DNA of 64,000 nt, from contig CAYFGX010000033.1 in NCBI GenBank assembly GCA_964342405.1, positions 3,152-67,151 on the forward strand, in the 5' to 3' direction. Under the pieces are notes generated by a model. It had not been told where the DNA came from. It saw only the letters and a program-made list of their open reading frames with translations, and made no database searches. The stretch comes from an uncultured Verrucomicrobiota bacterium (GTDB taxonomy: Bacteria; Verrucomicrobiota; Verrucomicrobiia; Limisphaerales; AAA164-E04). This document shows, in pieces, positions 1 through 64,000 of this stretch; positions within the stretch are counted from its first letter, which is position 1; every line of letters starts with the position of its first letter. The position numbers and the translations under genes were made by a program.

Positions 1-2350
1 CAAGAAACGAGATCCCCCCACCAACCAAAGCCAAACTCCCCAAGACAGCCGCCCATCGTGCCCAAAGAGTTTCCCACCAATACGGTATGATCTGCAATCT
101 GAGTCGCGCTGATTCGGGATTCCATTCTCCGGATTGCAAAGCAGCTGTTACTTCGAGATCATATTCTCCTGGATCCAATTCTAGAAATGAGATCGAATGC
201 GAATTTCCCAAGAAATTCCAATTCGTATCCATCCGGTCGACCCGATACTGGAAAACCACTTTTTCCGGAGCGGACAATCCGACACCTGAAAACCGCACAA
301 CAATTTTCCGGCTGCCCGGCGGACAACTCGCGACGATTTCATCTCGCTCTTTGATCAGCGGCACCTCGTCCCCATCCACCGTGACCGATCGAATTGAAAC
401 GGGCGGATACCATTCAAAGGACGAATCCAATTGCTCCAAGGCCACCATAACAATCCCTCCCTTTTGCGGGAAATAGAGCTTACCCAATTCGCTAACGAGA
501 ATGGAGGGATGAAAACGATCCTGTCCCTCCAACGACACGAGACCATCTTCCTTCCCATAGTTCTCACGCCTTAACAGACCGCCTCGCTCTCCACCAAAAC
601 TGAGTTCAAGATCCGCCCACGGGATTCGCGTGATCCCTCGACTCGTGGACAACCACAATGAACCGATTCCATCATTCGCTAATCCGGCCACATAAGGGTC
701 GAGAGAAGCATCCTGGGAATGGATCCGTTCGAACGATTCTCCGTTCACACGCAAAACTCCTGCTCCTCTGGAGCCCAAAATAACCCGCCCCTCATCATCC
801 CGACACATGGCCATGATTGAGTTGTCCGGCAACCCATTCTCAACTGTGAACTGAGTCAGCTCCCCATCAAGCCATCGATACAGCCCCTGTCCCATTGTTC
901 CTAGCCACAGAGCACCTTCCCGATCTTCCGCCATGCAACGAACGCCATCGAGATTATTTCGTATGTAGTCTGGCTCTTGATGCGGGTTTCGATTGTCTAA
1001 ACGAAGCACCTGCTCTTCTGTTGCGACCCAGAGTTGCCCGTCAGAATTTTCGAAGAGACTGACAATCGAGTCGCTTTCAAACCCCACAGCCTGTTCAAAG
1101 GAAAAGCCGTCAGCGTTTGTTCTGTTGGGATAGATGACGTGAAGGCCTCGGTCCCGAGTTCCCGCCCAAACGTTACCCACTGAATCGGCAAGCACCACGT
1201 TTACATCGGGCTTGTCAGCACCAAAAACCGAACGAAACGCGGTCCCATCCCAGTGAATCAAACCGTCGCCCTCTGTTGCCATCCAAAGATCATGGGTTCG
1301 ATCCTCCACGATGCTATTCACTCGCAAGTCGCCCGTTCTCGCAGGCAAATCGAACTCATCGAAGAGCCGAGCGCGGATTCGAACTAATCCCGCATCTTCC
1401 GTTCCAGCCCAGAGGTTCCCTTCTTGGTCTTCAAAGAGGGCTCGAACAAAATTACTCGGCAGGCCTTCCTCCTTGTTCAAGACCGCGGGTGTTGCATTCG
1501 GGCTAATCCCTCGCAGTCCGTTTCCCTGTGAGCCGACCCAAAGCATCCCATCACGAGTCTCCAGCAACGCAGTGATGTTTGAGTTATCACCCCAGGGGTA
1601 CTCACCCCGATTCTCCACCAAGACCCCTTCGGCGTAACGCCGGAGCTGCATATCCGCAGCGGTCCAGAATCCGCTTTCGGCAGCATCGCCAATCGCCCAA
1701 AGCCAGGCACGGTTCTCAGATGTGTCCACGTTGAGCTCCGGCAGAATTCGGATCAATCCGTTCGGAGCCCAGACAATCAACTCCGTATGGAGCCCTGCCA
1801 CTAGCTGGCCCATCGAATCAAAATAGATCTGAATGCCGGGAGAAAACTCGCGTTTGACCTCAAACCATTCCCGCCCACGGCGGATGACACTCGGTTCATG
1901 CGGAAACAATTCTATGATGGCTCCCCCTCCTGTCGCTCCAATGACCAAGCCATCCTGGTTCACAGCAATCTTCCGAATTCGAACCTCTTCTCCACGGATC
2001 GAAGCCAGACTGCGCTCGTGAAACTGAGAGCCATCGAAAAATCCCACCTTTCCGGATTGGTCGACAAACCAAACCTGGTCGTTCGGGCCAACCTTCACCG
2101 ACACGATATCGCTGTTTCCCAATTCGGGATGATTCGCGTGGGTGAAGGTTTCAAAAACAAAGCCGTCATAAACACACAGCCCGCGAGAGGTTGCGAGCCA
2201 GAGCCGGCCGTCAGAGGTCTGATCCATCGAACTGACCTGGGAACTTGGGAGGCCTTCATCCACGCCCCAGGACCGGATGCTGTAGCCAGGAACAGCCCGC
2301 AGGTCGAACAGGGCCAAGAGCGAAAGAAGGACGACGGCAATCCGGTTCAT
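1..2350 (-). CDS. Two-component regulator propeller (Reg_prop/Y_Y_Y-type) membrane sensor, probably a histidine kinase; 3' end lies outside the window
   Basis: Not in the ORF track because it has no stop in the window. ATG at 2350 overlaps the upstream TGA (ATGA). It reads MNRIAVVLLSLLALFDLRAVPGYSIRSWGVDEGLPSSQVSSMDQTSDGRLWLATSRGLCVYDG, a signal peptide plus a classic propeller repeat. The same frame at 2-85 gives PYWWETLWARWAAVLGSLALVGGGISFL, the typical post-Y_Y_Y TM helix. The output domain is not visible. Confidence 0.85.
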   Translation of the reverse strand, partial: MNRIAVVLLSLLALFDLRAVPGYSIRSWGVDEGLPSSQVSSMDQTSDGRLWLATSRGLCVYDGFVFETFTHANHPELGNSDIVSVKVGPNDQVWFVDQSGKVGFFDGSQFHERSLASIRGEEVRIRKIAVNQDGLVIGATGGGAIIELFPHEPSVIRRGREWFEVKREFSPGIQIYFDSMGQLVAGLHTELIVWAPNGLIRILPELNVDTSENRAWLWAIGDAAESGFWTAADMQLRRYAEGVLVENRGEYPWGDNSNITALLETRDGMLWVGSQGNGLRGISPNATPAVLNKEEGLPSNFVRALFEDQEGNLWAGTEDAGLVRIRARLFDEFDLPARTGDLRVNSIVEDRTHDLWMATEGDGLIHWDGTAFRSVFGADKPDVNVVLADSVGNVWAGTRDRGLHVIYPNRTNADGFSFEQAVGFESDSIVSLFENSDGQLWVATEEQVLRLDNRNPHQEPDYIRNNLDGVRCMAEDREGALWLGTMGQGLYRWLDGELTQFTVENGLPDNSIMAMCRDDEGRVILGSRGAGVLRVNGESFERIHSQDASLDPYVAGLANDGIGSLWLSTSRGITRIPWADLELSFGGERGGLLRRENYGKEDGLVSLEGQDRFHPSILVSELGKLYFPQKGGIVMVALEQLDSSFEWYPPVSIRSVTVDGDEVPLIKERDEIVASCPPGSRKIVVRFSGVGLSAPEKVVFQYRVDRMDTNWNFLGNSHSISFLELDPGEYDLEVTAALQSGEWNPESARLRLQIIPYWWETLWARWAAVLGSLALVGGGISFL

Positions 2351-3192
2351 CTACCCTCCGAAAGCGCTAGATCTTCTAAGACGCAACGGAAGCCATAGCA
2401 ATCCACTTGGGCATCTGGCAAATGGGCATGTCGTTCCGTCGCGAGATGGTTGCGATAGGTCTCCGTCCGCCAAGATGCGCCCCTCAAGACTCGAAAAACC
2501 TGGTTCTCATCATACCAGTCCTCACACCATTCCCAAACATTCCCACCCACATCGTATAAACCGACCGGCGTTGGCTCAAAGGATCCCACGGGAGCGGTCT
2601 CTGGGAATGAGTCCACACCAAGATCCGGCCCATAATTCCCGACGCCTTTCTTAGGAGGCCACTGCCCCCCCCAAAGGTGAACCCCGTCATGTTGTTCATC
2701 CAACTCCCTGGGCGAACCATCAGCCTCCTCAATAATCCCTAAGAAGCTTGTCCATTCTTGATCTGTCGGGAGTCTATAGAAAGCTGACCGGGGAATGACA
2801 CCGCGTCGCCGTTCTCGTTCCGTCAGCCACTGACAAAACTCCTTTGCTTCCTGCCAACTCACGCCCACCACCGGATGCTCACCTGTCTGCGCGAACCCTG
2901 CGGTCTTCTTCGGAAGAAAGCGGCTCTTCGTGTAGGCCTCATAATCTTTCACCCGCGTTTCCCAGCAGGCGAACTTCACCCCCGCCTTGAGTCCAACGAC
3001 GAAAGACATCTCCAAGCTGTTGGTCCATGAAGTTAGCGGCGGAATCTCAATCGGATCCAGATGCGGCAACGCATCCAGACTGCGGTTGAGCAGGAGGAGT
3101 CCCGCTAACATCATCCCGTAAACCCAATGATGGCGACTGCAATTCAAAACAGACAGGACACTACGGAAAATTTCGCGCCTCATCGAGCGCAA
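2347..3192 (-). CDS. Formylglycine-generating enzyme (SUMF1/FGE-sulfatase) domain protein, non-catalytic type
   Basis: Motifs HPVVGVSWQEAKEFCQWL, YRLPTDQEW, PVGSF, GLYDVGGNVWEWCEDWY, RVLRGASW, YGFRCV. Start may be 3183 or 3174. Confidence 0.9.
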   Translation of the reverse strand: MRSMRREIFRSVLSVLNCSRHHWVYGMMLAGLLLLNRSLDALPHLDPIEIPPLTSWTNSLEMSFVVGLKAGVKFACWETRVKDYEAYTKSRFLPKKTAGFAQTGEHPVVGVSWQEAKEFCQWLTERERRRGVIPRSAFYRLPTDQEWTSFLGIIEEADGSPRELDEQHDGVHLWGGQWPPKKGVGNYGPDLGVDSFPETAPVGSFEPTPVGLYDVGGNVWEWCEDWYDENQVFRVLRGASWRTETYRNHLATERHAHLPDAQVDCYGFRCVLEDLALSEGR

Positions 3193-3217
3193 AGGCGCCC
3201 GATCAGCCCCAAGATAG

Positions 3218-3248
3218 AAAAAGCCGCCCCCGAATACGGAAGCGGCTT
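3218..3248 (-). terminator. Rho-independent terminator after the 3283..3987 gene
   Basis: Minus strand AAGCCGC...GCGGCTT stem followed by TTT (T5 run), 35 nt after the stop. Confidence 0.7.
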
Positions 3249-3282
3249 AACGTAAAACAACTTTCTAGCTCGTCGCTAAGAA

Positions 3283-3987
3283 TTACTTGGTCGCTTTCCA
3301 GCTCCCGGAACCAAGCTCGGTGTCACTGCTGTCAAAATACGTCCACTCTCCGGAGAGCTTCTTCGGGCCCATCTGAACGGCTGCCACTTTGACGGTCCCT
3401 TCGCCAAAGGCGAACTCGAAACTCAACTTATTCTGCTTCACCTTAACCGACTCGAGGTCGGCGCTTCCAGAGTCGCCAACGACGGCCCCGGTGAATACGC
3501 GCCCGGACTTACTGATTTCAATCTCGTGTTCATTCGGACCATTGTCCGTTTCGGCCACGACATTCCAGCGTCCGGCGATCACTTTACTCAAGACCCGAAC
3601 GGCACTCCATTCACCACTATAAAGCTCCGAGCCAGAATCATCGTTAGCATACCAGTTCCCCTTCAACTCACCCTTAGCGTTTAGCTTTGCCTTGATGCCC
3701 AAGACGCCAACCTGGCCGTTCTGATCAAAATCTAGCTCACCCACCAAGCTTTTCCCATCAAACTTGATCCGATCCAAGTCGCGTTCAACACCCTGATCAT
3801 TAACCGATGTTGCCACCAGTTTGCCTTCCTTCTTGGAAATCGTCATCGTGGACTCTGAGGACTCCCCGTTAGGGCCAACGCCTACTCCAAGCCAAGCGCC
3901 GGTTACATCCGGTTTATGGTGGTCGGCGGAAACACTTGCTGCTACCAAAATGGAACAGATACCAATCCAAAATCGTTGCTTAGTCAT
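3283..3987 (-). CDS. Secreted hypothetical protein with two tandem beta-rich repeats
   Basis: Signal peptide MTKQRFWIGICSILVAASVSA. Repeats DVTGAW...LKGNWY...SGEWSAVR and VIAGRW...LSGEWTY...SGSWKATK. Confidence 0.8.
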   Translation of the reverse strand: MTKQRFWIGICSILVAASVSADHHKPDVTGAWLGVGVGPNGESSESTMTISKKEGKLVATSVNDQGVERDLDRIKFDGKSLVGELDFDQNGQVGVLGIKAKLNAKGELKGNWYANDDSGSELYSGEWSAVRVLSKVIAGRWNVVAETDNGPNEHEIEISKSGRVFTGAVVGDSGSADLESVKVKQNKLSFEFAFGEGTVKVAAVQMGPKKLSGEWTYFDSSDTELGSGSWKATK

Positions 3988-4189
3988 CGCAATCTCTTCT
4001 CTACTACGTTTGCTTTCATCACACCTGCGAGACTGGCGCGGATAGCCACGAACCCTCGGGTGATGCCTTCAAAGACAACTCTCAATGAGCTCTTGTTACA
4101 ATCATTAACTTCAGTTTTTCTATCTGGAAAGGCACTCATTCACAGACTTGAACGGGAACACTCCCAGCCTACTCAAAAAAGCACCAAAA

Positions 4190-4744
4190 ATGAAATGGAT
4201 GAATGAACCCGCAGCTTGGCGAGAGTCTCAATCGGGTCTCACAGTCACGTCCAATGGCAAAACAGATTTCTGGCGAGTGACGCACGATGGCGGGATACGC
4301 CACAGCGGACACTTCTATAGCAGACCCATCTCTGGAGACTTTCGTCTCAGAGCGACATTCTACGGAAGCTATTCCGATCAATACGACCAATCCGGCATCA
4401 TGGTCGCGGCTAGTGAAACTCATTGGATCAAGTCTGGCATCGAATACGTCGATGGCTTGCGGCGTGCGAGCGCTGTCGTTACAGCCGACTACTCAGACTG
4501 GGCCATATCCGCGGAACCAGTTCCATCGCTGGTGACATTTCAACTTACCCGAAAGCAAGATCTGATTGAGATTTCTTTTGGCGATCCCGCGTCAGAATTG
4601 TGCCTCTTTCGCCAGCTCAGCTTTCCGCACGGGCAAACGCTCCAAGCAGGACTTATGACAGCCTCGCCCACCGGAGCCGGTTTCCGAACAGAGTTTCTCA
4701 ACTGGGAAATCGAAGCCTCGCCCCCTCAAAACACTATTTCTTGA
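4190..4744 (+). CDS. DUF1349 family protein (Ree1-like, concanavalin-like fold)
   Basis: MKWMNEP start, [35 protein letters not shown]...SDW, GLMTASP. ATG 4190 preferred over TTG 4148. Confidence 0.85.
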
Positions 4745-6242
4745 GAATCGCAGCTTTCTCACTCCACGGCATCACTCGATCAAAAATCACACCGTAGCGT
4801 TGGTAATTGTGATAGGGCACTGCCTGATTCTTCCAATCAGCCAAACTCTGATCGTAGGCCGCTCGCATTCGTTCGAGGGCCTTTTGATGAATTGAATTTG
4901 TCGCCTCGTTGCGCAATTCCAATCGGTCCTCAGCAAGATGATACAACTCCTCGGTTGGAACGAAGTCTTCTCCTCCATAGTTCCAAAACACATACTTATA
5001 AGCTTTTGAAACGACCGACAAACTATGGACCTGCCTCGGTCCCCAAACGTTGATGAGAGTCAAGTAATCACGCACTTCAGCACCTGGGTTTTCATACAGA
5101 GGCAGCAAACTCTTCCCATCCATCGAAGAAGGGATCTCGAGGCCGGCAAGCTCGAGAATGGTCGGTGCGAAATCGATGTTTCCCGTGAGCGCTTGTGACC
5201 GTTTGCCTGCGTTTCTACCCTTTTGCCGAGGGTCGTACACAATGAGTGGAACCCGGGAAGCCTCTTCGTAAGGAAGCACCTTCGATCCGTATCCGTGGGA
5301 ACCACACAGGAAGCCATTGTCCGAAGTAAAGATCACCACCGTTTCTCCATCCACCCCCGCATCCTTCAGCGCATCCAGAATCATTCCCACAGCCACGTCC
5401 ACCGCGTAAATCTGTTGATGATACAAGGCCATCACCCGATCATAGTCCGATTCATACCCCCATTCTGAGAAGCGGACGAATTGCCTCCCTTGCTGGCTTT
5501 GACGAGCGAAATGCGCCCCATGTTGCCGTCCGTAGTTATCCGGCTTCCTAAACTTCTTACCGCGATACACATGGTCAAACTTTGGATCCGGACTCACTGG
5601 CCTGTGGGGGGCCTTAAAACTGATGGAAAGGCAGAACGGCTTTCCGTCTGCAGCGCTTTCTCGAATAAAATCACGCCCAAATGCACCATAAGAAAGGGTC
5701 GAATGCGGATATTCATCAGCGTAGTCTTTCATCGACGTGTTCTTGGCAGTTTCATAGGAAGTCTGCCCGGGTCCTCCCCCCCATTTATCAAAATCAGCGA
5801 TTGGCAAGATCCCTCGCTTCTTCGGTTGATCAGTTACCTCGAAACCAAACTTGCCGGCGAAGGCAGTCCGATACCCGGAGTTCCGAAGCATCACCGGGTA
5901 AGATCGATCGAAGTGTTCTCTCAAGAGTGGTCCGTGCTCGAAATTGCAGCCGGTCTTATATTCATACATCCCCGTCATGATGCTTGCTCGACTCGCCATA
6001 CAAATCGCCGTCGTGTCATAGTGGTGATCGAACGAGACACCGAGGGACGCCAGTCGATCCATGTTCGGAGTCTGAACATCCTCGTTACCGTAAGAACGAA
6101 TCGAGTAGGACGTTTGATCGTCCGTCAGGAGAAAGACGATATTGGGACGATCAGCGGCCGCGATGACTAAATGGGCACAGACGGCAAGCGATACAGAAAA
6201 GTACGCCTTCCTAGCGGAATGAAGCATTGGATTCAGATTCAT
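4734..6242 (-). CDS. Sulfatase (formylglycine-dependent, S1 family)
   Basis: [23 protein letters not shown] (CxxxR), GKFG, KAPH, FTSDNG..GSHG..SK..PYEE..RVP; N-terminal signal peptide. Confidence 0.93.
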
Positions 6243-7519
6243 TTTTCCTCAATTCGATAAAGATTGCTTTCCGTACGAATGATCAGAGCGTCGCCAATGA
6301 CTGCCGGCGAAGCAAATATTCGCTCCTTGAAATCGTTGGCAGCCAAGATCTGAAATTCCTCACCGGCTGAAACGACGTACACCATCCCCTCCTCTGTGCT
6401 GATATAGATTCGACCGCCAGCCAACACCGGCGAGGCCGAGACGTTACCTTTAACTCGATCCTGCCAGATAGATTCTCCCGTCAGAGCGTGAACACAGCTC
6501 ACAATCCCTCCGTCAGAAACAAAATAGAGCCGACCGGCGTTAACCAGCATGGAAGGTGTTTTCGGCCCACTTCGACTCGTCTCCCAAGTTACGTGAGAAT
6601 CGGTCACGTTGCCGACACCACCAAGCCGAATGGCCATCACTTTGGGACGCCCAAAACCTGTCGCGACATAGACGTGATCATCTTCATAAACGGGTCGAGG
6701 GACCACCGAATAACCTTGTCCGTAGTCAACCCTCCATAGCTCCGTTCCACTCACGGGATCATAACCGAACACCGCTCCACTCGCGGGACTCACAAGCACC
6801 TTTCGGTAGCTTGTCGTGATTAAGGTCGGCGTACTGAATGAGAACTTTCTCGAGGCTGCTGTTTCTCGCACGCGTTTCCACAAGAGATCTCCGGTATTCG
6901 CATCCAGCGCGACAAGCACGGGATCTTGACTCCCGTCCGCACTGTAGATCAATCGATCTCCAACCAGAATCGGCGAGCCCCCATTGCCATGGACCGGCTT
7001 GTAGGCTAGAGACTCTTGTTTCCAAATCACCTCTCCCTTCGCGGTGACACAGGCAGTGCCAAAGTGACCAAAATGGACATAGATCCGATCTCCTCCGATG
7101 ACGGGCGTTGAACTCGCGTGAGAGTTCTTACTGTGCTTCACACCGTCTTTGGGGAGATCAAACAACTCGCGGTGCCAAAGCATTTTTCCGCTCCCAGAAT
7201 CGAAACAATAGAGTCCAAGACTGCCGTCCGCAGATACTCCCTCGACCGATGATGTTAGATAGATGCGGCCTCCCTTCACCACAGGTGAGGACCAACCACT
7301 TCCGGGAACCGCTTCTCTCCAGACGATATTCTCCTCGCCCCCCCACTTCACCGGAGGATTCCCTTTCGCTAGCCCCAATCCCGCGTTCCCCCGAAATTGA
7401 ATCCAGTCTGAAGATGAAACCTCCGCCCGCAGCACCGCGCTACCAAGCATCATTAACAGACACAGGCAGCAACAGATTTCGCGAACCATTCTCTTCGTGC
7501 TCATTGCAATTCCCATCAT
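6239..7519 (-). CDS. PQQ-binding-like beta-propeller (BamB-like) protein
   Basis: DWIQFRG, GWSSPVV, HASSTPV, repeated G...W..., SASPV, ASPAV; signal peptide; ATGA overlap with the sulfatase. Confidence 0.88.
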
Positions 7520-7654
7520 GAAGTGCTGAGCCTACGCCGTTTTCCCGGTTCTAATCAACCAATCTTCGGAACCGCCACGAGAATCATCCTGACGCATCAC
7601 ATTGAATTGAAAATGAGTTTCCAAGGAGATCAGCCACAGTTAAGCTTTTCGAAA

Positions 7655-9262
7655 ATGAACACGCAACTCACAGGACATTCACTGGTATCCGGCGTTTCCA
7701 TCAACGAAACAGGAACGGTCTTTAATGCGATCAATCCATCGACGGACGAAGCGATGGAGCCGCCTTACCATCAGATCGGGAAAGAAAGCGTCGATGCGGT
7801 CGCCCAAAAGGCTCAGGAAGCATTCGGAACCTACCGCCAGAAATCAGGGGCTGAGAAAGCGGCATTCTTGCGTCAAATCGCAGACAATATTGAGGCTGTC
7901 GTTGAAGATTTAGTGGAGAGAATGCCGGCAGAAACGGCGCTACCAGAACCCCGTGTTCGCGGTGAAGCAGGCCGTACCATGGGACAGCTTCGATTGTTCG
8001 CTTCCTTGATTGAAGAGGGTTCGTGGGTGGATGCCCGAATCGAAACAGCGCTCCCAGATCGACAACCCCTGCCAAAGCCTGATGTTCGTTCCATGCTACA
8101 ACCCATCGGTCCTGTGGTCGTGTTCTGCGCGAGTAATTTCCCTCTGGCATTCTCCGTCGCTGGTGGAGATACGGCAGCGGCCCTTGCTTCGGGTTGCCCC
8201 GTGATTGTAAAGGCCCATCATTCGCATCCCGGGACAGCAGAGATCGTCGGACAAGCCATTCTGAAAGCGGTCGCTTCCTGCGAAATGCCCGAAGGCACTT
8301 TCTCGCTCGTCTACGGATCCGGTCGTGAAGTAGGCACAGCACTCGTGCAGCATCCCGCTGTCAAAGCAGTCGGGTTCACCGGATCTCGAGCAGGCGGCAC
8401 CGCCCTCATGAAGGTGGCTGCCGAGAGAGACGAACCCATACCCGTTTACGCCGAGATGAGTAGCATCAATCCCGTTGTCATTTTACCACAAGCCCTCAAA
8501 GCCAACGGAGAACAGCTTGCCGCCGGATTGCAGGGTTCGGTGACTCTCGGACTCGGACAGTTCTGCACTAATCCTGGCCTCGTCTTTTTACCTGCTGGGG
8601 CTGAAGCCGATGCGTTCGCGCAAACCCTCAAGCAGAGCCTCGCTGACACCGCAGATGGGAACTCGCTGAACGCGGGAATCGCGTCAGCCTACCGAGAGAC
8701 GATCCAACAAATCGCAAAACTCGAGCAGGACGGCGTGACAGTTCACCACAACGCCTCGGGAGATGGAGCCAATGGAAAGTGCCGCGTCGGAACGGCATTG
8801 ACTCAAGTTACGGCCGCCGCCTTCCTGGCTGAGCCTGCCTTGCATCAAGAGGCTTTTGGTCCTTCGACAACACTCGTAACCTATGAGAACGAAGCGGAGC
8901 TCGTTCAGGCGCTCTCGGCTCTGGAAGGTCAATTGACCGGAACCATTCACGGTCAGGAAGCTGAGTTGCAAGAGGCTCAAGCCGTGATTTCAGCGCTTCA
9001 ACAGCGAGTCGGCAGGCTCCTATTCGGAGGCTTTCCAACGGGAGTCGAGGTCTGCCATTCCATGGTGCACGGCGGTCCCTACCCTTCCACCAGCGATGGA
9101 CGGAGCACCTCGGTGGGCACGATGGCGATCCAACGATTCGTGCGCGCTATGTGTTACCAAAGCGCACCTGACAGTCTGCTTCCGCCCGCTCTACAAAATG
9201 CCAACCCTCTCGGGATTTCTCGATTCGTAAATGGCGATCGCAACAATGCCGCAGTCGCTTAA
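7655..9262 (+). CDS. Aldehyde dehydrogenase (NADP+), alpha-ketoglutaric semialdehyde dehydrogenase-like
   Basis: VVFCASNFPLAFSVAGGDTAAALASGCPVIVKAHHSHP, GFTGSRAGG, YAEMSSINP, GQFCTNPG, EAFGP, HGGPYP. Start trimmed to ATG 7655. Confidence 0.92.
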   Translation: MNTQLTGHSLVSGVSINETGTVFNAINPSTDEAMEPPYHQIGKESVDAVAQKAQEAFGTYRQKSGAEKAAFLRQIADNIEAVVEDLVERMPAETALPEPRVRGEAGRTMGQLRLFASLIEEGSWVDARIETALPDRQPLPKPDVRSMLQPIGPVVVFCASNFPLAFSVAGGDTAAALASGCPVIVKAHHSHPGTAEIVGQAILKAVASCEMPEGTFSLVYGSGREVGTALVQHPAVKAVGFTGSRAGGTALMKVAAERDEPIPVYAEMSSINPVVILPQALKANGEQLAAGLQGSVTLGLGQFCTNPGLVFLPAGAEADAFAQTLKQSLADTADGNSLNAGIASAYRETIQQIAKLEQDGVTVHHNASGDGANGKCRVGTALTQVTAAAFLAEPALHQEAFGPSTTLVTYENEAELVQALSALEGQLTGTIHGQEAELQEAQAVISALQQRVGRLLFGGFPTGVEVCHSMVHGGPYPSTSDGRSTSVGTMAIQRFVRAMCYQSAPDSLLPPALQNANPLGISRFVNGDRNNAAVA

Positions 9263-11513
9263 GGACCGAGGCGATCACTCTGATAACAAGCGCAGGCCCC
9301 ACCACCAGCGACAACGCGTGGTGGGGCTTCTGCTGGGCATCGGGTTGATCCTCTCGATTCTAGATTATCAAGTCGCGGGCGCCACTTCCACAAGCGAACC
9401 GACAGAGAAGCCCACGCTTCACGCATTCCGAGTTGCCGAACGGCCCACGATCGACGGCGTTTTGGATGAAGCCGCATGGGCTCAAGCCGAAAAAGCAGGG
9501 CCTCTCTATCGCTACGATCGAGAGTTTGGATCCCCAATGTCTGAGACCACCGAGTTCGCGGTCCTCTATGATGAGGACACTCTTTACATCGGCATCTGGG
9601 CTAACGATTCGAATCCAGACGGAATCAAGGCCCGCACCATGGAGCGCGACTCCAACTCCATCTTCTCAGACGACTACGTTTACCTCGTCATTGACAGTTT
9701 TCACCGACAGCGAAACGGCTACATTTTCTCGGTCAATCCGAACGGCACCCGTTACGACGCGCTCCTCACAAACAACATCTATCGCAATCGAAACTGGGAT
9801 GGAGCCTGGAGCGCACGAACGACCGTCAATGAGGAAGGCTGGAGAGTCGAAATCGCGATCCCTGCAAAATCGGTCAGTTTCGATCCCAACAATTCGACCT
9901 GGGGATTCAATATCTCTCGCACCATAGCCAGAAAAAACGAAAAGGGACGTTGGACGGGAGCGCTTCCCCACCTCTGGACCTATCATGTGTCCGAAGCAGG
10001 AGATATCGTGGACCTACAAGGACTTGATCAGGGCTTGGGCCTGGAGATAGCACCCTATGTACTTGGACGATTTCAAAGTGAGAATAGTGATACCGATCTG
10101 CTCGGCGAATTCGGAACGGATGTCCGGTACCGCATCACGCCCAACATGTCGGCAACCCTAAGCTACAACACCGATTTCGCCGAAGCGGATGTCGATCAAA
10201 GACAACTAAACTTCACGCGATTCCCATTATTCTTTCCCGAGCGCCGCGCCTTCTTTTTGGAGGACAGCGGTCTGTTCGAATTCGGCGGACTCGCCACCGC
10301 CGGCCGAAGTCGCGTGGGATTGAACCGCCCTCTCATCCCGTTCTTTTCTCGGCGTATCGGCCGAAATCTCAATGGCGAGATTGTCCCCATCATTGCCGCC
10401 GGCAAGGTCGCTGGCAGAGCCGGAAAGTACCAGCTAGGCCTCACCGACGTGCTTCTCGATTCCAAAGACGGAATCGGACAGAAGAATGTTTTCGCCGGAA
10501 GGATCGCACGGGACGTGGGCAGCCAATCAAGTGTCGGATGGCTTACCACAGCAGGCGATCCAAACAGTGACCATGACAACCTAATGGCTGGCCCAGATTT
10601 CCGCTATCGCAACACCGAGTTCATGGGCACTCAAACACTCCAAGCAAATGTCTTCGCGCTGAGCAGCTTCACCGACAATGGCGAAAGTGAAACCGGCTAC
10701 GCTCTGGGAGGCAACCTCACCCTTCCCAACGATCGATACTACCTTCACTTGCAATACGTGGAAATTGACGAAGCCTTTAATCCCGCACTCGGATTCGTGC
10801 CTCGAAAGGATATTCGCGCCTACAACAATCTCTGGGGATTCCGACCGCGACCTGCCTCAATTTCGTGGCTGCGCCAAGCGCATTTTTGGTATGAGAACGA
10901 ACACTATACCAACCTCGACAACGAACTAGAAACCTACGAACACAGAGTCACGCCACTTTCATGGGACTTCGAAAGCGGAGATGATATCTCCTTCTCTGCC
11001 ATCCATCGATATGATGCTCCGACCGATCCATTCGACATTGCGGGCGATGTGACTGTTCCCGCCGGAGATTTCTCCTGGAACAGCTATCGATTCAACGCTG
11101 ATTTCGCCGGCTATCGAGTCTTCGCCCCCGATCTAACAGTCAACTTTGGCGAGTACTACAACGGACATCGAGAAACCTATACTCTGGGAGGAGATTTCCG
11201 AAAATGGAAGTATGCCAGTCTTCGTGCCGATTATTCATTTTCAGATATTCGCCTTGCTGGGGAATCAGGCGAAACCCACCTCGCTTCCGTTCGGCTCTTA
11301 CTTTCAGTGACGCCGGATCTCTTTTGGACAAACCTACTCCAATACGACAGCATTTCAGAATCAGTCGGCTACAATAGTCGAATCCAGTGGGAGTATAAGC
11401 CGGGAGCGAAAATGTTCTTGGTTCTGAACCAGAACTACTTGGCCGACGACCTCTCATTCCGAGTACAGGAAACAGTGGCGACACTTAAGGTTGGGGGTCT
11501 ATTCCGCTTCTGA
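9231..11513 (+). CDS. DUF5916 family protein (N-terminal CBM9-like sugar-binding domain plus outer-membrane beta-barrel-like region)
   Basis: PTIDGVLDEAAW, VLYDEDTLYIGI, FSVNPNG, GWRVEIAIP, WGFN, NTDFAEADVD, FPLFFPERRAFFLE, FFSRRIG; ends in F. Start uncertain (9231, 9246 or 9318). Confidence 0.85.
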   Translation: MAIATMPQSLKDRGDHSDNKRRPHHQRQRVVGLLLGIGLILSILDYQVAGATSTSEPTEKPTLHAFRVAERPTIDGVLDEAAWAQAEKAGPLYRYDREFGSPMSETTEFAVLYDEDTLYIGIWANDSNPDGIKARTMERDSNSIFSDDYVYLVIDSFHRQRNGYIFSVNPNGTRYDALLTNNIYRNRNWDGAWSARTTVNEEGWRVEIAIPAKSVSFDPNNSTWGFNISRTIARKNEKGRWTGALPHLWTYHVSEAGDIVDLQGLDQGLGLEIAPYVLGRFQSENSDTDLLGEFGTDVRYRITPNMSATLSYNTDFAEADVDQRQLNFTRFPLFFPERRAFFLEDSGLFEFGGLATAGRSRVGLNRPLIPFFSRRIGRNLNGEIVPIIAAGKVAGRAGKYQLGLTDVLLDSKDGIGQKNVFAGRIARDVGSQSSVGWLTTAGDPNSDHDNLMAGPDFRYRNTEFMGTQTLQANVFALSSFTDNGESETGYALGGNLTLPNDRYYLHLQYVEIDEAFNPALGFVPRKDIRAYNNLWGFRPRPASISWLRQAHFWYENEHYTNLDNELETYEHRVTPLSWDFESGDDISFSAIHRYDAPTDPFDIAGDVTVPAGDFSWNSYRFNADFAGYRVFAPDLTVNFGEYYNGHRETYTLGGDFRKWKYASLRADYSFSDIRLAGESGETHLASVRLLLSVTPDLFWTNLLQYDSISESVGYNSRIQWEYKPGAKMFLVLNQNYLADDLSFRVQETVATLKVGGLFRF

Positions 11514-14500
11514 TAGCTGATGGGGTTGCTGCAGAAAGGCAATCAAGTCCGCCAAACCACCAGCCCCAATCTGTTCCGCCAGGCCTTCCGGCATTAAACT
11601 CAGATTCGACTCTCTCAACTCCGAAATCTGATTCCGCACCAAGATCACTGGCTCGCTATTGGGGATTCTGAGAGTCAGACTGTTTCCTGTTTCTTCGCTA
11701 ATGACTCCCGTCATCGCGTCCCCACTCTCGGTCTCCACGGTGTAGGCGAGAAACTTTGATTCCACCGCTCTGTTTGGTTCCATGATAGCAAGCAGCCATG
11801 CCCGAGTGCTCCGATCTGAGACAGCACGAAGATCGGGACCAACTTCATATCCCTGCCCCGCTAGCCGATGGCAACTCGAACAATGCAGTTTGAACAGCTC
11901 TTGTCCCCGCAAAGGATTTCCACGATTCGCGAACACCGACTGAAGCATCTGCTCGAAAGATAGCGCCTTAGCTCGATCCTGGTCCGGAGATTCTCCTAAG
12001 ACCATCAAGCGAGAATCCCCCAAGCGAGTCAGTGAGTCCCGCAGCTCAGGCATCTCCAAAATGCCGGCCCAATCTCCCGCGAAGAACTCGTCCGCACGTG
12101 CCGCAAGCCGCGACGGCCGATTGAACCACTGCCTGGCAACCAACGACCTCACGCTCGCCCTCAACACAGGCCATGATTTTTTCAGTATCGAGATAAGCTC
12201 AGAGGAACCATGGTGGCGCAGTAATTGAAGAACCCGAGATTGTAACAGCGTCGACTCCCGGGCCTCTAGAGCTCTAGCTAGTAGATCCAATCGCATTCCC
12301 GCTTCCACGACGAAAGCGATCGAAAGAGCCCGTCTCTCCACGTCTTCATCTCTGCTGAAGGCCACCAGCTCCGCATCATTCATCAGCAAGCGCATCGCAT
12401 CGCGAAGCCCCTCCGATTTGTAATGGGGTGAAGTCACATCAAAATGGGCATTCCCTCTCAAGCCGCTGCGTCTCAGCTCTGCGAGATAGAGTCGAAAGAA
12501 ATCCAATCCAGAATTCGTCTGCCGAATGGACGCATCGGATAAGACCGTCGCAAGTAGAGATTCAACGCCTTCTTCGTCTCGCTGCTTAACGGCATAACGG
12601 AGGAGAGTAGAATACCAGCCTTTCTGGCGGAGAAAGTCTTTTGGATCTCGAGCTGAACACAATATAACGCTGCGTAGCTTCTTCGGGAGCGAAACTTCAA
12701 TCGCATTCATCAGCTCCGACGATTCTGCCGTCAAAGCAAGGCGAAAAAGCGTTTCAGAATAGCCCTCCCCGGGCACCAACCCAATGCTCAGAGCAAGCTG
12801 CATGCGCACACTCTCGTTGGGGTCTTCTCCCATCAGAACCAAGCGGGATGAAAGTGATTTCAGGGAGGCAGTGCGAGGCGATGGGTCAGGAACTCGGAGC
12901 GTCTCAATGAGGAACGGCTCCGCCAGCTGAATCGCGTTACGCCGCACTTCAACGGATGAAGACTCTAGCCCAACGAGCAGATCGGCTTCAGTCAGGGCCC
13001 CCATTTCGTTCAAAGTCCAAAGACTCTGGAGTAAGGACTTAGACCTGAGATTCTCCGACTGAAGCTGAGAACGCACCAAGGCAGCGAGCCCTGGATTCTT
13101 CGATCTTACAATCAATGATTGGGCCCGATCGCGTACCCAACCATTGGAGCTTCGCAGATACTGAACCCATTCCCTATCCGATTTCTCGCCCAGCCGAGGG
13201 ATCACGCGAGGCGGTCTTTTCGCAGGATAAACCCGGTAAATTCGGCCCCGCTCCGACCCGGATCTGAGATCGATAACCGCGGCAACGTCATCAGGAATCC
13301 ATTCGGGGTGTTCGATCACCAAGCGGTACATGTCAGCGAAGTATAGGGCTCCATCGGGTCCCGTCTTCATGCCCGTCGGCCGAAACCACGGATCGACAGA
13401 AGCCAGAAACTCTCGATCCTTTTCACCGTCAGAGCGCCGGCTGGTGAACGATACACCTTCTCTGCTCAGCACCTCCCGATGAATCACATTGTGCACGGGT
13501 TCACTAACAAAGACGGAGTTTCGATAGTCGCCTGCAAACAGATCATCACGATATGGCGTGGGACTGTTTCCCGAGGTTACATGATTCCGATGTCCCACAT
13601 CATTGAAACGCTGCAAGCTTGCTCCCACGCTATAGACAAAGGGGTCGTCGCGGCCTAAAAAACGTTTATTGGTGGGCAACGGGAAGTCTGGATTATTCAC
13701 CAGATAGGACTCCGGAAACCAGAAATGCCAGAGCCAGTTCGGATTGTTATTTCCAAACCAATTCCCCCAATCATCACGGTGGCGACCGAATTGAGTCCGA
13801 CCTTCGATTGCCTCAAATTCTTTCGTCACCGGGTGAAACCGAAAATCTCTTCCTGATATATTGACCTCTCCACCGTCGCTGGCTCCGTGGATGATCCCTC
13901 CACTATCCCCGTTGGCTCCGTAGAACCAACCATCCAAGCCACGCGAGAACCCGTTCACGCGATGTTGCTGATTCCCCTCACGAAAGCCTGTATACCAGAC
14001 CTCCCGGTAGTCAGCACGCCCGTCCCCGTCCCGGTCCTCAGCATAGAATATATCTGGAGCTGCACTGACCAGAACTCCGTTTCCCCACGGAATTAGTCCC
14101 GTCGGAAAATTCAATCCCTCAAGAAAAACAATGGAGTTTTCGTACACGCCGTCTTGATCTTGATCCGTTAGTCGGCGCACTTTGCCCCCCCCTTTGCCTT
14201 TTCCATCAATCCCTGCAGGATAGTCTCCCATCTCGACGACCCACAGACTCCCATCGGTGTCCCAGTCAAAATAGATGGGATCCGCGATCAAGGGTTCTGC
14301 CGCCACAAGTTCAACCGTGAGATCCGGCGCGTGTTGCATCAATGAAATGCCTTCTTGAGGACTCACTGGTTCGGGCAGATCTCCAGCAAGCAAGCCATCA
14401 AAGGAACGACGATCCACTAGGTCCGGCAGATGGGCTGTGTCCTCGTTTTGGACCCAGAGGTGACCCGAATGGAACCATACTCCGTTTTGACGAAATGGAC

Positions 14501-16223
14501 CACTACGAACGAAGGAAGGAATCTCGCTCGGCCTCTCAGATCGTTTACGATCAACGACGGTTCGGCTCCAGCCTCGTGCAAATCCGAGAACAACTTCTGG
14601 AATGTAGAGATGCAAGCCTACACGTTCCTCGTTCGACAGAATGAGATCATCAAATCCATCCCGGTTGATGTCAACGAAGCGAACGCCATTGTCTCGGCCG
14701 AGTTCATCCACCAGTTTTACCCCAGCGGGCAACGCGTAACCCTCTGACCTCCACGTCTGCTCCCCCTCGCTCCACCGAAGCACGGATCCACCAAGCTCCC
14801 CGCCCACAATCAGCTCGTGCAGTCCGTCTCGATCCAGATCCCGAAATCGGAGTCCGGTGTCGACACCCTTCTTCTGGGAGAAAATTGCCCGGGCTCCCAT
14901 TTGGAACTCACGAATCAACGCCTCATCAGCAGCCCAAGCACCCTCTCTAAACGACCACGCACCCTCCACCTTCTCGGTTCGAACCAAGGCGGAAAGCTCT
15001 CCTTCTTTCAGACGGGCAAACTTGACCCCACTGTTTCTCCCATCTCTCTCGATCAGCTCGATGGGAAACGACACATCAGTCCATTCGCTTTTATCGGGGC
15101 TCCAGGTCCGTGCCACCCGAAGCTGGCGGTTCGCGATCACAACATCCAAATAGCCGTCTTGGTTTAGATCAAGCAACCTCACGCCATTGTCTTCGCCTGC
15201 CTCGTCACGGATGCCCTGTCCTTGAAGGAGGTTCTCGTTGAGGCGCGTCAAACATTCTTCGAAGTTCAAGAACTTCACACGATCGCCATACCTTGTCTCG
15301 GCATACTCGATCAGTTCTATCACTTGGTCGCTACGAATCCATCCATGCGGATGAAATACCAAATTAAAGACGCCTTGTTTGAGAACCGTTAGGTCCAGGG
15401 CACGTTTCCAATCCCGAACCGTATCCTCGTGATTGACCCCTTGAACATTCTGGGCCTCCCAATCACTGGGAACCATACAAGGAAATTCCCAACATTTCTG
15501 ACCAATGATGTAGGGATAGGGATAGTTTTCGATGGTTGTAACAAAAGAATCGAATGGTAAGTAGCGTTCGAAACGCGGCTCTCCAGCTTCGTTCTCGATC
15601 CATTCCCGGGGCAACTCTGGATCGGCCGCGGTGTACACGCACATGATCGAGGAATCGATCTGCAGAAACTGACCGGCTGGATTCGTCCGATTAAACAACT
15701 CAGCATAGAAGCGAGGGCTTGGGCTGTTGATGGAGTCACAGCAAGGCATCCGATACGCAACGGGACGATTGCCGGGAACATGATTCAACAAATCAATTCC
15801 GCCAAAGAACGTGTCCTCCGCCGCACCGAAGTTTCTCTTCGACAACAGAGGACAAGGGTGAGTGAGCGTATGCACCTCCAATGAGACCCCTTCCTCCAAC
15901 CAGCTTTGATAGCGAGCAAGCGACGGGTCGATCGCGTTGCTCATGATGCTGACGTGCCCTTTACCATCACGAGCCTTCAGGCGAGCTAAGATGGGGCGAA
16001 GGTAAGTCTCATACGCCTTGGGCTCGCGCATGTCATCGATTGCAAGCACCACGACAGCTTCCGTTGCAGCGTCCCCAATCCACTGGGGAGTCGTCAGTTT
16101 AGGGAATCGATGATCCACGAAAAAGGGATCGTTTTCGTCGAGGGCGGAAATGCTATCAGCCACCACCTCGGCGAACAAAAGCAGCCATCCCAGGCAGATC
16201 ATCCTAAAGATAGGGCCTGTCAT
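11499..16223 (-). CDS. PVC-type heme-binding CxxCH protein with N-terminal polysaccharide deacetylase-like and FG-GAP repeat domains
   Basis: VLAIDD and EVHTLTHP (NodB-like); repeats DLNQDGYLD, DLDRDGLHE, DINRDGFDD; VELVAAEP..DP..FDWD.DG.LWVVEM.DYP propeller; HEAT-like helices; HCSSCH...GPDL. Confidence 0.88.
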   Translation of the reverse strand: MTGPIFRMICLGWLLLFAEVVADSISALDENDPFFVDHRFPKLTTPQWIGDAATEAVVVLAIDDMREPKAYETYLRPILARLKARDGKGHVSIMSNAIDPSLARYQSWLEEGVSLEVHTLTHPCPLLSKRNFGAAEDTFFGGIDLLNHVPGNRPVAYRMPCCDSINSPSPRFYAELFNRTNPAGQFLQIDSSIMCVYTAADPELPREWIENEAGEPRFERYLPFDSFVTTIENYPYPYIIGQKCWEFPCMVPSDWEAQNVQGVNHEDTVRDWKRALDLTVLKQGVFNLVFHPHGWIRSDQVIELIEYAETRYGDRVKFLNFEECLTRLNENLLQGQGIRDEAGEDNGVRLLDLNQDGYLDVVIANRQLRVARTWSPDKSEWTDVSFPIELIERDGRNSGVKFARLKEGELSALVRTEKVEGAWSFREGAWAADEALIREFQMGARAIFSQKKGVDTGLRFRDLDRDGLHELIVGGELGGSVLRWSEGEQTWRSEGYALPAGVKLVDELGRDNGVRFVDINRDGFDDLILSNEERVGLHLYIPEVVLGFARGWSRTVVDRKRSERPSEIPSFVRSGPFRQNGVWFHSGHLWVQNEDTAHLPDLVDRRSFDGLLAGDLPEPVSPQEGISLMQHAPDLTVELVAAEPLIADPIYFDWDTDGSLWVVEMGDYPAGIDGKGKGGGKVRRLTDQDQDGVYENSIVFLEGLNFPTGLIPWGNGVLVSAAPDIFYAEDRDGDGRADYREVWYTGFREGNQQHRVNGFSRGLDGWFYGANGDSGGIIHGASDGGEVNISGRDFRFHPVTKEFEAIEGRTQFGRHRDDWGNWFGNNNPNWLWHFWFPESYLVNNPDFPLPTNKRFLGRDDPFVYSVGASLQRFNDVGHRNHVTSGNSPTPYRDDLFAGDYRNSVFVSEPVHNVIHREVLSREGVSFTSRRSDGEKDREFLASVDPWFRPTGMKTGPDGALYFADMYRLVIEHPEWIPDDVAAVIDLRSGSERGRIYRVYPAKRPPRVIPRLGEKSDREWVQYLRSSNGWVRDRAQSLIVRSKNPGLAALVRSQLQSENLRSKSLLQSLWTLNEMGALTEADLLVGLESSSVEVRRNAIQLAEPFLIETLRVPDPSPRTASLKSLSSRLVLMGEDPNESVRMQLALSIGLVPGEGYSETLFRLALTAESSELMNAIEVSLPKKLRSVILCSARDPKDFLRQKGWYSTLLRYAVKQRDEEGVESLLATVLSDASIRQTNSGLDFFRLYLAELRRSGLRGNAHFDVTSPHYKSEGLRDAMRLLMNDAELVAFSRDEDVERRALSIAFVVEAGMRLDLLARALEARESTLLQSRVLQLLRHHGSSELISILKKSWPVLRASVRSLVARQWFNRPSRLAARADEFFAGDWAGILEMPELRDSLTRLGDSRLMVLGESPDQDRAKALSFEQMLQSVFANRGNPLRGQELFKLHCSSCHRLAGQGYEVGPDLRAVSDRSTRAWLLAIMEPNRAVESKFLAYTVETESGDAMTGVISEETGNSLTLRIPNSEPVILVRNQISELRESNLSLMPEGLAEQIGAGGLADLIAFLQQPHQLSEAE

Positions 16224-16288
16224 AAAAATCCGGGCTTGTTTTTTCGAGCCGGCGTCCGACCGCCAGCGCTTCGGTCTCGGAGCAGAAT

Positions 16289-17317
16289 TTAGAAATCGAA
16301 ATCTCCGATATTCTCTTTCGTGAATACCATAATATCCCCGAGAATCACCTGATCCTCGACAACGGACTTCGTCCCCAAAGTGCCCGCTTCAAATTCGGTC
16401 GCGCCGGCACTTAACTTTCCTGTTGCCAGCGCTTCTCCTACCTGCACCGTCAAATATCCAAGATCAGAGGTATTCCACAGAACCACTGATTTAACCGTCC
16501 CATCTTCGACATATGATCGCATGCTGTTCGGTGTTGCGAGGCCCGTCACGAGCACTTCCCCACTCTTTCCTGCCTGCTTAACGGCTTCAGCAGCTCCTGG
16601 GAACGAAACGGAACTAATCCCAAAGAAGCCACGAATGTTCGGATAGGTCTTCATCAGGTCTTGAGTCACACTAAAAGCGAGTTTCTGGTCCTCATCGGAA
16701 GGTTTGATTCCAACAAGGTTGAGCAACGGATAGGTCGACTCCAACCGTGCTTTCATGTGTTCGATCCAAACGTTCTGGTTTGCAGCCGTGAGGTAGGCAG
16801 TAACAATGGCAACATCGGCGGCAACATCTTTACCGCCCAGATCGTTTACCATCGTATCCACCATTCCGTAGGCGATCGCCTCGGCAGTCGCCTGATTCAC
16901 AAAGTACTCGCGAGCGTCCTTTACGCCATCAGCATCCCAGGTGATGACATGAACCCCTTTCGCTCGGGCTTTGCGCATCGCCGGGGCGACCACATCAGGA
17001 TCGTTCGGGGAGACAGCGATGACATCGGCCCCTTTCAAGGTAAAGGTCTCGATCATGGAAGCCTGCGTTTCAGGAGAGCCATCCGTGGGCCCATCATAGA
17101 TCAACTCAACGTTGCCCAGTTCTTGAGCCGCGATACGAGCCCCCTCAGCACACGAACTGAAGTACGGCAGCCCCTTCTTTTTGGGGATCAGATAGATTGT
17201 GACCTTGTCATCACTCGCTTCCGTCTCTGGATTCCCAGCGGACGGCGACTGACTGCCACACCCAGCCCATAACAAGGCCAAGAACAACGATACACCGAAT
17301 TCAAATGCTTTTTTCAT
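16289..17317 (-). CDS. Sugar ABC transporter substrate-binding lipoprotein (RhaS/LsrB-like, probably rhamnose)
   Basis: Lipobox LWAGC; IPKKKGLPYF, GADVIAVSPND, VITWDAD, VLWNTSDLGY. Start ATG 17317, 1 nt after the permease stop. Confidence 0.9.
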   Translation of the reverse strand: MKKAFEFGVSLFLALLWAGCGSQSPSAGNPETEASDDKVTIYLIPKKKGLPYFSSCAEGARIAAQELGNVELIYDGPTDGSPETQASMIETFTLKGADVIAVSPNDPDVVAPAMRKARAKGVHVITWDADGVKDAREYFVNQATAEAIAYGMVDTMVNDLGGKDVAADVAIVTAYLTAANQNVWIEHMKARLESTYPLLNLVGIKPSDEDQKLAFSVTQDLMKTYPNIRGFFGISSVSFPGAAEAVKQAGKSGEVLVTGLATPNSMRSYVEDGTVKSVVLWNTSDLGYLTVQVGEALATGKLSAGATEFEAGTLGTKSVVEDQVILGDIMVFTKENIGDFDF

Positions 17318-17318
17318 A

Positions 17319-18272
17319 CTAGTGGTCACTCGACTCCCGCCCACTGCTCGGTGTGAACCACCGATGCAACAAGACAGAGATAATCAGCAGGGATCCAATA
17401 ACGACAAAGTTTAGTTCATCTCGACTCCAACGCCAACTGACAAATTCGCGGGTCTCGTGAATCAGTAGCACGCCTAATGTGGTTCCAATTAAGTGCCCGC
17501 GCCCGCCGAAAATACTCACCCCACCAATGACAACCGCAGTAATCACCAACAACTCAATCCCCATCCCGATATCCGCCTTGGCCGTGTTGCGTCGGGCGAC
17601 AAAAAGTACCGCGGCAATCCCGGCGCAGAATCCAGAAAATGTGTACAGCCACAACAACACGCGATCCACTCGCACTCCAGCGAAGCGAGACGCAACTTCA
17701 TTGTGGCCTATAGCGTAGCACTGCTTGCCCCAAGGAGAGAAACTGAGGAATCCTAAGCATGCCAAGAAGAGCACCAGAAAGACCCAAGCTGCGACCGGCA
17801 AGCCGAATACGATGCCCTGCCCTAGCCAAGCAAAGGAGTCCGGAAAGGACGACACTGGTTTCGCTTTGCTCAATCCCTCAGCCGCTCCACGAAATGCCGC
17901 CATCGTCGCAAGGGTCACGATCAGCGGGTGAACCCGCACGCGAGTCACCACCAATCCATTCAGAGCCCCACAAAGCGTCGCAACGGCTACACCTAGGAGC
18001 GAACCAAGCCAAGGGGACAAACCACTTTGATAGCTCATTCCAACCGTAATCGCACAAAGTGCCATCATCCCGCCGATCGAAAGATCGATTCCTGCGGTGA
18101 TAATGATCATCGCCATAGGAACCGAAAGAATTGCGATCTCCCAAATATGCGTTGAGAGTTCTTGCTGAACATGCGCCTGAACGAACAAGGGTTCCAAAGA
18201 TCGGGCGATCCCAAGCAGACCTACGATCAAGGCGAACAAGATCACTTCATGCCAGTAACGGAACGCCTTCAA
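17319..18272 (-). CDS. Sugar ABC transporter permease (RhaQ-like)
   Basis: IIITAGIDLSIG, HPLIVTLAT, AIGHNEVASRFAGV, ITAVVIGGVSIFGGRG. Confidence 0.92.
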   Translation of the reverse strand: MKAFRYWHEVILFALIVGLLGIARSLEPLFVQAHVQQELSTHIWEIAILSVPMAMIIITAGIDLSIGGMMALCAITVGMSYQSGLSPWLGSLLGVAVATLCGALNGLVVTRVRVHPLIVTLATMAAFRGAAEGLSKAKPVSSFPDSFAWLGQGIVFGLPVAAWVFLVLFLACLGFLSFSPWGKQCYAIGHNEVASRFAGVRVDRVLLWLYTFSGFCAGIAAVLFVARRNTAKADIGMGIELLVITAVVIGGVSIFGGRGHLIGTTLGVLLIHETREFVSWRWSRDELNFVVIGSLLIISVLLHRWFTPSSGRESSDH

Positions 18273-19273
18273 ACGGCACCTCCCGCCGAACTCGCTTCAG
18301 TCTGCCGAACGACGTGGTCCAGCAACACCGCGGCAAGAATAAAGAACCCTTGAATAGCTCGGGACCAATAGGTGGCATCCTCACCGAGTTTAAGGAAGAT
18401 CAGCACCGTTGAGATCATCGTCATCAAGACGGATGCCGTCACCACTCCGGACAATGTGCCAACGCCCCCCGAAATCGCCACGCCACCAACAACGACGCAA
18501 GTCACAACAACGAGTTCAGCCCCATGACCAAAGCCCGAATCAATGACCGAGAGTTGCGGGGCACTCACTAACACAGCGAGGCCAACGAGGACCCCGGTCC
18601 ATAGAAAGGTCAGTAGCTTTATTGCCCGAACGGGAATCCCCGCATAGCGTGCCGCCTCTTGATTACTCCCCACAGCGTAGACCCGACGACCAAAAGCGGT
18701 GAGATTGAGGACAGCTCCCGTGATGACAATCACCACCCCTGCCGTCACGACCGAGATCGGCACACCAGCCACGGCGCCCGTCCCCAGAACTCGGAGGGGA
18801 TCCGGTAAGTCTGTTACCCATTCGCCACCCAGCACGATCTCTGTGACGCCCTTCAAGAGCGTTAACATGCCTAAGGTCACGATGATCGATGGCACCCGCC
18901 CAAAGGCCACAAGGACTCCGTTCAGCGCCCCAAGCCCCGCTCCCAAAAACACCACCGCAACACAGGCCACCGGAACGGGCCATCCAAAGTGGCTCGGCGA
19001 ACTCAACACGCCCAAAACGGCTGCCAACAGCCCCATCATGGATCCGACCGAAATATCGATCTCCCCCGTCAAGACAACCATCATCACACCGCACGCGATC
19101 ATGGCAACCGGGGCGGCCTGAACCAAGAGATCCTTAATGTTCCCGAGCGAGAGAAACTGTGGGCTAACCAGCGTCACGGTCAGCACCGTTGCCAACATCA
19201 ATGCGGCGATCCCATAACTCCTTTCACGCCCAAGCAAGAGGAGGATTCTCATCCCTTTCGACATCGCACTCAT
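18269..19273 (-). CDS. Sugar ABC transporter permease (RhaP-like)
   Basis: VVLTGEIDISVGS, VPSIIVTLG, GRRVYAVGSN.EAARYAGI, VVVGGVAISGGVG. Confidence 0.92.
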   Translation of the reverse strand: MSAMSKGMRILLLLGRERSYGIAALMLATVLTVTLVSPQFLSLGNIKDLLVQAAPVAMIACGVMMVVLTGEIDISVGSMMGLLAAVLGVLSSPSHFGWPVPVACVAVVFLGAGLGALNGVLVAFGRVPSIIVTLGMLTLLKGVTEIVLGGEWVTDLPDPLRVLGTGAVAGVPISVVTAGVVIVITGAVLNLTAFGRRVYAVGSNQEAARYAGIPVRAIKLLTFLWTGVLVGLAVLVSAPQLSVIDSGFGHGAELVVVTCVVVGGVAISGGVGTLSGVVTASVLMTMISTVLIFLKLGEDATYWSRAIQGFFILAAVLLDHVVRQTEASSAGGAV

Positions 19274-20802
19274 ACCTCACCTCCGTGAGCGCCTTCTGAA
19301 TCAGCCTTTCCCTCTTGCTCTGGTAGGGAGAGACGCAGCACCGCTTCTTCCCCGATATCGTCGCCCGTCAACTCGCCACTCACCTTGCCCCCGCACATCA
19401 CCACGATACGATCGCTCAGACGAATCAACTCAGGAAGGTCTGAGGAAATCAGCAAAATCGCAACCCCTTCCTGAGATAGTTGTTCGACTAGCTCATAGAC
19501 ATCCTCCTTGGCCCCAACATCCACCCCCCGAGTTGGTTCGTCGAGAATGAGCACCCGAGGATTCCCTGAGAGCCATTTCGCCAAAACAACCTTCTGTTGA
19601 TTGCCTCCGGACAAGCTCGAGACCTTATCCCGAATGTTCCCAAAACGAACCCCGAGATCTCCGACACTGGTCTCGCCGCGAGCGGAGAGTTGGCGCTGAC
19701 TCAAGAGTCCCAGTCGGCTCAATCCAACGAGCCAAGGAAGATTCACGTTGTCCAGAATCGATAGGTCTTGGACCAAGCCCTCATGCTGCCGATCTTCGGG
19801 CACCAAGGCCATCCCCGCCTTACAGCTCTCGACCACTGAGCCGGGAACCAGAGGCTGTCCAGCGACCTCAACGCCGCCGCGATCATAAAAGTCTACCCCG
19901 AAGAGGCTTCGAGCTACCTCAGAGCGGCCGGCTCCAACCAAGCCACCCAATCCAAGAATCTCCCCCGGGAACACATCAAATGTGACATCATAAAAATCGG
20001 GACTTCTTGTTAATCCTCTGACGGTCAGCAACGGTTGCTTCATCCGGTCAAAGGCTAGCCCCTTCTCCTTGCGCCCCACAATGGATCGACCAACCATCCG
20101 TCGAATCAAAGTGTCTTCATCCAGCTCACTGGCCGCGTCAGTTCCCACCTTCTCGCCATCTCTCAATACGGTCACCTGATCAGACAACTCAAAGACCTCG
20201 TGCAGACGGTGACTCACATAGAGCACACTGACCCCGTTCTTGCGCAAATCTTGAATCCGCTGAAAAAGAACCTGTGTCTCTCGCCCTGATAAGGAAGCCG
20301 TGGGTTCATCCATGATCAGGAGCCGGCACTTGTGCAAGAGAGCCCGAGCAATCGCAATCATCTGCCGTTGAGCGAGCGGGAAGCGCTCAACGGGACAATC
20401 CAGATCCAATTGCTCACCCAGCTGGGCCAAGATCTCCTCGGTCTGAGCTCTCATCGTTCTTCGATCAAGCACCCCCAGCGATCCCTTCAACTCACGCCCC
20501 ACAAAGAGATTGTCGACAGCGTTCAAATGCGGAAAAGCGACGCTCTCCTGATGGATCACCGAGATCCCTGCCTGTTCCGCTTGCCGCACGCCGCCTCGAC
20601 CAAGGGCTTCACCGTCAACCAGCACTTTTCCCTCGTCAGGGCGAACAACCCCACCCAAGATCTTAATCAAGGTAGACTTGCCGGCACCATTTTCTCCGCA
20701 CAGCGCATGAACTTCGCCCTTCTCAATGTCGAGGTTTACTCGATGGAGAGCCTTCACACCACCGTACGTCTTCGAGACGCGTTGAAGTGAAACTAGAGAC
20801 AC
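19270..20802 (-). CDS. Sugar ABC transporter ATP-binding protein (RhaT/RbsA-like, two ABC domains)
   Basis: GENGAGKST Walker A, LLIMDEPT, VPEDRQHEG, LSGGNQQKV, LILDEPTRGVDVGAK. Confidence 0.95.
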   Translation of the reverse strand: MSLVSLQRVSKTYGGVKALHRVNLDIEKGEVHALCGENGAGKSTLIKILGGVVRPDEGKVLVDGEALGRGGVRQAEQAGISVIHQESVAFPHLNAVDNLFVGRELKGSLGVLDRRTMRAQTEEILAQLGEQLDLDCPVERFPLAQRQMIAIARALLHKCRLLIMDEPTASLSGRETQVLFQRIQDLRKNGVSVLYVSHRLHEVFELSDQVTVLRDGEKVGTDAASELDEDTLIRRMVGRSIVGRKEKGLAFDRMKQPLLTVRGLTRSPDFYDVTFDVFPGEILGLGGLVGAGRSEVARSLFGVDFYDRGGVEVAGQPLVPGSVVESCKAGMALVPEDRQHEGLVQDLSILDNVNLPWLVGLSRLGLLSQRQLSARGETSVGDLGVRFGNIRDKVSSLSGGNQQKVVLAKWLSGNPRVLILDEPTRGVDVGAKEDVYELVEQLSQEGVAILLISSDLPELIRLSDRIVVMCGGKVSGELTGDDIGEEAVLRLSLPEQEGKADSEGAHGGEV

Positions 20803-20808
20803 GACAAG

Positions 20809-22008
20809 CTAGGCGTAACTGCTTGAAGACTTCAAACCCAGGGATTCGCGGCGCTCGCTTCGCTCCGCCGCGATGCGTTCCAAGTAACCCGATTCTCGAA
20901 ATGCTATCAGTGGATCAACTGCTAGCCCCTTAGCTTCGCGCCATGCCTCGAGAGCCGGGGTGACATCACGACGAAATGCAGCTTGATAGACCCGTTCCGC
21001 GTCGACCACAGAACCACTCTTTCGCGCCCTCGATAGTTCCTCCCAATCAATCAGCAAGGCCTTGGCATAGTACTCTTGGGCAAGCATCGCGGTTTGAATC
21101 ATCGCTTCCGTTTTTGGCTTGAGGTTGTGGGATTGATCCACCATGTAGGCGATGGCTGACTCACCTTCCGTTGCTTGGTGGAAACTGTGGATCTCGGAAA
21201 AGATTCGAAACACTTGATATGGATCGATAGATCCTAGGGTCAGATCATCGTCGGCGTACCGTCGATCGTTAAAGTGAAAGCCTCCGAGCATTTGCTCATC
21301 CAGCAACCAAGCCACAATTTGCTCGATGTTCTGAGCACTGTAATGGTGCCCCGTATCCACCAGCACCTTCGCTTGCGGTCCAGCTTTCTTGGCCAACAGG
21401 AGAGCCATCCCCCAATCAGCGATGTCCGTGTGGTAAAACGCAGGCTCAAAAGGCTTATACTCAACCAGCAGTTGCTGGTCTTCGGACAAGGCGGCATGGC
21501 AGGCTTCAAGGGCGTCTTCAAAGCACCGTTTTCTCCGGCGCATGCAGTCTTGCCCAGGATAATTGGTGCCATCGGCAAACCAGAGGGAAACCAATTTACT
21601 ATCGAGGGCCTGCCCCAAACGAATACTTGAGGTGAGATGATCGACAGCTCTCTCTCGAATTCCTGGATCCGGATTGGCCACCGAGCCAAGCTTGTAATCC
21701 TGATCTTGAAAGACATTTGGATTGATTGATCCAATCCGGATATTCGCCTCGTGAGCTGCCTGCTTCACAGAGGCTACCGGCGTATCGTCAGTGAAGTCCC
21801 ACAAGACATGAACCGCCATCTCGGGACAACAACCCGTGTGTTGATGAACACACCCCGCATCAGAGATCTTGTCATAGATATCGATCGCGGCAGGAGTTTG
21901 GAAGAATTTTCCAAATCGAGTTCCCGTATCCGCAAAGCCCCAAGACGGCAACTCGATTGAGAACCGGTCGAGGGCGGAAATCACTCTGGCAATGGCTGCG
22001 TCTTCCAT
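20809..22008 (-). CDS. rhaI: L-rhamnose isomerase (RhaI type, xylose isomerase-like TIM barrel)
   Basis: IELPSWGFADTGTRFGKF, INPNVFQDQDYKLGS, LWFADGTNYPGQ, EYKPFEPAFYHTDIADWG, VDTGHH, GGFHFNDRRYADDDL, YMVDQSHNLK. Confidence 0.93.
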   Translation of the reverse strand: MEDAAIARVISALDRFSIELPSWGFADTGTRFGKFFQTPAAIDIYDKISDAGCVHQHTGCCPEMAVHVLWDFTDDTPVASVKQAAHEANIRIGSINPNVFQDQDYKLGSVANPDPGIRERAVDHLTSSIRLGQALDSKLVSLWFADGTNYPGQDCMRRRKRCFEDALEACHAALSEDQQLLVEYKPFEPAFYHTDIADWGMALLLAKKAGPQAKVLVDTGHHYSAQNIEQIVAWLLDEQMLGGFHFNDRRYADDDLTLGSIDPYQVFRIFSEIHSFHQATEGESAIAYMVDQSHNLKPKTEAMIQTAMLAQEYYAKALLIDWEELSRARKSGSVVDAERVYQAAFRRDVTPALEAWREAKGLAVDPLIAFRESGYLERIAAERSERRESLGLKSSSSYA

Positions 22009-22080
22009 GGATGGACGACATCATGCCCCAAGCTCGGCGCCCCTTGAAGAAAATCTTATCTGAAATCGACCCATTTCGCC

Positions 22081-22896
22081 TCAATGGTAATCTCGCCAAT
22101 CTCGGTCAAACCATTTGATCGCCTTCCGAATGATCCCCGTCGGAGCCATTTCATGCCCCCCCGGAAAAACGAACATTTGCACCCTGCCCTCCAATCGATT
22201 GAAAACCGCCGCATCATGCCGAGACCATTGGTGTGCACCAAGATCCTTGTCTCCGGCAATCATGGCCACCGCAAGCCCCTTGGGGTAGGAACGTCGAGCG
22301 TATTGAGTTCCTCCAAGCCAACCTCCCATCGATAGTACTCCGGCATACGTGTCCTGCTTTCGTCTCACCGTAAGCGAGAATGCCCGCATCGCACCTCCAG
22401 ACAGCCCCCCAAGATACACTCGCTTCGGATCATGGGGCACTCGCTCGAAGATATCCTCCAAGACCTCATCCTCCATTCGAATCATCAGACGCGTATCCAT
22501 CGCACCATTCTTGAGACGGTCCACTCCCACCGCAATCCAGCCATAGCGATTGGCAGCAGGCGCAACAGGCTCTAGGATTCGCTGGCCGTCCCCTCGAGGG
22601 CTGAAGAGCACAAGCAAGGGAGACAAGGGGACGAGTTCAGAAGAATCTCGGTTTAGCTTCTGAAGCTGGGAGGAAGATGGCATCGCAATATGGTAGCTCA
22701 TCTTCAAGGGCCCAGAGCTGGTCCGTTTGGAAAACTTTTCAAGCGCGACCGGCGATGTTTTTGGGCCCTCTGATTGCCCTATCACTGCGCCCTTCAACTG
22801 CATGCTCAGGACAAGGATGCCCAACCATCGACAAAGGAACCCATGCGTAACTGGAAGCGGGGCCACTTTGCGGGGTAATTGAGTCAGATTCTTCAT
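22081..22896 (-). CDS. Alpha/beta-hydrolase fold protein (esterase-like)
   Basis: DPKRVYLGGLSGGA nucleophile elbow (GxSxG), later Asp (GDKD) and His (GGHE); N-terminal hydrophobic segment. Confidence 0.75.
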   Translation of the reverse strand: MKNLTQLPRKVAPLPVTHGFLCRWLGILVLSMQLKGAVIGQSEGPKTSPVALEKFSKRTSSGPLKMSYHIAMPSSSQLQKLNRDSSELVPLSPLLVLFSPRGDGQRILEPVAPAANRYGWIAVGVDRLKNGAMDTRLMIRMEDEVLEDIFERVPHDPKRVYLGGLSGGAMRAFSLTVRRKQDTYAGVLSMGGWLGGTQYARRSYPKGLAVAMIAGDKDLGAHQWSRHDAAVFNRLEGRVQMFVFPGGHEMAPTGIIRKAIKWFDRDWRDYH

Positions 22897-22981
22897 GGGA
22901 ATTCTGGTTTAACGCATCTGAGCTACAGCCCTTCTAACAGCAGGGCGAATATCCCCCGGATTCACCATCGAATGGTCAGAA

Positions 22982-25222
22982 TTAAGATGCCAATTTCACG
23001 GAGGAATCCTCGGCCGCCGCGCCGCCGCCCGAAGGACGATTCAAGGCCTCAGCCATCGTGGAAGCCAGTGCCTCAATGGTCGAAGGCTTTTGAAGTAAAC
23101 TCGAGATTCCAAAACCAACGAGATCTTCTTTTTTAAGCTCCTGCGCATGGCCCGTAATCAATACGATTGGAATTCCTTCACGAATACGGGAAATCCGACG
23201 AGCCAGCTCCGTACCGAGCATCTCCCGCATTCTAAGATCCGTGACCACAATATCAAAGCGCACGGGGAACCGCTTAAAAAGCCGTTCGCAATCCAAGGGA
23301 TTGGTGCACTCGGTCACACGATAGCCCAGACGTTCCATGAGAGCAGCCACGGCCCGGAGCACGGGTTGTTCGTCATCAACTAAAAGGACACGTTCTCCCC
23401 GACCACGCCGCATCTCCGGCTTTTCCACGACTTCCTTTTCAAGAGTCTCGTTCAACACCGGAAAATAGAGATCAAAGACCGTCCCCTGCCCCAAGCGACT
23501 CTTCACCGCAATCGCGCCTTGATGGCTTTTGACGATTCCGTGAACCACAGATAATCCCAAACCTGTTCCACCAGACGCTGTCTTAGTGGTAAAGAATGGC
23601 TCAAAAATCCGATCCGTGGTTGCTTCCCCCATACCGACACCAGAATCTTCCACCCGCAGCCCGACGTGCGGCCCCGCCCCGAGTTCCGCCTGCAGGTTCT
23701 CCGGCAACTGTTCTGACCAGACAGTCCGAACGGATATCTTCAGAATCCCTCCGGAGTCTTTCATCGCATCCACGGCGTTTGAGCAGAGATTGACGAGAAT
23801 CTGATGAATCTGAGACTGATCACCTGCAATGGCAGGACAGTTCTCTTCGAACTTCGTGAGAATTTCTATCGAAGGCGGCATAGACGCGCGCAACAAATCG
23901 AGTACTTCACCCACCACGGCACCGAGATTCGTTTCTTCGACAGAGACTTCTTGGCGTTGGCTGAATGTGAGAATTTGCCGAACAACATCCCTGGCCCGTT
24001 TACTCGCAGCAACGATGTTCGTCAGGCTGCGCCTCGCCGGATGTTCCTCCGGGACATCCATCTCGGCAAGTTGCGCATTCCCTAATATTGAGAATAGAAT
24101 GTTGTTGAAATCGTGAGCAATCCCACCAGCCATGGTTCCGAGAGCATCCATTCGCTGAGCACTCCGTAGTTGATCCTCAAGCTTCTCTCTCTCCTTCTGT
24201 TGCTCTCTCTGCGCCGTCACATCTTGAACCGTCCCGGTCAATCGTCTTAATCCGGCACCTGCACCATTCTGAGTTTGCCCTCGAAAGAGTATCGTTCTCT
24301 GTAAGCCATCAGCCCTGGTAATGCTGAATTCCAACTCCGTTTTCCCCCCGCTACTCAAAAGCGAACCGACCGCTTGCTCAACACGATCACGATCCTCCGC
24401 GCAAACACGCTCGACGCACTCAGTCCAATGCGGTTGGTCACTCTGCTCCGACTCCCCGAGAATCCGAAAGACGGCAGGAGACAGCCAGAGTCCATTCGCT
24501 TCCGACGTGTAATGCCAACTTCCTACCTGCGCGATCTCCTGGGCTTCGTGAAGACGTTGTTCAACCTCCCGGAGCGCCGCGTTTGATGCTTCAAGCGAAC
24601 TGGCCTTTCGCTCGGTCTCGCGATGAGAAAGTTCAAGTCTTACCCGATGCCTAATCCGCACTGAAAACAACATCGCAGACAAAAGCGAAGCCATCAAAAG
24701 CATAAATCCATAGTGACTCCAAACGGACGTTTCGAAGGCCAGCGGTCCACAACAGAGCCACGTCAATAGGGCAACGGAAATACAGAGAAACCAGAATCTG
24801 AAATAATCAAAGACACACCCTACCCCAATCACTACCAACAGAAAGTTCGTCGACTGAATGGCATCTTCAGTAAGCGCGAGGTGCAGCCCTGAATTCCCCG
24901 ACATCAAGAACGTAATCAAGACACCAAGAACGTGAACCCATTGATTAGCGGGACGTTTCCAAGAGACGTAAAAAGCCACCCCGATTGCGATCAGGGAAGA
25001 ACCGGCAGCTCCGGCCATGAGAACATTCGCCGCCCGGGCATCCTCAACAAATATCGGATGACAAATGGCTAGCAGCGAATAGAGCCCCGCCACCACAACC
25101 GACAGAGGAATCAGTCGTTCCCTGAATTCGATCCGAAGGAGACGATCGAAGTCAGCCCCCAGGGTGAAACGCTCACCGAAAAACCAAGACAAGATTCGCA
25201 ATTCACCTGCCCCACTCTTCAT
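22982..25222 (-). CDS. Hybrid sensor histidine kinase (5-6 TM, PAS, HisKA, HATPase, receiver)
   Basis: GGIAHDFNN H-box, QILVNLCSNA N-box, VEDSGVGM, FEPFFTTK, GTGLGLS, VLLVDDE, DIVVTDLRM. Confidence 0.95.
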   Translation of the reverse strand: MKSGAGELRILSWFFGERFTLGADFDRLLRIEFRERLIPLSVVVAGLYSLLAICHPIFVEDARAANVLMAGAAGSSLIAIGVAFYVSWKRPANQWVHVLGVLITFLMSGNSGLHLALTEDAIQSTNFLLVVIGVGCVFDYFRFWFLCISVALLTWLCCGPLAFETSVWSHYGFMLLMASLLSAMLFSVRIRHRVRLELSHRETERKASSLEASNAALREVEQRLHEAQEIAQVGSWHYTSEANGLWLSPAVFRILGESEQSDQPHWTECVERVCAEDRDRVEQAVGSLLSSGGKTELEFSITRADGLQRTILFRGQTQNGAGAGLRRLTGTVQDVTAQREQQKEREKLEDQLRSAQRMDALGTMAGGIAHDFNNILFSILGNAQLAEMDVPEEHPARRSLTNIVAASKRARDVVRQILTFSQRQEVSVEETNLGAVVGEVLDLLRASMPPSIEILTKFEENCPAIAGDQSQIHQILVNLCSNAVDAMKDSGGILKISVRTVWSEQLPENLQAELGAGPHVGLRVEDSGVGMGEATTDRIFEPFFTTKTASGGTGLGLSVVHGIVKSHQGAIAVKSRLGQGTVFDLYFPVLNETLEKEVVEKPEMRRGRGERVLLVDDEQPVLRAVAALMERLGYRVTECTNPLDCERLFKRFPVRFDIVVTDLRMREMLGTELARRISRIREGIPIVLITGHAQELKKEDLVGFGISSLLQKPSTIEALASTMAEALNRPSGGGAAAEDSSVKLAS

Positions 25223-25262
25223 TGCTTCTCAACACACATGCCCTCTGCCGATTATCCCGCAG

Positions 25263-25271
25263 AGTATAGCA
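25263..25271 (-). promoter_or_regulatory. Extended -10 promoter (TGcTATACT) for the hybrid kinase
   Basis: Minus strand TGCTATACT about 40 nt upstream of ATG 25222, directly after the U-run of the upstream terminator. Confidence 0.5.
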
Positions 25272-25272
25272 C

Positions 25273-25302
25273 AAAAAAAGCCTCAGGGCATCCCCCAAGG
25301 CT
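25273..25302 (-). terminator. Rho-independent terminator after the 25340..25696 ORF
   Basis: Minus strand AGCCTTGGGG-GATG-CCCTGAGGCT followed by a T6 run. Confidence 0.7.
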
Positions 25303-25339
25303 ATGAACTCACCACTCTAGACCTAGAAAAATCTCTCCG

Positions 25340-25696
25340 TCACGTTAGACCGCGCCGGTTCTCGCTTGAAAAAACTCCTAACCCCGAATTCTCATCGTGA
25401 GTCAGCGATTGAAAACGCCTAATTTTCCGGCTGTATACTGGAGCTGGATCTTTCGAATTTGCCATTCGCCGCCTCAAACGCTCCTCGAGATCCTCCATCA
25501 TTTCGACCAGCACGGCACTCTTGACGGCCATTTCATCCGCCGCCTCAGTCGCATCGTCGATCAAATCCCCCGCATCGGCTCGCCGAGCAATTACAACTCT
25601 CCCATCCTCCGAATTCTGCTTCTCGCAGATTTCGATCTCACCTTCCGGTATTCGACGTGCATTCATGACAAAATTCTTACAACAACGCGGAAACAC
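25340..25696 (-). CDS. Hypothetical protein (acidic, helical/coiled-coil centre)
   Basis: Occupies an otherwise empty region and is followed by a clean terminator. Likely start ATG 25666 (MNARRIP). No recognisable motif. Confidence 0.55.
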   Translation of the reverse strand: MFPRCCKNFVMNARRIPEGEIEICEKQNSEDGRVVIARRADAGDLIDDATEAADEMAVKSAVLVEMMEDLEERLRRRMANSKDPAPVYSRKIRRFQSLTHDENSGLGVFSSENRRGLT

Positions 25697-25820
25697 AACC
25701 AGCCGCGCCCCTCATTTATGCCATGTCATTTCCACATGACAAGAATCGAATTCCCCACAAGTTTCGCTCGCGCGCGACAGGTCAACATCCGTTCAGGACG
25801 GACGTAGAACCGCCGCCGCC

Positions 25821-25852
25821 CTTCTCTCCTTTACGACGATAAAGGAGAGAAG
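25821..25852. repeat. Perfect 13-bp inverted repeat
   Basis: CTTCTCTCCTTTA-CGACGA-TAAAGGAGAGAAG, intergenic, no U-tract on either side. Confidence 0.9.
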
Positions 25853-26046
25853 CCTAAAACAGGGAAAGTCATCCCACCAATAAAAACCCGACACATCAGC
25901 CACAGAGATGCGCTCTACTAGCGCGCTCAGAGCACGCCATACTGAACCAGCAATTACAAAAAGAAGCTATCCAACTTCTTTAGTTGACAGCAACCGTGCC
26001 CCAACACAATAACATGCATGAATACTATAATACTTCTCACAGAAAA

Positions 26047-26544
26047 ATGATGAACATATCACACTTAGGAAGACTGCTCACTCTTAGCGCTAGCCTACCC
26101 ATTGCGACCTTACTTATCACGACTGGATGCGGATCAATTGGGAAAGTCGCACCACACTCCAATCTTGGTGTCGTCGCCAACCTGGAGAGGGGCGATATTG
26201 AAGTCATCCAGACCGTCGAAGGCGAATCAACACGGCGATCGATGCTGCTCGGGAGCATTCAAATCATCGACGAAGACAAATACAAGATTCTCTGGATCCC
26301 GTTCTTCCAAGACAAGGGAGCGGGAACCTTACAAGAGAACGGGGGACTCCTATCAACCCTTACCAAACCCTTCACACCTGTTTCGGTTTTCGATCGCGCT
26401 TACTATGACGCGCTTGCCGAGACTCCTGATGCCGACACCGTATTCTATAAGAGCGCAACCCAGGAGCGACGCGGGATCCCTCTCCTCTTCACCTCTCATC
26501 GGGTGGCGCTCAGAGGAAAAGCAGCCAAGATAAAAGCTGACTGA
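26047..26544 (+). CDS. Hypothetical lipoprotein
   Basis: Lipobox-like LLITTGC after a basic-hydrophobic N-terminus; TATAAT at 26026-26031 upstream. Start trimmed to ATG 26047. Confidence 0.8.
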   Translation: MMNISHLGRLLTLSASLPIATLLITTGCGSIGKVAPHSNLGVVANLERGDIEVIQTVEGESTRRSMLLGSIQIIDEDKYKILWIPFFQDKGAGTLQENGGLLSTLTKPFTPVSVFDRAYYDALAETPDADTVFYKSATQERRGIPLLFTSHRVALRGKAAKIKAD

Positions 26545-26595
26545 ACAAGGAAAGAGGCCAAATCGAAATCGAGCGAATCGAGGAAGCCTTCTGAT

Positions 26596-26625
26596 GGGAC
26601 CAGATGCATACGTGCATCTGGTCCC
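26596..26625. repeat. Perfect 13-bp hairpin with TACG loop
   Basis: GGGACCAGATGCA-TACG-TGCATCTGGTCCC, extendable by TGA/TCA with one bulge; no U-tract. Confidence 0.9.
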
Positions 26626-26674
26626 TCACATTGGCCGAACCGCAGGCTACGAAAGCAGGTGAAACCCGGAAGCC

Positions 26675-27148
26675 ATGGCGCCTAGTCTTAATACACTCTG
26701 CCTGATTGCAGTGGCCGCCTACGCACTCAGCATTTGCTACAAAGTCCTGAAATCCGCAAATGGACGCTTCCCCCCACTTCTCGAATTCGGTGCCCTGACA
26801 TTCTATGTCTTCGCCCTGCACCGATGGACGGGTTTCCCTCATGCCCAAACTCCCTTTAACCCGAGCGTTGGCCTTGGGTTCCTCCTTGCTCTCCAGGTCG
26901 CAGTGATCCTCGGAATCTTATGCTCCCAGGGATATCACTTGGAGCCCTCCAAGGCCTGGGCATGGTTCGACTTGGTTCGGCCCGTCATGATCGCGCCCCT
27001 CCTCCTTCTCCCGTTGCTAGCTTCTTTGGACTCGTGTGGAGAGCGAAGCAACCTTCAGAACGTTTCCTTTCTCCTCCTTGCCTTTCAAAACGGATTCTTC
27101 TGGCGCAGCCTCTTTCAGAAAATCAGAACGAGAGAGGAAAGGGTTTGA
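26675..27148 (+). CDS. Hypothetical integral membrane protein (about 4-5 TM)
   Basis: Several hydrophobic segments; C-terminal LLAFQNGFFW motif; stop overlaps the start of the caspase gene. Confidence 0.8.
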   Translation: MAPSLNTLCLIAVAAYALSICYKVLKSANGRFPPLLEFGALTFYVFALHRWTGFPHAQTPFNPSVGLGFLLALQVAVILGILCSQGYHLEPSKAWAWFDLVRPVMIAPLLLLPLLASLDSCGERSNLQNVSFLLLAFQNGFFWRSLFQKIRTREERV

Positions 27149-28506
27149 GACCTCTCAGCATCATCGCCACGATCAGCATCACTATCGCCACGCTTGTAGA
27201 GGCGGCAAAGCCTGACTGTCCCAGCGAGTACCAGAGGTATTTTAGACACTTCTCAGACGCCCGATCACTACCTGACCGCCTGTACCATGCACTCGGATTC
27301 GAGCGAGACCGGATCGGTCGCAGCCACGCACTCATTGCGGGTGTTTCAAATTACCCAGAGATCCCAGAACAGCTCCCACCGGCGCGCGCTGATATTGAAA
27401 AGATCGAAACCTGGCTCAGGAATTCAGGTCACTTTGATGAAATAGTCGTTCTTCACAACAATTCCTTCAACGTCGCTAACCTAAATTATTTCCTGAGAGA
27501 GTATTTTCCTCAACGACTTCAGACCTTTCCAAAATCACGTTTCCTTTTTGCCTTCTCCGGTCACGGCATTCAACAAGGCCGCTCTTCTTACCTTTTGACT
27601 CCCAAATCCCGCACCTTCAAAGACACGGCAAGAGCGATTGATATGAGGGAATTGAGGGTAAAACTGGATAAGACCCTCGAAGCCGCTTACCAATCACTCG
27701 TCCTAATCAATTCTTGTTACAGCGGGGCCTTCGTGACAGACCGGTCATTCGGTGAAAGATCCTACATCCCACAAGGCCCAGGCGCCCATGCGATCACAGC
27801 TGGACGAGCCAATGAGAGAGTTTTTGCTGATTCCAACTTCGGGACAGGGAGCTACTTTTTCGAGACAATTCTGAGCGGTTTGCAAGGCAGAGCGGATCTC
27901 CTTCCGCGTCACCCCGAGGGAGCGAGCGGGAACGGAGTCATTTCGATCACTGAATTATTTACGTATTTAGATGAGGTGATCGGAAACCGATACGGAACGC
28001 AAGTAAACCCCATCTTCGCCGATCTTGATCCTCGGGGCAGTCAGGGCGGTTTCTTCTTTTTCACACCCGATGCAGAACCGAAGAGAATTGAGCAATCACG
28101 AACCCTGAAAACAGGAGTTCCATTCGGCACGAGTAATCGTTTCGAAAGCATTTCGAGCAACCGGGTTCGCGACCGCGAGCTGGAGTGCGACTGGGTCCTT
28201 TACCCCAACGGGAATTATCTCAGCTGGAACGAGGCGCTCGATTGGTGCCAAGAGAGTGAACTCGTTCTCCCAAGCCCCGAAGAGTTGCTGGAGCTTACTG
28301 ATTCAGGACCAGAGTCGAATCATAGCATTTCGCAGCTCCTGTCTCTTTTCAAAACCCCTCGTACCCCGGAAGTGTTTTGGACCTCAACGAGAAAAGGGTT
28401 TTACCGCGAAGCACTTCGTCTTGTCCCAGGGCCACCCAAGCTGCAGCGAAGAAACCCAGCTGACAAATGCGGCGTCCTCGCTCGTTCAGCATTGGACCAA
28501 CCGTAG
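27145..28506 (+). CDS. Caspase-like (peptidase C14) protease with signal peptide and C-terminal DUF1566/Lcl-like domain
   Basis: HALIAGVSNY, FAFSGHG (His), LINSCYSG (Cys), ITAGRANE, SYFFETILSGLQGRAD, GVISITELFTYL; C-terminal SWNEALDWC..LPSPEELLEL..FWTST. TTG 27145 (TTGA overlap, GAGAGG upstream) gives MRPLSIIATISITIATLVEA. Confidence 0.87.
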   Translation: MRPLSIIATISITIATLVEAAKPDCPSEYQRYFRHFSDARSLPDRLYHALGFERDRIGRSHALIAGVSNYPEIPEQLPPARADIEKIETWLRNSGHFDEIVVLHNNSFNVANLNYFLREYFPQRLQTFPKSRFLFAFSGHGIQQGRSSYLLTPKSRTFKDTARAIDMRELRVKLDKTLEAAYQSLVLINSCYSGAFVTDRSFGERSYIPQGPGAHAITAGRANERVFADSNFGTGSYFFETILSGLQGRADLLPRHPEGASGNGVISITELFTYLDEVIGNRYGTQVNPIFADLDPRGSQGGFFFFTPDAEPKRIEQSRTLKTGVPFGTSNRFESISSNRVRDRELECDWVLYPNGNYLSWNEALDWCQESELVLPSPEELLELTDSGPESNHSISQLLSLFKTPRTPEVFWTSTRKGFYREALRLVPGPPKLQRRNPADKCGVLARSALDQP

Positions 28507-28599
28507 AGCGAGGAATTCTCAAACCTTGCTATCGAGCCAAAAGCTTGGACCTAGACATTTTTCATTCGCCCAAGCCGGTTGATGAGCCTACTCTAGGGA

Positions 28600-30138
28600 A
28601 TGCCCCAATCGTCCGAATCAGGAACTTGTGAAGCACCCACGCGTCTTGCGGGAATTATGCGATCCATCGGGCCCGGCTTCATTCTCGCGGGAGCTCTCGT
28701 AGGGTCAGGGGAACTCATCGCCACGACAGCAACAGGCGCGGAATCAGGATTCTCTCTGCTTTGGCTCATCATTCTCGGGTGTGTGATTAAGGTTTTCGTG
28801 CAGGTCGAAATCGGACGCCACACAATTACTCACAGCGAGTCAGCTCTTGAAGCACTGAACAGTGTCCCAGGACCCCGTCTCGATTTCCCAATCAAGCGGA
28901 ACGACACACGAGTCGGGGTGAACTGGATCGTCGCTTGTTGGCTGCTGATGTTTATGGCCACCATATTCCTCTTTGGCGGAATTATCGGAGGGATTGGACA
29001 ATCGCTGGCGATGACCCTCCCGCTCACCGAGGAAGGAAAGGCCTACAATGCTTACCAAGACAAATCGACTCAGCTTACCATTGCTAGAACGGAGCTAGCC
29101 TCCAATCCGGACTTGTCACAACGCGTTGCGGAACTTGAATCCGAACTCGCCGAGATTTCTCTCCCTGCACAGCCGCTCGACGATCGCTATTGGGCAAGTA
29201 TCGTCACGATGCTGACGGTGTGCATCCTCTTGCTGGGGCGCTACCGACATATCGAAAAGCTAGCACTAGCCCTGGTCGGTTTCTTCACTCTCATCACGAT
29301 CTACAATCTGTTCCGACTCCAAAGTTACGAGGCCTGGGCAATCGGGTCCCATGAACTGATGGACGGATTGAGTTTCTCGCTTCCGAGAGGCATCGAAGGT
29401 CACAACCCGATGGCTACCGCACTCGCAACCTTTGGAATCATCGGGGTTGGCGCCTCAGATCTTGTGGCCTACCCATATTGGTGTCTTGAGAAAGGCTACG
29501 CGCGATGGACGGGGAAAAATGATGGATCAGCTTCCTGGCTACGACGGGCGAAAGGTTGGCTTCGAGTGCTTCAATGGGATGCCTGGTCTGCCTGCCTCCT
29601 CTACACATTCACAACGGTCGCTTTCTATCTGCTCGGGGCGGCCGTTCTCGGTCGAACAGGGCTGATCCCAGAAGGTCCAGACATGATTCGCACGCTTGCC
29701 ACCATGTATGCTCCTGTCTTCGGGGACTTCGCGCAGCTCCTTTTCTTGTTCGGTGCGATTGCAGTTCTCTACTCTACATTCTTTATCGGTAATGCGGGCC
29801 ATTGCAGGCTGGCTACCGATGCACTGTGCGTCCTCCGTCTTTACGACGATAAGACGATGAATCGTGATTTATGGATGAAACGATTCGCGATCGTTCTTCC
29901 CATCCTGTGTGTGGCAACCTATTACACCGTCGGCAGCCCAGTCGCTCTCGTGCTCATAGGAGGCATTGCTCAAGCCCTCTTGCTACCAATGGTCGCCTTT
30001 GCAGCCCTGTTTTTCCGCTATCGAAAATGCCATCCAGAATTGAGACCGGACCGTCTCTGGGACTTTTTCTTAGGCACGTCCTTTTTGGCGTTTACCGTGA
30101 TCGGCCTTTACTTGATTTACGTGAACGTAAGCAAATAG
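28600..30138 (+). CDS. Nramp-family (YcsG-like) divalent metal/solute transporter
   Basis: IGPGFILAGALVGSGELIAT, GFSLLWLIILGCVIKVFVQVEIGRH, FGIIGVGA, YPYWCLEKGY; about 11 TM. Confidence 0.85.
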   Translation: MPQSSESGTCEAPTRLAGIMRSIGPGFILAGALVGSGELIATTATGAESGFSLLWLIILGCVIKVFVQVEIGRHTITHSESALEALNSVPGPRLDFPIKRNDTRVGVNWIVACWLLMFMATIFLFGGIIGGIGQSLAMTLPLTEEGKAYNAYQDKSTQLTIARTELASNPDLSQRVAELESELAEISLPAQPLDDRYWASIVTMLTVCILLLGRYRHIEKLALALVGFFTLITIYNLFRLQSYEAWAIGSHELMDGLSFSLPRGIEGHNPMATALATFGIIGVGASDLVAYPYWCLEKGYARWTGKNDGSASWLRRAKGWLRVLQWDAWSACLLYTFTTVAFYLLGAAVLGRTGLIPEGPDMIRTLATMYAPVFGDFAQLLFLFGAIAVLYSTFFIGNAGHCRLATDALCVLRLYDDKTMNRDLWMKRFAIVLPILCVATYYTVGSPVALVLIGGIAQALLLPMVAFAALFFRYRKCHPELRPDRLWDFFLGTSFLAFTVIGLYLIYVNVSK

Positions 30139-30197
30139 AGACACCCATTTTGACTTTGCATTCGCCACCCACACGGCCTTTGTCATAAAGTCCATTA

Positions 30198-31037
<840 letters not shown>

Positions 31038-31081
31038 TCGCCAAGAAACAAGCAACCGACTACCGAGCAATCATTCTTCAC

Positions 31082-32542
31082 ATGGACAAGAACGAACAAC
31101 ACGGAAGCGTCGTTTACGAGTCAGTCGATGCGGAATACTTCGAGAAACGCAAGCTCAGGAAATTCGCGCGCGTCTTCCACCTTTGGGCCCTCGGTGTCGG
31201 GGCGGTGATCTCCGGGGATTTTTTCGGCTGGAATTTTGGCTTGGCGTCAGGTGGTTTTGGCGGACTCTTTATTGCCACGGTCGTCATTACGCTGATGTAC
31301 GCGGGGCTTTGCTTCAGCATCGCGGAGATGACGGCTGCTCTCCCTCACACAGGAGGAGCCTATTCGTTTGCCCGATCATCCATGGGGCCATGGGGCGGCT
31401 ACATCACGGGGCTCGCAGAGAACATGGAATACATACTCACTCCAGCGGTGATCGTCGTCGGCATCGGTGGCTACTTGGGCGCCATTTTTGGAACGCCGGA
31501 CAGCTGGGCTCCCTTTTGGTGGCTCGTCGCCTATGGCCTTTTCATCGGCCTGAACATTGTAGGAGTCGAGATTTCGTTTCGCTTTTCAGTCGCGATTACA
31601 TTTCTGGCACTGATTATCTTGATCGTATTCTATCTTGGCGCCATCCCACACTTTGATTTCCGAGCTCATGCTCTCGATATCCCTCCCGCCGAGGGTGGAA
31701 CGACGTGGTTGCCCTTTGGATGGAAAGGTGTTCTTGCCGCACTCCCCTTTGCTATTTGGTTTTACCTTGCCATCGAGCAGCTTCCACTGGCCGCCGAGGA
31801 ATCTCATTCACCCCAAAAAGATCTACCAAAAGGTATCCTCTATGGGCTTCTCACCCTGATCGCCTGCGCCTTCCTCACCCTGTTCCTCAACGCCGGGATT
31901 GCTCCCGGGGCGGCTGCACTAAGCACATCGGATGAGCCCCTTTTCGACGGTTTCAAGACTATCTTCGGAGCAGGATTAGGGGCGAAAGTCCTTGCTCTGA
32001 TCGCAGTCGCAGGGCTCATTGCCAGCTTCCATACGATCATCTACGCCTATGGTCGGCAAATCTATTCGCTGTCCCGAGCCGGCTACTTTCCACGCTTTCT
32101 TTCAACCACTCACGGAACACGCCAAACACCTCACGTCGCCTTGATTGCCGGTGGCGGCTTGGGCTTTGTGGTCGCCTTAGTGATTCACTATTCCGGAAGC
32201 GACAGCCCCGTCGGAGCAGCCCTCTTGAACATGGCTGTTTTCGGGGCGGTTATCGCCTACATGCTCCAGATGCTCTCGTTCATCCTGCTCCGCATCCAGC
32301 TCCCAAACGTACCGCGCCCTTATCGTAGTCCGCTTGGGCTGGGAGGCGCCATCTTCGCCCTCCTCGTATCGGGACTCACATTGGTCGCCCTTTTCGTGAT
32401 CGATCCCGTTTACCGCAAAGTCGTGGTAGGTGCGGCGATCTGGTTTGCGCTCGGATTGGTCTACTTTGCCGCTTACGGGCGAAAGCGCCTCGTCATGGCT
32501 CCGGAGGAAGCCTTCGCCATCAAGGCGAAGGAGCAATTGTGA
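31082..32542 (+). CDS. APC-family amino acid permease, ethanolamine permease (Eat)-like
   Basis: YFEKRKL, LWALGVGAVISGDFFGWNFG, AEMTAALPHTGGAYSFAR, WFYLAIEQLPLAAEE, RPYRSP. Start trimmed to ATG 31082. Confidence 0.9.
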   Translation: MDKNEQHGSVVYESVDAEYFEKRKLRKFARVFHLWALGVGAVISGDFFGWNFGLASGGFGGLFIATVVITLMYAGLCFSIAEMTAALPHTGGAYSFARSSMGPWGGYITGLAENMEYILTPAVIVVGIGGYLGAIFGTPDSWAPFWWLVAYGLFIGLNIVGVEISFRFSVAITFLALIILIVFYLGAIPHFDFRAHALDIPPAEGGTTWLPFGWKGVLAALPFAIWFYLAIEQLPLAAEESHSPQKDLPKGILYGLLTLIACAFLTLFLNAGIAPGAAALSTSDEPLFDGFKTIFGAGLGAKVLALIAVAGLIASFHTIIYAYGRQIYSLSRAGYFPRFLSTTHGTRQTPHVALIAGGGLGFVVALVIHYSGSDSPVGAALLNMAVFGAVIAYMLQMLSFILLRIQLPNVPRPYRSPLGLGGAIFALLVSGLTLVALFVIDPVYRKVVVGAAIWFALGLVYFAAYGRKRLVMAPEEAFAIKAKEQL

Positions 32543-32572
32543 TGATTGGGGATACCCCGCCCGGCTCTCCGG

Positions 32573-32776
32573 CTATTCGCTCCAATACCATACGGCAACG
32601 ACGCCTCGACTGTGAGAGTCGCTGTGCGAAATAGAAATCAGGCGCTCCGGTCCAAGCATGGTCGCGAATTCGGCCGCCTCAGCGAAGAGCGCATCCCAAC
32701 TTTTCAACGTCACGTTAATGCGAGCTCGACTTTCCTTCGCGTGTTTTCGGCAAGACTCGACTGAGAACGTATTCAT
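32573..32776 (-). CDS. Small hypothetical protein (SWxxLFxEAAxFA...ERLISISHS...GVVAVWYW)
   Basis: The C-terminal 45 aa look like a real conserved small PVC protein. Start uncertain (32713 GTG, 32776 ATG or 32824). Confidence 0.6.
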   Translation of the reverse strand: MNTFSVESCRKHAKESRARINVTLKSWDALFAEAAEFATMLGPERLISISHSDSHSRGVVAVWYWSE

Positions 32777-33218
32777 CCATAACGTCTTCCCAAGTCCCTG
32801 CAACTGCTTTCTCTGGAGCCTCATCCCGGCTGTCTATCACGCCTAAGTACAATTGTTCATTCTCGATTTTAAACAGCGTGATGATGGCCTTGCCGATATG
32901 CGCCTTTTCCGGAGAACTATCCCGGATTGTCGCATGCAGTTGTTGGTAGTCGGCGGGAGTTGGCACCGTAAACGTTGTCTCGAACCAAAACTCCTCGATT
33001 GAATCACCATCCGGAGGCTGAACATACTTCAGCACCTTGCCCTTGATCTCGACCGTACAATCCCCGCCAGGCCCTTTCCCTTTCCAAAATCCTTGAAGAA
33101 GCACCGGTTCAATAGGTGTCGGCTTAAGCAGCAAGAGACTCTGCCCGACCAGAAGACCTGGATAGGCGAAGAGACTCACGGCAAGTATCAAAACCCTCCA
33201 TAGATTGAACTGAGGCAT
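32715..33218 (-). CDS. Secreted hypothetical protein, TIGR03067-like small beta-barrel
   Basis: Signal peptide; LQGFWKG, IKGKVL, LFKIENEQLYL pattern. Confidence 0.65.
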   Translation of the reverse strand: MPQFNLWRVLILAVSLFAYPGLLVGQSLLLLKPTPIEPVLLQGFWKGKGPGGDCTVEIKGKVLKYVQPPDGDSIEEFWFETTFTVPTPADYQQLHATIRDSSPEKAHIGKAIITLFKIENEQLYLGVIDSRDEAPEKAVAGTWEDVMDEYVLSRVLPKTREGKSSSH

Positions 33219-33351
33219 ATACTCGGAAATCTAGGTCAGCAAAAGTAGATCACAAGTGCAAAGAGCGAAAACAGCGTCTTCAGAACGCGATCATCCCCCG
33301 TCTTTGAGCTTTCTCCGAACGAAACACTCAGATACGATTCTGTTTGTTGCG

Positions 33352-36300
33352 ATGAGTAGCCAACAGCGAAGAAGACCAAACGAAAAGCCATCGCTTGCAA
33401 GAGTCCTCACGCAGGCTTTCTACACCCTCTTCTTTTCAGTGTACGCCGTTCAGCTCACTGCCTCAGAAGCTGACACACTGAAATCGGTCTTCCGCGCCAA
33501 AGTGAAGCCATTCGTAAACGAGTTCTGCATTGATTGTCACGGCGATGTACGGCCCAAGGCAAAGTTCAGCCTCACACCTTTCCAGACAATCGACTCCGTG
33601 GTCGATGGGCATCAGTACTGGGATCTCGTCCTTGAGAAACTCGTGGAAAGGGAAATGCCGCCGGAGGACGCCGACCATCTCCCGAAGACTGATCAGGTCG
33701 ATGAGATCATCCGTTGGTATCGCGAACTCCAGAAAGCCGAAGCTCAACGCAATGACGGCGACCCCGGTCCCGTGCTCGCCCGCCGACTGAGCAATGCTGA
33801 ATATAACTACTCCATTGAAGACCTCACGGGGGTCGCCATCCAACCGACGAAAGATTTTCCAATCGACTCGGCCAACCAGGAGGGTTTTGACAACTCAGGT
33901 GAATCGCTAAACCTCAGCCCTGGTCTCCTTAACAAATACCTTCAGGCGGCCCGCAAGGTCACCGAGCATCTGGTGCTCACGCCATCCGGCCTCACATGGA
34001 GCTCCCACCCGACGGTGACAGAAACAGATCGAGACAAATACGCGGTGCTTCGGATCGTCGACTTTTATCAACGGCAGCCGACCCACTTGGCGGACTATTT
34101 CCTTGCGGCCTGGGAACAAGCTCGTTCAAAGATGCGACAAGATCTCTCCGTCATCGCGGACCAAGAAGAAGTCAGCCCCAAATACCTCAAGGCGATCTGG
34201 GACCTTCTTCACGGACCGACCGAAGCAGTTGGCCCAATTCTCGAAGTCGTCTCACAATGGCGTCAGATTCCTTCCACCTGTTCACGAGCTGAAGCCAGAT
34301 CACGATGTGACGAAATTGAACGCTTCATTCGAACCGTTCGACGCCAAATCGAGCCGAAGGTTCGCAATCTTGAGGGCGGCACCGTCCATCGAGGATCACA
34401 GTCCTATGTATTATGGAAGAATCGGCAATATGAGTTGAATCGCCGCAGCTATGATCCGACAGCCTTGATGACTCCATCCGAACTGAAGGCCAGGAAGGCG
34501 GCCGCCGAACGGGCGATTGAGGAGGCAAAGAAAGACCAGAAGTCGCGCTCCAAGCCAAGCCCCTTCCGCGCCCCCCACCCCGCGCTGATCCTCCCGGAAG
34601 ATACAGCACAACACGAGGCCTACCATCGTGCCTTCAAGCGATTTGCCAACATTTTTCCAGATGCCTTCTATCTCTCCGAGCGCGGACGTGACTACGTCGG
34701 CAAAGAGCGTGAGAAGCAGGAAAAAGGCAGACTACTGAGTGCCGGCTTTCACAGCATGATGGGGTACTATCGTGACGACCAACCACTTTATGATTTGATC
34801 TTGAATGACGCTGAACGTAGTGAGATCGATCGACTTTGGGACGAGCTCGACTTCATTACCCAAGCGCCCAAGAGGCAGTTCATCGGCTTTCTTTGGTTTG
34901 AGCGGACCGATTCACGTTACATGACGGATCCCGTATTCGACTTTGCTCGAGCGGAACATGAAGACGCCACGGAAGAGACCAAGATCAAACGATTGGCCAC
35001 GGTTTACCTCAACAAGGCGGATGAAAAAGGAGCTCCGACACAAGCTCTCCAGGCAATCGAACGTTATTTCGAAGGAATCAACGGGCGCATTCGCTGGCTT
35101 GAAGAAGCGGAATCACAGGCAGAACATGGACACCTGACAGGGCTCCTTCGGTTTGCAGAGCGCGCTTTCCGTCGCCCTCTGCACCTCTCCGAGCAGAATG
35201 ACCTGCTCAACTTCTACCAAGGCCTTCGATTCAAGGACGAGCTATCCCACCAAGAGGCCCTCCGAGAGACGGTGGCCAGCCTTCTTGTATCTCCGCATTT
35301 TTTCTACCGAGTGCATTCATCGCGCCCCGGGAAGCATCCCGAACGGGCGCCCCTCACAGACTTCGCCTTGGCAAGCCGCCTGAGCTACTTCCTATGGTCA
35401 AGCATTCCAGACGAGCCACTCCTGAAGGCCGCACAGGCCGGAGAGCTGCGAGAGTCCGACGGCTTGAATCAGCAAGTTCGACGAATGATTGCAGATCCGC
35501 GAGTCCGGCGTTTGGCAATAGAGTTCGGAGCAAATTGGCTCGATTTTAGACGCTTTGAATCCCACAACGCGGTCGACCGCAATCGCTTCCCAGAATTCGA
35601 CAACCAACTTCGACAGTCGATGTTTGAGGAACCTATCCAGTTTCTGGTCGACGTGATGCAACACAATCGCTCGCTGAGTGCACTCCTCTACGGGGAACAT
35701 ACCTTTGCGAACCCAAGCCTGGCTGAGCACTACGGATTTCCAAACACAAACACCGACGAGCGGAAGTGGATTCGCTTTGATCGCGCCGTGGAGTTTGGCC
35801 GTGGCGGTATTCTCCCAATGGCAGCCTTTCTCACCATCAACGCTCCCGGGCTTCGAACCAGCCCTGTCAAACGAGGCTACTGGGTCGCCCGCCGGGTCCT
35901 CGGTGAAACCATCCCTCCACCGCCACCGGATGTCCCCGAAATCCCTTCTGACGAATCCGCTCTGGGCAATCTAACCCTCCCGCAAATCTTGGCCAAACAT
36001 CGGGAGCATCCCAATTGTGCGGCGTGCCATGATCGTTTCGATTCGCTGGGCCTGGTCTTTGAAGGGTTTGGTCCCGTTGGAGAACGGCGCACACACGACT
36101 TAGGCAATCGACCTGTATCGACGACGGCAGTGTTTCCAAACGGGCAGTCCGGCAAGGGCCTCGCTGGACTCAAGCACTACATTCGGAACGAACGAGAAGT
36201 CGATTTTTACCGCAACCTCTGTCGCAAGCTTCTCGCCTATGCCCTTGGGCGCAGTCTCCAGATGTCGGACGGCCCACTCGTTGAACGAATGCTGGCCAAA

Positions 36301-36384
36301 CTCGCTCTCTCGGACTATCGTTTCAGCGTTCTCATAGAGAGCATCGTGAGCAGCGATCAGTTCCTTATGATGCGAAAACCGTAG
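33352..36384 (+). CDS. DUF1592-family protein (Planctomycete cytochrome c + DUF1587/1595/1592/1588/1585)
   Basis: FCIDCH, MPP, RRLSNAEYNYSIEDL, GFDN, RAFRRP, LASRLSYFLWSSIPD, TSPVKRGYWV, HREHPNCAACH. Confidence 0.92.
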   Translation: MSSQQRRRPNEKPSLARVLTQAFYTLFFSVYAVQLTASEADTLKSVFRAKVKPFVNEFCIDCHGDVRPKAKFSLTPFQTIDSVVDGHQYWDLVLEKLVEREMPPEDADHLPKTDQVDEIIRWYRELQKAEAQRNDGDPGPVLARRLSNAEYNYSIEDLTGVAIQPTKDFPIDSANQEGFDNSGESLNLSPGLLNKYLQAARKVTEHLVLTPSGLTWSSHPTVTETDRDKYAVLRIVDFYQRQPTHLADYFLAAWEQARSKMRQDLSVIADQEEVSPKYLKAIWDLLHGPTEAVGPILEVVSQWRQIPSTCSRAEARSRCDEIERFIRTVRRQIEPKVRNLEGGTVHRGSQSYVLWKNRQYELNRRSYDPTALMTPSELKARKAAAERAIEEAKKDQKSRSKPSPFRAPHPALILPEDTAQHEAYHRAFKRFANIFPDAFYLSERGRDYVGKEREKQEKGRLLSAGFHSMMGYYRDDQPLYDLILNDAERSEIDRLWDELDFITQAPKRQFIGFLWFERTDSRYMTDPVFDFARAEHEDATEETKIKRLATVYLNKADEKGAPTQALQAIERYFEGINGRIRWLEEAESQAEHGHLTGLLRFAERAFRRPLHLSEQNDLLNFYQGLRFKDELSHQEALRETVASLLVSPHFFYRVHSSRPGKHPERAPLTDFALASRLSYFLWSSIPDEPLLKAAQAGELRESDGLNQQVRRMIADPRVRRLAIEFGANWLDFRRFESHNAVDRNRFPEFDNQLRQSMFEEPIQFLVDVMQHNRSLSALLYGEHTFANPSLAEHYGFPNTNTDERKWIRFDRAVEFGRGGILPMAAFLTINAPGLRTSPVKRGYWVARRVLGETIPPPPPDVPEIPSDESALGNLTLPQILAKHREHPNCAACHDRFDSLGLVFEGFGPVGERRTHDLGNRPVSTTAVFPNGQSGKGLAGLKHYIRNEREVDFYRNLCRKLLAYALGRSLQMSDGPLVERMLAKLALSDYRFSVLIESIVSSDQFLMMRKP

Positions 36385-36403
36385 TCGAAATTGTCATCAA
36401 GCC

Positions 36404-37762
36404 ATGATACGCGACCTCAACGAAAACTCGATCGAAGCCAATCGCTACCGCCTATCACGCCGCACCTTCCTTCGAGGCAGTGGCGTCGCCATGGCCCTCC
36501 CTTGGCTTGAATCCCTGCCGGTTTGGGGCGACTCTAAGCTCGACGCACTGGCTTCAAATGAGTTCCCCAAGCGCTTTGCCGCGCTGTTCATGGCTTGTGG
36601 CGTCAATGCGGATCATTGGTGGGCCAAAGGCAACGGGAACGAGATGGAGTTGGGAAAAAGTCTCCAACCGCTCGCTCCACTGAGACACAAACTGAACTTC
36701 ATCACCGGCCTCTTCAACCAATCGGCTGTCGGCGTCGGAATTCACCCTGGACAGACTGGAAATATTCTCTCGGGCGCGGACCTCCAAAAGGGAGCGGTTC
36801 TGAAAGGTGGAATCAGCGTGGACCAGATGATGGCCAACGAAATCGGCCATCTAACGATGCAACCTAGCTTGGTTCTTGGATGCGAGCAACCCACGACCGG
36901 GTATCATGAAACCAACTTCTCGATGGCCTATAGCTCGCATATTTCCTGGCAGAGCACGACGTCGCCGGTCCCCCTTGAGGTCTATCCTTCACTGGCTTTC
37001 GACAGCCTGTTCGAGAACCGCGGCAATCTACGCAATCAGAGCATCCTGGATCGTGTCCGATCGCAAGCCAAAGATCTCTCCCAGAAGGTCAGCGCGAATG
37101 ATCGAGCCAAGCTGGATGAGTACCTCACGAGCGTCCGCGAGGTTGAGAAACAAATTGAGCGATTACGGGCCAACAAATCCAAGGCGGAGGCCGGCGCCCT
37201 CAAGCAACAAAAGTCGCTGATTCAAATGGAGCGCCCCGAGAACGGTCTCCCGGAAGACATTCGCGATCACATGCGACTCATGTGCGACATCGTCGCATTG
37301 GCTTTCCAAACCGACAAGACGCGCCTTGCAACCCTGCTCCTCTGCCGCGATATATCGGGACTGTTCTACCCTTTCCTCGATGTTCGCCGATCTCATCACT
37401 CCGCGTCTCACCGAGATCTCAGCGATTCTTACGAGCAAATCACCCGCTACTACTGCAGCCAAGTTGCCTACCTAGCAAGCAAGCTGGACCAAATGCCAGA
37501 GGGAAGCGGATCCGTGCTCGACAATACTTGCCTCCTCTTCCTCTCGAACATGTGGTCTGGAAGTAAACACGACAGCACGAAGCTTCCGGTTCTTCAGCTT
37601 GGCTCGCTTGGAGGGACCATTGAAACGGGCCGAGTGGTCGACTACTTGGATGCAGGCGATGAGAACCGCAAGCTCTGCAGCCTGTATCTTTCTATCATGG
37701 ATCGCATGGGAGTGTCTTTGGAGCACTTCGGAGACGCCGATACCCGCCTAGCGAGAATCTAG
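36404..37762 (+). CDS. DUF1552-family protein (Tat-exported)
   Basis: SRRTFLRGSGVAMALPWLESL, ISVDQMMA, HISW, PLEVYP..AFD.LF, LDEYLTSVREVE, LAFQTDKTR, HHSASH, VLDNT. Confidence 0.93.
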   Translation: MIRDLNENSIEANRYRLSRRTFLRGSGVAMALPWLESLPVWGDSKLDALASNEFPKRFAALFMACGVNADHWWAKGNGNEMELGKSLQPLAPLRHKLNFITGLFNQSAVGVGIHPGQTGNILSGADLQKGAVLKGGISVDQMMANEIGHLTMQPSLVLGCEQPTTGYHETNFSMAYSSHISWQSTTSPVPLEVYPSLAFDSLFENRGNLRNQSILDRVRSQAKDLSQKVSANDRAKLDEYLTSVREVEKQIERLRANKSKAEAGALKQQKSLIQMERPENGLPEDIRDHMRLMCDIVALAFQTDKTRLATLLLCRDISGLFYPFLDVRRSHHSASHRDLSDSYEQITRYYCSQVAYLASKLDQMPEGSGSVLDNTCLLFLSNMWSGSKHDSTKLPVLQLGSLGGTIETGRVVDYLDAGDENRKLCSLYLSIMDRMGVSLEHFGDADTRLARI

Positions 37763-37844
37763 TCCAGGCATCTCAGGATACCCGTAGAAACTCAATATCC
37801 CCTCGGCTCAAATCTCTGGACCTTGTCCTGACCAACCCTGAGAT

Positions 37845-40100
37845 CTAGCGCTTGGATTGGGCTTGAATCAAATCTACGACCTCCGGCCGACCACGTTCGA
37901 TGGCTTCAAGATCCAGATCCAACTGAAGCGCGCCCCCAATAAACTCTACGATCCCCTTGATCTGTGGTCCCCAAGGAGCCATCGCTCCCTGAAGAGCCGT
38001 TTGTCCCATAAGATTCTTTGCCGAAGCATCCGCTCCGTTTTCAAGGAGCACCTTCGTGACTCCCTCTCGACCGAGAAACGCGGCACCATGGAGCGGCGTT
38101 GCTCCATCGCGATTCGCCTGGTTGACCTTCGCCCCCTTCTCGAGCAACCAACGAACTGCTTCAGCCTGATCCGCCATCGCAGCCCACGACAACGCTGAGA
38201 TCCCTTTTTCGTCCAGCGCATTCAGGTCCGCACCTTCTCCAACCAAGCGCTTTAGCAACGATTCATCACCGGCCTTCGCGGCAAGCCAGAGACTCGGCTT
38301 CTCTGTTCCCACAAGTTCACTGGAAGACTTGGCACCTTTTGATTTCAAGAAGCGAACGAGTTGAGGGCGCGCATCGCGAACTTCTTCGGGATCAATCTCG
38401 ATCTTTATCATGTTCGCAAAGAAACCCATGATTTCCTCCATCTCATCACTCCATGGAGCCGCCGCAATGTCTAGGGCTGTCTGCCCTTGGGGATTCTTCG
38501 CGTTGATGTCTGCTCCGTTTTCGACCAGAGCCGAGAGACTTGACTGAATACCAAAAAACGTCGCCGAGTGCACCATAGCCGATCCATCACCGCCTCGACT
38601 GTTTGGGTCAGCCCCGAGTTCGATGAGAGTTTCAATTGCCTCAGCGCGCCCAAAAATAACCGCTACAGACAGAGGCGTTTCCCCCATTTCACCCACTTGA
38701 TTCACCGAAAGCCCACGTGCGGCGAGCTTCCGAATCCAAGCGGAGTTCCCTGCTTGAGCCGCAGTAAAGAGATCGCGTTCTCCCGGCTTCCACTTCTTCT
38801 TTCCGCCAAATGCACCTCGCCCGATTATTATCGGTTCTCGCATTCCTGAGTCCCACTCGACAGCACCGTTCTTAATTTCCGTGAGCAGTCTTTCTTTCCG
38901 AGTGCGAATGAATTGCTGTAATTCTTCTGCCGCTCTTGGCATCTTGCGCTGTTCGCGATGCAAGTAGGGTTTCACCATCTCCATCACACGTTCCGTATCC
39001 GCAAGCAGTCGTTCCGAATCCCAGACGTCCTTCAACAATCGACGTAACGCTGCTTCGTACCGATCGCGAGCCTCATCAACTTGATATAAGCGATACGCAA
39101 TCAATCCAGCCGTTTTCACCGATAGGGGTGCGTTCGGCGACATCTCAAACTTACCTTTCTCGACAAACAACGAGTCGGTTCCCCAAGGCAGGAAGTGAAA
39201 ACGATCCGTTTTGGGATTCAAATAGAAGAAATAGTTGTTGCTGTTGCCCGCGTAACCATCCCAGAACCCCAACAGACTCTCCATAGCCCAAAATGAATAG
39301 AAACTCGGCAGATCGACATACTGTCCAATCTCTTCTTCGTAACGAGCGTCCCGCAGCCCCTCCGTGCGATTGAGCACTTCGGTCAAAGCCACGATCTTGG
39401 CTCGGCCCTTTTCATCACTTCCCGTCTTGTGCTCGAATGATTTTTCCCAACCGGAGTGAAAATCAACGATCGTTCCTTCGTACAGCACCCCCTTGTCGCT
39501 TCGAAATTCCCTAGCCAGTAAAGGACGTTTCACACTTTCCACATGAGAATAGATCCCAAGACTTGCCCCATTAACGGTGACATGCGCGTAGCTGCAACGA
39601 GAGGCTGGAAGGCCTGCGGCTCGAAAGATGCCATAAGAGAGGTATTGGCTCAGCTGACTCCCATCTTGCTTGTTATTGTTCAAGGTCAAGCTAGTCGTCC
39701 CTTCAATGGATGTGGACTCGTCGCTGTAGTTCAGTTTCAGTTTCAACGACGGACGCGTCATGCTCTGAGATCCGATGAATCCCTTCTTCCGAAGCCCCAC
39801 ACCAGCGAAACGCTTCCCATCTATCTCAACATCCGCTTTGACGTAGGTGTATGGGCTTTCGGCGGGCCCTTCGCGGCGATCCCCAGACAAGGCCTCCATG
39901 AATTCTCGTGATTGCTTTCGAATCGTATCCCAGTCGTCTTCGCCAACTTGGATCTTTACGTCGACGACCCGATCCGGTCGAAACAGATCATCTAGGCGTA
40001 ATTCAGCGGCGGTGACTCCCCCAACCAACGCCATCGTCAATGCCCATGCGGCGAGTCCCCGAACCAATGTCATTGAATTCCTCATTATCGTGAAAGACAC
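37845..40100 (-). CDS. CotH kinase family protein fused to ankyrin repeats
   Basis: VGLRKKG, RPSLKLK, LTLNNNKQD, LGIYSHVE, GVLYEG, WDGYAGNSNNYFFY, FLPWGTD; C-terminal GETPLSVA, GQTALDIA, GATPLHGAA ankyrin motifs. Start may be 40085 or 40073. Confidence 0.9.
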   Translation of the reverse strand: MSFTIMRNSMTLVRGLAAWALTMALVGGVTAAELRLDDLFRPDRVVDVKIQVGEDDWDTIRKQSREFMEALSGDRREGPAESPYTYVKADVEIDGKRFAGVGLRKKGFIGSQSMTRPSLKLKLNYSDESTSIEGTTSLTLNNNKQDGSQLSQYLSYGIFRAAGLPASRCSYAHVTVNGASLGIYSHVESVKRPLLAREFRSDKGVLYEGTIVDFHSGWEKSFEHKTGSDEKGRAKIVALTEVLNRTEGLRDARYEEEIGQYVDLPSFYSFWAMESLLGFWDGYAGNSNNYFFYLNPKTDRFHFLPWGTDSLFVEKGKFEMSPNAPLSVKTAGLIAYRLYQVDEARDRYEAALRRLLKDVWDSERLLADTERVMEMVKPYLHREQRKMPRAAEELQQFIRTRKERLLTEIKNGAVEWDSGMREPIIIGRGAFGGKKKWKPGERDLFTAAQAGNSAWIRKLAARGLSVNQVGEMGETPLSVAVIFGRAEAIETLIELGADPNSRGGDGSAMVHSATFFGIQSSLSALVENGADINAKNPQGQTALDIAAAPWSDEMEEIMGFFANMIKIEIDPEEVRDARPQLVRFLKSKGAKSSSELVGTEKPSLWLAAKAGDESLLKRLVGEGADLNALDEKGISALSWAAMADQAEAVRWLLEKGAKVNQANRDGATPLHGAAFLGREGVTKVLLENGADASAKNLMGQTALQGAMAPWGPQIKGIVEFIGGALQLDLDLEAIERGRPEVVDLIQAQSKR

Positions 40101-40331
40101 ATTTCGTTGCTAAATCGTTGCACAAATCACACAAATAATCAAAAAAGTGCGCCCGATCCCGTGAATCTCTCCGTTCCCGAAACACGGTAGCAGTGAGGCT
40201 CGAAATCTCTCGATCACCAAATCCAACCCAGGAACCCCCAAAATATTCCTTTACGCCAGAAGCGCCCCCGATTAGAAGGCCTCTTCCCTTTAGACAACAA
40301 AACCGCCAAAGCGCGCCCGAAGCCACGCCAC

Positions 40332-41759
40332 ATGACAGATCAAGCCAACTCATCGGAAAAATGGTATTCTGGGATTACCAAATACCAATGGACCGTTCTC
40401 GTGATTGCCTCGCTAGGATGGGTATTTGACATTTTTGAGGGACAGATCTTTGTCGCCAGCATGCGGGAGGCGATGCCTTCGCTTGTATCAGCGGGAACGG
40501 ACGCCAATCGCATTGCGTTCTATAACCAGATTGCACTCGCTGCCTTCCTCCTCGGCGGCGCCATCGGAGGAATCATTTTTGGAGCACTCAGCGATCGCAT
40601 TGGCCGAAAGAAAACAATGTCATTCACGATCTTGTTCTACTCTCTTTTCACCTGTTTATCCGCTTTCTCGCAAGATTGGTGGCATCTGGCAGGGTTCCGC
40701 TTCCTCGTCGCCCTCGGCGTCGGTGGCGAGTGGGCTGTTGCGAGCGCGTTGGTAGCCGAAGTGTTCCCGAAACGGGCTCGAGCCCACGTGGGTGGCATCT
40801 TTCACGCCTCCAGTGTTCTGGGGACCTATCTTGCGGTTGCTGCGGGAACTTTCTTCATCGGCAACGCTGCGATTCACGCCTGGGCGGCTGAACAACAAGG
40901 GACTTGGATCGCGAATATCGTCGACCCGACTTCGTTGCCATGGCGATTGGGATTCGCCCTCGGGGTCCTTCCTGCTCTGTTGATTCTATGGATTCGATCG
41001 AGTCTCAAGGAACCCGATAGTTGGGTTGCTGCTCGCCTCAAGTCTCAAGAAGACGCGAACGAAGCTATGGGTACGATCGGCGACCTTTTCAAAGGGCAAC
41101 TTCTTCGACACACCCTCGTTGGCGTTTTCCTCGCTGCGGTCGGACTGGCGACGTTTTGGGGCGCTCATATTTACGGCAAGAACACCTTGCTCGCAGCTGC
41201 GGAACGCAAGGTCGTCGCGGAGGCAAGCAGCGGCCCAGAGGCGCTCACACCGGAGGCACAACAACAAGTCATCGCGGACAACGCCACCTCCCTCAAACGC
41301 TGGGAGATGCTCGGGATGTTCGTGGTCACCACGGGCGGTGGGATTGGGCTCTTGAGCTTCGGCCCCATTTGCTCTCGCATTGGTCGACGGAAAGCCTTCT
41401 TGCTCTACCACGTCGGCGCGGTCTTCAGCGCACTCCTAGTCTTTCAGGTTATCAAAAGCACAGGCCCCTTACTACTCGTGCTTCCAGTCTTCGGGTTTCT
41501 CACGCTGGGAATGCATGCTGGGTATGCCATCTATTTTCCGGAACTCTACCCCACCCGCTTACGAGGTACGGGAACCGGTTTTTGTTTCAATGCAGGCCGC
41601 ATCATTGCTGCGCCGATCCTCTTCTCCATGGGATGGTTGCAAAGCAATTTTGGATTAAACTTGATGCAGGCGGCATCCTACCTGAGCCTCCTCTACTTGC
41701 TGGCGGTTGTGATCCTCATTTTCGCACCCGAGACCAAGGGGCAAGAGTTGCCCGAATAG
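40332..41759 (+). CDS. MFS transporter
   Basis: GWVFDIFE, FGALSDRIGRKK, LGVGGEWAVASALVAE, PELYPTRLRGTG, APETKG. Confidence 0.93.
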   Translation: MTDQANSSEKWYSGITKYQWTVLVIASLGWVFDIFEGQIFVASMREAMPSLVSAGTDANRIAFYNQIALAAFLLGGAIGGIIFGALSDRIGRKKTMSFTILFYSLFTCLSAFSQDWWHLAGFRFLVALGVGGEWAVASALVAEVFPKRARAHVGGIFHASSVLGTYLAVAAGTFFIGNAAIHAWAAEQQGTWIANIVDPTSLPWRLGFALGVLPALLILWIRSSLKEPDSWVAARLKSQEDANEAMGTIGDLFKGQLLRHTLVGVFLAAVGLATFWGAHIYGKNTLLAAAERKVVAEASSGPEALTPEAQQQVIADNATSLKRWEMLGMFVVTTGGGIGLLSFGPICSRIGRRKAFLLYHVGAVFSALLVFQVIKSTGPLLLVLPVFGFLTLGMHAGYAIYFPELYPTRLRGTGTGFCFNAGRIIAAPILFSMGWLQSNFGLNLMQAASYLSLLYLLAVVILIFAPETKGQELPE

Positions 41760-41786
41760 GGACCTTACTGTCAGGCGTACGCGTAC

Positions 41787-42263
41787 GTGGAAGAGACGAT
41801 CCAACCAGATGGATATTGGGTTTCCGTTGCCGACTCGAAAATCGATCGCAACGGCGTCTTTGCGCGCCGTATGATTCCCGCCGGAACGCGTTTGTTTCCC
41901 TACCGCGGAATTCGGATTACCAAAGAAGAAGCCACCCGGCGGTTGGAGGACGGCAACGCCTATCTCTTCATTCTCGACGATGAGTATGACCTGGACGGGG
42001 ACGTACCGGAGAATCTAGCCCGGTTCGTGAACCACAGTTGTTTCCCCAATTGCGAGTCCTTCCATCAAGGCGATGAAATTTGGATCGCAAGCCTTGAGGA
42101 TATTCAGCCCGGAGCGGAAATCACGATCAACTATGGCTACGGCCTAGAAGACTACCCCAACAACCCCTGCTACTGCGGGCATCAAGAGTGCATCGGCTAC
42201 ATCGTGGCCGAAGACCATCAGGAGACGGTTAGGCTCTCAGAGCAAGCAACACCGAGTCCCTAA
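41787..42263 (+). CDS. SET domain lysine methyltransferase with post-SET zinc motif
   Basis: SKIDRNGVFA, ARFVNHSCFPNC, DIQPGAEITINY, CYCGHQECIGYI. Confidence 0.92.
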   Translation: MEETIQPDGYWVSVADSKIDRNGVFARRMIPAGTRLFPYRGIRITKEEATRRLEDGNAYLFILDDEYDLDGDVPENLARFVNHSCFPNCESFHQGDEIWIASLEDIQPGAEITINYGYGLEDYPNNPCYCGHQECIGYIVAEDHQETVRLSEQATPSP

Positions 42264-43726
42264 GCAGCTGAGCCGCTTTGCTGTCCTTCAGCCTGCTGCG
42301 CGAAATCGGCCATGCTCATGGTGTTTGATAGCGCGAGTGAGGCTTCTTCCACCCGGTCATAGGCCAACCGAATTTCATCTCTCATCGAATCGTCAGCACT
42401 CACGACTCCGATTCCCTTACCTCGTCGAATCGCCATCAAAACGTTTCCAACCGTGATAGATCTCGGAGGCTTGGCCGGCAGGTAGCCCCCGTTCTCGCCT
42501 TGCACTTCACTGATCATCTGGTTCTCCTCAAGTTGCTCCATAACCTCCATGGTTAGACCAGAGCCTACGCCCAACTTGACAGCGAGATCCTGAATTCGAG
42601 GAGGACGTTTCCCATTCAAGAAATGTTCTGAGATCAGGGCCATCAAACGCAACGCCAAGAACTCTCTTCCGGCATGATGCACACGGTCGTTCTGCTTCTC
42701 CTGCATGTAAGACTGATAATTTTGGAACGCGTAAGCCACTTGCGCCCCGAAGAGCAAAATAATCCAACTCACATACAAGCCCAACAAGAGCATCGGCGCC
42801 GCTCCTAAACTTCCGTAGATCCGATCCGCATTCGCAACGTTTGAAATGTATAGAAAGCTGAGTTTGTTGTTGAGCTGCAATAGGAACCCGGCCACGAGCC
42901 CCCCCACCAGTGCCGAACGAATTTGAACTTCGGTCTTCGGCATCACTTTATAGAGAACCGAGCAGGCAATGGCGTAAAGGAACCATGAAATCGAAAAGAG
43001 CACTACAGCTCCGATACCGTCAAGTTCTCTCACCCATTGAAGCGAACGGCTAAAATGCGAGCTTGAGCTCACACCAATGGCCAAAATCAGCAGAATGGGC
43101 CCAAGTGTGAGACTTGTCCAATAGTGCACAATACTCGCAAACCAGCCTCGCCCCTTCTTCACGCCCCAAATATCGTTAAAGGTCGCTTCGATCGACCGGA
43201 ACAAGAGCACCGCTACCAAAATGAAGGCAATCACACTTGTCACACCAATTGTCTTCGCGTGAATGTTATTGATGTATTCGTGAATACTTTTTGCCACCTC
43301 GGTTCGACGGCTTACGGTCTCTGGCTCCAATCCTTCGGTCGAAACTTGCCCGCCCTCTTCAACAGCGTTGGGATCCAATTCCGGCGCTCCCTCTTTAACC
43401 TCCAAATCCAACATGGGCGCCACCGTAGCGACAAAGTACTCGATCAATTGCTCAACCTGCTGCTGTCCTTCGTCTCCGTCCTTAGCAATCAAATTCGTAG
43501 CGACGCTGAGAGCGACCGCAAGCACCGGAATCAAGGCCAGAAGCGTCGTGTAAGCAAGCGACGAAGCTCGAACCAAACAGCGATTCCTCACGAAGCTTTG
43601 CCAAGTCAGCAAGAAGAAATAGAAGTATTTGTGAGTCCGCGTTACTTTTAGGGCTTCCTCACTGACACGCCGAAGCTCCCGCAACAATCGTTGCCCGGCG
43701 ATGAAACACTTTTTCAGACTCTCCAT
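42260..43726 (-). CDS. YihY/virulence factor BrkB family membrane protein with C-terminal winged-HTH (Rrf2-like)
   Basis: RASSLAYTTLLALIP, FNDIWGV, YGSLGAAPMLLLGLYVSWIILLFGA; C-terminal QDLAVKLGVGSGLTMEVMEQL...GGYLPAKP. Confidence 0.9.
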   Translation of the reverse strand: MESLKKCFIAGQRLLRELRRVSEEALKVTRTHKYFYFFLLTWQSFVRNRCLVRASSLAYTTLLALIPVLAVALSVATNLIAKDGDEGQQQVEQLIEYFVATVAPMLDLEVKEGAPELDPNAVEEGGQVSTEGLEPETVSRRTEVAKSIHEYINNIHAKTIGVTSVIAFILVAVLLFRSIEATFNDIWGVKKGRGWFASIVHYWTSLTLGPILLILAIGVSSSSHFSRSLQWVRELDGIGAVVLFSISWFLYAIACSVLYKVMPKTEVQIRSALVGGLVAGFLLQLNNKLSFLYISNVANADRIYGSLGAAPMLLLGLYVSWIILLFGAQVAYAFQNYQSYMQEKQNDRVHHAGREFLALRLMALISEHFLNGKRPPRIQDLAVKLGVGSGLTMEVMEQLEENQMISEVQGENGGYLPAKPPRSITVGNVLMAIRRGKGIGVVSADDSMRDEIRLAYDRVEEASLALSNTMSMADFAQQAEGQQSGSAA

Positions 43727-43779
43727 ATTCGTGAACCCTGGGGCCTCGTTTTCCGTCCCTTCTTTGTTCGAATCCCTCT

Positions 43780-46428
43780 TTAATTCTGATCGTTCGCTAG
43801 ACTCAATACCACACGAAAGCCCAGATCCGGCTCCTGAGAATCCTTCGGCACGGTTTCACGGTAGGTGCTCGCCAGGTGGGCGCGATCGACACTCAAATAG
43901 GAGCCTCCCCGGACCATTCGTTTTTCAGAATTCGGATTTCCTGACATCGAACACCACTCGCGTACATTTCCGCCGAGATCATAGAGACCGAAGCGATTCT
44001 CAATGAACTGCCCAACAGGTGCCAATCCGGAAAACCGATCCTTCACAACGATCTGCGCCTCCTCCTCACCATACCGAATCGTGCCGTAGTTCCCCACGCC
44101 AGGCGTCGGCGGCCAGATTCCCCAGGGAAACGCACTGAGCTCAGCAACTGCAAGATCCCATTCTGCGTCATCCGGGAGACGATACTGCTGCTGCGAACCC
44201 AAGAGGTTTTGCGACTGTTCCTGTTCGGTCAACCACCGACAAAAGGCATCTGCTTCCACCCAACTCACGTTGCTCACCGGCAGATCCAACTGCGCACTCA
44301 AATTTTCGCCCCCCTCCGGTGCTTTCCAAGCATCTGACAAGGCGACGCCACGGCCGGCATTTTCAGCAAACCGCATAAACGCTCGCCGGGTGACCTCATA
44401 GACGCCGAACAGTACCTTGTCGCTACCTACCGGAACGAAGCGCATACCAAGTGAATTGATCCAATCCTCTTGAGCCTCGGGTTGACTCATCGGCTCGAGC
44501 TCCTTCGAAACGAAGGTCTCGATGTCCTTCTCGACGCGCGCTGAGAGGATCATACTTCGATGACGCGGCGCTTTGATCGTGAGGCGGTGATTTCCCGGCG
44601 GCACATTTGTCACGGTCAACGGGGTTACTCCTACCAGCTCCGCCCCCAGAAAGACCTCCGCCTCTTCAGGAACCGTTTCAACCGCGAGTTTACCCGCTTC
44701 AAAAACAACGGACGATTCATTGGAAGATTCTCCGCCGACCCGAAGATAGGTTGTCTTACTTCGCTTCCCGAGCCGGAACTCCAGCTGGTAGAGCCCAACT
44801 CGAAGGGGAAATTCATCTGGGCAAGATCCGGATCGGACCTCTTGGCTCCCTCGACTAAGCACATAACGGACTCCATCCGGTTCTGAACTCAAGGATACAA
44901 GTTGAGATTCAACCTGCAGGTTGACAGACACCCAGTTGGTCTCACCGGCCGCAATACTACTGTTCAGGTTCGTCACAACATATCCAGACGCAATCAAGCG
45001 AAGCTCAACATCTCCCGCAGGCAAGTTCGAAAATACCGTGGGTGTCACTTGTTCGATAGGGATTTCCCGGGTATTCAACCAGAGTTCCGCGATGGCGGGA
45101 ACAGGCTCTGTTCGAACCGAGAGCCAGCCCACATTCTCCGGCGTCTCCACGAGAGCAGCAAACTCATCGTAGGTCGATAGGTTGGTCGAAATTGATGGAA
45201 TTGACCGACTCAGCAAAGCTTCTCCCGCAAGATTCGGATCTCCGTCCACCTTTGAATCTCTCCACTGGTCCACCGCAATCGCAACGGCCACCATAGCAAC
45301 CAACACGATCAGGCCAAACACTACCCCGAACCTCTTGTCGCTCGTCATGGGAGGCGGTGGCACATAGGGACCAGCGGCCGTCTCAGGTAAGTCTCCATCC
45401 GTTTTCGCATCCGAGTCGTCATCCACGATCTGACCGATCTTTGCCACCGGGAGCTTGCGCGAAACCGCTTCCGGAGCCTGTGGTTTAGGCTCTGGAGACG
45501 ATGCCTTATCTGGCTGGGGTGAGGCTTTCGGCTCCACGACAGCTTGCTGTCGCCAAGCGGCCTGCCAAAACTCGCCGACACTTGGGAACCGCTTCGAGGG
45601 ATCTTTCGACAGAGCCCGCGCAATAGCACGATCCAAGGATTCCGGAACGCGCTCAGGATCCTCCCCCAAGTCCTCCAGTCGTTCACGTAAAGAATCTGGT
45701 TCAACTTGACGGATCTGATGCAACAAATCTCCGCTAACAAATGGAGGCTGGCAGGCAATCAGCTCGAAGAGGGTCGCAGCAAAGGAATAGACATCGTCGG
45801 TCGACCTTGCTGGCCGGCCATCCAACTGCTGAGGACTTAGAAAGGCGATCGGCAATGATCCCGTCACCTCACCGGCAGCACGCTGCTCAAGCTCACAAAA
45901 GAAGGCCAACCAACCGTGATGAAGCACACGAATCTCCCCCTCTCGATCAAGGAGCAATGCCTCCGGACTCAGACTCCGATGAAAACGCTTTGCGCGATGC
46001 TCCTTACCGAGCCCATCCCCAACGGGCTTCAGCCATCCTTTTAACTGCGAGAGAGGGATTTGGCGGTTCTCAAGGGACAAGCGAAAATGCTTCAAATTGA
46101 GGCCATCAATGAACTCCATCAAAGCATAGGGCCACGCAACGCCCTCAACCATGACACCCAAGACACGTTGAAATACTTTGGCCGATTCCTTAGCCAGCGT
46201 TTTCGTTCGCCTCAACCACTCATCAAAGACCGCTTCATCGCGGACGACCGCCTCTGTCGGGAAATAGACAATCACTTCTTGTCCGTTCTCCGGGTGAGAG
46301 GCTAACCATTGCTCCCCTTTTGTGAGCGCATCGAGCCGACGAGATAAAACCCATCCATCCGGGGACAAAACCATGCCCACAGCGGGGGGCTGCCATTGAT
46401 ACGAATCTGCTCCCATGATAAGTGACAC
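43780..46428 (-). CDS. Membrane Ser/Thr pseudokinase - TM - PEGA repeats - FGE-like domain protein
   Basis: Kinase fold with FLSPQQ, DDVYSFAATLFEL, PPF, ALSKDPSKRF; TM FGVVFGLIVLVAMVAVAIAV; PEGA LAVETVPEEAEVFL..GVTPL; FGE PVSNVSW, YRLP, GLYDLGGNVREW, LGFRVV. Start may be ATG 46416. Confidence 0.87.
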   Translation of the reverse strand: MSLIMGADSYQWQPPAVGMVLSPDGWVLSRRLDALTKGEQWLASHPENGQEVIVYFPTEAVVRDEAVFDEWLRRTKTLAKESAKVFQRVLGVMVEGVAWPYALMEFIDGLNLKHFRLSLENRQIPLSQLKGWLKPVGDGLGKEHRAKRFHRSLSPEALLLDREGEIRVLHHGWLAFFCELEQRAAGEVTGSLPIAFLSPQQLDGRPARSTDDVYSFAATLFELIACQPPFVSGDLLHQIRQVEPDSLRERLEDLGEDPERVPESLDRAIARALSKDPSKRFPSVGEFWQAAWRQQAVVEPKASPQPDKASSPEPKPQAPEAVSRKLPVAKIGQIVDDDSDAKTDGDLPETAAGPYVPPPPMTSDKRFGVVFGLIVLVAMVAVAIAVDQWRDSKVDGDPNLAGEALLSRSIPSISTNLSTYDEFAALVETPENVGWLSVRTEPVPAIAELWLNTREIPIEQVTPTVFSNLPAGDVELRLIASGYVVTNLNSSIAAGETNWVSVNLQVESQLVSLSSEPDGVRYVLSRGSQEVRSGSCPDEFPLRVGLYQLEFRLGKRSKTTYLRVGGESSNESSVVFEAGKLAVETVPEEAEVFLGAELVGVTPLTVTNVPPGNHRLTIKAPRHRSMILSARVEKDIETFVSKELEPMSQPEAQEDWINSLGMRFVPVGSDKVLFGVYEVTRRAFMRFAENAGRGVALSDAWKAPEGGENLSAQLDLPVSNVSWVEADAFCRWLTEQEQSQNLLGSQQQYRLPDDAEWDLAVAELSAFPWGIWPPTPGVGNYGTIRYGEEEAQIVVKDRFSGLAPVGQFIENRFGLYDLGGNVREWCSMSGNPNSEKRMVRGGSYLSVDRAHLASTYRETVPKDSQEPDLGFRVVLSLANDQN

Positions 46429-46583
46429 TCTTGAATCTCTGTCACGCCAGCCAAACTGATGGCCAACGGCAATCTGACGAGTCTAGGAGGAGCCTTCAGC
46501 CCGGGCCAGGAAATATCGCCAGCGGATTTGCTTACGACCGCAAACAAAACCCGATACTCAGCCCTCTTCGCGACGACTAATCG

Positions 46584-46613
46584 TTGCCAAGTCTAGGTCG
46601 GGATCGATACACT
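46584..46613 (+). promoter_or_regulatory. Sigma70-type promoter of nadA (probably leaderless transcript)
   Basis: TTGCCA (46584-46589), 18 nt spacer, TACACT (46608-46613); ATG begins 7 nt later at 46620. Confidence 0.6.
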
Positions 46614-46619
46614 CCAGCA

Positions 46620-47615
46620 ATGGGTGACACGATCACACTAGAAAATCGCGGTGGCGCAGACTTCACAGTCCGAGAACCAGCAACTCCAGATCGACTGGAC
46701 AAAATCTCCCAAGAGATCTTGCGGGTAAAAAAGGAGCTCAACGCCGTCATTCTCGCTCATAACTATCAGATTCCCGAGATTCAAGATCTCGCTGACTATG
46801 TAGGCGACTCCCTGGGACTCTCCCAACAAGCGGCAGCTACCCAAGCCGACGTCATTGTCTTCTGCGGCGTTCATTTTATGGCCGAAACCGCCAAGATTCT
46901 GAACCCGAAGAAGACCGTCATTTTGCCTGACGCAGATGCTGGCTGTTCGCTTGAGCAGAGCTGCCCAGCCGACAAACTACGCGAATTCCAACAGCAGAAC
47001 CCGAACTTCTACACCATAGCCTACATCAACTGTAGCGCTGAAGTGAAGGCCCTCAGCGATGTCATTTGCACCAGTGGAAACGCTAAGAAGATCGTTGAAG
47101 CAGCACCGAAAGATCGCGATCTCCTCTTTGTGCCAGACGAAAACCTTGGTGCCTGGGTCACTGAGCAAACCAACCGACCAATGACGCTATGGCAGGGAAA
47201 CTGTTATGCCCATGTAGAATTCACACACGAGTCCATCATGGAGATTCGGAAATCTTATCCTGACGCACCGCTCGTGGCGCACCCTGAATGCACCAAGTCC
47301 GTCCGACTTCTGGCGGACGAAATCTGTTCAACTGAGAAGATGGTGACCTTCTGTCAACAAACAGACGCAAAGGCCCTCATTATCGCAACGGAGGCTGGGA
47401 TGCTTCATCGTTTGAAGAAGGAGTGCCCAGGCAAAGAGTTCATTCCCGCTCCGACTGACTCATGTCGGTGCAACGAGTGTCGCTACATGAAAATGAATAC
47501 GCTTCCCAAGCTCTTGTCGTGCATGGAAAACCTGAATCCACAAGTTCAGCTTTCTCAAGAGCTCATTGATCAAGCACGAGCTCCTATCGATCGAATGCTC
47601 GAGCTCTCAAAGTAG
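46620..47615 (+). CDS. nadA: Quinolinate synthase
   Basis: VILAHNYQ, ADYVGDSL, VFCGVHFMAETAKILNP, AGCSL, YINCSAEVKA, CTSGNA, AHPEC, TEAG, CNECRYMKMN. Confidence 0.97.
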   Translation: MGDTITLENRGGADFTVREPATPDRLDKISQEILRVKKELNAVILAHNYQIPEIQDLADYVGDSLGLSQQAAATQADVIVFCGVHFMAETAKILNPKKTVILPDADAGCSLEQSCPADKLREFQQQNPNFYTIAYINCSAEVKALSDVICTSGNAKKIVEAAPKDRDLLFVPDENLGAWVTEQTNRPMTLWQGNCYAHVEFTHESIMEIRKSYPDAPLVAHPECTKSVRLLADEICSTEKMVTFCQQTDAKALIIATEAGMLHRLKKECPGKEFIPAPTDSCRCNECRYMKMNTLPKLLSCMENLNPQVQLSQELIDQARAPIDRMLELSK

Positions 47616-47640
47616 CGAGGCGAGCGACTGAGAAGACTTC

Positions 47641-48201
47641 TTAGGCCTTCGTATTGAACTGATCCTCCTTAGAACCAAAGAGGACGTTGAAAGTCGTCAT
47701 AGAACCGTAGCAACGAGTGATGTATTGCTGCAGTTCGAACTTGTCTCCTTCACTCAACACGGAATTGCCATTCACCTTCTGTTCCAGCGTTCGGAGATTG
47801 TTTCGCATCATTACGATCTTGTGAAAGAAGGTTTCGATCGGCACTTCCTTGGTTTGCAAGGTCGGATCCGCTGGATGGAGCACCATCTTTCCCGCGTTCC
47901 ATCGACTCGCGAGCCCTTCAACGACTCGATTATCTTGTTCGATGTTCAGCTCCGATAGCATTTCACTGATCGTATCTCGAATGATCTGATCCACTGGAAC
48001 GTCCGTTGCATGGGTTCCATCGGCAACACTTGGCACTTCATCGACGGCTTCAAGTTCAGCCGTTTCCGGACTGATTCGCCGTGTCCCCTCGTCAAAGCGA
48101 ATTTCGGCGACATTCTCACCAATCGAACGAACCACTCCAAACCCAGCTTGAGGGTGCTTGACCCTCATCCCAATTCGCAAATCCTCAGACTTTAATGACA
48201 T
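47641..48201 (-). CDS. Conserved hypothetical protein with N-terminal SH3-like segment
   Basis: GMRVKHP..G.GVV; KEVPIETFFHKIVMMRNNLRTLEQKVN; QQYITRCYGSMTTFNVLF. Start trimmed to ATG 48201. Confidence 0.8.
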   Translation of the reverse strand: MSLKSEDLRIGMRVKHPQAGFGVVRSIGENVAEIRFDEGTRRISPETAELEAVDEVPSVADGTHATDVPVDQIIRDTISEMLSELNIEQDNRVVEGLASRWNAGKMVLHPADPTLQTKEVPIETFFHKIVMMRNNLRTLEQKVNGNSVLSEGDKFELQQYITRCYGSMTTFNVLFGSKEDQFNTKA

Positions 48202-48467
48202 CCCTAAAAAAGAGAACAATGCAGCTTGCAGTTCCAGAAAAAAATACGCCCCATCAGACCTTCTCAGCTGCATCCTAAGGTAGGCCTCAAACCTAACCCC
48301 CTACTCCGAGGCGCTCCTGTTACAGCAACTCTTCCTCTCTTGTCCTGACGAATTGCGTTGCGAAACAGGTCCCTGCACCGTTACAACCTTGCCCGACGTG
48401 AATCCTCGCTTACCTCAACAAGTCTTCCTTGATGGTGCACGGGACTGAATCCCGCTCTCATAGGCCC

Positions 48468-49688
48468 ATGAGCACTCCCCTCAGACTCCGTCACTACTTC
48501 ACACACTTTGCGTCTCTCGGAGGAGTGCAATCCATCATTCGCGCCCACCTCGACCTCGATCCCAAACGGAATCTAGACTCCAGCCTCCTCGCCTTCTTCG
48601 ACTCGCCCGCCCAATGGGAGAGAACCGAGAGAATCGATGGGCTCGGTCTCACGGGACGGAACAGTATCGCACAAACTCGTCGACTCTTCAGATCGCACGA
48701 ACGAGATGCCCATTATGATATCCCCATCTTCCACGATCTGTGGGGACTGAGTTTCTTGGGCGAATTCGACCGTCAACCAAAGCGCCGCATCGGGGCCATC
48801 CATTCACAGTGGCCCCACTTGGACTTTCAATTACAGCAACTACGCGGAAGCCTCGACGGAGTGTTCTGCGACAGTCAAGCGATCGCAGACTATGTCACCG
48901 AACACTGGCCCGAACTCGGTCAAGAGCGAGTCAAACATCTCCCGGTTCCTATTCAAATCGCCCCGGAGAAGGATTTCACTAAACGCCAATCTCTCAAAGG
49001 TCGTCGAGTGGTTCTCGGTTTCGTCGGACGGTTGGATTACGCTCAGAAGAGAGTTGACCGCTTTCCCCCATTGCTGAAAAGCCTCCAGGGCAACGGGATC
49101 GATTGCGAGTTGCAATTCCTCGGAACGGGTGACGCGAGCGAGTCCCTTCCCCAACGCTTCGCACCGGACGCACCAGTGAAATTTTGGGGTCGCCAAAACG
49201 CTCCCAAATACTGGGAGATCATGAAGCATTGGGATTTCGCGATTTACACCAGCGATCACGAAGGATCTCCACTCGCCATGCTAGAAGCCATGAGCGTAGG
49301 CAACATCCCGCTGTTTCCGGAAATCAAGAGCGGGGGAGATCTCGTCGTAAAACGAATCGACCCTTCCTTACTCTATCCATCTGAGAATTGGGATCGACTG
49401 GCACAGGTGATCCAAACCTGGGCGAAGCACCCCGATGAGTTGCTTCACAGTCATCGCGTTGCCTGCCGCGAGGAAAGCCTCAAACATTCCCCGGAGCGTT
49501 ATCATGAGAAGTTTATGACCTTCCTGGAAACCACTGTTTCAAGCCCGAGGATTTCGAGAGACTTTGCAACACCTCGCCCATTCTACGTCCGAGACCGCAT
49601 TCCTTTCGGGTTGCTCAAACGCCACTTTCCGAAGGCGTTCTACCAAGCCAACCCAATCCGCCCCTCCGTTGAACCGGATCAGAAATAA
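48468..49688 (+). CDS. Glycosyltransferase, GT-B fold (GT4-like)
   Basis: LGFVGRLDYAQKRV, YTSDHEGSPLAMLEAMSVG, SGG. Start 48468, or 48429/48432. Confidence 0.88.
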   Translation: MSTPLRLRHYFTHFASLGGVQSIIRAHLDLDPKRNLDSSLLAFFDSPAQWERTERIDGLGLTGRNSIAQTRRLFRSHERDAHYDIPIFHDLWGLSFLGEFDRQPKRRIGAIHSQWPHLDFQLQQLRGSLDGVFCDSQAIADYVTEHWPELGQERVKHLPVPIQIAPEKDFTKRQSLKGRRVVLGFVGRLDYAQKRVDRFPPLLKSLQGNGIDCELQFLGTGDASESLPQRFAPDAPVKFWGRQNAPKYWEIMKHWDFAIYTSDHEGSPLAMLEAMSVGNIPLFPEIKSGGDLVVKRIDPSLLYPSENWDRLAQVIQTWAKHPDELLHSHRVACREESLKHSPERYHEKFMTFLETTVSSPRISRDFATPRPFYVRDRIPFGLLKRHFPKAFYQANPIRPSVEPDQK

Positions 49689-50923
49689 CGCCTGAGCGAG
49701 AGCTGAATAAAGCTATCGTCACTAAAGAACGTCGTCAGATCACGCTCAACGACGTTCGCAAACCATTGCCCCTCGACCGACAAGAAGTAATCGGAACCTA
49801 AGCGTCGCTCAAACTCGAATCTCAAGGACGAAGCAGAAGTGTCGTGATCGTAGACGCCACCCGCCAGCAAGGCAGTGTCTTGAACATCATTCAAGGCGAG
49901 GCGTAAACCCGCAAAGATATCTCGGTTAAAGGGCGTGAGCGCCTCATCCGTCCGACTGTCGTAGTGATACTCAGAGAGCAAACCCAGATCCGAGTCGCCT
50001 CCGAAAATTCCATAAATCGTATACTCAAACCCTGAAACCACCGCTCCGAAGTGCTGGCCTCGACCGTCTCGGTAGATCCCTTCAAATTTCAGCAACCAAG
50101 CGTCCCGTGTCCATTGAGCATCGACTCCCACTTGACTCATCAGGTTGTAGACGGGGAGGAGCACGGGGTCTCGGCCCGGAACAATTCGAGGCATGAAGAG
50201 CGGGTCCCGACTCGTGCCACGAAAAAACCCCACGCCAAGATCCACATCACCAAGGGTGTGAGACCATCGCAAGGCGATGTCCGGATGCCACTCCTCAAGA
50301 TTCGATTCGTAAACCGGATCTCCGGTATCCACATAAGGATCCCATCGCAGTCGCCCTTTCCGCCCCGGGAACGTGCGTTCACGAAAATATGGGAGATAAA
50401 AGAGATCCACTACACCAGATGAATCCGTAATCCAAGTAAAGTTCACCATCGGCTGCCCTAGTTTGTCCTCGAAATCTAGATTCTCCACCAAGTCGGTTTG
50501 ATTAACCACATCAACCAGATGCTGTGACTCTGTCACCCCCCAGAACACTTTGCTCACGCCTAGGCGCAACTCCCATTGGTCGGCCACACGGTGAAAGTAG
50601 AATTCACGTAAATCCAAATGGGTTCTATCAGAATCGATCACATCATACCGCCCAAACGGAGTCATCTCAAATGCCCAATTGCCCTCAGCCCACTCACGAT
50701 AAAACTCCGGCTCCAACGCGAACGAGAACGCCGCATCCCCCTGCTGCCCCGGATGTTTAGGCGGATCAGCGAAGCCCCGAAACTCTGTTTCAAAGAATCC
50801 TGAAACATCCCATTCGTCCCAGAAAGAAGGCTCTTTCTCCTCAAGGACTTCACCCAGTAGCGACCCGTTGAGGGAGGCCATAAGGCTTAGAATGAGTCCC
50901 GCCTGACAGATCGATTCTCGCAT
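49679..50923 (-). CDS. Outer-membrane beta-barrel-like hypothetical protein (MMPL/LolA-like operon partner)
   Basis: Signal peptide; DLREFY, LRLG..KVFWGVTE..HLVDVVNQTD; alternating beta strands; terminal F. Confidence 0.8.
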   Translation of the reverse strand: MRESICQAGLILSLMASLNGSLLGEVLEEKEPSFWDEWDVSGFFETEFRGFADPPKHPGQQGDAAFSFALEPEFYREWAEGNWAFEMTPFGRYDVIDSDRTHLDLREFYFHRVADQWELRLGVSKVFWGVTESQHLVDVVNQTDLVENLDFEDKLGQPMVNFTWITDSSGVVDLFYLPYFRERTFPGRKGRLRWDPYVDTGDPVYESNLEEWHPDIALRWSHTLGDVDLGVGFFRGTSRDPLFMPRIVPGRDPVLLPVYNLMSQVGVDAQWTRDAWLLKFEGIYRDGRGQHFGAVVSGFEYTIYGIFGGDSDLGLLSEYHYDSRTDEALTPFNRDIFAGLRLALNDVQDTALLAGGVYDHDTSASSLRFEFERRLGSDYFLSVEGQWFANVVERDLTTFFSDDSFIQLSLRRYF

Positions 50924-50927
50924 GTTT

Positions 50928-51752
50928 TTAGCGAATTCGTTTCAGTCGGTTCTTGTCGAAGTCCCGATCCTTGAGCCCCTTGGTAAAAACATATTCACTC
51001 CAGACCAACTCCGTTTCTTTCCCTGTCTGGACATTGCTCATCGTGAAAGAATCGGCACGCCAGTAGTTCTTCCCGTATGTTTTGTAGCCCTTCGCAACGA
51101 AGGTCTTAAGCAGCTCACCTTTCCGGTCGTAGTAGTCGGTTCTCAATGTCCGATACTCCTCCTTATCAATCCACGAAATCTGTTTGGTATATCCTGATTT
51201 CTTATCGACTGGAATCCGCTCAATGACATAGCTCGGCATGCCATCCACCGCCTCTTCCTTAAGGTAGCGATACGTGTACTTTTCTACTTCTTGCGAAGAC
51301 AAATCCTCATAAGCAAACTCACTTCCGACAAAAGGGCCCGACTTGTTACTCGAGGAAATCCTCTTCACCCGCTTGAGCGCTGGGAGATACAACCACTGGT
51401 CATCATTACCGACCTTCTTGGTAAACACCAAGAAAGCGGTTCCCTTCACATCTCGTGGCTCCCTAAAGACGATCAACCGCTTGTCGCCTTCGTCTTGTTG
51501 TTCGAGCGCCTCCATGCGCATCAAGCGCTTACTCGCTTGACCATGGCGGTTCTTGAGAACCATTTCTGCATCTGCTGACCAATCGCCCCAGCCCTCGTCA
51601 CGTTGATCTGCTGCCTCAGCAATCTTCAGGCCCTTCTGTTCGGGAGTATCCGTCGAAGCGAAAGGTGCAGCGGCTGAAACCCAGCCAGCCTGAAGTAAGG
51701 CGACCGCAAGTAAGAGTGTCTTTTTCATCGTCATTTTCTTTCCAGTTTTCAT
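50928..51752 (-). CDS. Outer membrane lipoprotein-sorting protein (LolA-like)
   Basis: PRDVKGTAFL, DDQWLYLPALKRVKRISS, FVGSEFAYED, YYDRKGELLK, FDKNRL. Confidence 0.9.
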   Translation of the reverse strand: MKTGKKMTMKKTLLLAVALLQAGWVSAAAPFASTDTPEQKGLKIAEAADQRDEGWGDWSADAEMVLKNRHGQASKRLMRMEALEQQDEGDKRLIVFREPRDVKGTAFLVFTKKVGNDDQWLYLPALKRVKRISSSNKSGPFVGSEFAYEDLSSQEVEKYTYRYLKEEAVDGMPSYVIERIPVDKKSGYTKQISWIDKEEYRTLRTDYYDRKGELLKTFVAKGYKTYGKNYWRADSFTMSNVQTGKETELVWSEYVFTKGLKDRDFDKNRLKRIR

Positions 51753-54146
51753 TTAAGATAAGGCGGATTCGAGATGTTTCTCAGCAGCGGGAGCGACTGG
51801 CTCCTCGGAAGTTTTCTTCGCGCGACTCTTCCCATCGAAGGTAAGCAACAATGCTGGAAGCAGAATAAAGTCAGCAATCAAGGCAAAGCTGATGACAATC
51901 GCTGTCAGTTGTCCCATCCACGAGTTCAATCGAAAGGGCGAAAAGCTCAGGACGCTAAAACCAATCACCAAGATAATCGTCGTTGTCACCAGGGCGGTTC
52001 CTACGGAATGGAAGGCATAACGAATCGCTCCCTCGGCATCGAGGCCCTGCTCCCGTCGAGCCCGTATGTACTTCGTCAGGAAGTGCACCGTGTCGTCCAC
52101 CACAATCCCGAGCGTCATCCCCACCACCACGGAAAGGGACATCCCAATATTCCCAACCAAAGCTCCCCAGGCACCGAAGCCCAAGATCGCAGGCACAAAG
52201 TTAGGCACCAAACTAAGAGTCCCATACCGTAGGCTCCGCAAGGCAAAGGCGAGAATTCCGGATATCAAGAGCACGGCCAATGCTGTCCCGCCCAGCATGC
52301 TGTCGATATTTCGCTTTGAAATATGAGCAAACATCACGGACGGGCTAGACGCCTCAGCAATCATGTACTCCGGCAGGTTTTCATCCTGCCACGCCGCCGC
52401 CTTATCGATAAATCGGCGAAGATTCGCGGTGGAAATATCTCCCAAAGCGACCGTCAGGCGACTCGCCGATTTATCAACGTTGATTTGATTATTGAGATCC
52501 AATCCATACGGCAACGACATCTCGAAGAGTAGGAGATACTGCGCCGCAAGATCCCGCGACTCCGGCATTCTGTAGAACGCAGGATCATCCGCGTTTAGAT
52601 TCTTGTTGAGGCGCTTCAGTGTATCCGAAAGCGTGACCACCTGCAGCACTTCCTCTTGCTTACGCAACCACTGCGTGAATTTATCGAGATTATTGAGATA
52701 CTCCGGTTCACTGATGCCACCGCTCTCAATGGCCCCTACTGAATACTCGAGGTTATAGATTCCCGTCAGTTCTTCTACCGTGAAGTCCGTATCATTTCGG
52801 AAAGTGATACTCTTGGCGAAGTAATCCACCCAACGATCGTCCAAGCTAATCTTGGGAATGAATGCAGCTAACAAGACGACAACAGCCACTGATCCCCACA
52901 AGGTAGAACTCCGGCGACGCACAAGGAAGTCCACCCATGAGTCAAATCGCGTCCCCGACCGCGCCACGGATTTGCCAGCACGCATCGGAAGCACAGCGAG
53001 CAACGCCGGCAGAAAGGCTATGGAAAAAAACCATGCCGCAATCACACCGACGGCCACGACATTGCCGAGATGCCGAAACGGTGGGGCATCGCTAAAGTTC
53101 ATGCTCAGGAAGCCAATCGCAGTCGTCAGACTCGTGAGGAAAACGGGCTGAAAATTCACCCGCAAGCTCTCAACAATCGCCTCGTTCTTCGATCGACCGT
53201 GGCGCATGAAAAACATCAAGCTAACGAGAATATGAATACTGTCGGCGATGGCCAAGGTAGTGATGATGGTCGGTGCGCTTGCGGACGGCGGTGTGATAGG
53301 AAATCCAATGGATCCCATGAAGCCCATAGCAACGGCGGATGAAAAGACAATCACGAGGAAAGCCCCCACGGTGCCTGAGACAGACCGCAACAGGAACATG
53401 GTCGTTACGATAATACCCAAATACATCAACGGCACAACCGTGCTCATATCGCGAATACTCGACTCAGCAAACGCGTTATTCAGCATCACCATTCCCGTCA
53501 AATAAACCTTATACTCAGGAAACTGCTCGTTGAACGCCGCGACGAGTTCTCGGGCCGCAGCGGCGGCTTGAACCGCCTCGTTAGGATCCTTTTCCGGCAG
53601 GGTCAGAATGGCATTGATCCCCACGACGCGCGGGCTATCCCCTACGAGCCGATCCCTCAACATGGGCTCAGAGAGGGCGACCCGCTGCACCTCCTTGAGT
53701 TCCTCCGTCGACAAGTCGTATGGAGACTCCACAAGGTCCCCCACAATCAGGTCATCCTCTTCTGCATACGAGTGCTGAAAATTGGTCACAGAGTCCACTC
53801 GCGTAGCAAAAGGAAGTTTCCAGGCTTCTTCAGTAACAGTCTGTACGGCAGCTAGGAACTCCTGCGAGAAAACCTCATTCTCCGAATGCTCCAGCACGAA
53901 GAGAATGTTGTCGTCCTTGGTGTAGATGGCCTGCAAAGCCTCAAAGGATTTCAATTGCGGATTATCATCTCCAAAGAAGATCCGATAATCGTTCTTCATC
54001 CCAAGCTTTCGCGCGCCGGATCCCACACCAACAACGATCGCCAATGACACCAGTAAAACCAACCATCGCCAGCGAATCACCCAGCGACCAAAAGGGGCTC
54101 CCCACCCATCTTCCAAAGCTTCTTCTTGTTTCTCTAAATCACTCAT
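51753..54146 (-). CDS. MMPL/RND family efflux transporter
   Basis: Two TM bundles with ADSIHI, TSLTTAIGF, GIVVDDTVHF; two large periplasmic loops. Start trimmed to ATG 54146. Confidence 0.92.
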   Translation of the reverse strand: MSDLEKQEEALEDGWGAPFGRWVIRWRWLVLLVSLAIVVGVGSGARKLGMKNDYRIFFGDDNPQLKSFEALQAIYTKDDNILFVLEHSENEVFSQEFLAAVQTVTEEAWKLPFATRVDSVTNFQHSYAEEDDLIVGDLVESPYDLSTEELKEVQRVALSEPMLRDRLVGDSPRVVGINAILTLPEKDPNEAVQAAAAARELVAAFNEQFPEYKVYLTGMVMLNNAFAESSIRDMSTVVPLMYLGIIVTTMFLLRSVSGTVGAFLVIVFSSAVAMGFMGSIGFPITPPSASAPTIITTLAIADSIHILVSLMFFMRHGRSKNEAIVESLRVNFQPVFLTSLTTAIGFLSMNFSDAPPFRHLGNVVAVGVIAAWFFSIAFLPALLAVLPMRAGKSVARSGTRFDSWVDFLVRRRSSTLWGSVAVVVLLAAFIPKISLDDRWVDYFAKSITFRNDTDFTVEELTGIYNLEYSVGAIESGGISEPEYLNNLDKFTQWLRKQEEVLQVVTLSDTLKRLNKNLNADDPAFYRMPESRDLAAQYLLLFEMSLPYGLDLNNQINVDKSASRLTVALGDISTANLRRFIDKAAAWQDENLPEYMIAEASSPSVMFAHISKRNIDSMLGGTALAVLLISGILAFALRSLRYGTLSLVPNFVPAILGFGAWGALVGNIGMSLSVVVGMTLGIVVDDTVHFLTKYIRARREQGLDAEGAIRYAFHSVGTALVTTTIILVIGFSVLSFSPFRLNSWMGQLTAIVISFALIADFILLPALLLTFDGKSRAKKTSEEPVAPAAEKHLESALS

Positions 54147-54179
54147 TTCGGTTCGGTAAGTCCCAACTCTCACGTCAGC

Positions 54180-54197
54180 ATACCAACTAGTCGGTAT
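54180..54197. promoter_or_regulatory. Putative TetR operator, copy 1 (upstream of MMPL operon)
   Basis: ATACCAACTAGTCGGTAT, an 18-bp palindrome with one mismatch, overlapping a TATGCT -10 on the minus strand. Confidence 0.8.
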
Positions 54198-54270
54198 CTT
54201 GCGAGAAACGGGTTTAAGTTAAAGTTAAATCTAACGTAACGGGTTGCGTCGCTCCTTCAGCAACGATGCT

Positions 54271-54726
54271 TTAGATGCGTTGTTCCTCAAGATCGTAAAC
54301 GTCAAACCAGCGATAGACGGGTCGATTCTTGGGGACAAACTGAGGGATATACCCCTCCAAGAACTCTTGAGCAGCATCCGGAAGTTCGGAAATCTTGAGC
54401 TCTCTCAATTTGTTATTCCACTTAATGATCTCAATCCGCTCGCGCGATTTCGCATTCTGCTCGATCCAGGCAGCAACTTCATTGTCATCTGCTCCAGTCG
54501 CCACGAATTCTCGAAACGCATTGGGGTCAATCTCGGCAAAGGTGAGGAACTGATTATCGAGCGGGCAATCGAAGTGGTAGTCGGAGTTTGTCCCGGCAAT
54601 CACCGCTCGGCACTTGTCCAACATTCGCCCCGCGATCACGTATCCTGCCAAGGTTTCCCGCGGACTCCTCGGAAAGGTCTGACTCAGGTCCAACGCGAGC
54701 AGCTTCAACTTTTCTTCACTTGTCAT
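54271..54726 (-). CDS. DUF5069 family protein
   Basis: DLSQTFPRSPRETLAGYVIAGRMLDKCRA..G...DYHFDCPLD. Confidence 0.85.
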   Translation of the reverse strand: MTSEEKLKLLALDLSQTFPRSPRETLAGYVIAGRMLDKCRAVIAGTNSDYHFDCPLDNQFLTFAEIDPNAFREFVATGADDNEVAAWIEQNAKSRERIEIIKWNNKLRELKISELPDAAQEFLEGYIPQFVPKNRPVYRWFDVYDLEEQRI

Positions 54727-54797
54727 ATCTAACTTCCAACATCATGCGCTGCCCGATTCCATTCCTCAAGTTAAACGCTCATGCAAGAAAGCAAACT

Positions 54798-55106
54798 TTA
54801 GAATGCTGTGGCGATGATCCGATCACTTTGCCCCCGAATGAGCGCTTGACGTCGAACATACTGTCTCGCCTCTCTCACTTTGAGCTCCAAAATTGCCGGG
54901 AACGAGGTTTGTGGTTTGCCTGACAACCAAGCCAGGCTTAGAGCTTCGCTTCGGGCTGCTTCGACCATTTTCTTTTCCAAGGTCTCAAGCGGCACGGCAC
55001 CCGTTGCCGGAGCCAGATTGGATGTGCGATATGTCGATTTCGAGTTCGCCAATGAGTCTCGATGTCGTTGTCGATTGTTTGCTGCTTCATTCTGTGCGTT
55101 CTTCAT
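54798..55106 (-). CDS. Small hypothetical protein (AARSEALSLAW...LELKVREARQYVRRQ)
   Basis: ATG with purine-rich GAGAAAG upstream and an operator copy 40 nt upstream. The C-terminal half resembles small Verrucomicrobia proteins from recollection, unverified. Confidence 0.7.
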   Translation of the reverse strand: MKNAQNEAANNRQRHRDSLANSKSTYRTSNLAPATGAVPLETLEKKMVEAARSEALSLAWLSGKPQTSFPAILELKVREARQYVRRQALIRGQSDRIIATAF

Positions 55107-55145
55107 TCAGTTGTCTTTCTCGTGTTTGCTCGTCGTTCGCATTAA

Positions 55146-55163
55146 ATACCGACCAGTTGGTCT
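55146..55163. promoter_or_regulatory. Putative TetR operator, copy 2
   Basis: ATACCGACCAGTTGGTCT, identical to copy 3 over 19 bp (AATACCGACCAGTTGGTCT). Confidence 0.8.
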
Positions 55164-55181
55164 TTTTGTTTCAAAAAAAAT

Positions 55182-55787
55182 TTAAGGGCGGAGCGTTTCC
55201 ATATACTTCATCAAGGCCGCACCGGATAAGGCCATTATATTCGGATCTTGAGCGTTCTTCGCCGTGCCGATTGTTCCTGCGAAACAGGCCACCATGAAAG
55301 CGGCGATCTCTTTTGGATTTACCGCACTGTCGATGTTGCCAGCCGAAATCCCTCGAGTAAACGAAGCCTCAATCGCTCCTCGCCACGCCGCGTAGATCTG
55401 CTCGAGCCGCAGCCTGAATTCCTCATCCAGTGGAGACATCTCCTGCGCCAGGTTATTCAATGGACAGCCCTGACAAAGCCGGTCCCCACTGCATTCCTCA
55501 GCCATCCTCGTCATGATGTCGGTAATGGTCCGAATTGGATCATCGGACTGGTTGAGGGGATCCACCCAGACACTCCTCACCTCGGGAAACAGAATCTCGT
55601 CTACCACCGCCAAGCCCAGGTCCGCTTTACCGCGAAAATGATGAAACAAAGCCCCTTTCGTGGTCGACGCTTCAGCAACAATCCGATTCAAGCTCGCACC
55701 TTGGAATCCGCACCGATAGAACTCATTGAAGGCGGTCTGCATGATCCGCTTTCGAGTGTCTTCCGATGTTGTCGTTTGGGTAACCAT
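55182..55787 (-). CDS. TetR/AcrR family transcriptional regulator
   Basis: TRKRIMQTAFNEFYRCGFQGASLNRIVAEASTTKGALFHHFRGK HTH; GCPLNNLAQE. Confidence 0.95.
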   Translation of the reverse strand: MVTQTTTSEDTRKRIMQTAFNEFYRCGFQGASLNRIVAEASTTKGALFHHFRGKADLGLAVVDEILFPEVRSVWVDPLNQSDDPIRTITDIMTRMAEECSGDRLCQGCPLNNLAQEMSPLDEEFRLRLEQIYAAWRGAIEASFTRGISAGNIDSAVNPKEIAAFMVACFAGTIGTAKNAQDPNIMALSGAALMKYMETLRP

Positions 55788-55816
55788 AATCGCTTCCGCT
55801 TTTGTTATTGATACTA

Positions 55817-55834
55817 ATACCGACCAGTTGGTCT
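55817..55834. promoter_or_regulatory. Putative TetR operator, copy 3 (autoregulatory), inside the tetR promoter
   Basis: ATACCGACCAGTTGGTCT sits in the 17-nt spacer and -10 region between minus-strand TTGACA (55842-55837) and TATTAG (55819-55814). Confidence 0.8.
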
Positions 55835-55851
55835 GCTGTCAACTCACGATT

Positions 55852-56493
55852 CTAATTTTTTGAATCTCGCCTTTCAAATCGTTGCCAGCTTTCAAGATCG
55901 TCGATGTCCTCCAAGGTGTCCAAGAGTGCGATCGACAGGTCCATTTCCCCAGCGGCCGATTCGGTCTGGGCCAAGACACGATCCGTGCTCCAGTCAATGT
56001 CCTCAAACAAAACCGGATACCATGCGTTCATGCCGATCAACCAATAACCACCATCCTTTGCCGGGCCGACCACGACTGAGTGCTCGTCGAGAGCTCGATT
56101 CGCTTCCCGGATTTCCTCCTCTCCCACATCCGGACAGTCCGATCCGATCGCGATCACTCGATCCGCCCCCCGTTGAAACGCCTCCTTGAATGCACGGGCC
56201 AATCGCTCCCCCAAGCCCCCATCGCCCTGCGCTATTCCCAACCAGCCCTCCTGGATCCACCGCGAACATTCGTCAATCGCTTCGTCTGGCGTGAAGCGAA
56301 GCTCCACATCCGTCAAAGTGTTGATCCGCGACAAGAGTCCCTCGACAAGCTGCGTGTAGATCCTGCAAGCCCTATCGTCGCCTAAGGAGGCAGCCAACCG
56401 CGTTTTCACAAAGCCGGGTCGTGGAGCCTTCAAGAAGACAATGACATGCGCTTCGGGAGGCGAATGCACCTGATGGAGAGAGGATGAGGTCAT
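55852..56493 (-). CDS. TIGR04282/DUF2064 family glycosyltransferase-like protein (CofC-like fold)
   Basis: IVFLKAPRPGFVKTRLA, QGDGGLGERL, IGSDCP, VVGPAKDGGYWLIG, DIDD. Start trimmed to ATG 56493 because ATG 56508 lies inside a terminator stem. Confidence 0.9.
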   Translation of the reverse strand: MTSSSLHQVHSPPEAHVIVFLKAPRPGFVKTRLAASLGDDRACRIYTQLVEGLLSRINTLTDVELRFTPDEAIDECSRWIQEGWLGIAQGDGGLGERLARAFKEAFQRGADRVIAIGSDCPDVGEEEIREANRALDEHSVVVGPAKDGGYWLIGMNAWYPVLFEDIDWSTDRVLAQTESAAGEMDLSIALLDTLEDIDDLESWQRFERRDSKN

Positions 56494-56525
56494 AAAAAAA
56501 CGCCGCATCTTTCGATACGGCGTTT
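56494..56525 (-). terminator. Rho-independent terminator after the second DUF5069-like gene
   Basis: Minus strand AAACGCCGTATC-GAAA-GATGCGGCGTTT continuing into a T7 run. Confidence 0.85.
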
Positions 56526-56546
56526 CAAAGAATCGAGAGATCTAAA

Positions 56547-56990
56547 TTACTTGATCTCGGCGTTGTAGAACTCCAACCAGTCGTCGAGGTTGTTCAAGTT
56601 CACTGCATCATGAGGTGCATCGGGACCATCTTCGATTTCGTTGGCTTCGAGGATAGACTTGCGGGTCTCATCAGCGTGGATGTAACCAGCGATAGCAGAG
56701 TTCAGGCTGGTGACGCTTCCCTTGTCCAATTTCACACCTTCTTGGCTCTTCACCCACGACTCAAACTGAGGATAGGTTGGCTTCGAGCTAGAGATGTAAT
56801 CCAAGGTCGCATCCTTGTTCAAACCAAGTCCGTCGAGAACCATTTGGTCGTAACCGGCGCCACATCCTGGGTAACCGTCTGCGATTTTTCCGGCAGCTTC
56901 CAAAGAAACTTTTTGCCAGAATCGAGGGAGATGAAGCACGCCGAGAGGGCCTGCTACGCCGGAACTAATCAGAGGAACAATCTTACTCAT
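56547..56990 (-). CDS. DUF5069-like protein (second, divergent paralogue)
   Basis: PLISSGVAGPLGVLHLPRFWQK..L...G...GY..CG.GYDQMVLD.LG; start ATG 56990. Confidence 0.72.
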   Translation of the reverse strand: MSKIVPLISSGVAGPLGVLHLPRFWQKVSLEAAGKIADGYPGCGAGYDQMVLDGLGLNKDATLDYISSSKPTYPQFESWVKSQEGVKLDKGSVTSLNSAIAGYIHADETRKSILEANEIEDGPDAPHDAVNLNNLDDWLEFYNAEIK

Positions 56991-57026
56991 TTCAATATCC
57001 TTAGTGTGATTTGGAACTACGGGCAA

Positions 57027-57055
57027 AAACTAGCCGAAGGCCCTACAAGGGTCAA
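57027..57055 (-). promoter_or_regulatory. Sigma70-type promoter for the 56547..56990 gene
   Basis: TTGACC (57055-57050), 17 nt spacer, TAGTTT (57032-57027). Confidence 0.55.
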
Positions 57056-57098
57056 TGTGTTTGTTGAAATTGCCTACAAATCTGCCGGTCCATGTCGC

Positions 57099-57641
57099 TT
57101 AAAAGCGCGGACCTGAGAGTTTTTGCTGCAACTGCACTTGGAACTCCATGACATCTTCCTGCGAAGGCTTATAACCGGGCTCGTCCGGTGAGAGTCCCAA
57201 GCGTCCCATCTGATCCAGACTCCATCCCGCGCTCTTGCCATCAGAGAACGTCACGTTTCCACTCGCCAAGGCCCCAGCCCGGGTGATTTGGTCAACCGTC
57301 ACCGAGACGTTCGCTGCGCCGCCCGGCTCTCCCATCCCCATTGGATCAGGCCTGGCGGGTGCGGGCTCAGGTGCAGGAGCCGGCTCACTGGACGGCATCC
57401 CCGGCTCGGGCACTCCCGCTTCCGGTCCGCTTGGTCCTGGCTCAGGGGTAGGCTCGGGTTCGGGCTCCGGCTCAGGATCCTTTGGCATCACCCCCAGATC
57501 ATCTACCAGAAAGCGCACCTCCATATAGGTCACCGAAATCCCGAACTCCGAATCTAGCTTGGATTGGATCTCCGAGAGTCCTAATCCCGATTGGATCCAT
57601 TCCCGCACTGTCGCTTGTTGCGTCTCGTCCAAATTCATCAT
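57099..57641 (-). CDS. Hypothetical protein with two small domains joined by a Pro/Glu-rich linker
   Basis: N-terminal VREWIQSGLGLSEIQSKL..EFGISVTYMEVRFLVDDL; PEPEPEPEP linker; C-terminal V.VDQITRAGALASG.VTFSDG...W.LDQMGRLGL. Confidence 0.8.
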   Translation of the reverse strand: MMNLDETQQATVREWIQSGLGLSEIQSKLDSEFGISVTYMEVRFLVDDLGVMPKDPEPEPEPEPTPEPGPSGPEAGVPEPGMPSSEPAPAPEPAPARPDPMGMGEPGGAANVSVTVDQITRAGALASGNVTFSDGKSAGWSLDQMGRLGLSPDEPGYKPSQEDVMEFQVQLQQKLSGPRF

Positions 57642-57685
57642 TTCAATCGTTCACTCTAAATCTCAATCACCACCCGCTCACGCCA

Positions 57686-57901
57686 TCACTCGGGTTGGTC
57701 CAGGTAACTACCAGGCGGAAGATCGGCGTAGCCTTCGAAATGATCAGCCCGCAACGGCTCCTCGATCGCCATCTCTTCGTTATACCATTTCCCAAGGTCC
57801 ACCAACTTACACCGTTGGCTGCAAAAGGGACCGTACTGGTGCTCTAACCACAGACCTTGCTTCTTGCAGGTCGGACACTTCACCGGAGGATACTTACTCA
57901 T
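57686..57901 (-). CDS. yacG: DNA gyrase inhibitor YacG
   Basis: VKCPTCKK...[21 protein letters not shown] zinc-finger signature. Confidence 0.92.
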
Positions 57902-58004
57902 GTCGCGCGATCAAACAAAGAAGGAGCGTGGTGTGTTTCGGAACAGATTGCAATTCGAAGTTTCTGCGGATGCAGATTCTCAGTTCGAGACGCTGAAGAA
58001 CTGT

Positions 58005-58742
58005 TCACAAACGAGAGAGCGTCTTCAGGTCCGCAAAGAGAACTCGCAAGCTTCCAATCCTTTTTGTGATTCCACCCAACCGAACCGGTTCCGCAACGAA
58101 ATCCAAAACCTCTTCATTCAATGCCTCGCCTCCCTCACCAACGACGAGATACTGCTGCCGCTCACCCGTCACGGACTCGATGACCATCAAAGGAGGAATC
58201 CCTCCGGCGATACATTGGATCGCACAGGCGCGATGTGTTTTGTAGCGACCAGGATTCATGACCCCGATATGGCACTTTGAATCGACAATTTCGCCTTTCA
58301 ACATCACCGAACGCCCCTCGGAAAACACCCCACCCTCCCCATTACCAAGCACGGTGACGGAATCTGGAACCACTTCAATCATTGAGTTCAGCTCGTCCTG
58401 AACCAGCGTTCCTTGCAGCGAGACAGACTTCAAGTGATAGCGATCAGAGACTTCTTGAGGGAATCCGAATTTAAGCGGATTGACGAGCAGCAACACCTGT
58501 CCTTTCACGGATTCACTTGTCGGAATCAGCATCGGCGAAGGCTGGCTCAAGAACACCCCTTCGAAACGCTGGACATTACCTAACGCAAAGGTCCCCCTCC
58601 CCGGGGTTCTCTGAAGCAAGCCGCACAACACGGCGGTCGCAATTGAAATTACGAGGACCCCGATAACCGATCGCCTCAACGCTGGTCGAGCCTGTGACTT
58701 ACTCCCGTCTTTCCAGCCAATAAAGAATCGCTCGTCGCTCAC
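58005..58742 (-). CDS. Membrane-anchored hypothetical protein with Cys/His motif (DSKCH...HRACAIQC)
   Basis: Start GTG 58742 overlaps the upstream TGA (GTGA) giving MSDERFFIGW; one TM; two OB-fold-like halves. Confidence 0.8.
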   Translation of the reverse strand: MSDERFFIGWKDGSKSQARPALRRSVIGVLVISIATAVLCGLLQRTPGRGTFALGNVQRFEGVFLSQPSPMLIPTSESVKGQVLLLVNPLKFGFPQEVSDRYHLKSVSLQGTLVQDELNSMIEVVPDSVTVLGNGEGGVFSEGRSVMLKGEIVDSKCHIGVMNPGRYKTHRACAIQCIAGGIPPLMVIESVTGERQQYLVVGEGGEALNEEVLDFVAEPVRLGGITKRIGSLRVLFADLKTLSRL

Positions 58743-59797
58743 GGACTTCCTTTCTCCATCCCAGGATTGGTTATCGCGGGTGGCACCGGCGTGCCAGCTG
58801 AACACGGGCTTGTGCTGACCCATACATCGCCAGCTTCAATCCGGACGGCGAAGGTCGGAATTCTCTCGTGGAACGGTTCCGGGGATCTACCATCTTGGGG
58901 TCGATACTGATAGCCATGCCAAGGGCATGTGAGACAACCATCCACGAGGCGCCCCTCAGCCAAAGGGCCGTTCTGATGCTGACAGACGCCCGACACACAG
59001 CTCACCTTATCGCCTTCGTACAGCAACACAGCAACCCGCTCGCCGGCAACCGTTGCTCCGAAAGGAATGTCTTCTTGGAGATCTGCCACCCGACAAACCT
59101 TCACAAATCCTTCAAGGTCTGGTTCGTTTTTCTCTCGATCCAAGTCTCGCCCCTGCGCCGCTGCAGCGAGATGAATCCCGGCAATAAAGACGAGTCCCCC
59201 GCCCACCAGAGCGACGTAGACGCTTGAACGCTCCGTTTGCAGTGCTCCGAATACGACATGTGCCACAAGCAACCCATAGGCTCCATACACCATCATATGC
59301 AGCGTCTTCCATACCGGCGCGGTGAGATTACTGAGCCAGAAATCGTGACTCGTCGCCGCCATAACGAAGAGAATCAGAAAGGCGAGAAACCCAAACGCCT
59401 GAAACGGAATCGCGGTCGGTCGAATGCCCGCATCGACCGTGAGCACAGACAGAATCGGATTCACATCACTCCCGACATGGTAAGTCAGGATGGCGATCAG
59501 AGCATGAGCCAAAGCCAAGAGAAACAGGCTCACTCCCATATGACGCCGATTGTAGAGCAAGGGCAAGAATCTCGTGTCCAATCGAGCCAACGGACCAATC
59601 GCGAGCGTGAGATGCAACAACATAAAGGCCGCCACTCCGACCCCACGCATCAACAAAATTTCAATACTCATCTCTGGCTTCACCGCCAGGCCCGCCAGAA
59701 CGAAGGCGAGCAGAAACCCAGCGATACCCGCCCCGAGTATTCGGTCGTATCGCTTCTTAAACAGATTCCATCCGACAGCTTGGTAAGAGACAGACAT
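58739..59797 (-). CDS. Ferric reductase-like (MsrQ-type heme b) transmembrane domain fused to a Rieske [2Fe-2S] domain
   Basis: IGPLAR, NRRHMGV, LAHAL, AATSHD, WKTLH..VY.AY.L...H; Rieske CQHQNGPL and CPWHGYQY. Confidence 0.9.
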   Translation of the reverse strand: MSVSYQAVGWNLFKKRYDRILGAGIAGFLLAFVLAGLAVKPEMSIEILLMRGVGVAAFMLLHLTLAIGPLARLDTRFLPLLYNRRHMGVSLFLLALAHALIAILTYHVGSDVNPILSVLTVDAGIRPTAIPFQAFGFLAFLILFVMAATSHDFWLSNLTAPVWKTLHMMVYGAYGLLVAHVVFGALQTERSSVYVALVGGGLVFIAGIHLAAAAQGRDLDREKNEPDLEGFVKVCRVADLQEDIPFGATVAGERVAVLLYEGDKVSCVSGVCQHQNGPLAEGRLVDGCLTCPWHGYQYRPQDGRSPEPFHERIPTFAVRIEAGDVWVSTSPCSAGTPVPPAITNPGMEKGSP

Positions 59798-59803
59798 GGG
59801 ACT

Positions 59804-59962
59804 TCAGGGTGCCACGGTTTCAACTGGCGTTTCGGGATCTGGAAGTTCGTCCATCATAGGCCACTGCGGGCGACTCCAAATGCCGTAGAGAAGAATCGCC
59901 ACCAACAAAGGGGCGAGCAAAAGCCAAAGGACGCGATGTCGAATTCGGTGATAGCGTTGCAT
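59804..59962 (-). CDS. 52-aa single-pass membrane protein (below the ORF track cutoff)
   Basis: Own translation: MQRYHRIRHRVLWLLLAPLLVAILLYGIWSRPQWPMMDELPDPETPVETVAP; fills the gap with 12 nt and 6 nt spacers. Confidence 0.75.
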   Translation of the reverse strand: MQRYHRIRHRVLWLLLAPLLVAILLYGIWSRPQWPMMDELPDPETPVETVAP

Positions 59963-59974
59963 AGCACGAAATCC

Positions 59975-60217
59975 CTACCGATTGCTCGCCTTCTGACGAT
60001 GCGCGCTCCATTCCTCGCGAGGTCTTACCCGCTTGATCCAACGGTGGAGTAGTAAAGGCCAGAACACCATACTTCCCGGTATGATGAGCAGCTTGAATCC
60101 CAGCGAGCCTTTTACCGCAACCGGATCAATCACCTTCGCACCCAAAAAGGCAAACGGGATCGCGAAAGCCAGTCCGCAGGCCAAGTACAAAGTCCCAATG
60201 TTTAAAAGGGTCGCCAT
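59975..60217 (-). CDS. Small two-TM hypothetical protein
   Basis: Y.ACG..FA..F...G...IDP....S.GF..LI.PG....WP pattern; AGGA upstream. Confidence 0.8.
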   Translation of the reverse strand: MATLLNIGTLYLACGLAFAIPFAFLGAKVIDPVAVKGSLGFKLLIIPGSMVFWPLLLHRWIKRVRPREEWSAHRQKASNR

Positions 60218-60245
60218 CGTCTAGTCCTATCTTGGGCAGCACATC

Positions 60246-63200
60246 TTAGAATTCTTCCTCCGTCCATGGTGTGGATCTAGTAGCATTCTCCCGTCGCACC
60301 CGCCCCACTTGATCGACTCCAATAGGACTTCCTTCGTTTCCAAACCCCGTCCGGACATAGTTGAGAACGTCCGCAATTTGTTGATCACTCAATCCTTCCA
60401 AGGCCGGCATCGGCACCTTGGTTGAGGACTGAAAACTCTTCCCGTTCACTTGAATGGGACCGGCGAGTCCGTGGAGCACAATGCGAATCAAGCGAGACGG
60501 GTCTCCTTCCACCCAGTCACTCTCAGCCAAGGAAGGATACACGCCCGCAAGGCCCTTCCCATCAGGCTGATGACAAGCGAGGCATGCTTGCGTGTAGACT
60601 TCCTCTCCGGCGCTTGCCACTTCTGGTGGAGTTCCCATCAAATCTCTCAGGTAGTCCAGCTGCCGTGCCGCTCCTCCCTGAAGCTCACCCGCGATCAAAG
60701 GCCCTTGCCAAGCCGGCTGCAGCGCCCGAGCGCTTTGTCGCAGCGCATATTCAAGGAAAGGATCCATGGGGTGATTCAAGACTTCGGTAGCCACCATCGC
60801 CGCCTCAGCAGAGCCCACATAGCTCGCAGCAATCACGCCTTCGAGACGAACCCGCGGATGAAAATCTGTCACACTCTTCCGAAGCAGAGCCAAGGGATTC
60901 CCGATCCGATCTGCCCACATTCCGATGACTCGCGTCCCGTAGGCCCGAACTCGAAAGTCTTCTGCGTTCAGCAACTTCGCCAGCAGATTCGGTCGAGGGG
61001 ATTCGTGAGCTTCATAAACACCAATGACTTCCAAGAGGAGCCTTTCCGAAACGGCACCCGCACCCGTTAACTGCCCTAGCCAGGTGTCCGTTGTGCGAAT
61101 GACTTCTTCGCTGGGTCGATAGAACAACAGGCGTTTCGCTTGGTAACGAGTCCAACGTTCTTCGGATCTCAATTGCTCCAACAACGCAGCAGTTCCCATG
61201 GAGGCGAGATTAGGTTGTCGCACGGACTCATATTCTTGAGCCGAAATCCGCCAAATCCTTCCATGATGCTTATCTCGCTGCGGATCCGCATAGCTCGCTT
61301 GGTAATGACCGATCACTGGATTGTACCAATCCGCCAAATACATCGCCCCATCTGGCCCCACACTGACATCGACGGGTCGGAAAGCATCGTTGTTCGAACG
61401 GATGAGCTTCGCCTGCTGGGTTGTCGAAAACCCGGCGCCGCGGTCATGAAAATCATGCAACTCTGCCACGGCACCAAAATAGCCACCAATCAAGGCACTC
61501 CCTTGTAACTCATCCGGCAAGGCGCGAGTTCCCACGATATCGATCGAAGTGGTTTTAGGAGACGTCTTGAACAAGGGGCCTACCGAATGATACTGCTCGG
61601 GCGAAGCCTGATAAGAAACACTTGCGATGTAGCGCGAACCACTGCCCAAGGGATCTGCCCCTCGCACCATTCCGGGGACAGTCCAATACCCATCCGGACG
61701 ATCACCGCTCTTGTGGAACACCTGCCCGAAATCATCAAACGCCACCCCCCAGCAATTCATGCCGGCCATCCCGCCTCCGAAAAAGCCTTCGAGGCGAAGC
61801 GTTCTTGGACGTAGCCGCCAAACGCCGGATCGATCGAGACGCGCAATACCCCAAGGGGTCTCAACTTGCGACATCGCATGGAGCCCTTGGGTAAACCACA
61901 GGCTGCCGTCCGGACCATGGGAAATCGAATTGATGAGCTGATGCGTATCACCGATTCCGAACCCCGAGAAAATCACTTCGCGCGAGTCCGCTCGAGCATC
62001 GCCATCCACATCCCGAAAATAAAGCAGCTGATCAAAGTCGCAAACGTACCATCCATCCCCCCCTGGTTCGAGCCCCTGCACCATCGTCAGCCCTTCCACA
62101 AAGCGCCACGATCGATCCACTTCCCCGTCATGATCCAAGTCCTCCAGCGCAACAATATAGTCTCCAGGCTGTTCACTTGCGCGGCTCTGCGGGTAACTTG
62201 GCGAACAGGCTACAAACAACCTCCCCCGTTCATCCCAAGCCATCTGAGTGGGATTCACCACACCGTGTTGCTCGGAGGCGAAGAGATTCACTTCAAACCC
62301 CTCCCTTACCGAAAAGGTTCCTTTTTGTTCAGTTGGTGTCAGCGCCTCCGGGGAACGATCGTTCTCTCCTTGCTTGGGCAATGGCGGAAGCGAAACGATT
62401 TCCCCTCGTGCCAAGGCGTGAATCCGCTCGTCACTCGCCTCGACGACCGATCGACGTTCCTCAAAGGCTTCTTTCAGCGATGGCTCCTCTCCCCCAGCTT
62501 TGCCATACTTTTGGGAGATCCGATCTCCATACACGAAAGACCAGTTACTGGGACGCCAGCAGTCGAACCAAACTCGATTCTTCTCCCGAATGGCCTGGCG
62601 CAACAAGGTTTCATCTGCCAACTCCACGGGTAACACCCCCAACTGCTCAGCCACAATCTGAGCCACCACCTCAAGGCCACGCTCGTTCAGATGAATGCCA
62701 TCGTTGGTGAGCCGAGGCAATGATTCGTCTCGATCACGTAACGGGGTGAAGAGATCGACAAAAACGGCTTTTCGTTCCGACGCGATTGCCTTCACAACCT
62801 GAGCGTAGGCTTCGACGTCTGTGTTCCTCTCCCTTAAATCCGGCGCGTGAGAGGCCAAAGGTTTCTCGAAAGGCATCGGCGACAGCAAAACATGCCGACG
62901 TGTCTGCTGTGCGAACTGATCGAGCAGACGGGAGTATGCCATCTTAAACTCTGTCAATCGAGCAACGCCATCAAATGCCTCCATTTGCCCAAACTGACAG
63001 ATCACAACGCTTGCTCCCGCTGTTTCCAACTGCTCGTGCCAGGCTCCGAAGTTCAACTCACGCCACTGCTCGTAAACCGTATCCGCTTCCCAAGCCATCG
63101 ATCGAATCCGCGGTTTCTGTTCCGCGAAGCCTCGCGCCAAGCGGAGCTCCAGCGCGCCATACTCTTGCTCACGAACCAAGTTTTCCTGCCCTACGAGAAT

Positions 63201-63989
63201 GACCACATCACCCTCCTGAAGTTGGAACACGCCATCCTCAAACGGGGGCAGCGGCGAAACCGGCTGGCCTGCTCCAAAACGACTTAACACCTCAGCGACC
63301 GGAGGCACATCCGGCGCCGGCAAGACCTCTAGGCTAATGTTTCGAAAGGAGATCTCGGCCTTACAATTTCCATGAATTTGAAGAGCGATGTGGCCTTCCT
63401 GTTCTATGCCCGCCTCTCGCTCAACCCAAGCAGCGGTTCGTTGGCCGTTGAGGAACAGTTCGACCTGTGAGCCAATCGCCTTGATCTCGTAATGGTTCCA
63501 CTCACCCGGGCGCTCCAAGCTTTCGATCAGAGCAGCATCGGCCTTCACCAACATCGTCCGCCTTCGGGATTCATCATAGAGGCTTCCAGAATATCCCGCT
63601 CCGATATCTGCTTGGTAGCCGATCATTTCATTCGCTGGATCCGTGATGCGCCGGCTGTGAAATTGAATACCTCCGTTGACAAAGCCCTCCGAGCCAATCA
63701 ATCGATACTCGGCCCTCAGGTGAAAATTCTGAAAGCTTTGAGTCGTTGCCAAAAACTCATTCTGCGGATTCCCCTCGAGCGAACCTCCCACGATCACGCC
63801 ATCTCGAATTCGCCAGACCTTCTCGGTATTCCCTTCCCACCCCGAAAAGCTCTTTCCATCAAACAACGCAATCGGCTCTCCCCCAAACAAGCTTACGCCA
63901 ATACTTCCCCCAAGCACCCCCAGGAAGGCACAGAGCTTCATTCCATGACAATTCAATCTTTTCATTGGACTCCACTTTCCTAGTTCCAA
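60246..63989 (-). CDS. PVC-type heme-binding protein: DUF1080 + SGNH-like + glucose/sorbosone dehydrogenase-like propeller + HEAT + cytochrome c
   Basis: LFDGKSFSGWEG, NGGIQF, GYQADIG, WNHYEI, GHIALQIHG (DUF1080); NDGIHLN; VNLFASE..VVNP..MAWDERGRLFV; ACLACH...YPSLAES, IADVLNYVR..FGN. Confidence 0.9.
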   Translation of the reverse strand: MELGKWSPMKRLNCHGMKLCAFLGVLGGSIGVSLFGGEPIALFDGKSFSGWEGNTEKVWRIRDGVIVGGSLEGNPQNEFLATTQSFQNFHLRAEYRLIGSEGFVNGGIQFHSRRITDPANEMIGYQADIGAGYSGSLYDESRRRTMLVKADAALIESLERPGEWNHYEIKAIGSQVELFLNGQRTAAWVEREAGIEQEGHIALQIHGNCKAEISFRNISLEVLPAPDVPPVAEVLSRFGAGQPVSPLPPFEDGVFQLQEGDVVILVGQENLVREQEYGALELRLARGFAEQKPRIRSMAWEADTVYEQWRELNFGAWHEQLETAGASVVICQFGQMEAFDGVARLTEFKMAYSRLLDQFAQQTRRHVLLSPMPFEKPLASHAPDLRERNTDVEAYAQVVKAIASERKAVFVDLFTPLRDRDESLPRLTNDGIHLNERGLEVVAQIVAEQLGVLPVELADETLLRQAIREKNRVWFDCWRPSNWSFVYGDRISQKYGKAGGEEPSLKEAFEERRSVVEASDERIHALARGEIVSLPPLPKQGENDRSPEALTPTEQKGTFSVREGFEVNLFASEQHGVVNPTQMAWDERGRLFVACSPSYPQSRASEQPGDYIVALEDLDHDGEVDRSWRFVEGLTMVQGLEPGGDGWYVCDFDQLLYFRDVDGDARADSREVIFSGFGIGDTHQLINSISHGPDGSLWFTQGLHAMSQVETPWGIARLDRSGVWRLRPRTLRLEGFFGGGMAGMNCWGVAFDDFGQVFHKSGDRPDGYWTVPGMVRGADPLGSGSRYIASVSYQASPEQYHSVGPLFKTSPKTTSIDIVGTRALPDELQGSALIGGYFGAVAELHDFHDRGAGFSTTQQAKLIRSNNDAFRPVDVSVGPDGAMYLADWYNPVIGHYQASYADPQRDKHHGRIWRISAQEYESVRQPNLASMGTAALLEQLRSEERWTRYQAKRLLFYRPSEEVIRTTDTWLGQLTGAGAVSERLLLEVIGVYEAHESPRPNLLAKLLNAEDFRVRAYGTRVIGMWADRIGNPLALLRKSVTDFHPRVRLEGVIAASYVGSAEAAMVATEVLNHPMDPFLEYALRQSARALQPAWQGPLIAGELQGGAARQLDYLRDLMGTPPEVASAGEEVYTQACLACHQPDGKGLAGVYPSLAESDWVEGDPSRLIRIVLHGLAGPIQVNGKSFQSSTKVPMPALEGLSDQQIADVLNYVRTGFGNEGSPIGVDQVGRVRRENATRSTPWTEEEF

Positions 63990-64000
63990 AGATCGCGGTG

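Follow-up and report, generated by a model that had tools for sequence, protein, structure and literature searches.

A recurring gene pair of an unannotated five-helix membrane protein and an exported caspase-like protease suggests a caspase-based module outside the cytoplasm

Two overlapping genes were analyzed in a 64,000-nucleotide stretch of DNA from an uncultured Verrucomicrobiota bacterium (contig CAYFGX010000033.1; the whole stretch is referred to as the window). ORF A (26675..27148, + strand) encodes a predicted inner-membrane protein of 157 aa, and ORF B (27145..28506, + strand) encodes a caspase-like, metacaspase-type cysteine protease of 453 aa with a putative export signal and a lectin-like domain at its C-terminus. 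The two genes recur together as a cassette, which suggests an undescribed caspase-based sensing or killing module outside the cytoplasm. Our best guess at its function is that the protease serves as a periplasmic sensor and acts on the membrane protein paired with it. Whatever the mechanism, it is highly probable that ORF A and ORF B constitute one functional unit in the envelope.

The pairing was assessed in 173 fetched loci, each with a homolog of ORF A. A Peptidase_C14 gene is adjacent to this homolog in 127 of the 173 loci: in 98 it follows on the same strand, in 27 it lies upstream, and in 2 the two genes are divergently oriented. A further 20 loci are cut by contig ends. The loci without an adjacent caspase are mostly cut contigs or weak partial matches. 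The paired loci are spread over at least 10 phyla, and their surroundings are otherwise unrelated. Furthermore, the distance matrices of the two proteins are correlated (Mantel r = 0.82), a value reached in 0 of 999 permutations. The pairing of ORF A and ORF B is far beyond chance. The initial annotation had described the two genes as a candidate new system located in the envelope, and had named consistent linkage of the membrane protein to peptidase C14 genes as support for it. Such linkage was found, and the recurrent pairing together with the signal-peptide-like N-termini described below supports both parts of that description. The cassette is rare and patchily distributed, being carried by 6 of 143 sampled genomes in three lineages (2/41, 1/41 and 3/61), with one or two copies per genome.

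The AlphaFold2 model of ORF A (pLDDT 82.6) has helices at residues 3-26, 32-52, 67-87, 97-119 and 126-156. These five predicted helices agree with the polytopic protein of 157 aa that had been noticed at first, but the protein does not end in LLAFQNGFFW as then stated, since this motif is followed by RSLFQKIRTREERV and lies 14 residues before the C-terminal end. Positive-inside counts predict that the N-terminus is outside and the C-terminus inside, with loops 53-66 and 120-125 facing the periplasm. The family was counted at 463 proteins and at about 736 representatives of 50% identity clusters, and twelve of its residues are invariant. Conservation is seen in a predicted periplasmic loop, TGFP..(R).AFGG (in the window, WTGFPHAQTPFNPS), and in a core of TM4, TM5 and tail, RPxxxxPxxLLPLLxS...SFxxLAFQNGFFW(K/R). 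Loop 53-66 is strongly conserved, and its position 58 is Arg or Lys in 83 of 119 members; the window's own clade has Gln at this position and no basic residue. The most conserved residues of all, FQNGFFW and the start of TM4, are at the cytoplasmic face. In P0371, a distant member, the membrane domain is followed by a C-terminal extension of about 270 aa. Other distant relatives, of 260-330 aa, have no caspase gene beside them.

No match to ORF A was obtained in Pfam or NCBIfam at E ≤ 0.1 or among the PADLOC-DB 2.0 models, and a Foldseek search of its model against the PDB returned no fold match (best E = 2.8, TM-score ≤ 0.35), in keeping with the initial view that the protein belongs to no named family. 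Labels given by JGI to two homologs, "DMT-like permease" and "small-conductance mechanosensitive channel", were set aside, as no family member has a Pfam match and there is no fold match in the PDB. The ORF A homologs define a new membrane protein family that currently lacks annotation.

The stop codon of ORF A and the start codon of ORF B share the tetranucleotide TTGA (27145..27148, + strand). This overlap, already noted in the initial annotation, is exact: TTG occupies 27145-27147 and TGA occupies 27146-27148, with GAGAGGAAAGGG immediately upstream. The open reading frame of ORF B extends back to an ATG at 26920, but this longer start was discarded because the orthologs begin at an ATGA or TTGA overlap, where they carry an MxxL...hydrophobic N-terminus. 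Thus, 27145 is the supported start, and translation from this TTG to the stop at 28504-28506 yields the 453 aa. The TTGA overlap indicates that translation of ORF A and ORF B is coupled. Elsewhere, the caspase start overlaps the membrane gene in 85 of 98 loci, by 4 nt in 20 and by 11-41 nt in 65. A single metatranscriptome contig of 166 nt falls inside ORF B, which is too little to show co-transcription, and Rfam and promoter/terminator scans of 25600-28800 gave nothing useful.

From the supported start, ORF B begins with a predicted Sec signal peptide, MRPLSIIATISITIATLVEA (27145..27204, + strand), followed by AKP. Read heuristically, this N-terminus is organized like a signal peptide, with a basic n-region, an h-region of 16 residues free of charge, and a c-region with V and A at positions -3 and -1 of a VEA-A site, so that cleavage would be expected after VEA. 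The mature protein would comprise residues 21-453 and has a VPxxYxxFF segment in its N-terminal part. In 69 of 71 partner caspases, the same heuristic found a hydrophobic stretch without charges at the N-terminus that is 9 residues or longer (median 15); many of these caspases have AxA-type cleavage sites. The export signal suspected from the window alone is therefore a shared property of the partner caspases, as far as the heuristic can tell.

ORF B is a member of Peptidase C14, as its profile match, its His-Cys dyad and its caspase-haemoglobinase fold all fit. The Pfam Peptidase_C14 profile (PF00656) matches residues 60-202 with 32.1 bits (cut-off 21.4; E = 1.2e-7), and it also matches 69 of the 71 partner proteins. 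The catalytic domain, p20/p10-like, spans 27217..28074 (+ strand) and contains Asp83 (codon 27391-27393, +), His140 in SGHG (cac, 27562-27564, +) and Cys191 in NSCYSG (tgt, 27715-27717, +). The dyad is intact, as originally read from the window, and both of its residues are invariant in 71/71 partner caspases; Asp83 is likewise invariant among the 71. The SGHG and NSCYSG motifs align with YSGHG and DSCHSG of metacaspase-1, which is also matched in a profile search of the PDB (E = 9e-10). AlphaFold2 modeled the core, residues 25-310, with pLDDT >90, and Foldseek placed this model with MALT1 and metacaspases (E 1e-8 to 1e-11), giving a probability of 1.00 for MALT1, Yca1, AtMC9, TbMCA2 and caspases 3, 7 and 9. 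By fold and profile, ORF B is nearest to the Arg/Lys-specific metacaspases and MALT1. Asp83 aligns with the CxxD S1 aspartate of metacaspase-1 (metacaspase motif INDA), but the second S1 aspartate of that enzyme, two residues before the catalytic Cys, is replaced by Asn189, and the specificity of ORF B is therefore uncertain.

The C-terminal third of ORF B carries a divergent Lcl_C/DUF1566-like, C-type-lectin-like domain (28165..28401, + strand), which matches PF07603 with 15.1 bits (E = 0.028), under the cut-off of 34.9 bits. Elsewhere, PF07603 matches the ortholog L002 with 27.8 bits (E = 3.3e-6) and L094 with 12.3 bits against the same cut-off of 34.9, and the search found no match in L001 and L050; a precomputed PF07603 match exists for the close relative P0057. 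The Lcl/DUF1566 similarity of the initial annotation is real, but the match in the window is divergent and stays below the threshold. AlphaFold2 confidence over this lectin-like region is low (pLDDT 44-77).

The C-terminal domain of the caspase is swapped from locus to locus. Among the 71 partner caspases, Sel1 domains are found in 16, FGE-sulfatase domains in 9, TPR in about 6, Lcl_C in 5, PDZ in 2 and WD40 in 1. In two loci from Nitrospirales, L027 and L030, a diversity-generating retroelement (DGR) consisting of a reverse transcriptase and a template repeat hypermutates the 3' end of the caspase-FGE gene, and 14/14 and 12/12 mismatches in the respective repeats are at template adenines. For the cassette in the window, no DGR was found: no stretch of ORF B is repeated within the window, and the only RVT_1 gene in this genome is located on another contig. 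The idea that the C-terminal domain senses a ligand, put forward at the outset, gains indirect support from the domain swapping and from DGR hypermutation in two loci.

Neighbors at 104 non-redundant loci were clustered all against all to look for a third conserved gene. None was found; the output was limited to antisense artefacts and a secreted protein of about 400 aa specific to one subclade. When 141 flanking genes from about 45 loci were tallied with Pfam and PADLOC, no family was seen more than three times, defence-type matches were few, and there was no enrichment of the kind expected in defence islands. ORF B itself has only a generic caspase match in PADLOC-DB 2.0 (PDLC02987, E = 5e-8). 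The neighbors in the window, a hybrid histidine kinase and an Nramp transporter, are housekeeping-like.

Several known systems resemble the cassette in part. In the two-gene EACC1-caspase conflict system (Kaur et al. 2020, PMC7159879; Evans et al. 2025, 10.1101/2025.11.14.688446), the EACC1 pore is licensed by the neighboring caspase (10.1101/2025.11.14.688446). As in the cassette, a 5' gene for a small membrane-associated protein precedes a 3' gene whose product has an N-terminal caspase-superfamily protease and a highly variable C-terminus; some EACC1 systems are linked to DGRs, and a constant pair moves as a unit while sensor/effector domains are swapped. However, EACC1, a protein of about 110 aa, combines one TM helix with alpha+beta elements and is unrelated to the five-helix ORF A of 157 aa. 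EACC1 is cut by a cytoplasmic caspase, whereas ORF B bears an export signal, so its chemistry would be periplasmic. Membership in this system was rejected, given the five helices of ORF A, its lack of a model match, and a score for ORF B of 48 bits on the caspase_w_EACC1 model (NF047832), which has a cut-off of 140; the resemblance is one of layout only. ORF B falls within an architectural class of bacterial metacaspases/orthocaspases surveyed by Asplund-Samuelsson et al. (2012, PMC3501461), which have an N-terminal TM helix or signal peptide together with Sel1, TPR, WD40 or FGE-sulfatase domains; it shares with them Peptidase_C14, the His-Cys dyad, a probable signal peptide and C-terminal interaction domains. 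That survey lists architectures and some of the operons, but a conserved membrane partner with five helices is not described there; what is new relative to it is the partner family and the obligate pairing.

A periplasmic caspase-fold domain tied to the inner membrane is also known from DdvA of Myxococcus xanthus, a transmembrane anti-sigma factor whose periplasmic TPR-CHAT domain exerts control over a defence island and is proposed to start outside-in signaling by proteolysis in a phage-defence context (PMC11506125). DdvA is a single chain that includes a cytoplasmic zinc anti-sigma domain; it has a cognate ECF sigma factor, and its dyad is incomplete. By contrast, ORF B is a separate soluble protein with an intact dyad, ORF A lacks a cytoplasmic domain, and the cassette is not linked to a sigma factor. 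The FGE-sulfatase/C-lectin domain that is the DGR variable region in L027 and L030 recalls the conflict systems with DGR-diversified C-lectin "antigen sensors", some of them predicted to be periplasmic (Dore et al. 2024, PMC10907252). Those systems center on STAND or MoxR-vWA NTPases, but the caspase cassette has no NTPase, and its window copy, unlike them, has neither reverse transcriptase nor template repeat.

Based on the pairing, the overlap, the export signals, the intact dyad, the domain swapping, the DGR targeting, the patchiness and the co-evolution, we tentatively propose that ORF A and ORF B make up a two-gene cassette that is self-contained and moves horizontally, and rate this proposal with its full mechanism at somewhat below an even chance. 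Overlapping genes would couple translation and provide matched amounts of both proteins. The exported protease would dock on the conserved periplasmic face of ORF A at loop 53-66, and a ligand bound to the variable C-terminal domain would switch the protease on. The protease might then cleave in or near loop 53-66, or release ORF A, after which the core of TM4, TM5 and tail may alter the permeability or the signaling state of the inner membrane. The initial annotation had likewise suggested that the protease cleaves or gates its membrane partner, and had named defence, stress or interbacterial conflict as possible roles. On the mechanism proposed here, the cassette would be the counterpart, working from the outside in, of the EACC1-caspase and gasdermin-protease modules of the cytoplasm. 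Loop cleavage cannot be universal because of Gln58 in the window's clade, and the most conserved residues of ORF A, being on the cytoplasmic side, are beyond the reach of a periplasmic protease. Their conservation is as compatible with structure or transduction as with an effector function. The lack of defence enrichment and the housekeeping-like neighbors in the window are counted against the proposed mechanism.

These same observations favor an anchor or regulator role for ORF A, which we regard as possible but rather unlikely. ORF A would keep the exported protease tethered, and perhaps inhibited, on the outer side of the inner membrane; other envelope proteins would be the substrates, picked by the Sel1, TPR, PDZ or lectin domain in the manner of Prc with NlpI or the DegP-type PDZ proteases, and the cassette would serve regulated envelope proteolysis instead of death or immunity. 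The gene overlap and the tight co-evolution suit a stoichiometric complex, and domains of the kinds seen at the C-terminus are classic binders of substrates or adaptors in periplasmic proteases. Conservation of ORF A is highest in the membrane and at the cytoplasmic face and not at the candidate cleavage site, where the window's clade even lacks the basic residue. However, five helices and twelve invariant residues are more than a simple tether would require, and a very patchy distribution and a DGR-hypermutated binding domain would be unusual for housekeeping proteolysis.

Alternatively, ligand-dependent periplasmic proteolysis might change the tail of ORF A (FQNGFFW-KEVLERA) and thereby signal to an unlinked cytoplasmic or inner-leaflet partner, analogous to the regulated proteolysis of anti-sigma factors, for which DdvA is a precedent. 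The conserved juxtamembrane motif and short tail at the cytoplasmic face, as well as the long C-terminal extension of P0371, agree with such a transducer, but with a tail of only about 14 residues and no sigma factor, kinase or other conserved third gene linked, we consider it improbable. Exported clan CD enzymes can be transamidases alongside multi-pass membrane subunits. By this analogy, the sole support besides its caspase fold and export signal, ORF B could be a transpeptidase or sorting enzyme (cf. legumain, GPI8, PorU), to which the polytopic ORF A presents a lipid or cell-surface acceptor. This is very improbable: genes for cargo or sorting-signal proteins do not recur nearby, ORF B is nearer in sequence and fold to metacaspases/paracaspase than to legumain or gingipain-type enzymes, and neither DGR targeting nor variable, sensor-like domains at the C-terminus suit a sorting enzyme. 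Finally, adjacency in 127/173 loci from many phyla, usually with overlap and in unrelated contexts, together with r = 0.82, makes it extremely improbable that the two genes are mere neighbors without a functional link.

To our knowledge, the characterized bacterial caspase-type systems (gasdermin, EACC1, type III-E and type III-B CRISPR proteases, and Thoeris-linked caspases) are all cytoplasmic. A scattered cassette of an exported caspase and a membrane protein points to periplasmic proteolytic switching, which is hardly explored. A bolder possibility, which we think unlikely, is that the cassette is the first extracytoplasmic caspase-effector module, in which a soluble periplasmic receptor-caspase, with a receptor domain that is exchangeable and in some lineages DGR-hypermutated, senses a cue at the envelope (for example a phage attack, a molecule from a competitor or damage to the cell wall) and licenses the five-helix protein to depolarize or permeabilize the inner membrane. 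If true, caspase-triggered death or immunity would be run outside the cytoplasm, ahead of the action of the invader's genome. The function of the cassette is directly testable because it comprises two genes only and is present in cultured strains, namely Bradyrhizobium guangxiense CCBAU 53363, Cognaticolwellia mytili KCTC 52417 and Tunturiibacter psychrotolerans X4BP1.

No natural fusion of ORF A and ORF B was found in the 173 loci. Two entries of the representative library, P0246 and P0259, were considered as fusions and dropped, as they look like frameshifts within the overlap. Their arrangement is nevertheless compatible with a cytoplasmic C-terminal tail of ORF A followed by the signal peptide of ORF B.

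The two genes lie on the forward strand of the window and share four nucleotides. ORF A (26675-27148, +) encodes a membrane protein of 157 aa, and ORF B (+) encodes a caspase-like protease of 453 aa that runs from the TTG at 27145-27147 to the stop codon at 28504-28506. The TTGA overlap recorded in the initial annotation is exact, with the start TTG of ORF B at 27145-27147 and the stop TGA of ORF A at 27146-27148, and the purine-rich GAGAGGAAAGGG stands directly 5' of the TTG. The ORF B frame is open back as far as an ATG at 26920, which was rejected as the start because orthologous genes all begin at the 4-nt overlap. The orthologues begin with a short basic stretch that gives way to a hydrophobic one, which further supports 27145 as the start and agrees with the signal-peptide-like N-terminus first noted there. 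The only hint of ORF B expression is a 166-nt marine metatranscriptome contig (run X9), which matches the caspase gene exactly at 27522-27687.

ORF A represents a new membrane protein family. The initial annotation could not place it in a named family, and it has no match in Pfam, NCBIfam or PADLOC. A single-sequence search found nine relatives only, a profile built from these nine found at least 463 proteins, and when 1.84 billion cluster representatives were searched exhaustively with a profile, 736 reached E≤0.001 (294 of them E≤1e-10 and 82 E≤1e-30). No member carries a Pfam domain, and the sources label them hypothetical. Among 119 sequences, 12 positions are invariant (F61, G80, P103, P108, P113, L114, F137, Q138, G140, F141, F142 and W143). 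The FQNGFFW motif with which ORF A was said to end is present, but lies 14 residues from the end; this is the one element of the initial observation that needed correction. The AlphaFold2 model made with the family alignment is confident (pLDDT 82.6) and has five helices (3-26, 32-52, 67-87, 97-119, which is kinked, and 126-156); a Foldseek search of the PDB with this model found nothing similar (best E=2.8, TM-score ≤0.35). Across the family, Lys/Arg counts stand at 3.05 for loop 27-31, 1.93 for loop 88-96 and 3.04 for the C-terminal tail, as against about 1 for loop 53-66 and 0.29 for loop 120-125. These counts predict that the N-terminus is outside and the C-terminus inside, and thus that two loops are periplasmic. 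The first of these, TGFPxx(R/K)xAFGGxSP, is strongly conserved, its basic residue being Arg in 70% of members and Lys in a further 11%. That this predicted periplasmic loop shares the compartment to which the protease is very likely exported is firmly supported. Three members of the representative library have unusual architectures: the membrane domain is joined to a signal peptide and Sel1 repeats without a caspase domain in P0259, is followed in P0371 by a C-terminal extension of ~270 aa (a cytoplasmic coiled coil by eye), and reads through into the caspase in P0246, probably by a frameshift within the overlap.

The linkage of the two genes was scored on six-frame ORFs, with HMMs made from both families, in 173 loci fetched by identity look-up, from 185,579 species genomes and from metagenomes. 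Homologues of ORF A consistently adjoin peptidase C14 genes, the outcome named beforehand as support for the module: the caspase gene is immediately downstream on the same strand in 98 of the 173 loci, immediately upstream in 27, and adjacent but divergent in two (L015, L041). A further 20 loci are cut by a contig end. In nearly all of the ~26 loci with no adjacent caspase, the match is weak and partial (E 1e-8 to 1e-15), covering just the C-terminal half of A, and some of these matches lie within longer proteins of 260-330 aa. Of the 98 loci with a downstream caspase, 20 have an overlap of 4 nt between the caspase start and the membrane gene, and 65 have one of 11-41 nt. The distance matrices of the two proteins are correlated across 78 non-redundant pairs (r=0.82; 0 of 999 permutations as high). 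The view that the two genes form one unit is firmly supported. When all neighbours of 104 non-redundant loci were clustered, no conserved third gene emerged outside one subclade, and among 141 flanking genes no Pfam family occurs more than three times and defence models are few. The exception is a reverse-order subclade (caspase, then membrane gene; L049, L053, L056, L058, L064, L065, L068, L071, L073 and L080), mostly of Vicinamibacterales-type Acidobacteriota, in which the caspases have an N-terminal extension of ~200 aa and a conserved secreted protein of ~400 aa, without Pfam match, is encoded directly upstream.

ORF B matches Pfam Peptidase_C14 above cut-off, and its dyad is intact, as initially read, with His140 in SGHG (27562-27564, +) and Cys191 in NSCYSG (27715-27717, +). 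Both residues are invariant in 71 full-length partner caspases. In 69 of these, basic residues precede a hydrophobic N-terminal stretch free of charged residues (median length 15); an AxA-like site often comes next, and after it a conserved VPxxYxxFFxxYxDxRS segment. These features make export and activity of the protease very likely. The interpretation first offered is thus supported in part: the gene pairing and the predicted export signals bear out the proposal of a new, envelope-located module. In an AlphaFold2 model of ORF B the caspase core is confident and the C-terminal domain poorly defined. The core is nearest to MALT1 paracaspase and metacaspases by Foldseek, and with a domain-only profile Metacaspase-1 was matched at E=9e-10. 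In the Metacaspase-1 alignment, the invariant Asp83 coincides with the CxxD-motif aspartate of the metacaspase S1 pocket, but Asn stands at the position of the second S1 aspartate, which makes a basic P1 preference likely but tentative.

The DUF1566-like character ascribed to the C-terminus of ORF B is borne out as a sub-threshold similarity of its last 150 residues to Lcl_C/DUF1566 (15.1 bits, E=0.028; cut-off 34.9); the L002 orthologue scores 27.8 bits (E=3.3e-6) against the same cut-off. Among the 71 partners this position is taken by Sel1 (16), FGE-sulfatase (9), TPR (~6), Lcl_C (5), PDZ (2) or WD40 (1) domains, and many have no recognisable C-terminal domain. Sequence comparison firmly supports an exchangeable binding module here. 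All loci were then self-compared for repeat pairs with mismatches falling on adenines of one copy, and such pairs were found in two Nitrospirales loci. In L027, the variable repeat (8395-8510) is the last 116 nt of a caspase-FGE-sulfatase gene, all 14 mismatches to the template repeat (10175-10290) are at template adenines, and an RVT_1 gene (8986-10098) lies between the repeats. L030 is arranged likewise (variable repeat 8435-8522, template repeat 11361-11448; 12 of 12 mismatches at template adenines). Both loci hold complete diversity-generating retroelement (DGR) cassettes aimed at the FGE-sulfatase domain of a predicted exported, membrane-partnered caspase, so that in some family members the C-terminal domain serves as the variable region of a DGR. 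Such targeting is strong indirect evidence that this domain would bind a changing ligand. The window's ORF B has no template repeat, and the sole reverse transcriptase of its genome is on another contig.

Carriers among species genomes include Acidobacteriota, Nitrospirota, cable bacteria, Alpha- and Gammaproteobacteria, Gemmatimonadota, Verrucomicrobiota, Bacteroidota, Cyanobacteria and Chloroflexota. Copy number is one or two in each of ten carriers, and one in the window's genome (8.5 Mb, marine metagenome). The membrane gene was found in 1 of 40 relatives from the window's genus, family or order, in 0 of 40 other genomes in the family of a cable-bacterium carrier, and in 2 of 60 other genomes in the order of a Nitrospira carrier. 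This rare, patchy and cross-phylum pattern indicates that the cassette is accessory and spread by horizontal transfer.

ORF B falls in a class catalogued long ago (PMC3501461), that of bacterial metacaspases bearing a probable signal peptide together with Sel1, TPR or FGE domains; a conserved membrane partner is not described there. The literature searched yielded no account of the A family or of its pairing with caspases. In the two-gene conflict system EACC1-caspase, the small partner is a latent pore freed by cleavage (10.1101/2025.11.14.688446). The likeness is one of gene logic and cassette layout; membership was rejected, since A lacks the character of an EACC1 domain, B scores far below the cut-off of the subfamily, and the predicted compartment is a different one. 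The cassette is of the protease and small membrane partner kind, with a new membrane family and a predicted inverted topology.

Given a single genetic unit, a protease very likely exported and active, an exchangeable binding domain and a conserved loop of A in the same compartment, we infer a periplasmic sensor-protease working on or through its membrane partner. We favour A as the output element: action of the protease would change membrane permeability or state through A's conserved helical core. This reading draws on the layout shared with EACC1-caspase, on DGR targeting and sporadic distribution, which are typical of conflict systems (PMC10907252), on the Arg or Lys of the periplasmic loop, which would suit a metacaspase-type enzyme, and on DdvA, in which a periplasmic caspase-fold domain controls defence (PMC11506125). 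Against it, the loop position is Gln in the window's own clade, the strongest conservation of A is at the predicted cytoplasmic face, and a defence-island signal is absent. The main rival, that A serves only to tether or hold in check an envelope protease with substrates elsewhere, accounts for the same data nearly as well.

Upstream of ORF A, a lipoprotein-like gene (…LLITTGCGS…; 26047-26544, +) has no Pfam or NCBIfam match. It is 74% identical in the syntenic L002, occurs also in L001 and L094, is better conserved than A or B in the syntenic loci, and is missing from the 40 relatives as well as from the other family loci. The gene may represent a third component specific to the clade, or be no more than a syntenic neighbour. 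The 130-nt gap between this gene and ORF A contains a hairpin with a perfect 13-bp stem, GGGACCAGATGCA...TGCATCTGGTCCC (26596-26625; fold z-score -3.4), with no T-run behind it and no Rfam match, which could serve to stabilise the transcript, act as an attenuator or be REP-like. In L001, on a syntenic contig of 9.8 Mb, a Y1 transposase gene of the IS200 type (7317-7733, -) lies between the lipoprotein and membrane genes, at the position of the window's hairpin. Elsewhere, L045 (3795-7266) holds a truncated 100-aa A copy between a Cap4-like nuclease-SAVED CBASS effector (PADLOC E=2.5e-198) and a CHAT-domain fragment (by eye), adjoined by an integrase-like gene (by eye), and has the look of a decayed remnant within a defence or mobile region. 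A weak family member in L054 is followed by a TIR protein.

Follow-up and report, generated by a model that had tools for sequence, protein, structure and literature searches.

Candidate operators of a local TetR regulon

Three copies of an 18-bp palindrome in the window, the 64,000-nucleotide stretch of DNA that was analysed, are very probably operators of the TetR-family regulator encoded at 55182–55787. This regulator would repress its own gene, a gene pair encoding a 102-aa small protein (p102) and a DUF5069 protein, and an operon headed by an MMPL transporter. TetR repressors bind such palindromes and autoregulate, and a circuit of this type is textbook biology.

The palindrome, ATACCRAC-NN-GTYGGTAT, was read from the sequence at 54180–54197 (operator 1, ATACCAACTAGTCGGTAT), 55145–55163 (operator 2) and 55816–55834 (operator 3), exactly where a first-pass annotation had placed it. 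Operators 2 and 3 are identical over 19 nt (AATACCGACCAGTTGGTCT), and all three window sites share the core ACC[G/A]AC-NN-GT[C/T]GGT. On the minus strand, which carries all genes of the locus, operator 3 reads AGACCAACTGGTCGGTATT and operator 1 reads ATACCGACTAGTTGGTAT. The motif ACCRACNNGTYGGT has three exact matches in the window, namely operators 1, 2 and 3; with up to one mismatch it has four, against 0.33 expected, a count reached by none of 100 shuffled sequences. One TetR dimer would occupy each 18-bp site, with half-sites ATACC[G/A]AC flanking a 2-bp centre.

The operators precede the start codons of tetR (ATG 55787), p102 (ATG 55106) and the MMPL gene (ATG 54146, a start backed by orthologue alignments) by 28, 38 and 33 nt, respectively, so that the 30–40 nt first reported was about right. 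Operator 2 is 18 nt past the tetR stop codon, and operator 1 likewise lies just past that of the DUF5069 gene.

A symmetrised 18-bp weight matrix was run over the whole 8.5-Mb genome with a listing threshold of 12 bits. Four sites score 28.0–30.5 bits (operator 3, 28.0; operator 1, 30.5) and the next best 17.2 bits. Three of the four are in this locus; the fourth, at C17:84400, had escaped the first-pass annotation. The bare 14-mer pattern is of low specificity, with five matches genome-wide and five for the reversed control; specificity resides in the 18-mer with its ATA/TAT flanks. A 14-mer match at C26:60692, inside a 536-aa ORF and below 12 bits on the 18-bp matrix, was taken as chance. 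Between 49000 and 58000 the matrix finds no further site above 4 bits, which bears out the earlier remark that the DUF5069 gene has no operator of its own.

Conservation of the sites with the regulator

In two genomes of the same genus, G008 and G004, TetR is 73% and 65% identical, the gene order is the same and exact sites occupy the same three positions as in the window. A genome of another genus, G011, is without p102–DUF5069 and has exactly two sites. Alignments of the spacers present the operators as islands of identity in diverged sequence: operator 3 is identical in G008, G004 and G011 (alignment A2), operators 2 and 1 form such islands in alignments A3 and A4, and apart from them the only conserved block is TTGAC at tetR. 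In G002 the site has decayed to AGACCAACTAGTTAAT, together with a tetR that looks broken, bearing an in-frame TAG and, at the position of the ATG of the other loci, an ATA. G004 contains one further exact 16-mer match, at C1:3605800; the gene that it precedes is another TetR-like one, and the match was set aside as a paralogous system outside this regulon.

The pairing of site and regulator extends far beyond these relatives. Among 76 independent loci, retrieved through the TetR protein and not through the DNA motif, 62 have the motif no more than 120 nt upstream of tetR, and 31 have a second copy 18–59 nt past the tetR stop codon; elsewhere in the 774 kb of these loci there are only 12 matches. 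Loci with a TetR orthologue are spread over six or more phyla, among them Verrucomicrobiota, Acidobacteriota, Gemmatimonadota, Chloroflexota, Myxococcota and Planctomycetota, across which the operator of the subfamily, CATACCGACyGGTCkGTAT, is nearly invariant. That the palindromes behave as operators of the adjacent TetR, as first proposed, is supported by their matching positions in orthologous loci, their co-occurrence with TetR across phyla, the decay in G002 and the promoter overlap described below.

The fourth genomic site, C17:84400, precedes an M29-like aminopeptidase gene. Its conservation is limited to the two closest genomes, G000 and G008, and no such site is present upstream of the aminopeptidase orthologue in G004 and G011, both of which have the TetR. 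In this lineage the site would place the aminopeptidase gene under the same repressor.

Promoter geometry and probable mode of repression

The overlap of palindromes with promoter elements, already remarked upon in the first-pass annotation, is clearest at tetR. The predicted tetR promoter (55814–55842, minus strand) consists of a −35 element TTGACA (55842–55837), a 17-nt spacer filled by operator 3, and a −10 element TATTAG (55819–55814). TTGAC is invariant here in four orthologous loci (alignment A2), and the layout TTGACA-operator-TATnnT is found at tetR in 66 loci. The consensus context upstream of tetR across loci is cTTGACA-nn-CATACCGACyGGTCkGTATnnT, with the ATG a few bases further on in many of them. 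The position of operator 3 within the spacer of conserved TTGACA and TATnnT elements implies repression by promoter occlusion: TetR on this site would exclude RNA polymerase, resulting in negative autoregulation until an inducing signal releases the repressor. An alternative sigma-70-like promoter, TTGAAA-17-TAGAAT (55849–55877, minus strand), agrees with the consensus at 10 of 12 positions, overlaps the DUF2064 stop codon and is weakly conserved in alignment A2; if it were used, operator 3 would lie at about +8 to +26 and act as a roadblock.

Operators 1 and 2 each overlap a TATnnn element, TATGCT overlapping the proximal end of operator 1, and the G011 equivalent of operator 1 overlaps a perfect TATAAT. 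Sequence reading and a consensus scan found no good −35 element at standard spacing for either, which leaves the mode of repression at these two sites uncertain; it may be promoter occlusion or a roadblock to transcripts arriving from upstream. A terminator scan found no terminators between the transcription units of the cluster, so the whole of it could be transcribed as a single unit with operators inside it.

The palindromes might instead be sites of another DNA-binding protein, a dispersed short repeat or RNA hairpins involved in termination or processing, their adjacency to tetR being coincidental. An 18-bp palindrome can indeed form an RNA hairpin, and two of the three copies sit just past a stop codon (tetR, DUF5069), where terminators are expected. 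However, no T-run follows the palindromes, the terminator scan finds nothing at these positions and the spacers fold no better than shuffled sequence, so that a terminator or hairpin function receives no support. Moreover, the sequence ACCAAC...GTCGGT keeps its G/A asymmetry even though this would break a hairpin pair by placing an A–C mismatch in the stem, and such conservation fits protein recognition better than RNA structure. The motif also tracks TetR orthologues in the 62 loci whatever genes lie downstream, has only four copies in the genome and at tetR is held between conserved −35 and −10 elements. We regard this alternative as highly improbable.

Genes predicted to be under the operators

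Behind operator 2 lies p102 (54798–55106, minus strand), whose N-terminus is disordered and variable, whereas residues 40–101, at the C-terminal end, form a conserved helical hairpin (motif SEALSLAW; alignment A5). The protein has no Pfam or NCBIfam match and only three clusters among 5.8 billion proteins, and its AlphaFold2 model, a helical hairpin, is too simple for a meaningful fold search. Remote homologues occupy the same position in L057 and L047. The DUF5069 gene (54271–54726, minus strand; 151 aa; Pfam E = 9.7e-42) follows across a 71-nt gap in which neither a site nor a terminator was found. It is probably co-transcribed with p102, in which case operator 2 would control p102 and, through read-through, DUF5069. 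The DUF5069 model (pLDDT 96) has a sole fold match, 3omd, itself a protein without known function; the family counts about 1,000 representative homologues and one solved structure, and a literature search found no paper on it. In two further lineages of Verrucomicrobiota, this operator again precedes genes for p102-like and DUF5069 proteins, which adjoin thioredoxin; an SRPBCC protein also neighbours these recurrent genes.

Operator 1 would control an operon of three genes on the minus strand. The first encodes an MMPL/HAE3-type RND inner-membrane transporter of 797 aa (51753–54146; Pfam MMPL E = 1.8e-31), in which PF03176 matches two stretches and the MMPL domains come with the 12-TM architecture of RND proteins. 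Abutting it is the gene of a 274-aa LolA-like periplasmic protein (50928–51752; Pfam LolA_like E = 9.2e-67; PDB 3bk5, E = 5.8e-89). Next comes p414 (49679–50923), which has a signal-peptide-like N-terminus and the C-terminal sequence ...LSLRRYF, and probably serves as the beta-barrel partner in the outer membrane. Pfam and NCBIfam gave no match for p414, and its PDB matches, to MHC chains, were dismissed as spurious. In six or more other genomes it likewise comes after an MMPL and a LolA-like gene, and the whole order tetR-operator-MMPL-LolA-p414 is found again in at least four additional lineages (L034, L053, L066 and L098). The L066 locus belongs to a cultured species, Pelagicoccus mobilis KCTC 13126.

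The first-pass annotation had tied p102, and perhaps DUF5069, to an MMPL lipid-transport response. The link of both genes to the regulator is supported, and it recurs in two Verrucomicrobiota lineages as described above; the word lipid is not supported. The best solved relative of the transporter is the hopanoid transporter HpnN (5khn, E = 3.4e-07), but its scores are far below the family cutoffs: 144 bits against TIGR00921 (cutoff 352), and 94 and 45 bits against the HpnN models (cutoffs 752 and 1100). It is accordingly not placed in a characterised lipid-exporter subfamily (HpnN, mycobacterial MmpL), and we class it as an HAE3/HpnN-like RND protein. Elsewhere, the same TetR subfamily adjoins genes for MacB/FtsX-type ABC pumps, MFS, DoxX, glyoxalase/VOC, SDR, SRPBCC and thioredoxin proteins behind the operator. 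This gene set points to an efflux and detoxification response, and the subfamily appears mostly to control efflux and small detoxification genes.

These contexts bear on the proposal that TetR senses a lipid or envelope intermediate and that the regulon is a dedicated lipid export system centred on the MMPL transporter. The resemblance to MMPL proteins and, weakly, to HpnN speaks for it, as do the coupling to a LolA-like carrier of hydrophobic cargo and the recurrence of the five-part arrangement in other lineages. In addition, an MMPL-LolA-like fusion of Thalassolituus oleivorans, with its porin-like neighbour, is induced 42-fold on C28 alkane (PMC6304351). Yet most subfamily members with the same operator control MacB/FtsX, MFS, DoxX, VOC, SDR and thioredoxin genes, the transporter falls short of the characterised lipid families, and no lipid-biosynthesis genes were found in the operator-controlled units. 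We consider a lipid signal unlikely.

The TetR protein and its candidate signal

The regulator (201 aa; minus strand) has an N-terminal HTH domain (PF00440 TetR_N, residues 15–60, E = 1.1e-10) and an all-helical C-terminal ligand and dimerization domain (PF16925 TetR_C_13, E = 1.7e-14). Full-length matches to the TetR structures 3bru and 3qbm were found in the PDB at about 2e-13, 3bru being the best solved relative. As is characteristic of the TFR family, a palindromic operator (operator 3) lies near the regulator gene and overlaps its promoter. The subfamily is large: at E ≤ 1e-10, the databases contain over 3,000 relatives.

The protein contains a CQGC motif (C105, C108), and C108 aligns with Cys106 of E. 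coli NemR (QGC(108)PLNNLAQEM and SGC(106)LTVKLSAEV; hhalign, 96.7% probability). It is possible, if somewhat unlikely, that the signal acting on the same circuit is a thiol-reactive electrophile or oxidant sensed covalently through C108, as by Cys106 in NemR, making the regulon one of electrophile and oxidant defence and not a response to a lipid or to a classical, non-covalent drug ligand. The TetR_C_13 domain is common to both proteins. Of 81 subfamily members, 78 have this cysteine, a figure inflated by the GC contained in one of the two retrieval patterns. GC also occurs there in 3bru. The motif may be a structural trait common to TetR_C_13 proteins in general. The acrylate regulator AcuR is the second NCBIfam match (75 bits, below cutoff), and many homologues are labelled 'repressor for nem operon' by the JGI pipeline, an automated annotation. 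Thioredoxin, glyoxalase/VOC, DoxX, SDR and SRPBCC genes behind the second operator elsewhere would suit such a signal. Against this, overall identity to NemR is only about 19%, there is no nemA-type reductase in the locus, and most of the regulated genes encode efflux pumps, which fit ordinary ligand-gated TetRs equally well.

Significance

The sites provide a precise, testable operator for a large, uncharacterized TetR subfamily, widespread in phyla of soil and water that have received little study (Verrucomicrobiota, Acidobacteriota, Gemmatimonadota). They also give a first functional context to DUF5069 and to the unannotated p102 family, and a regulatory handle on little-understood modules of MMPL, LolA-like and outer-membrane-type proteins; the circuit would link several unknown genes to one response. 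Since Pelagicoccus mobilis KCTC 13126 is in culture, the predictions are open to bench testing. A more far-reaching interpretation, which we find doubtful, would make the subfamily a NemR-like thiol switch defining an undescribed and widespread electrophile/oxidant regulon, with the p102 family and DUF5069 as new defence components and the MMPL/LolA-like/outer-membrane system exporting a damaged or toxic hydrophobic compound.

Comparison with known systems

In TetR/TetA, QacR/QacA, AcrR/AcrAB and TtgR/TtgABC, a repressor encoded by a transporter operon binds a 15–18-bp palindromic operator over the promoter, autoregulates and is released by small molecules. The present locus resembles these classical systems in having a local repressor gene beside a transporter operon and a palindromic operator overlapping a promoter. 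It differs in that the genes are co-directional rather than divergent, that three separate operators lie within 1.65 kb with a remote fourth site, and that two of the proteins encoded in the units have no known function.

The transporter operon has a counterpart in TOL_3187/3188 of Thalassolituus oleivorans, a module that joins an MMPL-type RND domain and a LolA-like domain with a neighbouring outer-membrane-type protein of no assigned family. A very hydrophobic substrate induces it strongly (PMC6304351). The MMPL and LolA-like parts are fused there, whereas here they are separate genes. We know of no TetR or operator described for the TOL_3187/3188 system.

The operator core is shared with PaaR (BCAL0210), the TetR-type repressor of phenylacetate genes in Burkholderia cenocepacia. 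There, the core ACCGACCGGTCGGT between −35 and −10 is a TetR-type operator validated by operator mutagenesis and EMSA, and several promoters belonging to a single regulon carry such an operator in this interval (PMC2770484, PMC9493321). The window sites have the same core (ACCGACCGGTCGGTT or ACCAACCGGTCGGTT), including the same G/A variation, in keeping with a core ACC(G/A)ACCGGTCGGT placed between −35 and −10. We located the PaaR protein through a published primer sequence (L168:4165-4770) and compared it with the window TetR. Its C-terminal domain is TetR_C_24, not TetR_C_13, and only the HTH aligns (21% identity; hhalign 69%). Moreover, the PaaR inducer is phenylacetyl-CoA, and no paa genes were found near the window locus. 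Orthology with PaaR was rejected; given the HTH-only alignment and the different ligand domain, the shared operator reflects similar HTH specificity.

NemR (YdhM), the autoregulated TetR-family repressor of nemRA-gloA in E. coli, resembles the window TetR in domain composition (TetR_N and TetR_C_13, both proteins matching PF16925), in the cysteine at C108, and in gene layout: the repressor gene stands first, its promoter contains a palindromic operator, and detoxification genes follow in the same direction. Upstream of nemR, the site TAGACCGACTGGTCTA shares the 12-mer ACCGACTGGTCT with the subfamily consensus. This site is reportedly the NemR box, and Cys106 reportedly the sensor cysteine of NemR (Umezawa 2008, Gray 2013). 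The symmetry axes of the two operators are 2 bp apart, and the half-sites have different outer bases (ATACCGAC here, TAGACC in NemR). BLASTP aligns the HTH only (32% over 57 aa), and the NemR structure 4yze is found in the PDB search at rank 17 (E = 9.8e-07). Neither nemA, encoding an old-yellow-enzyme reductase, nor gloA is present in the window units, glyoxalase/VOC genes standing behind the operator only in some distant loci. Three local operators replace the single one of nemR, and the main target here is an RND export system. The HTH-only alignment and low overall identity led us to reject the equation of the window TetR with NemR, which we retain as its nearest analogue.

Putative operators in the tetR locus

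Every gene of the locus (49679–57026) lies on the minus strand. In transcription order, these encode a weak DUF5069-like protein of 159 aa (56547–57026), a DUF2064/TIGR04282 protein (55852–56508), TetR itself (55182–55787; TetR_N and TetR_C_13), the family-less 102-aa protein p102 (54798–55106), a DUF5069 protein (54271–54726), an MMPL/HAE3-type RND transporter (51753–54146), a LolA-like protein (50928–51752; PDB 3bk5, E = 5.8e-89) and the family-less 414-aa protein p414 (49679–50923). The three palindromes claimed in the first-pass annotation are all present: ATACCAACTAGTCGGTAT at 54180–54197, between the DUF5069 and MMPL genes (operator 1), and AATACCGACCAGTTGGTCT at both 55145–55163 (operator 2, between tetR and p102) and 55816–55834 (operator 3, between the DUF2064 gene and tetR), the last two being identical across 19 nt. 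On the gene (minus) strand, operators 2 and 3 read AGACCAACTGGTCGGTATT and operator 1 reads ATACCGACTAGTTGGTAT, with start codons 28 nt (tetR), 38 nt (p102) and 33 nt (MMPL) from the respective operator.

The three exact matches to ACCRACNNGTYGGT in the window are these operators; allowing one mismatch gives four, against 0.33 expected. A weaker copy was sought between 49000 and 58000, and none was found. Across the whole genome the bare 14-mer lacks specificity (five matches versus five for a reversed control). A symmetrised 18-bp weight matrix, applied to the same genome, isolates four sites at 28.0–30.5 bits, the next best scoring 17.2 bits.

Conservation of the operators

TetR is present in 4 of 40 relatives. 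Gene order in G008 and G004 (TetR identities of 73% and 65%) is as in the window, with exact operators at the same three positions. G011, from another genus (TetR ~55%), has only tetR, MMPL, LolA-like and p414 genes and exactly two operators; hence the p102–DUF5069 unit brings its own. Phylogenetic footprinting, also proposed at first pass, bears the operators out: in spacer-by-spacer alignments of orthologues they are the sole conserved blocks, at the same positions, the block at the tetR promoter extending to a TTGAC 2 bases upstream. In the fourth relative, G002 (L013 9495–9575), the operator has decayed to AGACCAACTAGTTAAT and tetR, partial because the contig ends inside it, carries an in-frame TAG and an ATA where the others have ATG, so that operator and repressor appear to decay jointly, in a case left incomplete by the truncation. 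The DUF2064/TIGR04282 gene (TIGR04282 is labelled 'arsenosugar biosynthesis glycosyltransferase') and the 159-aa DUF5069-like gene lie directly 5' of tetR in the source genome, G008, G004 and G002, among which the 159-aa protein is 88–94% identical, much better conserved than the proteins encoded beside it (~50% for DUF2064).

Conserved TetR peptides, rather than DNA, were used to gather 80 loci, of which 76 were counted after removal of four duplicating close relatives. These span Verrucomicrobiota, Acidobacteriota, Gemmatimonadota, Chloroflexota, Myxococcota, Planctomycetota and other phyla. The motif (≤1 mismatch) lies ≤120 nt upstream of tetR in 62 of the 76, and a second copy 18–59 nt past the tetR stop in 31; matches elsewhere number 12 in 774 kb (0.016 per kb). 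Loci without the strict motif have recognisable variants at the same place.

Such variants precede tetR in L087, L107, L090, L108, L110, L111 and L052 (Akkermansiaceae, Roseibacillus relatives) as CCGAC-N6-GTCGG or ACAT(T/A)CC-N4-GGTATGT palindromes, with the TTGCxx –35 kept and the TetR HTH almost unchanged; this looks like operator drift inside one TetR subfamily. A Verrucomicrobiae locus (L044 5963–7412) carries tetR twice in tandem, both copies sharing 54% identity with the query; of its three operators, one precedes each copy and the third follows the second copy. In G004 (L027; C1:3605747–3605815), overlapping matches and a second site ~50 bp off, with the related palindrome AACCAACCGGTTGGTA / AACCGATCGGTTGG, sit upstream of a different TetR-like gene. 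The latter encodes a second, paralogous TetR of this genome, with an operator of nearly identical type.

Promoter geometry and predicted regulation

The context upstream of tetR across loci is cTTGACA-nn-CATACCGACyGGTCkGTATnnT; the operator therefore fills a sigma-70-type promoter spacer and overlaps the –10. The predicted window promoter is TTGACA (55842–55837), 17 nt and TATTAG (55819–55814). In many loci the ATG falls a few bases past TATnnT, which suggests leaderless tetR transcripts; in many Acidobacteriota and Gemmatimonadota loci (L060–L105; for example L069, L074 and L085) the distance is 6–13 nt. A palindrome might instead act as an RNA element. However, the asymmetry ACCAAC...GTCGGT is kept as sequence although it would leave a mismatch in a hairpin stem; folding of the spacers does not surpass that of shuffled sequence, and terminator prediction finds nothing at them. 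These points favour a protein-binding site.

On the best-supported reading, one TetR dimer would occupy each 18-bp site, and at the tetR promoter the bound repressor would occlude the promoter, giving negative autoregulation. A second promoter-like element, TTGAAA-17-TAGAAT (55877–55849), would, if used, place operator 3 just past the transcription start. Operator 2 would control p102 and, by read-through over a 71-nt gap containing neither operator nor terminator, DUF5069; operator 1 would control the MMPL operon. At these two sites the promoter-proximal GGTAT runs into TATGCT (operator 1) or TATTTA (operator 2), the same geometry as at tetR, and in G011 the MMPL operator overlaps a perfect TATAAT. 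Neither has a convincing –35, so a roadblock against upstream transcripts is equally possible there. The local TetR regulon claimed from the first reading, as a predicted circuit, is thus well supported by comparative genomics and extended.

The fourth genomic site, ATACCAACTGGTCGGTAT (29.8 bits; C17:84400–84417, L014 8401–8418), lies outside the window, in the 383-nt spacer between two divergent genes: it is 178 nt upstream of one, which encodes a 392-aa protein, and 189 nt upstream of the other, a GH31 glycosidase gene. The label 'aminopeptidase' is attached by their sources to homologues of the 392-aa protein, a few of which have a recorded Peptidase_M29 (PF02073) hit. In G008 the motif is an island of identity 170 nt upstream of the orthologue (88% identity); G004 and G011 have the orthologue without the operator. 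Its recruitment seems to be recent. Some 15 nt from the site there is a weaker palindrome, AGACAGACAGGTCAGTCT, on the side facing away from the aminopeptidase gene.

Genes behind the operator and the possible signal

p102 forms three clusters among 5.8 billion proteins and is a real protein of narrow distribution; alignment and predicted structure give it a variable, disordered N terminus and a conserved helical hairpin. Remote homologues (motif REAxSLAWSTxYPQL) open the second-operator unit in two other Verrucomicrobiota loci (L057, L047), with SRPBCC, thioredoxin and DUF5069 genes behind them, and in L056 a DUF5069 gene is directly 3' of tetR. The tie of the p102 family and DUF5069 to TetR is hence recurrent and independent of the MMPL operon.

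p414 has a signal-peptide-like start and ends in ...LSLRRYF, a type of C terminus typical of outer-membrane barrels. It has no relative in Pfam, NCBIfam or PDB, yet at least six further genomes (46–75% identity) likewise encode it behind MMPL and LolA-like genes. It may be an undescribed outer-membrane component of MMPL/LolA-like RND systems. The 'lipid-transport response' first proposed for this regulon is not supported: its basis is the MMPL label, and the transporter scores a long way short of the cutoffs for characterised lipid exporters. The nearest published parallel is the fused MMPL/LolA-like protein of Thalassolituus oleivorans, which has a porin-like neighbour and is induced on C28 alkane (PMC6304351).

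Genes past the second operator in the 31 loci are mostly efflux systems (MacB/FtsX with ABC and HlyD partners, MFS, MMPL with LolA-like) and small detoxification-type enzymes (SDR, DoxX, YCII, glyoxalase/VOC, SRPBCC, thioredoxin). That TetR is a thiol-based electrophile sensor is a reasonable rival, possible rather than probable: the thioredoxin, VOC and DoxX genes of related regulons fit it, as do membership of the TetR_C_13 group, alignment of the TetR cysteine C108 with Cys106 of Escherichia coli NemR, a GC at the equivalent position of 3bru (the best solved relative) and the label 'repressor for nem operon' given to many homologues by the JGI pipeline, but the retrieval pattern biases the subfamily's cysteine count upwards, and the cysteine motif may be structural.

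Comparison with known repressors

The NemR operator, TAGACCGACTGGTCTA (read upstream of nemR), has a 12-mer in common with the subfamily consensus. Its symmetry axis is displaced by 2 bp, and NemR is only ~19% identical to TetR. NemR is a distantly related analogue rather than an orthologue. For PaaR of Burkholderia cenocepacia there is an experimentally validated operator, ACC(G/A)ACCGGTCGGTT, between –35 and –10 (PMC2770484, PMC9493321), whose core is that of the window, G/A variation included. PaaR (BCAL0210, located via a published primer sequence) has a TetR_C_24 ligand domain and aligns with TetR only in the HTH; its matching operator means that a TetR-type HTH does bind such a sequence, not that the two proteins are orthologous. 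What these findings chiefly offer is a ready-made predicted operator, with its regulon, for a TetR subfamily that is large and uncharacterised; they also place DUF5069 and the p102 family in a context for the first time. The circuit in the window is of a very familiar type, to which it adds a new and well-defined example.

Follow-up and report, generated by a model that had tools for sequence, protein, structure and literature searches.

Four closely spaced genes in the DNA of an uncultured Verrucomicrobiota bacterium raise the question of whether they jointly encode a conduit for electrons across the inner membrane and, if so, what would feed it and what would receive its electrons. Within the window (i.e. 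the whole stretch of 64,000 nucleotides analyzed), four minus-strand ORFs were found where the original prediction had placed them. They encode an 80-aa protein with two transmembrane (TM) helices, a 52-aa protein with one TM helix, a ferric-reductase-type TM domain (FRD) fused to a Rieske domain, and an anchored protein of 245 aa (hereafter the partner). Reading of the sequence also bore out the tight packing, with gaps of 12 nt and 6 nt followed by a 4-nt GTGA overlap. For gene 4, the GTG was preferred as start over an in-frame ATG at 58823 because homologues support it. The database copy is 245 aa long, all relatives start 4-8 residues ahead of a conserved FFIGW, and a Shine-Dalgarno-like GGAG/AAGGA lies immediately 5′ of the GTG.

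Table 1. Positions of the four genes and of their domains and motif in the window.
Feature	Position	Strand	Basis
Gene 1 (s80), 80 aa, two TM helices	59975..60217	(-)	ORF
Gene 2, short form, 52 aa, single TM helix	59804..59962	(-)	ORF
Gene 3, FRD::Rieske fusion, 352 aa, six TM helices and C-terminal Rieske domain	58739..59797	(-)	ORF, Pfam PF01794 and PF00355
Ferric-reductase-type TM domain, gene 3 residues 1-216	59150..59797	(-)	Pfam (residues 54-177), invariant columns of alignment A4
Rieske [2Fe-2S] domain, gene 3 residues 231-328	58814..59107	(-)	Pfam Rieske and Rieske_2
Gene 4 (partner), 245 aa counted from GTG, one TM helix and two beta-barrels	58005..58742	(-)	ORF, AF2
Partner motif C157-x4-M162-x7-H170-x2-C173-x3-C177, candidate redox/metal site	58212..58274	(-)	Alignments A1, A2, A4

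Loci were fetched via the partner gene alone, and the complete set of four genes, in identical order and on one strand, was found in 72 of the 82 loci. These are widely spread, as the predicted co-occurrence of the genes implied, and most of the remaining 10 loci are cut by contig ends. Of 12 regions taken from cassette-positive genomes in the order to which the window belongs, 11 showed this arrangement and one breaks off at a contig end. No complete cassette among the 82 loci lacked the partner. The four-gene arrangement is far beyond chance and represents a genuine cassette. The partner gene occurs in at least 589 species genomes from about eight phyla, including Verrucomicrobiota, Planctomycetota, and Acidobacteriota, and one carrier is in culture (Saltatorellus ferox Poly30; locus L070). 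Its distribution is patchy: the cassette was present in 2 of 151 genomes of the phylum sample and in 19 of 121 genomes of the order, and is missing from the only other genome of the same genus. It follows that the cassette can be dispensed with and may be needed under certain conditions only.

Several of the genes are also joined in nature. Single chains comprising FRD, Rieske domain, and partner (589-675 aa) form about 80 clusters from Myxococcota, Planctomycetota, and Thermoanaerobaculia, and genes 1 and 2 are fused in frame in two loci (L057 and L063). These natural fusions argue for a physical complex. They also supplied alignment A4, which consists of 82 natural fusion sequences. It replaced A3, an alignment combining fusions with separate FRD and partner rows, which was dropped when MAFFT placed partner rows over the Rieske region.

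The fusion of a ferric-reductase domain to a Rieske domain in gene 3 was confirmed by Pfam, with 39.8 bits for Ferric_reduct (cut-off 28) and 59.8 bits for Rieske (cut-off 20.3). The genome has no PF01794 domain besides this FRD, and the FRD-Rieske architecture is common to more than 8000 homologue clusters. In the AF2 model of a natural fusion relative (pLDDT 90.6, pTM 0.88), six helices precede the Rieske domain. A sequence search of the TM part against the PDB gave no match. Among the 82 sequences of A4, whose invariant columns were transferred to the window's protein by eye, the invariant histidines of the FRD are H86/H98 on TM3 and H167/H180 on TM5, as well as H107 and H151; for H62 and H209, conservation is 90% or higher. 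The pairs are spaced 12 (TM3) and 13 (TM5) residues apart, and a four-His, two-pair pattern has been reported for di-heme FRDs (PMC3591440). From this pattern, we infer that the domain would bind two b hemes. The TM3 spacing of 12 departs from that of NOX2, and H107 and H151 fall outside the two heme pairs; both observations count against the main model set out below. Basic residues are concentrated in the N-terminus and the even-numbered loops of the FRD, and by this positive-inside count the N- and C-termini of gene 3 were placed in the cytoplasm.

The label 'MsrQ-like', originally given to this domain, proved too narrow. Its score against the MsrQ equivalog model (NCBIfam NF003831) is 40.9 bits versus a cut-off of 130, and all four predicted heme-ligand positions are invariant histidines. 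In the YedZ pattern there are three, with Arg or Gln replacing the cytoplasm-proximal His (PMC3591440); gene 3 departs from this pattern as described in that paper, the comparison being made with the description rather than with a direct YedZ alignment. The accompanying statement that the usual partners of MsrQ-type domains are missing here held up: Pfam detected no Oxidored_molyb gene in the locus and only Rieske-type domains after the TM domain.

The Rieske domain of gene 3 has intact ligands (C272-x-H274 and C291-x2-H294), three of which are invariant in A4, with the second-box Cys conserved in at least 90%. High-potential Rieske proteins of the bc1/b6f type carry a second Cys per box (CTHLGC / CPCHGS), the two forming a disulfide, and begin with a Tat signal anchor. 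The corresponding boxes of gene 3, CQHQNG and CPWHGY, lack this additional Cys; no Tat motif is found, and the Rieske domain lies C-terminal to six TM helices. Its profile matched solely Rieske ferredoxins in the PDB, and Foldseek retrieved CarAc, BphF, BphA3, and the naphthalene dioxygenase ferredoxin (TM 0.82-0.86, rmsd approximately 2 Å, 27-31% identity). The domain is of the low-potential ferredoxin type, and it is predicted to be cytoplasmic.

The partner is the least familiar component. Its homologues form 2671 clusters, every one named 'hypothetical' (2548 clusters at 50% identity), and sequence and profile searches against Pfam, NCBIfam, and the PDB gave no match. The AF2 model (pLDDT 90.7, pTM 0.82) consists of the conserved N-terminal FFIGW, a TM helix at about residues 18-43, and two beta-barrels (58-154 and 184-244). 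A Foldseek search with this model returned nothing below E = 0.03; the best matches (E 0.03-0.5) were SSB, eIF5A, Mpa, and the LysRS N-domain, a weak likeness to OB folds, with TM of about 0.5 and covering single barrels. The barrels are predicted to face the periplasm, and in the fusions a seventh TM helix stands between the Rieske domain and the barrels.

Both sequences for which the partner had originally attracted attention, DSKCH (154-158) and HRACAIQC (170-177), are present. In the AF2 model they lie on a helix-loop-helix between the barrels (DSSP helices 155-161 and 170-179). The expected conservation of their Cys and His residues was only partly found: C157, M162, H170, C173, and C177 are invariant, but H158 of DSKCH is not conserved, as 133 of the 150 family representatives have Y, F or W at this position and only 13 have H. 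The pattern C-x4-M-x7-H-x2-C-x3-C occurs in all 150 representatives, 95 of which have no other Cys; the window's partner has one more, C40, in the TM helix in addition to C157, C173, and C177. M162, N163, P164, G165, K168, and R171 are likewise invariant or nearly so. Identity as a c-type cytochrome was ruled out, since CxxCH is missing and the spacing is C-x3-C without a following His. Tat export, which would permit a preassembled FeS cluster, was rejected because a twin arginine is not conserved: the two basic positions ahead of the anchor are occupied by K55/R48 and K36/R33/G16 (n = 117 sequences). Insertion would therefore probably proceed by Sec/YidC, with metal loaded outside the cytoplasm.

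We slightly favor a model in which the products of the four genes form a single electron-transfer complex of the inner membrane, with some ten TM helices in all, that exports electrons. The cytoplasmic Rieske-ferredoxin-type [2Fe-2S] domain would receive electrons one at a time from a reductase in the cytoplasm and hand them to the two putative b hemes (H86/H98 and H167/H180) in the six-helix FRD, and thereby across the membrane. Gene 4, held by its single helix, would be the acceptor at the outer face, where the barrels would position the invariant Cys3-His-Met cluster beside the outer heme. This cluster would most likely bind a redox-active metal acquired in the periplasm. Copper is our best guess because the ligand set combines thiolate, thioether, and imidazole; a redox-active thiol site is a less likely alternative. 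From the cluster, electrons would reach a periplasmic or envelope acceptor, and genes 1 and 2 would act as small integral subunits stabilizing or assembling the complex. To our knowledge, every characterized member of the FRD superfamily (NOX, FRE, STEAP, MsrQ) sends electrons outward. The original prediction had proposed a new transmembrane conduit with the Cys/His protein as its metal-binding terminus. An outward terminal partner does fit the topology and the fusion model; the claim to novelty had to be narrowed to the cassette and the partner family, as the combination of FRD and Rieske domain was catalogued in 2013.

Alternatively, the partner may not be a redox carrier: as in FRE, STEAP or NOX enzymes, the outer heme would directly reduce Fe3+, Cu2+ or O2, and the partner would capture or present the substrate or hold a structural zinc, the Cys3-His site then keeping the two barrels together. 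The outer heme of characterized FRD enzymes is indeed the site where metal ions or O2 are reduced directly (PMC3591440), OB-like barrels, the sole (weak) fold likeness found, are typically binding modules, and a Cys3-His helix-loop-helix is also a common zinc geometry. We nevertheless regard this alternative as unlikely, as the invariant or near-invariant M162, N163, P164, G165, K168, and R171 exceed the needs of a structural site, and a mere helper would be expected to disappear more often than a protein that forms a single chain with the wire in about 80 clusters and is present in every complete cassette.

If the Rieske domain is the point of entry, candidate donors may be enzymes that carry a Rieske domain themselves. 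In other lineages, three kinds of enzyme with their own N-terminal Rieske domain were found: (i) a pyruvate-oxidase-like TPP enzyme; (ii) a GltS-like FMN enzyme; and (iii) an FMN reductase. The TPP part of the first most resembles pyruvate oxidase and quinone-dependent pyruvate dehydrogenase, both of which release electrons. Full-length Rieske-TPP enzymes occurred in 12 of 50 cassette-bearing versus 0 of 251 cassette-free genomes (naive Fisher p = 1.3 × 10−10), a contrast confounded by phylogeny because the two groups are unmatched lineages. These enzymes span 8 of 20 partner clades, nine of them adjoining the cassette and three lying elsewhere in the genome; Rieske-tagged GltS-like proteins adjoin the cassette in several clades. 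Tentatively, such Rieske-tagged catabolic enzymes could dock on the Rieske domain of the cassette as on a socket, allowing quinone-free export via two hemes to the Cys3-His-Met metalloprotein, although we would rate this extension as doubtful. The terminal protein, perhaps a copper protein, would then stand for a new class of periplasmic metalloproteins tethered to the membrane.

None of the three tagged enzymes was found in the window's genome. The Rieske-tagged TPP enzyme was absent from this genome and from all 19 cassette-positive genomes of the order, and the two GltS-like matches in the order lie in cassette-free genomes and do not extend over the Rieske part. The other Rieske proteins of the genome comprise one ring-hydroxylating-oxygenase-like protein, three with Tat signals, and a soluble ferredoxin of 118 aa (contig C21). 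The donor here may be a general ferredoxin reductase or this soluble Rieske ferredoxin.

The tagged enzymes also bear on the direction of flow, which the sequence does not fix. Were electrons to move inward, the partner would oxidize periplasmic Fe2+, Cu+, sulfide or thiols, and electrons would pass via the hemes and the Rieske domain to enzymes that carry out reductions in the cytoplasm, such as the GltS-like proteins with a Rieske tag; FMN domains of the glutamate synthase type normally use electrons, and it is these tagged forms that adjoin the cassette in several clades. The pyruvate-oxidase-like and NAD(P)H:FMN reductase classes, however, release electrons, a low-potential Rieske ferredoxin domain would be a poor sink for electrons of typical periplasmic donors, and no electron-importing member of the FRD superfamily is known (PMC3591440). 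We therefore consider inward flow improbable and retain export as the preferred direction.

A further possibility was that the cassette serves as the lineage's substitute for MsrQ, feeding the periplasmic methionine-sulfoxide reductase MsrP encoded elsewhere. The genome does contain a bona fide MsrP (C8:36168-37121; 399 bits versus an NCBIfam cut-off of 207) with no msrQ beside its gene, and the cassette holds the genome's only PF01794 domain. Across the 121 genomes of the order, however, MsrP did not co-occur with the cassette: it is encoded by 8 of the 19 genomes that have the cassette and by 46 of the 102 that do not (odds ratio 0.89, p = 1.0), and 11 cassette-positive genomes lack MsrP. 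Classic MsrQ was missing from 52 of the 54 MsrP-positive genomes, whether or not they had the cassette, and the cassette brings its own dedicated outward-facing partner. This largely refutes the substitute role, to which we assign a very small residual probability.

MsrQ-MsrP (YedZ-YedY of E. coli) is nonetheless similar to the proposed complex in layout: a heme-b membrane protein of the FRD type delivers electrons outward to a periplasmic partner of its own, whose gene lies alongside. MsrQ is also the best NCBIfam match of the gene 3 TM domain, and fusions occur in both systems, i.e. the FRD-Rieske-partner chains here and Sco3746, a predicted heme-MoCo fusion (PMC5449189), there. Besides the low MsrQ score, the four-His pattern, and the lack of co-occurrence with MsrP, the cassette differs as follows: (i) a fused cytoplasmic Rieske domain replaces the quinol or separate flavin-reductase donor; (ii) the partner is a Cys3-His-Met beta-barrel protein without Tat motif, whereas MsrP is a Tat-exported molybdoenzyme; and (iii) two small subunits are added. 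With NOX, FRE/FRO, and bacterial NOX such as SpNOX, the proposed complex shares six helices, four His for two hemes, a C-terminal cytoplasmic domain for electron entry, and export. In place of their FAD/NADPH dehydrogenase domain it has a one-electron Rieske domain and therefore needs a separate reductase; it also encodes a dedicated protein acceptor, whereas the heme of NOX/FRE reacts directly with O2 or metal ions.

The architecture of gene 3 itself is the same as bacterial model 'M4', in which the Rieske domain was described as an electron-transfer agent (Zhang et al. 2013, PMC3591440). That paper catalogues the architecture only and makes no mention of the other three genes, of fusions or of enzymes with a Rieske tag. 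No paper on the cassette emerged from our literature search; PMC9478572 was considered and rejected, as it concerns an unrelated Rieske gene. Rieske-type ferredoxins of ring-hydroxylating dioxygenase systems (CarAc, BphF/BphA3, NDO ferredoxin, T4moC) match the gene 3 domain in fold and ligands. A flavoprotein reductase supplies their electrons, which they deliver to a second Rieske centre, and transfer between Rieske domains, as proposed for the tagged enzymes, thus has a precedent; in contrast to these ferredoxins, the Rieske domain of the cassette is tethered to a membrane heme protein and has no oxygenase component. DsbD/CcdA thiol relays are alike in function only, as a dedicated route of reducing power from the cytoplasm to the envelope. 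They are unrelated to the cassette in sequence and fold and move electron pairs through cysteine cascades, without hemes or FeS clusters.

We know of few bacterial routes for electrons from the cytoplasm to the envelope, namely quinol-linked enzymes, DsbD/CcdA, and MsrQ. Docking of Rieske-tagged enzymes, if true, would add a third envelope route for reducing power beside the DsbD/CcdA thiol relays and MsrQ, and the favored model would imply a new class of periplasmic redox protein together with a modular, possibly quinone-independent, wire for electron export. Among the carrier phyla, Verrucomicrobiota, Planctomycetota, and Acidobacteriota are abundant in the environment, and their membrane redox biology is poorly known. 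For three protein families of the cassette there is neither a Pfam or NCBIfam model nor a relative of solved structure; one of the three has an absolutely conserved Cys3-His-Met site. The natural single-chain fusions put the hypothesis within direct reach of experiment.

Two of these families are the small membrane proteins. A gene 1 homologue lies directly upstream in 73 of the 82 partner loci. Its sole Pfam match was DUF7533, below threshold; its C-terminal tail is basic and probably cytoplasmic. In the conservation profile, conserved residues are Y11, G15, F18, F22, G26, D31, A34, F41, P47-G48, W53-P54, R59-W60, E69, and H73-R74. The gene 2 family, found in 76 of the 82 loci with an iterated HMM, gave no match in Pfam or NCBIfam. 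Its window member has a basic N-terminus (R-x-RHR) and an acidic tail, and is a short form matching the first ~48 residues of a long form of ~160 aa in other lineages; short forms cover HMM positions 68-115, and long forms 68-177.

Scans for sigma-70 promoters, terminators, and sigma-54 promoters stayed at chance level throughout. A functional tie to the upstream gene, 28 nt away and encoding a 1247-aa protein with DUF1080, GDSL, PVC-type heme-binding, and cytochrome c domains, was rejected, as no counterpart lies near the cassette in two further loci (L001 and L002) or in the 12 same-order regions. No flanking family recurred in more than 5 of the 24 partner clades, and the cassette is therefore self-contained. 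The flanking families seen comprised GMC oxidoreductase, DUF1622, DinB, DUF1223, a YHS protein, sigma-54 activators, OlsB/OlsA-like acyltransferases, and DedA/VTT.

The four cassette genes lie co-directionally on the minus strand, and the originally described layout, with spacers of 12 nt and 6 nt and a GTGA overlap in which the gene 3 stop and the gene 4 GTG start share 4 nt, was borne out by the ORFs and the sequence. A GGAG/AAGGA stretch is located just 5′ of this GTG. A longer gene 4 starting from an ATG at 58823 is not supported, because the database copy and all relatives begin a few residues before the conserved FFIGW. Pfam assigned Ferric_reduct (the ferric-reductase domain, FRD) and Rieske domains to gene 3. 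For genes 1, 2, and 4, nothing was found above threshold in Pfam or NCBIfam. The base composition of the region was unremarkable.

Positions of the cassette genes, the adjoining upstream gene, and structural elements of the partner protein
Feature	Position	Strand	Basis and remarks
Gene 1 (s80)	59975-60217	-	ORF, 80 aa
Gene 2	59804-59962	-	ORF, 52 aa
Gene 3 (FRD::Rieske)	58739-59797	-	ORF, 352 aa
Gene 4 (partner)	58005-58742	-	ORF, 245 aa counted from GTG
1247-aa multidomain protein	60246-63989	-	3′ end lies 28 nt before gene 1
Partner TM helix	residues 18-43		Predicted structure
Partner beta-barrels	residues 58-154, 184-244		Predicted structure
Connector between barrels	helix 155-161, loop, helix 170-179		Predicted structure; bears C157, M162, H170, C173, C177

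More than 8000 homologue clusters shared the architecture of gene 3. Clustering of gene 4 relatives, uniform in length (~250 aa), gave 2671 clusters at 90% identity, all annotated as 'hypothetical', and 2548 at 50%. Scanning one genome per species with two gene 4 peptide patterns placed relatives in at least 589 genomes; carriers belong to Verrucomicrobiota, Planctomycetota, Acidobacteriota, Kiritimatiellae, Myxococcota, Rhodothermaceae, Latescibacterota, and Pseudomonadota. The proposal that the four genes form one module was checked in 82 loci, whose ORFs were called and then searched with iterated HMMs built from each of the window's cassette proteins. It held up: the complete set, in unchanged order and on a single strand, is present in 72, and most of the remainder end at a contig edge. 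Within the window's own order, the layout was found in 11 of 12 regions from cassette-positive genomes, the twelfth being cut at a contig end. Two of these 12 regions carry genes 1 and 2 in one ORF (loci L097:7784-8398 and L100:5867-6259, both on the minus strand); all four of their proteins had much lower HMM scores, which points to a divergent subtype inside the order. Variant cassettes with genes 1 and 2 in a single reading frame were also seen at L057:2605-3408 and L063:3537-4316. With loci grouped into 24 clades by a partner identity under 55%, each flanking family was confined to at most five of them, so the cassette is self-contained. Even sampling of the phylum gave 2 carriers among 151 genomes, and the window's order gave 19 among 121; neither the second sampled member of the genus nor the one other genome of the family carries the cassette. 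This patchy distribution makes it an accessory function, often gained or lost.

In one Planctomycetia locus, genes 3 and 4 form a single 594-aa ORF. A search limited to the partner part of this protein retrieved ~80 clusters of FRD-Rieske-partner fusions (589-675 aa) from Myxococcota, Planctomycetota, and Thermoanaerobaculia, with partner regions sharing 33-93% identity with the query. Genes 1 and 2 are also fused in frame in some loci. Such fusions argue for a physical complex of the cassette proteins, and the single-chain forms (L065:2263-4047; proteins P0241-P0329) are ready-made constructs for structural work. An AF2 model of the fusion, built from 82 sequences (pLDDT 90.6, pTM 0.88), has the order six TM helices, Rieske domain, seventh TM helix, and two beta-barrels, which would put the membrane between the Rieske domain and the barrels. 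Basic segments of the window's gene 3 at the N-terminus (KKRYDR), in the TM2-3 loop (four Arg), and after TM6 predict a cytoplasmic Rieske domain, as expected for an FeS domain without export signal. Ahead of the partner TM helix, the two basic positions hold K or R about equally often, and frequently just one of them is basic; a Tat motif was therefore rejected in favor of a positive-inside anchor. Consequently, the outward domain is probably exported unfolded, acquiring any cofactor outside the cytoplasm.

Six histidines were invariant in the fusion alignment (H86, H98, H107, H152, H168, and H181; H86, H98, H107, H151, H167, and H180 in window numbering), and H62 and H210 (window H62 and H209) were at least 90% conserved. 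They include two pairs, H86/H98 on TM3, 12 residues apart, and H167/H180 on TM5, 13 apart. According to Zhang et al. 2013 (PMC3591440), FRDs with four His bind two hemes and YedZ-like short forms keep just three His; two b hemes are therefore predicted, and the FRD is placed closer to di-heme FRDs than to MsrQ. Against the MsrQ equivalog, gene 3 scored 40.9 (cut-off 130). The Rieske ligands C272-x-H274 and C291-x2-H294 are intact, and the additional disulfide-forming cysteines that bc1-type proteins have are lacking. Top structural and sequence matches of this domain were Rieske ferredoxins of dioxygenase systems (TM 0.82-0.86, rmsd ~2 Å, 27-31% identity), low-potential one-electron shuttles that are fed by flavoprotein reductases.

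The window's genome encodes a clear MsrP (contig C8:36168-37121; ~5154-6134 in region L089; NCBIfam 399 bits, cut-off 207) that msrQ does not adjoin; the cassette FRD is the sole PF01794 domain of this genome. The cassette might accordingly substitute for MsrQ in feeding MsrP. Across the order, however, MsrP is about as frequent with the cassette (8 of 19 genomes) as without it (46 of 102; odds ratio 0.89, p = 1.0), and a classic PF01794 MsrQ was missing from 52 of 54 MsrP-positive genomes, cassette or not. We therefore reject the substitution; with so few classic MsrQ proteins, the MsrP of this lineage seems to use some other electron donor.

The partner was modeled with a pLDDT of 90.7 and a pTM of 0.82. 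A Foldseek search of the PDB returned nothing below E = 0.03, with weak OB-fold likeness only, and the partner profile had no match among PDB sequences. All 150 representatives at 50% identity share the motif C-x4-M-x7-H-x2-C-x3-C, 95 of them without any further cysteine. Hence, of the Cys/His residues first singled out, C157, H170, C173, and C177 are conserved throughout (150/150), but the His of 'DSKCH' is an aromatic residue in 133 of 150. The 52-aa protein noted at the outset does have its ORF, but its family also has a long form of ~160 residues: in the window, gene 2 is a short form comprising a basic N-terminus and a TM helix only, and the long form adds a predicted periplasmic domain of ~110 aa with no Pfam match. 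Gene 1 was strongly conserved in its profile and is predicted to be an N-in/C-in hairpin with a basic tail.

In the proposed mechanism, electrons would start at a cytoplasmic reductase or at an enzyme with its own N-terminal Rieske domain (tagged enzyme), and pass to the predicted [2Fe-2S] cluster of gene 3, the predicted inner and outer b hemes, the partner Cys3-His-Met site, and finally some envelope acceptor; genes 1 and 2 are taken as small structural subunits. Copper is our best guess for the partner metal, from general coordination chemistry, given thiolate, thioether, and imidazole ligands and loading outside the cytoplasm. Inward electron flow remains an alternative to this outward path, as does a partner that merely presents substrate or whose site holds structural zinc. 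The outward scheme resembles MsrQ-MsrP and NOX/FRE enzymes, but the cassette has no MsrP partner, gene 3 falls under the MsrQ cut-off, and the FAD/NADPH domain of NOX/FRE is lacking. We class the cassette as FRD-based transmembrane electron transfer containing a new protein family. The FRD+Rieske architecture was already listed in 2013 (PMC3591440); a full-text literature search turned up no account of the cassette or its partner family, nor of the fusions or tagged enzymes.

A second Rieske protein adjoins the cassette in ~18 of 82 loci. By Pfam, tagged enzymes with an N-terminal Rieske domain comprise (i) Rieske + TPP enzyme (~660 aa); (ii) Rieske + glutamate-synthase FMN domain (~540 aa); and (iii) Rieske + NAD(P)H-dependent FMN reductase (~380-395 aa). 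They adjoin the cassette in several phyla (e.g. L002:3572-5560, L012:2508-4496, L010:2922-4526, L022:6194-7837, L046:2991-4178, and L065:4017-5153). The nearest families to the TPP part are pyruvate oxidase and quinone-dependent pyruvate dehydrogenase, though with scores under the equivalog cut-offs; it is thus probably an electron-releasing oxidative decarboxylase. Full-length Rieske-TPP was detected in 12 of 50 cassette-bearing genomes, covering 8 of 20 partner clades (beside the cassette in 9, at another genomic site in 3), and in none of the cassette-free genomes of the window's order (0/102) or phylum (0/149); for 12/50 vs 0/251, the naive Fisher p = 1.3 × 10−10 is confounded by phylogeny, the lineages being unmatched. 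One genome of the phylum sample had a 57%-identical TPP enzyme aligned outside the Rieske part, and the only two GltS-like matches in the order, from cassette-free genomes, left the Rieske part uncovered. The converse association fails: the tagged TPP enzyme is missing from every one of the order's 19 cassette-positive genomes. This one-sidedness makes tagged enzymes look like optional clients dependent on the cassette rather than obligatory parts. All three classes are missing from the window's genome; there, the donor may be a general ferredoxin reductase or the only non-membrane, non-oxygenase Rieske protein encoded, a soluble Rieske-type ferredoxin of 118 aa (contig C21:1061-1414, minus strand).

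The 1247-aa protein combines DUF1080/3-keto-disaccharide hydrolase, GDSL lipase, PVC-type heme-binding DUF7133, HEAT repeats, and a C-terminal cytochrome c. Synteny does not support a functional tie to the cassette: no counterpart lies near the cassette in any other examined locus, so the adjacency is local. Downstream (57686-57901, minus strand, and 55182-57641) are yacG (DNA gyrase inhibitor), a Pro/Glu-rich 180-aa protein, a weak DUF5069 match, DUF2064, and a TetR regulator, an order shared with L001 (a 68%-identical relative) and not kept in more distant relatives. Some Verrucomicrobiota have a GMC-family FAD oxidoreductase upstream and a small DUF1622 membrane protein directly upstream, and in other loci sigma-54 enhancer-binding proteins with PAS/GAF or receiver domains adjoin the cassette (L094:5272-7254, L093:2956-6998, L090:3619-5304, and L037:1766-3451); no sigma-54 promoter was found in the window. 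An OlsB-like GNAT acyltransferase (PF13444), a PlsC/OlsA-like acyltransferase, and a DedA/VTT membrane protein occur near the cassette in 4-5 partner clades (e.g. L061:642-1493, L082:7637-8422, and L054:10259-11920), a recurrence that may be only lineage synteny.
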